From NCBI GenBank assembly GCA_005191425.1, contig SUPR01000071.1, positions 1-18,913 of the forward strand: DNA of 18,913 nt, written 5' to 3'. Within the stretch, counting starts at the first letter, position 1; every line of letters begins with the position of its first letter. The position numbers and the translations under genes were made by a program. Source of the DNA: Candidatus Helarchaeota ASGARD archaeon Hel_GB_B (GTDB lineage: Archaea; Asgardarchaeota; Lokiarchaeia; Helarchaeales; HEL-GB-B). Below are positions 1 to 18,913 of this stretch, in pieces. The notes below the pieces were generated by a model. It worked only from the letters and a program-made list of their open reading frames with translations, searched no databases and was not told where the DNA came from.

Positions 1-729
1 GATTATAATGGAAAGAACATCTCAATAATAGACCCAAAATCTGTTAATTGGATAAAAAATTATCAGATTGATAAGCTTGACTTTATTTTTGAACCATTTG
101 GTCTTAAACTCAGTGATGAATTTAACCTTGAAAAGCACGCAATTATTGCGTTACCCGTGGACGAACAACCTGTCAGCGATTTTCAATGGCAAAGGTCTCC
201 ATTTAATTTAGAGGGGACCGGCGATGGCTCTTGGGAAAGTCCTGCCATTGGTTTCACCTTAGTATATTGGATGGCTAGATATTTTAACTTTATTCCGGCT
301 GTTATTTCTATAAATAATTCCTTAATTAATAATCTCAATTTGTCAAATCCTATTGAATATAAAGTCCAAATACAAAATGCTAGCTCTCATTTTAATTTAA
401 CATTAAAAAGTTATAATGTTGAATGGGCTGCTATTTGGGAGAATTCCTCTTTATATAAGAACGGTATTTATAATATTACAATTTTTGGGCGAAATGCTAC
501 TAAAATAGTTTCTATAAAATCTATTTATTCCCTAAATAAAGTTAATGAAAATGACTTAGTAAAAGCTAATACTTCTATATTCCCTTCAAATAATCCAACT
601 CCAAATATTTTAATTTTAATTATATCGACTTCGTCTATAATTGTAATTGTTTTACTTATTAAATATAAACTGAGTTCTATATCTAAAAAAACAAAAAAGA
701 TAATTGAGGGTGGAAAAACTAATGAATAA
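1..729 (+). CDS. 5'-partial surface/secreted protein with C-terminal membrane anchor (WQRSP...YWMARY motif, small beta-rich domain, TM helix, basic tail)
   Basis: Frame 1 is open from base 1 (DYNGKNISIIDPK...), so GTG157 is not the true start. Contains DFQWQRSPFNLEGTGDGSWESPAIGFTLVYWMARY, eight N-x-S/T sequons, then NILILIISTSSIIVIVLLI followed by KYKLSSISKKTKK. Confidence 0.75.
   Translation, partial: DYNGKNISIIDPKSVNWIKNYQIDKLDFIFEPFGLKLSDEFNLEKHAIIALPVDEQPVSDFQWQRSPFNLEGTGDGSWESPAIGFTLVYWMARYFNFIPAVISINNSLINNLNLSNPIEYKVQIQNASSHFNLTLKSYNVEWAAIWENSSLYKNGIYNITIFGRNATKIVSIKSIYSLNKVNENDLVKANTSIFPSNNPTPNILILIISTSSIIVIVLLIKYKLSSISKKTKKIIEGGKTNE
706..713 (+). promoter_or_regulatory. Shine-Dalgarno-like site for the gene starting at 722
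   Basis: GAGGGTGG lies 8 nt upstream of ATG722, inside the 3' end of the preceding gene. Confidence 0.45.
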
Positions 730-1960
730 TAATAGAAAGATAATTTCATTTGTATCTATCTCAATACTTAGATATATTATTTCCATTTGTTTCATCTTTA
801 TTGGTTTAATTAATATTCTTTTTTTAGATTCTGAACATGAAGCTGGCGTTCTTTTTCCTCTTCCCTATTTTGTAACAACAGGGGTCCCTCCTCTTATTTT
901 TGGGCTTTTTCTCCTAATACATACTATTATCTCCACGAATTTTCTAAAAATTGAAAATAATGGAAATGAAATATCAATAACAGAGAAAAAAATATTTACA
1001 AAAGTCCAAACATTTAAAATTAATGAAATTAAAAAAATATATCTCGGGAATAATAAAGTAAAATACAAATTTGTTATTTTTGCAATTTGGATGATGTATA
1101 TCTATTTTACTTTTATAAGCAGTTTTCACCAATTAAATTATTCGTATCAATTGATTTTATTGTCCTCTTCCATTGTTGTTTTTATCATCAATATTTTAAT
1201 TCTAATTTATCCACGAAATAAACTGGTCATTGAAAACGAAGAATTTAGAATTTGGACGAAATTTTCGCGCGGCGATTTTAATAAAATCTTAGAAATTATG
1301 GGAATTGACCAAATGGAAATAAATAGAAATGCGTCTGTTTATAAATGCCATAATTTTTATAGGTTTATAATCGGGTTAATTTTTATACTTATTTCTATAT
1401 TTGAAATATACTTTCCATTTGGGACTTATATTGATTTTTTTTCAGTTATTCTCGGTATTTATTTAATAATATCTTGGTATCAAAATGAATTTGGAAATGT
1501 AAAAATCCATCATAATGAAAATTTATATGTAAATTATAATTTTCTCGGATTTAAAAGTAATATTTTTATTAAAGATGTTAAAAAAATTAATTTTACGAAA
1601 AATTTTAAGTATATTCACCCATTTTTAATTGGATTTATTTCATATATTGGACTGGTTACGGTTTACACTTTTATTTATCAAATATTAATCTTTAAATTCT
1701 CTTTTTATTCTCTTTTATACTTAGCAGGAATATCAATTCTTATTTTTTTATTGATTTTTGATCAAACTGAGTTAATTCAATATGATAATGATAGAATCGA
1801 GATACCAAAAATTGGGGCTGAAAAGAGCCACCAATCTTTTTGGGAAATAATAATTATAAATAATTCGGTCAAAAGTCTTTATTTAAGAATTGCAATTATT
1901 TTAATTATAATATTTCTACCTATCTTCATTCAATGTATCTTTTTTCCCATTCTTACGTAA
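722..1960 (+). CDS. Polytopic membrane protein of unknown function with an internal two-fold repeat
   Basis: Long ORF with about 9-10 hydrophobic segments. ATG722 (MNNNRK) overlaps the upstream stop and has an SD-like site, so it is preferred over the track start at 704. Confidence 0.75.
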   Translation: MNNNRKIISFVSISILRYIISICFIFIGLINILFLDSEHEAGVLFPLPYFVTTGVPPLIFGLFLLIHTIISTNFLKIENNGNEISITEKKIFTKVQTFKINEIKKIYLGNNKVKYKFVIFAIWMMYIYFTFISSFHQLNYSYQLILLSSSIVVFIINILILIYPRNKLVIENEEFRIWTKFSRGDFNKILEIMGIDQMEINRNASVYKCHNFYRFIIGLIFILISIFEIYFPFGTYIDFFSVILGIYLIISWYQNEFGNVKIHHNENLYVNYNFLGFKSNIFIKDVKKINFTKNFKYIHPFLIGFISYIGLVTVYTFIYQILIFKFSFYSLLYLAGISILIFLLIFDQTELIQYDNDRIEIPKIGAEKSHQSFWEIIIINNSVKSLYLRIAIILIIIFLPIFIQCIFFPILT

Positions 1961-2005
1961 TAAAATATCAAAATTTTTAAATAATTTCTTAAAATTATAA
2001 TTTTT

Positions 2006-3427
2006 ATGACCGCACCATTTCCAGTAAAAACATTATTTGAGCCAAAATCTGTAGCAGTTTTAGGTGCTTCAAGAACAAAAGGACGCCCTGGAAATGTAGT
2101 AGTAAAAAATTTAGTGGAAATTTTCAATGGACCAATTTATCCAATAAATCCGCACGCAGATAACTTGTATGGTTTAAAAGTCTACCCAGACATTTTTTCA
2201 GTAGGTGAAGTTGAGTGTGCAATAATTATATTACCAACTGACCTTGTTGTAAATGCTGTCGAGGATTGTATTAAAAAGGGTATCAAATCAGTTATAATTA
2301 TCACGGAAGGTTTTGCAGAAACTGGGACTGAAACTGGGAAAAATTACCAGAATAAATTGAAAAAATTGTCAAATAAAATTAATATTCTCGGTACGGGGAC
2401 TTTAGGGGTTGTTAATCTCCCTGTTTTTACTTCCACATATGTAGAAATCGCAGGGTTAAAGCAAAATGGTAATATAGCATTTGTTTCGCAATCTGGAATT
2501 TTTACTGGAGGAATGATCGAATATTTTAGGACCCATAATTTTAATATGAGCAAGATTGTAAGTTTAGGAAATAAAATTGGGATTGATGATGCGGATATTA
2601 TCGATTATTTATACAATGATGGAATTACTAATGTAATTTGCTTATATCTTGAGGGGATTTCTAATGGTAAAAGATTTATTAATTCCGCTCGTAAATTTAT
2701 CAGAGATAAAGGCCCAATTATTGTATTAAAAGGCGGTAAAAGTCCTTCTGGAATAAAAGCTGCAATGAGCCACACATCTTCAATTGCTATTAATAATGAT
2801 ATATTTGATTCTATTATTAAACAAACTGGTATTATTCAAGTTGAAGATCTAAACGAATTTATTTATTTAAGTAAAGCGTTTTCATTATATAATGAACCAA
2901 TACAAGGAAATAAAATTGCAATTATTACATATAGTGGGGCTTTAGGCGTATTAACTTCGGACCAATGCACTAAATATGGACTTAAATTAGCTAACTTTAC
3001 CGAGCAAACTCAAAAGCGAATAAAAGAAGTAGTATTCGATAGAAACCCTGCTAATAACCCTGTAGATACATACCCCGCCACTTTAAAAAAAGGCACTGAA
3101 AAAACATTTATTACATGCCTGGAAGCAGTTATGGAAGATCCTGGTGTTGATTGTGCAATATTAACTGCATGGGGCAGTAATAATCCTGATAATGATGAAG
3201 TAAAATATTCTGAACATTTAAAAGATACTATCTTAAAATATCAATCAAAAAATAAACCGACAATAGTTGCTGTAATTGGAGAAAAAGATGGAATAGAACG
3301 TCAACGGAAATTTTTTGAGGACAATAATATAATTAATGTTGAATTTCCTGATGAAGCACCAAAAATTATTTCAAAAATGTATAATTACTATCATTTTAAA
3401 AACAACATTCTCTTAAAATATTATTAA
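2006..3427 (+). CDS. acdA: Acyl-CoA synthetase (NDP-forming) alpha-subunit family, CoA-binding protein
   Basis: LFEPKSVAVLGAS CoA-binding start, GNIAFVSQSG, VSLGNK, LYLEG, KGGKS..G.KAAMSHT phospho-His loop and NNPVD. No ATP-grasp (beta) domain. The symbol is a family-level call; substrate unknown. Confidence 0.88.
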   Translation: MTAPFPVKTLFEPKSVAVLGASRTKGRPGNVVVKNLVEIFNGPIYPINPHADNLYGLKVYPDIFSVGEVECAIIILPTDLVVNAVEDCIKKGIKSVIIITEGFAETGTETGKNYQNKLKKLSNKINILGTGTLGVVNLPVFTSTYVEIAGLKQNGNIAFVSQSGIFTGGMIEYFRTHNFNMSKIVSLGNKIGIDDADIIDYLYNDGITNVICLYLEGISNGKRFINSARKFIRDKGPIIVLKGGKSPSGIKAAMSHTSSIAINNDIFDSIIKQTGIIQVEDLNEFIYLSKAFSLYNEPIQGNKIAIITYSGALGVLTSDQCTKYGLKLANFTEQTQKRIKEVVFDRNPANNPVDTYPATLKKGTEKTFITCLEAVMEDPGVDCAILTAWGSNNPDNDEVKYSEHLKDTILKYQSKNKPTIVAVIGEKDGIERQRKFFEDNNIINVEFPDEAPKIISKMYNYYHFKNNILLKYY

Positions 3428-3464
3428 GAATCTATAATTTCATCTCAATTACTATTTGGGTGTC

Positions 3465-4403
3465 ATGATATTGAGTAAAAAACCGCATATATTAATAATA
3501 GGGAGCTCAAATACAGACTTGACTATAAAATCTGAAAAATTACCCAGTCCTGGAGAAACTGTTATAGGAAACGAATTTTTTATTGCTTCAGGTGGTAAGG
3601 GGGCCAATCAGGCTGTAGCTGCAAGAAGAGCTGGAGCTAATGTCACTTTTATTGCGAAAATTGGTGATGATGATTTTGGGAGAAATAATATTCAACTTTA
3701 TCAAAATGATGGCATAAATACTGACCATATCTTGATTGATAAAAATAATTATTCTGGAATCGCTCTTATTATGGTTGATTCTAAAGGTGAAAACTTAATT
3801 TCTGTTGCATCTAATTCTAATTATAATTTTCACCCTAAAGACATTGAATCAAAAAAGGAAATTATTAAAACAGCCGATATTATTCTTATTCAAAATGAAA
3901 TTCCTGACCAGACTAATCTTACAGTTATTAATATGGCTTTTGACTTAAAAATTCCATTGATTTTCAATCCTGCACCTGGTCCAAAGAAGCCCCTCTCATC
4001 TACTATTTTGAAAAAAATTAAATATCTTACTCCTAATAAAAAGGAATTAGAGTTGGTAACTGGAAAATTAATTAAAGAAGAAACGGATATTTACACCATT
4101 GGACAGGAATTAGTCCAAAGTGGGATTGAAAATTTAATTTTAACATTGGGTAATAAAGGTTCTTTATTAATTAATAAAAATGAAACTATTGCAATCCCAG
4201 CTTTTAAAGTAGATGCTATTGATACAGTAGGTGCTGGTGATTGTTTCAATGGTTATTTAGGCGCTATGCTTGCATCTGGCAAATCTCTTTATGATTCAAT
4301 TAAAATTGCATCTGCAGCAGCTGCAATTTCAGTTACTAAACGTGGCGCCCAACCTTCAATTCCTAACTATAATGAGGTCGTCCATTTTATTGAAACTCAT
4401 TGA
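3465..4403 (+). CDS. rbsK: Ribokinase (PfkB family)
   Basis: IGSSNTDL, GGKGANQAVAA, NPAP, and DTVGAGDCFNG with the catalytic Asp. ATG3465 is preferred over TTG3456. Confidence 0.92.
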   Translation: MILSKKPHILIIGSSNTDLTIKSEKLPSPGETVIGNEFFIASGGKGANQAVAARRAGANVTFIAKIGDDDFGRNNIQLYQNDGINTDHILIDKNNYSGIALIMVDSKGENLISVASNSNYNFHPKDIESKKEIIKTADIILIQNEIPDQTNLTVINMAFDLKIPLIFNPAPGPKKPLSSTILKKIKYLTPNKKELELVTGKLIKEETDIYTIGQELVQSGIENLILTLGNKGSLLINKNETIAIPAFKVDAIDTVGAGDCFNGYLGAMLASGKSLYDSIKIASAAAAISVTKRGAQPSIPNYNEVVHFIETH

Positions 4404-4430
4404 AAATTGTTTAATATTTGTCTTATTCTC

Positions 4431-4492
4431 CTTCTTTTTTTTTAATTTACAGTAATTAATTGTTTAAACATTAATAATTTAAATAAAAAAAA
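4431..4492. terminator. Candidate oligo-T terminators between convergent rbsK and thiolase
   Basis: T9 run at 4435-4443 on + after rbsK; A8 run at 4485-4492 (T8 on -) just after the thiolase stop. Such runs are common in this AT-rich DNA. Confidence 0.35.
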
Positions 4493-4499
4493 CGAAAAT

Positions 4500-5681
4500 T
4501 TAATCTCTTTCAATAATAAGCGTCATACCTTGTCCACCGCCGCCACATAAAGTAGCCATTCCAATGTTTAAATTTCGTTTAATCATTTCATATATTAAAG
4601 TTACAACTATTCGGGCACCTGTACATCCTACTGGATGGCCTAATCCAATCCCTGAACCATTTACATTAGCAATTTCTCTATCGAACCCTAATAATTTTTC
4701 TGCTGTCAAATAACAGGCAGCAAATGCCTCATTACATTCAACTAACTCCATATCCTTAATTGATAATTTTGTATTTTTTAGTGCCTTTTTTGTAGCAGGA
4801 ACAGGTCCTTCACCCATATAATATGGGTCTACTCCTGCAATACCAAATCCCTTAATGGTCGCTAATGGTGTCAACCCTAATTGATCCGCTTTTTCTTTAG
4901 ACATTAATATTAATGCTGCCGCTCCATCATTAATCCCTGATGAATTTCCCGCAGTTACTAGTCCTCCCTTCTTAAAAACAGGTGGTAATTTAGCTAATTG
5001 TTCCATTGTAAGACCTGGCCGAAAATGCTCGTCTGTATCAAAAACAATCGGGTCTTTTTTATGTTGAGGAACTTTAATCGGGACAATTTCATCTTTAAAT
5101 CGTCCATTATTTGTTGCTTTTTCTGCATTTTTATGCGACCTTAGTGCAACTTCGTCTAATTCTTCACGAGTAAATCCATATTTCTCACATAAATTTTCAG
5201 CAGTCTTCCCCATTATTATATCAAACCCAGCATGTAGTCCTTGATATAATCCATCTACAAACGTAATATTTGAGTTGCGATATCTAACACCCCATCTAGT
5301 ATCGAAACTTAAAAATGGTGCATTAGACATTGATTCAACACCACCCGCTAAAACTATATCCATATTTCCAGTTTGGATATATAGTGCACCCGAAACTATA
5401 GCTTCCATACCACTGTCACAAACTCTATTTATTGTAACTGCGGGAACATCAACAGGAATTCCTGCTTCAACAGCTGCCACGCGCCCAACATTCATCTCAT
5501 CTATGCGCTCCATACAACACCCCATACGAACATCATCAATTAAGTTTGATCCCAAATGAATTCTATTGATAGCCGCCTTCATTACTTCTGCTGCAATTTT
5601 CTTCCCAGTTAGAGGCTTTAAAGAACCTCCAAATTTTCCAATTGCTGATCTACATGCACTTAGAATTACTACTTCATTCAT
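4500..5681 (-). CDS. Acetyl-CoA C-acyltransferase (thiolase)
   Basis: RSAIGKFGG, NRVCDSG (nucleophile Cys), GNSSGINDGAAA, NEAF, GHPVGCTG (His) and LCGGGGQG (second Cys). ATG5681 is preferred over GTG5690. Confidence 0.95.
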   Translation of the reverse strand: MNEVVILSACRSAIGKFGGSLKPLTGKKIAAEVMKAAINRIHLGSNLIDDVRMGCCMERIDEMNVGRVAAVEAGIPVDVPAVTINRVCDSGMEAIVSGALYIQTGNMDIVLAGGVESMSNAPFLSFDTRWGVRYRNSNITFVDGLYQGLHAGFDIIMGKTAENLCEKYGFTREELDEVALRSHKNAEKATNNGRFKDEIVPIKVPQHKKDPIVFDTDEHFRPGLTMEQLAKLPPVFKKGGLVTAGNSSGINDGAAALILMSKEKADQLGLTPLATIKGFGIAGVDPYYMGEGPVPATKKALKNTKLSIKDMELVECNEAFAACYLTAEKLLGFDREIANVNGSGIGLGHPVGCTGARIVVTLIYEMIKRNLNIGMATLCGGGGQGMTLIIERD

Positions 5682-6090
5682 AAAATTCACTTTAATTAGT
5701 TTTTAGTAAAAAAATAAACGAATAATGTCTATTTAATTATTTTTTAAAAAATCCAAAATCAAATTTTAGAGAATAGTATAAATTATTCTAATTATTACAA
5801 CTCTCCTAATTTGAATTAAAAAATGATCTTGTTTTTATGTTGACATATTTTATTTTTTAGAAAAATAAAAAATGGATTATTTAATTACGAATTTATTATA
5901 TAGAAAAGTTTTGTGTTTAAGAATTTTATATTGGATAATTGATTTAAATTGGATTTTTTCAAAAGGTTTTTACATAAATTATAAATAAATTAGAAAAGAA
6001 TTTTCCATAACTCTTTTTCTTTATTTCTACTTTTTTAAAGAATAGAAAAAATATATTTTTAATATTAATGAGATATGGTGATTTTTTATT

Positions 6091-6633
6091 ATGGACTCGA
6101 GTGAAAAATATGCTTTCAAAATAGTTGTGATTGGAGACCCGGAGGTCGGCAAAACATCATTAATAAGACGATTTTCAAATAATTCATTTGATGAAAATTA
6201 TAAGGCAACGGCTGGAGCTGATTTTGATATAAAAATTTTAAAAATTAACGACCTAAATATTTTCTTAACAATTTGGGATATTGGTGCACAAGAACGATTT
6301 GGGACAATTAGAAATTATTATTATAGTGGTGCAGATGCCGCGATTTTAGTATATGATGTTACTAATTCCAAGTCCTTAGATTCATTAAAATCTTGGGATG
6401 ATGATTTTCTAAAAGCATCGATAGTTTCAAATCCTCGTATAATTGTTGGTAATAAGATAGATTTATTGGACAAAGATGAATTAAAACAAGACAAAGCTTT
6501 ACAATTTGCCCACGATAGAAATTTAAAATTAATTCTAACTTCTGCAAAAAATAATTTTAATGTAGAAAAAATTTTTGTTGAGATTTCTAAGTTATGTCTT
6601 GAAAAATATAATTTAAATGTAATTTACAAATAA
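6091..6633 (+). CDS. Rab-like small GTPase (Ras superfamily, Asgard type)
   Basis: G1 GDPEVGKTS, G2 Thr in ATAGADF, G3 WDIGAQERF, YYSGA, LVYDVT, G4 GNKID and G5 TSAK. No C-terminal prenylation cysteines. Confidence 0.92.
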   Translation: MDSSEKYAFKIVVIGDPEVGKTSLIRRFSNNSFDENYKATAGADFDIKILKINDLNIFLTIWDIGAQERFGTIRNYYYSGADAAILVYDVTNSKSLDSLKSWDDDFLKASIVSNPRIIVGNKIDLLDKDELKQDKALQFAHDRNLKLILTSAKNNFNVEKIFVEISKLCLEKYNLNVIYK

Positions 6634-6699
6634 TAATTTTATTTTTTTACTAAAAATAAGAGAAATGTGTATTTTAGGATTTAATATATTGATTATTTT

Positions 6700-7641
6700 T
6701 TAGAATATCTTGTATAATGGGCTTTGTTTATTAACATTTCTAAATTTATTAATTCGTATTGCATTATATGTTAAAATTGAATCGTTCATTGCCATCATTG
6801 GAAATATATATGAACAATAATTAATTGGGCCATACAAGAAGAAATCTGCGCCCATAGCTTGGGGAAGTGAGTGTATAAAGACATTTTTTATTTTTTTAAT
6901 ATTGCTATCATATGATTCAAAATCCTTTAATTTAGTCCAAGTATGTAATGCGTTATGAGTGCCACACCCTGAAGGATAACCCAACTCTTTTTTTATTTGA
7001 TAAATTGTTCGGGCATTAATTGCGACTGATGGGACATCTAAGGTAGCAACATCAATTAAAATATTTTCTATCCCTGCTTTTTCTGCTTTTTTAAGCAGTC
7101 CTTCCTCATTTTCTGTTCCTTTAATAAGTTTCATCTTATCATTTGGCCATATATATCTATTATGAAATGCTAAAAGAATGGCACTTTTAATTTTTGCATT
7201 TAAAATCGCATTAATTTCTTTTTCATCAATATGGGGGTCGATAGAATTATAAATAATTCTATTTGACAGCCCGATGTCTCCAAAATGGTTTATTGCAGGT
7301 ATTCTTATATCAGCATTTGGCCCACCTGGGAGCAATGGTGCTTCCGTCTTATCTGCAACAAACTCAACTAACTTAATCAATGCATCTGGCGTCTCTGCGC
7401 CACCCCCGACATCAAATCCATGGGTCAAACCAGTCTTATCTGCGATTTCAATCTGTTTATTAATTAGATCTTCGGCTAATTCTTTATTAAAATCACCGGT
7501 CTTTGGGTTTTTCAGTACTTTTGCAGAACGCGCTTTATAAAATATTGACCCTATCAAAAACAATGGATTTTCCCCTATTTGACCTCCAATTTTTATACCT
7601 GCAATTTCAAAAACCTTTTGCTCTTTTTCAAATAAAAACAT
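6700..7641 (-). CDS. mtrH: Tetrahydromethanopterin S-methyltransferase subunit H family (stand-alone)
   Basis: N-terminus MFLFEKEQKVFEIAGIKIGGQIGENP..IGSIFY matches MtrH; also IYNSI, GYPSGCGTHNA and GADFFLYGPI. Confidence 0.9.
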   Translation of the reverse strand: MFLFEKEQKVFEIAGIKIGGQIGENPLFLIGSIFYKARSAKVLKNPKTGDFNKELAEDLINKQIEIADKTGLTHGFDVGGGAETPDALIKLVEFVADKTEAPLLPGGPNADIRIPAINHFGDIGLSNRIIYNSIDPHIDEKEINAILNAKIKSAILLAFHNRYIWPNDKMKLIKGTENEEGLLKKAEKAGIENILIDVATLDVPSVAINARTIYQIKKELGYPSGCGTHNALHTWTKLKDFESYDSNIKKIKNVFIHSLPQAMGADFFLYGPINYCSYIFPMMAMNDSILTYNAIRINKFRNVNKQSPLYKIF

Positions 7642-7777
7642 CTTTATCGTCTCAGATCTTTCATTTTTCTTGATTTTTTTAATTGAGTTAAATATTCAAA
7701 TAAAATTGACTATCATAAATCTTTTTAATAAATTAATATATCGCATTTTTTTTTAAAATCTCAATTTATCAAATCTC

Positions 7778-8005
7778 TTAAGATTCAATTATTATCTTTT
7801 TTCCGTCAGGACTAAGTTTTGCGTTATATTGAAGACCACAAACATTGCAAGTGCAGCTCCAGCTGATTTTACCTTTTTTAAAGCTGGTATATTTTATCTT
7901 TATATCTAAAGAATCACATCTAGGACAGCCTTCTTGACCTATCAATGATGGATATTTTTGATAATTACGTATATTTTCTGGAATTTTAATTTCTTTAATA
8001 GACAT
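7778..8005 (-). CDS. Small zinc-ribbon protein
   Basis: 75 aa with CPRC...CNVC pairs, ATG start, located between well-supported genes. Confidence 0.65.
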   Translation of the reverse strand: MSIKEIKIPENIRNYQKYPSLIGQEGCPRCDSLDIKIKYTSFKKGKISWSCTCNVCGLQYNAKLSPDGKKIIIES

Positions 8006-8111
8006 TTAGACCATGTAATGTTAAAATTTCTTATTTTTAAATTTTTGTTAAAAATACTTTAAATATATTATCCTAAATATTTATTATAGTTCAATAATCA
8101 ATTAGTCTTTC

Positions 8112-8121
8112 CTTTATAAAG
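8112..8121. promoter_or_regulatory. Candidate bidirectional TATA element or operator in a divergent intergenic region
   Basis: Perfect palindrome CTTTATAAAG between divergent genes starting at 8005 (-) and 8187 (+). Statistically weak in AT-rich DNA. Confidence 0.25.
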
Positions 8122-8186
8122 TCATACCATTTATATATTTTTGTGGATAATATAATAATAAAATCTAAAAGTTTCTATGAATCATT

Positions 8187-8801
8187 ATGTCAACACCGAC
8201 AAAAAAATCTGAAAAATGGTTGAGTGATTTAGGAAAATCAATTTTAATTTTATCAGAAAATGGAATTTTGATCTCTGAAATAGTTAATAAATTACAAAAA
8301 AGATATAATTCAAAACAAACTTGTTGGGCTTCTATCTCAAGGACGTGTCGGATTCTTGCCAATAAAAACTTATTGGAATTATTTAAAAAAAATAACAGAG
8401 TTGAATCTGTCCAGACAACTTTAAAAGGAAAACAATTGATACGTGATTTATGTACTGACTTAGAAATTATTGCTATCAATCAATCCATTAAAAAATATCG
8501 TAATATCAGTGAAAATCTTAAAGAAAAATTAAATTTCTCAAATAATAATATGGAATTAATTAATAGTTATGAAATTAAGAAATTAATTTTAGAAATCCTA
8601 GCTAAATACGGTGAATTAACTCTTACTGGTATATCTCAGTGTGTAGACCTCCCAACTCCAATCTTATCTAAAATTCTAGACAACATGAAGGAAAATAGCT
8701 TAATCTTGCAGAATTCTCTTTCTGATAAAAATGACTATATTAAATATCAAATAAATTGGAAGTATTTATTTTTACCAATTAAAAATATAAATAAAAAGTA
8801 G
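8187..8801 (+). CDS. Tandem winged-helix (MarR/ArsR-like) DNA-binding protein
   Basis: Domain 1: ILISEIVNKL...WASISRTCRILANKNLL...VQTTLKGKQL. Domain 2: LILEILAKYGELTLTGISQCVDLPTPILSKILDNMKENSLI. Confidence 0.7.
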   Translation: MSTPTKKSEKWLSDLGKSILILSENGILISEIVNKLQKRYNSKQTCWASISRTCRILANKNLLELFKKNNRVESVQTTLKGKQLIRDLCTDLEIIAINQSIKKYRNISENLKEKLNFSNNNMELINSYEIKKLILEILAKYGELTLTGISQCVDLPTPILSKILDNMKENSLILQNSLSDKNDYIKYQINWKYLFLPIKNINKK

Positions 8802-8811
8802 TGAAATTAAA

Positions 8812-9561
8812 ATGGATGTGTATTTTGGTGATATTCAAGATATATCTACAATCGATTATCCTGGTGAAGTAGTATCTGTGTTATTCTTCTGTGGATGTCC
8901 AATGCGTTGCCCATTTTGCCAAAACTTTAATCTTCTAAATTATTCGGATTGTCAAAAAGTTTCCGTAGAAAAAATTATTGACCACATTAAAGATTCAGCC
9001 CCTTTTATTACTGGAATAGCAGTAACTGGTGGTGAACCTTCTCAACAAATTGACCAACTTATTGAGATAATTAGTAAAGTTAAAAAACTGGATCTATTAA
9101 CAAAAATAGATACTAATGGTTATTATCCAAAAAATCTTAAGACTATCTGTGATTTAGATATTGTCGATTATTTTGCAATGGACATTAAAAACGAGCTCAC
9201 TCCAAAATCCTATGCAAAAGCTACCGGGCTCTCTTCTATTTCTGGAAATAAACTCATTAATCGTATAAAACAATCTATTCAAACAATAATTAATTCTAAT
9301 GCTATTTTTGAAGCGCGAACAACTATTGTCCCATCAATTAATGACTCTGATAAGGTAATTGAAAATATTTGCGAAAACATTTCTGGAGTTAATAGATATG
9401 TCCTACAACAGTTTAGGTGTATTGACCAAGTTCTCGATAAAAAGTTCGCAGACGTTCCGTCCCCAACACGAGAGCAATTAATTCATTACGCCGAAATAGC
9501 AAAAAATTACATCGATGACATAAGAATAAGGACTGCTGAACATGGTGAAGAAAGAATATAG
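8812..9561 (+). CDS. nrdG: Radical SAM protein, anaerobic ribonucleoside-triphosphate reductase activating protein family
   Basis: STIDYPG..SVLFFCGCPMRCPFCQN (CxxxCxxC), VTGGEP, KIDTNG, AMDIK, EARTT and YVLQQF. The symbol is a family-level call; no target enzyme lies in the window. Confidence 0.85.
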   Translation: MDVYFGDIQDISTIDYPGEVVSVLFFCGCPMRCPFCQNFNLLNYSDCQKVSVEKIIDHIKDSAPFITGIAVTGGEPSQQIDQLIEIISKVKKLDLLTKIDTNGYYPKNLKTICDLDIVDYFAMDIKNELTPKSYAKATGLSSISGNKLINRIKQSIQTIINSNAIFEARTTIVPSINDSDKVIENICENISGVNRYVLQQFRCIDQVLDKKFADVPSPTREQLIHYAEIAKNYIDDIRIRTAEHGEERI

Positions 9562-9571
9562 CACTCTCAAA

Positions 9572-11305
9572 CTATATCAATTCTGCAAATTCTAAATCTG
9601 TCTTCGTAAGCTCTTCGTGGCAATTTGGACATTTGCCTTCCTTTTCTACAAAATCATAAAATTCTTTTTTATGTACTTCTTTATGACAATATGGACATTG
9701 AATTGAATCCGGACCTAACCATTTGCCACAAATTATACACCTTTTCAATTCTTTATTACAATATGCACATACTTTACTGTCATTCTTTATAGAATGATTA
9801 CAAAAAGGACATATATCAAAAACAATCTCGGGCTTTTGCTCTATTACTTCTTTTTTTTTCTTAAGAATATCTAATAAAGCACTTGTGTCAACGTCAATTG
9901 CTGCTTTATCTTCTTTTAATTCGGCTTGATTAATTTCAATATTATTTTCAAGATCAATCGAAGCATCAGGTGTTCCTCCTAATTTCTCATCGTCAATTGC
10001 AGGTGGCGCTTCTAGAAATTCATCGACCAAATCTGACTCATCATCTGAACTAGGTGGTGGAATATTAATGTCTAATAGTGGTATTTCTTCAACTTCTTCC
10101 TCAGCTTCTTTTTCAAATTTTTCCTCAATTAATTCTTTCTTTTTTTCTGATTGTAATTTATCGACAAGTTCAATTTTATCTTCAATTGTCATTTCTTCTT
10201 TTTCCTGAATTTCATCTTTACTTTCAGAGATTTTTTCTGTTTCAGGTAAACTTTCTAAAATAGGTCCTTCTTCAATTGATGGCTCTTTCTCTGATGGCAT
10301 TATTTGCTCTTGTTCTTTAGGAATTTCTTGAACTTCACCATCCATTTGTTTTTTATCTTCTACGATTAAATTCTCCTGAACATTTAATTTTTGTGCAATT
10401 CTTTCTATAACTGATAAATGCTTGACTGGTCTTTTATGTATATCTTCTTTAATTTCTTCATCTTGTTTTTGTATTTGGTCTTCCTTTATTTCAATTTGTT
10501 CTTGTTGTTCTTGTATAGGTACTGTTTCTGGCTCTATTAACTGAGTTTGGTCATCTTTCTCTAATGGGGCAATTTCAACGTCCTCTATAATTTCTTCACC
10601 TTGAATTTCTGGTGGTATTTCTAAAAATGTTTCATCAATTATTTCTTCAGATGACGATGGAGGTTCATTTATATCTAAATACTCTATTTTTTGTTCATTT
10701 GAATCTAAATTTCCAACTGGGATTGGAATATCCATTTCGCCTGTTTCTAAAAAATCGCTAGATTGCTCTAACTCCTCTTCACCAGTTTCAAATGTTAAAC
10801 TTTTATCAACAAGATCTACTTGCCCTTTAATTTCATTGTTAGCAATCATATCTATAATAATCTCTTCAATCTCTTCAATAGAAACTCCCACATTTTTAGA
10901 TATATATTCAAAAGTAATATTTTTGAAAGCGCCGCTTTTCATTATTTCAAATATAAATTTTTTTACATTTGGTAATTTCATAAGTTCTTCTTGTTTTAAC
11001 CTAAAATCCCTAAGCATTTGCCTGGTTTCATCACCTAATTCTTCCCACATTTTTAAATATTTTTTATCTTCATCCCCTAAGAATTTCAATTTAATTTTTG
11101 TGTCCATAATTTTATATACATTGTTATATAAGTTTTCAAATTCATTTTTAAAATTAGATAACTCATCATCTAAATATTTTAATGCAATTTCCTTTCCATT
11201 TAATTCTAATTGGACATTAAATTCTTTTGCTATATCTATTAACTTCTTTTCTAAATCCCTTAATATTTCTAAATTTCGGTCATATATCGATTTTATTGAA
11301 CTCAT
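9572..11305 (-). CDS. Multidomain protein: helical N-terminus, PCI-like winged helix, long acidic disordered linker, double zinc ribbon / RING-like C-terminus
   Basis: aa ~113-173 read KNITFEYISKNVGVSIEEIEEIIIDMIANNEIKGQVDLVDKSLTF; aa ~175-495 are very E/D/Q/P-rich; aa 499-562 hold five CxxC pairs plus His. Confidence 0.8.
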   Translation of the reverse strand: MSSIKSIYDRNLEILRDLEKKLIDIAKEFNVQLELNGKEIALKYLDDELSNFKNEFENLYNNVYKIMDTKIKLKFLGDEDKKYLKMWEELGDETRQMLRDFRLKQEELMKLPNVKKFIFEIMKSGAFKNITFEYISKNVGVSIEEIEEIIIDMIANNEIKGQVDLVDKSLTFETGEEELEQSSDFLETGEMDIPIPVGNLDSNEQKIEYLDINEPPSSSEEIIDETFLEIPPEIQGEEIIEDVEIAPLEKDDQTQLIEPETVPIQEQQEQIEIKEDQIQKQDEEIKEDIHKRPVKHLSVIERIAQKLNVQENLIVEDKKQMDGEVQEIPKEQEQIMPSEKEPSIEEGPILESLPETEKISESKDEIQEKEEMTIEDKIELVDKLQSEKKKELIEEKFEKEAEEEVEEIPLLDINIPPPSSDDESDLVDEFLEAPPAIDDEKLGGTPDASIDLENNIEINQAELKEDKAAIDVDTSALLDILKKKKEVIEQKPEIVFDICPFCNHSIKNDSKVCAYCNKELKRCIICGKWLGPDSIQCPYCHKEVHKKEFYDFVEKEGKCPNCHEELTKTDLEFAELI

Positions 11306-11943
11306 ATTATCTCGCAGTCATTTTCAATTTTCCAATTAAAATAATAAATTTTTGATTATTTAAAAATCTCTTCATCTATTTTAGATTAATTTTTGTCGGC
11401 ATTTTGATTAATTTAAATCTATGAATATAGATATTTCATAAAAAAATAATTAATTTTGGCTTGATTGAATTTTTTTTATATTTAAGTAAATATTTTTTAA
11501 ATTTTTTTTGTTTATTAATACATTTAATATTTAATTATTTAAAAAATTTATTAGATAAACTAATTTTTTGATATCCTTCATGATTTTATCAAGTCGCTTT
11601 AAATATTCATTTAATTTTTAATAATTTAATTAATTTCTTTTTAATTAATAATCAAATTTAAATTTGCTTTATAAATATTTTAATCAAAAAACTAAACGAA
11701 ATTCCAAAAATTAAATAATATAAAAAATAATTTGATAATTGGAATCAAATATTAAAAGAATTTTAAATCTGAATCTTATATTGAAAATATAAAAATAGTA
11801 AAATTGAATCTTCTGTTCTTTTACTACAAAAATAGAGATTATCTATTCTTGATTACTTTAATTTACTATAAAATAATATAATTTTGATAAATAATTTACC
11901 ATAATAAATTAAATTAAATTTTTATTTTATTTTATTGATAGAA

Positions 11944-12135
11944 ATGACCAAAACTAATAATAAAAATTGTAATAAAAATTCTAAGAAACAAATTTATTTC
12001 GGTGTTTTTGGATGTTGTAATTATGGTGCGTTAATGAGTGAAGAGCGATTGAAAGAAAAATTAAATGAAATCTATGAAATACTCGAATTTAATCATTTTA
12101 TAAATGCTATTGAAAATTTGAAAAATATTCGATGA
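11944..12135 (+). CDS. Possible small protein with an FGCC motif
   Basis: ATG11944 opens 63 codons ending 43 nt before the next gene; contains a helical-looking C-terminal half. No family recognised. Confidence 0.35.
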   Translation: MTKTNNKNCNKNSKKQIYFGVFGCCNYGALMSEERLKEKLNEIYEILEFNHFINAIENLKNIR

Positions 12136-12178
12136 TTCATAATCATTTTTAAATACTAGCAATATATTTTAAATCTAT

Positions 12179-13447
12179 ATGTATGATGTAATAATAGTTG
12201 GTGCTGGACCAGCAGGTGGATTTGCAGCTAAAACGCTGTCAAAAGATGGATTTCGAGTTTTATTGCTAGAAAAGAAGAAATTCCCTCGTTTTAAGCCTTG
12301 TGGAGGTTGGATTACTAAAAAAGTCATTCAATATTTGGGTTGGAATGTTAATAATTTGAATGACATAATAATTGAACCGATTAAATCTGGGGTCTTATGG
12401 TTTAAAGATGATGATAATCTTTATCACCCTTATACAACTGAATTTAGGACCCCTGTAAGCTATGGTATCCTTAGAATTGAATTTGATTCTAAAATAGTTA
12501 ATGAAGCTATTTCGAGTGGTACTGATTTTATTGATAATTCGGAGATAAAGAAAATCAATGTATATAAAGATAAAATAGTCGTTCAAAACCAACATGGTCG
12601 GGAATATAAGGCTCGGTTAATTATAGGTGCTGATGGGACATACAGTCAAGTAGCAAAACAAACTGGAATTCGTTCACATTGGAAACAGGACGAGCTCACA
12701 TTATGTTGCGTATCTGAAACAAAGATAGGGCGGACAAAAGGTAAAGAATTAACAGAATTTTTCGGATCACCTGAATTATTTTTTAATTTTAATACTAAAG
12801 GTTATAGCTGGTTTTATACTAAAGGCGATTATCTAAATATTGGTACGGGTATGCGGATGTCTCTTCATTCTTCAAACTATAATTTAAAGCGGCAATATAT
12901 GGACTTCTTGGACGTATTACATCAAATTAAGCATTATAATAATTTAAAACTCTCTCCAATTAAAGGACATAGTTATGCTGTCTTTTATGGACCTTATAAT
13001 TATAAAACTTTTAGACGTAGAGTTTTTTTAGTCGGGGATGCTGCAGGTTTTGCGACTAATTTAACAGGAGAAGGAATTCGTCCTGCTATTATTTCTGCAA
13101 AATTGGCAGCTCAAACCATTAAAGAAATCCTGAAAACTTATGATAAAGAAATAATTCTGAAAAAGATTTTTAGAAAATATGAAATTAGATGGAAAAAGGA
13201 ACTTGGTATTGAATATACATTTGGGTCTATAGCTCAATCATTTTATACTCCAAAATTATTCCCAATTTTTAAAAATCTAATAAAATTTGATGATTATTTT
13301 AGAAAATTGTTTTTTAAAATGTGTTTTAATATAGGTGACACTGAAAAAACAATAAGAGAAATGTTGCTTAGAGCTCCTGCGCTTGCATTAAAATTAGCGA
13401 GTTCCGGCTTTAGGTCATTAATCAATTCATTATTAGGTAAGTTATAA
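12179..13447 (+). CDS. Geranylgeranyl reductase family FAD-dependent oxidoreductase
   Basis: YDVIIVGAGPAG dinucleotide-binding motif, EKKKFPRFKPCGG, IGADG, GYSW, LVGDAAG...TGEGI..A..SAKLAA. Confidence 0.9.
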   Translation: MYDVIIVGAGPAGGFAAKTLSKDGFRVLLLEKKKFPRFKPCGGWITKKVIQYLGWNVNNLNDIIIEPIKSGVLWFKDDDNLYHPYTTEFRTPVSYGILRIEFDSKIVNEAISSGTDFIDNSEIKKINVYKDKIVVQNQHGREYKARLIIGADGTYSQVAKQTGIRSHWKQDELTLCCVSETKIGRTKGKELTEFFGSPELFFNFNTKGYSWFYTKGDYLNIGTGMRMSLHSSNYNLKRQYMDFLDVLHQIKHYNNLKLSPIKGHSYAVFYGPYNYKTFRRRVFLVGDAAGFATNLTGEGIRPAIISAKLAAQTIKEILKTYDKEIILKKIFRKYEIRWKKELGIEYTFGSIAQSFYTPKLFPIFKNLIKFDDYFRKLFFKMCFNIGDTEKTIREMLLRAPALALKLASSGFRSLINSLLGKL

Positions 13448-14332
13448 ATGGAAGACTTTAACGATTGGATTAAAATCATTAGACAGACTGAATTTAACCA
13501 AGTTTTCAATTATCTAATTATTGATAAACAAATTATACTGTTCGATATTTCTTCACATAAAACAGTTAGGATTATAGCCGATTTTCCTCCTAATTATTTA
13601 ATAATATCTCATTTTCATTTAGACCATCAAACTGGAAAAAACTTATTAAAAAAGCGCTATAAGTCCAAAATAGTTGCACATGAACTAGAATCAAACAGTA
13701 TCGAAAATTTACAAGGATTTTATCATAATTATAATTTTTTAAATGGTACCGACCTAATTAACGAATTACATTTAAAATATTGGCATTTCAAAGATATAAA
13801 AGTAGATATTAAAGTTTACGACAATTATGAATTTAATATAGGGACTCATATATTAAAAGTCATCCATACTCCCGGGACTACACCAGGTCATATATGCCTT
13901 TTTGACGAAGAAAACCGTATTTTGTTTGCTGGCGATATGGGGCCTAAAGAGCTGCCAGTTTATAACGCAATAACTAGTAATTTAACCCAATATTTAAATT
14001 CTTACGATAAAATAATCAAAATTAATCCGTGCATTGTTTTATCTGCTCACTTTCCTCCAATTTTTGAAAAAGTCAAACAAGCTTATATTAAAGCTAAAGA
14101 ACGTATTATTAAAAGAGAAAATCGTATCCTGGAAATCTTGGAGAAAAAGAAAAGTCTAACTCTCGATGAAATCGCTTCAGAAAATCCCACAATCCCTAAA
14201 AAACCCGGCAATTCAATTATACTTAATTGGTTAAAATTTGCAGAAAAAATCCAAACTTTACACCATTTAAATAAATTAGCAAAAGAGAATAAAGTAAAAT
14301 CCGATGATAATTTCCGTTGGGAATTAATCTAA
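13448..14332 (+). CDS. Metallo-beta-lactamase-fold hydrolase with C-terminal winged helix
   Basis: SHFHLDH (HxHxDH), HTPGTTPGH, LFAGD, SAH, and a C-terminal ILEILEKKKSLTLDEIA...HLNKLAKENKV segment. The start directly follows the upstream stop (TAAATG). Confidence 0.85.
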   Translation: MEDFNDWIKIIRQTEFNQVFNYLIIDKQIILFDISSHKTVRIIADFPPNYLIISHFHLDHQTGKNLLKKRYKSKIVAHELESNSIENLQGFYHNYNFLNGTDLINELHLKYWHFKDIKVDIKVYDNYEFNIGTHILKVIHTPGTTPGHICLFDEENRILFAGDMGPKELPVYNAITSNLTQYLNSYDKIIKINPCIVLSAHFPPIFEKVKQAYIKAKERIIKRENRILEILEKKKSLTLDEIASENPTIPKKPGNSIILNWLKFAEKIQTLHHLNKLAKENKVKSDDNFRWELI

Positions 14333-14430
14333 AAATTCAATTTAAAAATTAATCAATCTTTAAAATTATAATTAAAAAGATCAAAATAATTGTAATTTTA
14401 GGAATATTTATTTAATATATCGTGATATGT

Positions 14431-15090
14431 ATGGTTTTTTCTAATTTTAGCGGCGAAATTTTCAATTCAGAAAAAAAAGGCACGTTTAATATTAAATTCG
14501 CAATTTTACCTACTATAATTTCTTTCTTTTTATCTTTAACTCTATCAATGATCGCCGTCCAAATATATCCAAATTTTAATTGGGTTTATAATAGTTTTAG
14601 TCATCTTGGCCTTTATCCTAAAGGAGCTCAATCTATTTACTTTTTTAGTGGCGCCTTAATAATTACCTTTTTGGGAAATATTCCTCTCTTAATATGCTGT
14701 ATTAAACAATCAATTCAAAATATTGACAAATTGAAATTCATTGGTTTGATCTTTCTATTTATAACGGATTCAACGTTTGGCTTTGAAGCATTATTTCCAA
14801 TGATATTTTATAATTTACATTTATTTGGAGCTCAACTTTTATTAATATCTTTGATTATTTCGTTATTAATTCTTATAATAAGTAATTTCAAAAGAAAAAT
14901 AGAAAAAAATTATAAAATTATTTATTTAGCCAGTCTAATTTTACTCTTGATAATCTGGCCCTATTATTTATATCTTAATTATTTAAACCCATTAGTCAAT
15001 TATGCTATTCCTGAACTAATTGATTATACCATATTTTATGTAATCTTAGCAACGCTTTTTAATTATCTTATAATAAATAAATCGAAATAA
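14431..15090 (+). CDS. Membrane protein, DUF998-like
   Basis: About six hydrophobic helices. YP.FNW.YNSFSHLG resembles the DUF998 N..S.LG motif and LHLFGA a conserved His helix. ATG14431 is preferred over GTG14422. Confidence 0.6.
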   Translation: MVFSNFSGEIFNSEKKGTFNIKFAILPTIISFFLSLTLSMIAVQIYPNFNWVYNSFSHLGLYPKGAQSIYFFSGALIITFLGNIPLLICCIKQSIQNIDKLKFIGLIFLFITDSTFGFEALFPMIFYNLHLFGAQLLLISLIISLLILIISNFKRKIEKNYKIIYLASLILLLIIWPYYLYLNYLNPLVNYAIPELIDYTIFYVILATLFNYLIINKSK

Positions 15091-15506
15091 CAATTTATTA
15101 CAAAAATTAATAAAAATTTCAATAATTAAAAGTTCGTTATTCTATATAAAGTGTGGTGATAATGTTTTTGATAAAATTTTGAAAAAAACTCTAAATCTAT
15201 TTTCTTGAAAATAAAATATGATTATTTTTTATAAATAATTCATTTGCTATGCAAAACTGAAATCATATTCACATTGCGAAATAATTAAAAGTTTCTTATT
15301 TTTAATTAATACTTGAAATGAATTTTATCAATAAACTTATTCATAGGCTTGAAAAGAATAAGTATAAGAGATTTAATTTATTTATAATCCCTATACCTTT
15401 ATTTTTGCATGCTCTATAACTCACCCTCCCTTAATAATTAATTGATTTAGTCTTATACTTCTTTAATTCGAGTCTATGGATTTTAAATATTGATGGAGAT
15501 TCTAAG

Positions 15507-15809
15507 ATGTATAACAAAATTATAGGTTCTCTCAAAATATCAGAAAATGGTATCTGTAAGCATTGTTCAGGGCTTGCCTTTAGTAAAAAGGAATTAGATT
15601 TTCAGTTGTTCTCTTCTTTCTTACATGTTTTTAAAATGATCTTACACGATTATTTAGAGACCGAAATTAAAGAAATTAATACCTCAAATTATAAAATAAT
15701 TTTTAATGAAGTTGAAGACGATCTTTATATTTATATTGTTAATAAAGACTTCTCAGATTATTCAAATCTTGAAAAATACCACGTTCCTGATAAAGTTAAA
15801 GTGATTTGA
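15507..15809 (+). CDS. Small longin-like domain protein
   Basis: GGAGA SD-like site upstream. Pattern ISENGIC...DFQLFSSFLHVF...IKEINTSNYKIIF...LYIYIV fits longin beta1-beta2-alpha1-beta3-beta4-beta5. Confidence 0.6.
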   Translation: MYNKIIGSLKISENGICKHCSGLAFSKKELDFQLFSSFLHVFKMILHDYLETEIKEINTSNYKIIFNEVEDDLYIYIVNKDFSDYSNLEKYHVPDKVKVI

Positions 15810-16112
15810 TCGTTTATTTTTGGAGGTATTAAATTTATTTTTTTAATAATTTTATTAATTAAGATATAAAATTGATTTTTAAACCCTCTTTCCATCATTT
15901 CGAACATTAATTCATCAAGTAAGATTTACAAATAAAATTTTTAAAGAAAAAATATATTTTTCTTAGAATAACGCTGACATTTTCAAATTTTTATTAAAAA
16001 AATAGTCTGATTTGTTTTTATATTAGGAAATAATAAAAGAGAACTTAATAAAAAAAACATTAAAATATTTCTAAAGGTCTATTATAAATAATAAAAAAAT
16101 ACATAAACTAAT

Positions 16113-16119
16113 GTGAGGT
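16113..16119 (+). promoter_or_regulatory. Strong Shine-Dalgarno site (GTGAGGT) 7 nt upstream of an in-frame ATA
   Basis: Sequence atGTGAGGTaatacaaATAaac; the frame is open from 16112 into the TrmO-family gene. Confidence 0.5.
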
Positions 16120-16126
16120 AATACAA

Positions 16127-16891
16127 ATAAACGAATCAAATAATGAAATATTCGATAAGACTTTATCTTATTGGATTATGCATAATAAACAACATGCAAA
16201 AAGCATTGAAAATTGGATTGAAAAAGCAAAAAACATAATTTCTGAAGAGATAGCCTCCGAATTAGCTGATTCTATTGAACTTTACAATAAAATGAACCAA
16301 ATTTTTGAATCTATAAGGGAAAAAGCTAAAAAAAGCAAAGTAAAGGATATAAAAATAGAGAAAACGGCCACTGAGACCACATCAATTAAAACAAATTTAT
16401 CAAAATCATTTATATTTAAACAAATCGGAGTTATTCATACACCTTATACTGATAATGCACCATATCAACCAATTAGCAATGATGAAGGCGATTTTAAGAT
16501 TGAAATAGACCCACAATATACTAAAAGTCTTCATAGGCTCGACCAATTTCGCTATATTTATGTTATTTATTATATCGACCGGGTCTCACGAGAATATAAA
16601 AATATTGTATCTCCCCCTTGGACTGGCGGAATTGAAGTTGGGGCATTTGCGAGCAGGTCTCCAATTCGTCCAAATCGTTTAGGCCTTAGTATCGTCCAAA
16701 TAAAAAAGGTCTCTGACAATGTTATTTTTACAACTGGTCTAGATGTCTTTGATGGGACTCCTTTACTTGATATCAAACCATATATTAAAGACTTAGACTC
16801 AAAATGCGATGCAAATTATGGTTGGATTGAGGACCTAGAAGGTTATGAACATCTACTTTTACATATTAAAGGAATTCCACATGATTATTAA
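16127..16891 (+). CDS. trmO: TrmO/TsaA (UPF0066) SAM-binding family protein with an N-terminal His-containing helical domain; probable ATA start (first ATG is 16178)
   Basis: IGVIHTPY, G.FASRSP.RPN.LGLS and GLDVFDGTPLLDIKPY from about 16409. The N-terminal motif LSYWIMHNKQHA...W.EKAK straddles ATG16178. The symbol is a family-level call and the start position is inferred. Confidence 0.82.
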   Translation: MNESNNEIFDKTLSYWIMHNKQHAKSIENWIEKAKNIISEEIASELADSIELYNKMNQIFESIREKAKKSKVKDIKIEKTATETTSIKTNLSKSFIFKQIGVIHTPYTDNAPYQPISNDEGDFKIEIDPQYTKSLHRLDQFRYIYVIYYIDRVSREYKNIVSPPWTGGIEVGAFASRSPIRPNRLGLSIVQIKKVSDNVIFTTGLDVFDGTPLLDIKPYIKDLDSKCDANYGWIEDLEGYEHLLLHIKGIPHDY

Positions 16892-16995
16892 ACAAATATC
16901 TCTCTTACGTAAAATTTATCCAAGAATTTTCTAAATGTGCTAATTATTTTAAATTTAGAAAATGTTTGTCCTATTTTTCTGAATATTTTATATTT

Positions 16996-18913
16996 TTATT
17001 GAATAGCCATTTCCAATTTTTTACGCTTTGTAATATCATTTGCTATTCCAAGAATTGCATAAGGTTTTCCTTCTTTATAAAGTAATGATCCTTCTGTCTC
17101 TACCCAAATATATTTACCATCCTTTCTTTTAATTTTGAATTCAAAACGCTCTTTTAAAGTGGGGTTTTTAATAAATCTATTAAGAATCTCAAAAGCCTTC
17201 GGTACTTGTTCTTTTATTATTATTTTTTCAAAATTAAGTTTATGTATTTCATCTTTGTTATATCCTAATAATTCAAATGCTTTTTTATTTGCTTCTAAGA
17301 AATTTCCTTTAAAATCATGGACATATATTGCATAATGACTCCTGTTAAATATTGCTACATAACGTTCAGTCGCTTCTTTCATTTTTTGAATTGCTTTTCT
17401 ACGTTCGGTAATATCTGATATCATAATTAAATTTGCACTTCTGCCTTTATATGTTATGCGTCGTGTATAATTTTCGACCCATATAATTTTGCCTGATTTT
17501 GTTATACCTCTAAAGGAATATTGAATTTTCTTGCCCTTTTTGCTATTTATCTGGGCTCTTATTTTTTTTATTATCTTGTCTCTGTCTTCAATATGAATCA
17601 ATTTTTGATATTCATCTGCGCTCCATTTTGAAATTTCTTCAGGTAAATACCCAAAAATATCAGCAAATGTATTATTAAAATATTTTACTTCTTTATCTTG
17701 GACAATGCAAATTCCCATTATAGATTGTTCAGCTATAGTCCTAAATTTTTCTTCTGATTCCTTTAATTTTAATTCCATTTCTTTTTGTTCAGTGATATCT
17801 ATCACTGTAGATAAATCTGCATTTGATCCTTGAAAATGAACTCTTTTTACATATAAATCCCAGTGCCTGATTTTTCCATCTTTGGTAATAATTCTAAAAT
17901 TTAAATGATTTGGAACATTTTTATCGCCTCTACGAAGTCTTCTTGCAATATCCATTACATAATCTTGATCCTCTGGATAAATTACTTTTTTATATTCTTC
18001 AGGCCCCCAACTTGTTAATTCTTTTACTGAATATCCTGTCAATCCTTCTATTGCTTTATTTACATACTTTATAATTCCATCTTGAATAACAAAAATACCC
18101 ATTAAACTCTGATTAGCTATACTTCTAAATTTTTCTTCTGATTCTTTTAGTTTTTCTTCAGCTAACTTCCTGTCCGTAATATTTCTTATAAAAATTCCCA
18201 CTCTATCCTCTGAAAAATATAAAGCTCTCGCCTCAAAATACATCAATTTATTATTTATAATTTGACTATATTCCATAATTTGTGGCTTTTTTGTCTTCAA
18301 AACTAATTTAATCTTCTCGCTAGCAGTATCTCTTAAATCCTTAGGTAAATATTGGACTATCTTCTTACCTAAAAATGCTCCAGGAGAAAAAACTTGAGTA
18401 AGTTCACCTTTATATTCAACAATAGTATTGTCCTTAGAAACTAAAAAATATATATCCGGAATTGATTCGTAAATTCTCCTAAACTTTTCTTCAGAGTCCT
18501 TTAATTTTTTCTCCGCTATATGTTTAGATGTTATATCTCTAATAATTGTTAATACTTGAATTACTTTTCCCTCCCTAAAAATTGGGATCTTATTGGTCTC
18601 GGTAAATATCTCTTTTCCTCTAATCTCTATTTTCCCCTTTGTATAAAGTGGCTTACCTGTTTTTATTATCTTTTCATATTCACTATGAAGCTCCTTGGGT
18701 AAAAAAGGAAAATTCTCAAATACTGTTTTACCTATTGAAATAGGTTGTAATTTTAATTCTTTTAACCATTTTTTAAAAGGCGGATTAATATATATAATTT
18801 TTAAATTTAAGTCTACCACATGTATCGCATCTGTCATAGAATTCAAAATCAATCGATACTGTTCTTCAGACTTCTTTAATTCAAGCTCAACCTTCTTTTG
18901 TGGCGTTATATCT
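16996..18913 (-). CDS. 5'-partial multi-PAS sensor protein (five complete PAS/PAC units in the window), no C-terminal output domain
   Basis: Repeated DIT.RK..E..LKESEEKFR linkers. The frame is open past TTG18852 to the window edge (DITPQKKVELELKKSEEQYR), implying at least one more PAS upstream. Ends DITKRKKLEMAIQ*. Confidence 0.9.
   Translation of the reverse strand, partial: DITPQKKVELELKKSEEQYRLILNSMTDAIHVVDLNLKIIYINPPFKKWLKELKLQPISIGKTVFENFPFLPKELHSEYEKIIKTGKPLYTKGKIEIRGKEIFTETNKIPIFREGKVIQVLTIIRDITSKHIAEKKLKDSEEKFRRIYESIPDIYFLVSKDNTIVEYKGELTQVFSPGAFLGKKIVQYLPKDLRDTASEKIKLVLKTKKPQIMEYSQIINNKLMYFEARALYFSEDRVGIFIRNITDRKLAEEKLKESEEKFRSIANQSLMGIFVIQDGIIKYVNKAIEGLTGYSVKELTSWGPEEYKKVIYPEDQDYVMDIARRLRRGDKNVPNHLNFRIITKDGKIRHWDLYVKRVHFQGSNADLSTVIDITEQKEMELKLKESEEKFRTIAEQSIMGICIVQDKEVKYFNNTFADIFGYLPEEISKWSADEYQKLIHIEDRDKIIKKIRAQINSKKGKKIQYSFRGITKSGKIIWVENYTRRITYKGRSANLIMISDITERRKAIQKMKEATERYVAIFNRSHYAIYVHDFKGNFLEANKKAFELLGYNKDEIHKLNFEKIIIKEQVPKAFEILNRFIKNPTLKERFEFKIKRKDGKYIWVETEGSLLYKEGKPYAILGIANDITKRKKLEMAIQ

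Follow-up and report, generated by a model that had tools for sequence, protein, structure and literature searches.

What kind of protein joins a PCI-type head to a RING-type finger in an archaeon? Archaeal ubiquitin systems are usually described with only one or two tiny RING proteins (PMC6043591). The window, by which we mean the whole 18,913-nucleotide stretch of DNA that was analyzed, comes from a Helarchaeales (Asgard) archaeon. One of its genes is open for 577 aa plus a stop codon (open reading frame list and translation) and encodes a protein, P0001, in which a head of three helices and a PCI-type winged helix is followed by an acidic tether, a zinc ribbon, and a RING-type finger (Table 1). 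The first-pass annotation had described a single polypeptide with a PCI-like domain, an acidic tether of ~320 aa, and a zinc/RING-like tail, and this layout is borne out by the translation, Pfam, structural models, and orthologues. Based on sequence comparison and modeling, we propose, with a probability of roughly 50%, that P0001 is a multidomain RING-type protein specific to the Helarchaeales lineage and that it most likely acts as a ligase for ubiquitin or a ubiquitin-like protein, or as an adaptor of such a ligase.

Table 1. Positions of the P0001 gene and its features in the window.
Feature	Residues	Nucleotides	Strand	Basis
Whole gene P0001		9572..11305	(-)	Open reading frame list and translation; orthologues P0002, P0003, and second subfamily
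N-terminal helical region	1-124	10934..11305	(-)	AF2 model, pLDDT 62-83
PCI-type winged helix	125-173	10787..10933	(-)	Pfam PCI, phmmer against PDB, Foldseek
Acidic disordered tether	174-493	9827..10786	(-)	Composition and AF2 pLDDT
Short motif MDIPIPV	191-197	10715..10735	(-)	M-D-x-P-I-P invariant in P0001-P0003
Repeat copy 1, LDINEPPSSSEEIIDETFLEIPP	210-232	10610..10678	(-)	Local alignment with copy 2
Helical motif, KRPVKHLSVIERIAQKLN	291-308	10382..10435	(-)	Conserved in P0001-P0003; predicted helix 299-306
Lys/Glu-rich predicted helix	374-403	10097..10186	(-)	Sole ordered tether stretch, pLDDT ~69-79
Repeat copy 2, LDINIPPPSSDDESDLVDEFLEAPP	411-435	10001..10075	(-)	Internal repeat; P434 invariant across subfamilies
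Pre-zinc helix, IDVDTSALLDILKKK	470-484	9854..9898	(-)	Conserved in P0001-P0003; predicted helix 475-486
Zinc ribbon CPFC-x10-CAYC	499-516	9758..9811	(-)	Pfam DZR, Zn_Ribbon_1
RING-type cross-brace finger	523-562	9620..9739	(-)	40-module alignment, profile, model, Foldseek
C-terminal helix motif DLEFAELI	570-577	9575..9598	(-)	Predicted helix 568-576

P0001 has two close orthologues, P0002 (580 aa, 49% identity) and P0003 (628 aa, 44%), and a second orthologue subfamily (P0006, P0007, P0008, P0011, and P0012) at ~25-29% identity. A word-indexed protein search with the whole protein returned only the two close orthologues, and with the tail alone returned only P0001 itself; further relatives came from an exhaustive representative search and genome surveys. 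Both end domains are kept down to ~25% identity, as are several linker motifs. Since orthologues of both subfamilies keep both end domains, the architecture is not a product of chance, and the sequence conservation indicates that the family is under constraint. The start of the protein, MSSIK..., agrees with the orthologue N-termini in the alignment. In a survey of 301 Asgard genomes, the family of the N-terminal head turned up in only 2, both of the order Helarchaeales. Among the neighboring genes is a conserved, convergently oriented one for an NrdG-type activase; the others encode a winged-helix protein, MtrH, a small GTPase, a thiolase, and an FAD oxidoreductase. Inspection of this neighborhood revealed no ubiquitin-system gene beside P0001 and no operon link.

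Is the head a PCI domain? The first-pass annotation had placed a PCI winged helix at 10787-10969 (aa 113-173), an assignment that Pfam and the matches to signalosome and proteasome subunits reinforce. A profile search of the genome yielded a Pfam PCI match at 10787-10987; on the protein, the family (PF01399) covers aa 107/109-173, reaching back to nucleotide 10987, over profile positions 23-83 of 84. It scores 35.9 bits on whole P0001 and 39.0 bits on aa 1-185 against a cut-off of 22, using a model that matches 4 of 14 bacterial and archaeal control genomes and exceeds its cut-off in 1 of them. The top solved structures for the winged helix in a phmmer search of the PDB are CSN2, Rpn9, and CSN4. 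Foldseek places CSN2/3/4, Rpn6, and eIF3 subunits first with probabilities of 0.99-1.0; the E values, 2e-3 to 3e-2, reflect the use of the full 577-aa model as query. In the AF2 model, strand 129-131, helices 132-139 and 143-155, and strands 161-164 and 169-172 follow helix 78-124, so that a winged helix is preceded by helices as in solved PCI subunits. In the whole-protein model, the place of a TPR/HEAT-like N-terminal subdomain appears to be taken by three long antiparallel helices (aa 4-36, 38-72, and 78-124). For these, VIA-align with the whole-model query returned nothing more specific than three-helix bundles of a generic kind (spectrin, RRF, and syntaxin Habc, for example). Residues R10, N11, L15, K70, F75, W87, and P112 of the head are conserved in both subfamilies.

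The head therefore shares the winged-helix subdomain and the preceding helix, in sequence and fold, with CSN2, CSN4, Rpn9/PSMD13, Rpn6, and eIF3 subunits, but it is not a copy of these proteins. Lid, signalosome, and eIF3 subunits have a TPR-like solenoid, whereas the P0001 head is ~175 aa long, appears in the model as a plain three-helix bundle and, unlike their PCI subunits, has no C-terminal bundle helix after the winged helix. PCI domains are assembly modules (PMC10936438), and no PCI complexes are known in archaea (PMC6043591). The scaffold of the UFM1 ligase, UFL1-DDRGK1, likewise has a docking part that consists of PCI-like winged helices. Its likeness to P0001 is one of design only: the VIA-align match of aa 112-186 to DDRGK1 (8c0d_E), the sole match of that search to bear on the winged helix, is weak (Z 9.4, rmsd 7.7 Å over 72 residues), and UFL1 has no RING, whereas P0001 has a RING-type finger.

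A winged helix combined with a zinc ribbon is also a common layout of archaeal regulators. P0001 could in principle be a DNA- or RNA-binding regulator that pairs a winged helix-turn-helix with zinc ribbons in a TFE-like arrangement, and a weak NCBIfam match to TFE alpha (E 2.3) and a Pfam DZR score above cut-off point in that direction. However, in the Pfam scan no transcription-factor family outscored PCI on the winged helix: PCI leads with an E value of 9.5e-10, ahead of DUF7646 (0.005) and wHTH-PRTase_assc (0.015), an order that runs opposite to what the first-pass annotation had feared for its own reading. Moreover, the protein is strongly acidic, with a net charge of -77 overall and -7 in the head, and the tail model forms a RING cross-brace, not a set of independent ribbons. 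We consider a nucleic-acid-binding role highly improbable and have rejected a winged-helix transcription factor.

The tail begins with a zinc ribbon (C499, C502, C513, and C516). On the tail, Zn_Ribbon_1 scores 27.8 bits (cut-off 25), and Pfam DZR (PF12773) matches aa 499-540 with 32.3 bits on whole P0001 and 40.8-41.6 bits on the tail alone (cut-off 27.3). DZR describes a generic pair of CxxC knuckles, the second of which coincides here with RING ligands 1-4, and DZR membership is therefore compatible with a RING. Of the 32 aligned copies that do not belong to the P0001 family (31 from other Asgard genomes and a 76-aa RING from this genome), 31 have the ribbon, whereas the second orthologue subfamily lacks it.

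The finger that follows has the RING-type ligands C523, C526 / C537, C540 / H545, E548 / C559, C562; Pro follows both C537 and C559, and F552 sits at the usual Trp position. The Cys/His/Glu spacing that had been read at 9620-9811 (aa 499-562) thus stands residue for residue. In the tail model (pLDDT 91.2), one plain zinc ribbon precedes a RING/U-box cross-brace fold, and Foldseek superposes it on the Rad18 RING (rmsd 1.2 Å over 49 residues), RNF165 (1.4 Å over 48 residues), the Prp19 U-box (1.3-1.5 Å over 50 residues), and Ring1B/Bmi1 (2.1-2.5 Å). The finger is therefore predicted with high confidence to adopt the interleaved RING/U-box fold, a point on which the first-pass reading depended and on which the model agrees with it, with fits of 1.2-1.5 Å. 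In such a fold, C537, C540, C559, and C562 would form site 2, and C523, C526, and H545 would join Glu548 in site 1, a Cys2-His-Glu combination that is unusual and, in the P0001 family, fixed. Beyond the finger, D570, F573, and L576 of the C-terminal helix motif are invariant in all eight orthologues.

Profile comparison points the same way. A tail profile built from 40 aligned Asgard modules matches the RING-H2 ligases RNF24 (5.2e-8), Arkadia (2.4e-7), and RNF126 (1.1e-6), as well as RNF165, RNF38, EL5, Hrd1/synoviolin, and gp78/AMFR, over an overall range of 5e-8 to 2e-4; it also matches RLIM, and the tail family thus shows profile homology to bona fide RING domains. At E ≤ 1e-3, zf-RING_2 matches 20 of the 40 modules and Prok-RING_1 matches 25. 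The P0001 tail alone lies under the Pfam RING cut-offs, at 17.8 bits against 27.3 for zf-RING_2 (PF13639) and 14.7 bits against 29.1 for Prok-RING_1 (PF14446). Fold and ligand order are common to the P0001 tail, RING-H2 ligases such as RNF24, Arkadia/RNF165, RNF38, and EL5, and the Prok-RING_1 and zf-RING_2 families. RING-H2 ligases differ in that ligands 3/4 are C-x-H and ligands 5/6 are H-x2-C, compared with C-x2-C and H-x2-E in P0001.

When the whole two-part tail is considered, the best PDB matches are the C-terminal zinc domains of IFT-A (IFT144/WDR19 and IFT122) and GATOR2 (MIOS, WDR24, and WDR59). The tail profile matches IFT144/WDR19 with an E value of 7.5e-9 over positions 4-86, and Foldseek aligns the tail with WDR19 at E 2.2e-4 and TM 0.63 over 83 columns. 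These C-termini share with P0001 a zinc ribbon and then a RING-like finger, with matching spacing, over 75-83 residues. They belong to large eukaryotic beta-propeller/solenoid proteins, whereas P0001 has neither a propeller nor a solenoid. Moreover, IFT144 is without most site-1 ligands, whereas P0001 keeps seven of eight RING ligands. In Pfam, Zf_2nd_IFT121 and zinc_ribbon_16 fell under their cut-offs on P0001. PF23146, the first zinc finger of IFT144, had no matches at E ≤ 1e-4 in 101 Asgard genomes and none in the controls either; with 25 positions, this model is uninformative at genome scale. The P0001 tail resembles or is related to the IFT-A/GATOR2 module and is not a member of those families.

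Could the tail instead be three independent zinc ribbons with sequential sites, its RING resemblance a coincidence of Cys spacing? The first-pass annotation had kept this option open, and DZR does join C499..C516 with C523..C540 at 41.6 bits, while generic zinc-ribbon families match many of the aligned copies. However, a third ribbon would be left with only C559, C562, H545, and a Glu, and the RING-H2 profile match extends past the Cys residues to H-x2-H/C, the aromatic position, and CPxC. The confident tail model, with its single ribbon, superposes on RING and U-box structures at 1.2-1.5 Å. WDR19 provides a further argument: its CPxC pairs (ligands 3/4 and 7/8) survive together, ligands 1/2/5/6 have largely decayed, and the residues at ligands 2, 5, and 6 are neither Cys nor His, a pattern that cross-brace pairing predicts and sequential pairing does not. 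We have accordingly rejected three plain ribbons, which we regard as scarcely credible.

How might a RING-type finger work with Glu at ligand 6? This residue is Glu in all eight orthologues (invariant H-K-x-E), whereas the 32 aligned copies that lie outside the family all have His. P0001 thus has seven of the eight Cys/His ligands of a canonical RING, and because ligand 6 is E548, its finger is a RING variant rather than a canonical RING. P0001 also keeps positions that serve E2 contact in RING-H2 ligases: I524, which follows ligand 1; F552, where a Trp is usual; and P560, the proline of CPxC. In many active RINGs, the residue after ligand 8 is a "linchpin" Arg or Lys; among the orthologues this position is not conserved and varies between H, E, G, N, K, and Q. 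The Glu ligand, the variable linchpin position, and the sub-cut-off Pfam RING scores are points against a ligase, as are the lack of a ubiquitin-gene neighbor, the IFT-A/GATOR2 proteins as best whole-tail matches, and the plain three-helix bundle modeled for the head.

The main alternative is that P0001 is a non-catalytic scaffold, in which the tail and the PCI head are joining modules and the tether collects partners with no transfer of ubiquitin. In IFT-A and GATOR2, the corresponding C-terminal domains are described as joining subunits, not as ligases. Because WDR19 has lost ligands 2, 5, and 6, relatives with a degenerate site 1 do exist, and in P0001 a Glu specific to the family is fixed at ligand 6 while the linchpin residue varies. 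The role of PCI domains in assembly (PMC10936438) also fits a scaffold. On the other hand, P0001 retains seven of eight ligands together with the hydrophobic E2-contact positions, and its nearest relatives are Asgard RINGs with a full ligand set, including a RING of a ubiquitin-ESCRT cluster. We therefore see a purely structural role as possible but doubtful.

A ligase or ligase adaptor would need a ubiquitin system, and profile searches show that this genome encodes ubiquitin, three E2/UEV genes, and an E1, the components on which the ligase idea of the first-pass annotation had been made to depend. Eight PCI and eight JAB/MPN matches in this genome exceed their cut-offs, and on contig C56 a PCI gene and a JAB gene stand side by side. 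Moreover, a 76-aa RING gene (G000:C128:60541-60768) that sits among UEV-Vps23, ubiquitin, E2, and E1 genes matches the P0001 tail at 4.6e-9 with ~33% identity; its zf-RING_2 score is 27.0 bits against a cut-off of 27.3. On sequence evidence, the P0001 tail is homologous to this small RING of the genome's ubiquitin-ESCRT cluster, and the nearest sequence relatives of the tail, the cluster RING among them, are RING modules of Asgard archaea in which every ligand is present. The E1, E2, and RING E3 of a Helarchaeial cluster of this kind are reported to ubiquitinate UEV-Vps23 in vitro (preprint 10.1101/2023.07.25.550441), and the Caldiarchaeum srfp is likewise the small RING finger E3 of an archaeal ubiquitin operon (10.1101/2023.07.25.550441; PMC6043591). 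The small cluster RING E3 and the P0001 tail share CxxC-x13-CPxC-x4-H-x2-[H]-x3-aromatic-x6-CPxC. The former consists of a single RING and a short N-terminal loop, has His at ligand 6, and belongs to the ubiquitin-ESCRT cluster. In P0001, the RING is accompanied by a zinc ribbon, a 320-aa tether, and a PCI head, ligand 6 is Glu, and the gene is at another locus. Co-folding of the tail with the cluster E2 and three zinc ions, run without controls, returned a score of 0.00 and a mark of 0.32, which says neither for nor against binding.

The only other open reading frame in this genome detected by the P0001 head is a paralogue on contig C152 (G000:C152:12855-13955, 365 aa), which has a PCI-like winged helix, a zinc ribbon, and two RINGs and adjoins an RWD/UBC-fold gene. 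Its winged helix is 44% identical to that of P0001 over 36 aa (E 2e-5), its zinc ribbon and RING are 28% identical over 114 aa (E 2e-15), and the domain order is the same. Unlike P0001, it has no tether, its two RINGs have His at ligand 6, and it passes the zf-RING_2 cut-off at 32.3 bits. A protein of another Asgard family likewise combines a PCI-like winged helix with a ribbon and a RING. The first-pass annotation had called the architecture undescribed; this holds within the literature that we searched, but the pairing of winged helix, ribbon, and RING recurs in these two proteins. P0001 is set apart by its long tether with motifs and by its conserved Glu ligand; the pairing of domains alone does not distinguish it.

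The tether (319 aa, aa 175-493) is 31.3% Asp and Glu, carries a net charge of -68, and is predicted to be disordered, with pLDDT below 50 in the AF2 model except for the helix at aa 374-403. Orthologue linkers of ~196-378 aa are likewise acidic and Pro-rich. Conservation within the tether reaches the second subfamily: D211, P216, and P232 of repeat copy 1 and E301 and A304 of the motif at aa 291-308 are invariant in both subfamilies, and the second subfamily too has a K/E-rich stretch like helix 374-403. A regular-expression search of this genome for LDIxxPP...FLExPP, FLExPP, and DLEFxELI returned no matches outside the P0001 gene; because none of them recurs, these motifs are not a docking signal shared within this genome.

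If P0001 is a ligase or ligase adaptor, how would its parts work together? The RING finger would engage a charged E2, the PCI head may dock the protein to itself or to other winged-helix, PCI, or MPN proteins, and the tether motifs could hold substrates or partners close enough for the RING to reach. Such a combination of PCI head, motif-bearing tether, and RING is typical of ligases and adaptors in eukaryotes. With its PCI-type head and 320-residue, motif-bearing disordered tether, P0001 shows that an Asgard lineage has assembled a large RING protein from modules. The fixed Glu poses its own question: does it complete a functional Cys2-His-Glu site for zinc in a finger that acts as a ligase, or is it a first step toward a non-catalytic scaffold finger of the IFT-A and GATOR2 kind?

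More speculatively, P0001 might be an archaeal hub in which a PCI-type assembly module is coupled to a RING over a eukaryote-style, motif-bearing disordered tether, and in which the ribbon and RING tail is the same two-part module as the IFT-A/GATOR2 (protocoatomer-type) C-termini. We think this unlikely. If it were true, the subunit-joining domains of IFT-A and GATOR2 would have their prokaryotic precursor in the module that is widespread in Asgard archaea, and the P0001 family, in which site 1 is decaying, would exemplify the passage from a ligase finger to a scaffold finger. If upheld by proper phylogeny, the link in sequence and fold between the common Asgard module and the IFT-A/GATOR2 C-termini would bear on how these eukaryotic coat-related proteins acquired their tails.

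The Helarchaeota protein belongs to a known kind, the archaeal RING proteins of Prok-RING_1/RING-H2 type; what is unreported is its head (aa 1-173), its acidic tether (aa 174-493) and a ligand variant in its tail (aa 494-577). It is encoded by a 577-aa open frame on contig C153, in AT-rich DNA (GC 17-32%); the genome spans 3.54 Mb at 93.7% completeness, and its nearest relatives are Candidatus Helarchaeota by NCBI name. The start codon is right, since the N-terminal MSSIKSIY aligns in register with the N-termini of all orthologues. Translation placed the winged helix and Cys/His tail described in the first-pass annotation at aa 113-173 and aa 499-562, with every listed residue present. Upstream, an 870-bp gap (GC 16.6% over 11001-12000) that holds no convincing ORF parts the gene from a divergent FAD-dependent oxidoreductase gene.

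Pfam PCI is the sole family above its cut-off of 22 in the head, scoring 35.9 bits with the whole protein and 39.0 bits with aa 1-185. The runners-up are DUF7646 (E 0.005) and wHTH-PRTase_assc (E 0.015), and no transcription-factor family is among the next-best Pfam matches, so the original call of a PCI winged helix stands; we consider it unlikely that the protein is a nucleic-acid-binding regulator. The closest solved-structure sequences are CSN2, Rpn9/PSMD13 and CSN4, all aligning across the winged helix. An AlphaFold model built with three sequences shows three long helices and then the winged helix (pLDDT 62-83), and a Foldseek search with the whole model matched CSN2, CSN3, CSN4, Rpn6 and eIF3 subunits at the N-terminus with probability 0.99-1.0. 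Because the helical part resembles a plain three-helix bundle, unlike a TPR-like solenoid, and the Pfam PCI model also has matches in a few control genomes from bacteria and archaea, we name the head a PCI-type winged-helix domain only; it is not a lid, CSN or eIF3 subunit.

In the literature searched, an ESCRT survey was the only source to mention archaeal PCI-like winged helices, which it treats as accessory domains (PMC10936438). A 2018 paper described PCI complexes as not known in archaea, and archaeal systems as having small RING proteins only (PMC6043591). The source genome has eight PCI and eight JAB hits above cut-off. Two of its genes lie side by side on the same strand of contig C56; one encodes a 310-aa JAB/MPN protein (47 bits), the other a small protein of 175 aa with a PCI domain (24.3 bits, cut-off 22). 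Such a PCI-MPN gene pair is notable in an archaeon because PCI complexes were said to be unknown there.

The tether comprises 319 residues, 31% of them Asp or Glu, with a net charge of -68. It is predicted to be disordered except for a Lys/Glu-rich helix at 374-403 in the AlphaFold model. Several motifs are kept among the three orthologues: MDIPIPV, two repeats of LDIN-x-PP...DE-x-FLE-x-PP, KP-x-K-x-(I/L)S(I/V)IERIA(Q/K)(K/R)L and VDVDTSALLDI. Residues D211, P216, P232, E301, A304, E327 and P434 are invariant even in a second subfamily of about 25% identity. Across the source genome, the tether motifs are absent outside the 577-aa gene.

The tail matched 206 of 301 Asgard genomes, often in many copies per genome; the open frames that carry it range from 67 to 3558 aa, so it is a mobile module. 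In same-class genome families (f3 and f4) we observed mostly a single weak match per genome (E 1e-4 to 1e-6), and a cluster-type E2 at E<=1e-15 in 0 of 13 searched genomes; in the majority of the remaining Asgard families the module is present in many copies, together with a cluster-type E2. The consensus of 40 copies, CxxC-x10-CxxC, a five-residue spacer and CxxC-x11-13-CPxC-x4-H-x2-H-x3-[W/Y/F]-x6-CPxC, reads as one zinc ribbon followed by an eight-ligand finger. Over the finger, the 40-copy profile matched solved structures of RNF24 (5e-8), Arkadia (2e-7) and further RING-H2 ligases (RNF126, RNF165, RNF38, EL5, synoviolin and AMFR). Over the whole module it matched the C-terminal zinc domains of IFT144/WDR19 (7.5e-9, orthologues from four species), IFT122 and the GATOR2 subunits MIOS, WDR24 and WDR59; the tail as a single sequence found IFT144 at 3e-4.

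A model of the tail on the 40-sequence alignment (pLDDT 91.2) gave its best matches, across 76-83 columns, to the IFT144/WDR19 and IFT122 tails (TM 0.59-0.63). By both profile and fold, the IFT144/WDR19, IFT122 and GATOR2 tails are the top whole-length PDB matches of the Asgard module. The last ~50 residues superpose on the RING domains of Rad18 (1.2 Å) and RNF165 (1.4 Å), and also fit the Prp19 U-box (1.3-1.5 Å) and Ring1B/Bmi1. In the WDR19 alignment ligands 2, 5 and 6 are missing but both CPxC pairs, which supply ligands 3/4 and 7/8, survive, the pattern expected if both pairs bind one zinc ion. The fold result, the RING-H2 profile matches and this alignment argue that the second half of the tail is a cross-brace finger. 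Pfam DZR exceeds its cut-off on the tail because that model takes the ribbon together with RING knuckles one and two for a double ribbon, and three independent ribbons are improbable. In a 2015 paper, HHpred weakly matched the RING-like domain at the C-terminus of alpha-COP to Pfam Prok-RING_1 (PMC4678705). In the literature searched we found neither a link of Asgard proteins to the IFT144/WDR19, IFT122 and GATOR2 tails nor Asgard, IFT144, GATOR2 and RING treated together.

The first-pass description of a RING-like spacing with Glu for one ligand and Phe at the Trp position proved accurate. Ligand 6 is Glu in all eight family members, within an invariant H-K-x-E, and His in 32/32 aligned copies from outside the family (31 from other Asgard genomes plus the source genome's own 76-aa RING); a small ORF on contig C115 likewise carries H-K-S-E. 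The Glu is a fixed trait of the family rather than a sequencing error. Zinc can be ligated by Glu or Asp, and U-boxes hold their fold without any zinc; therefore the substitution does not settle whether the finger is active or inactive. Along with the resemblance to IFT-A/GATOR2 and a linchpin position that is not conserved, it lends some weight to a non-catalytic scaffold, a reading we regard as the less likely one.

The source genome encodes E1, E2s and ubiquitin, any of which the first-pass annotation had allowed might be missing, and many JAB/MPN genes. Its ubiquitin-ESCRT cluster contains an MIT/ESCRT-like set, UEV-Vps23 (258 aa), a 102-aa ORF, the 76-aa RING, ubiquitin (82 aa), E2 (150 aa) and a 429-aa E1 that carries a ubiquitin-like insert; the RING gene sits between UEV-Vps23, the small ORF, ubiquitin, E2 and E1, and ESCRT-like genes adjoin. 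This RING scores 27.0 bits against zf-RING_2 (cut-off 27.3) and matches the tail of the 577-aa protein at 4.6e-9. For a Helarchaeial cluster of the same layout, a preprint reports in vitro ubiquitination of UEV-Vps23 by its E1, E2 and RING E3 (10.1101/2023.07.25.550441). The 76-aa RING, a paralogue of the tail, therefore has an orthologue with reported activity.

Coordinates and structure entries of the features discussed (G000, source genome; C, its contigs; L, loci; other positions are in the window)
Feature	Position or entry	Strand
577-aa protein gene	9572-11305	-
AT-rich gap	11306-12178	
FAD-dependent oxidoreductase gene	12179-13447	
NrdG2-type activase, window	8812-9561	+
NrdG2-type activase, other contexts	L072:9754-10503; L073:3159-3914; L074:5672-6424; L075:5589-6341	
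204-aa ORF	8187-8801	+
Ras/Rab-family small GTPase	6091-6633	+
MtrH-family methyltransferase subunit	6700-7641	-
Protein of several PAS domains	16996-18852	-
Ubiquitin-ESCRT gene cluster	G000:C128:54560-66130 (L058)	
RING of the cluster	L009:753-980	
C152 paralogue	G000:C152:12855-13955 = L055:3853-4950	-
Neighbour of C152 paralogue	L055:5058-6161	-
C56 JAB/MPN and PCI pair	L056:4181-5113 and 5465-5992	-
Eukaryotic tails compared with the module	8fgw_C, 8bbg_A, 9a2d_F, 8f5o_B, 7uhy	

An exhaustive search with the head recovered a small family. Its second subfamily has five full-length members (446-544 aa) with the same layout minus the first zinc ribbon: head, Pro/Glu-rich linker with related motifs, H-K-x-E RING and, at the C-terminus, D(I/V)(E/A)F(S/N)xLL. 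The complete head occurs in 2 of 301 sampled Asgard genomes, the source genome and one of the same order; beyond these, matches are limited to the winged helix. No ubiquitin cluster surrounds the 577-aa gene. Its convergent 3' neighbor is a ~250-aa radical-SAM NrdG2-type activase in 5/5 contexts, across both subfamilies (TIGR02495, anaerobic ribonucleotide reductase activase, 168 bits vs a cut-off of 131), and the other neighbors vary between the subfamilies. This adjacency may reflect a functional link or mere conserved local order. The window also holds a 204-aa ORF that matches no Pfam family and has a faint SdpR-like winged-helix match, a Ras/Rab GTPase (Pfam Ras, 152.7 bits), an MtrH-family subunit and a 618-aa PAS protein; in the context of orthologue P0002, a 202-aa gene with no recorded Pfam match occupies the same place beside the activase.

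The head detects one other ORF in the source genome, a 365-aa protein on contig C152 in which a PCI-like winged helix leads directly to a zinc ribbon and then two full-ligand RINGs (zf-RING_2 32.3 bits, above cut-off). The gene immediately upstream of it encodes 367 aa with an RWD/UBC-like domain, and a comparable compact protein occurs in another Asgard family (G009). The tethered family therefore seems to derive from a compact protein of winged helix, ribbon and RING that gained a long tether by insertion. With the architecture established, we infer for its function, with a probability of about 0.5, that the 577-aa protein is a RING-type ligase or ligase adaptor. As such, its finger would recruit a charged E2, its PCI head would dock, and the motifs of its tether would hold partners or substrates.
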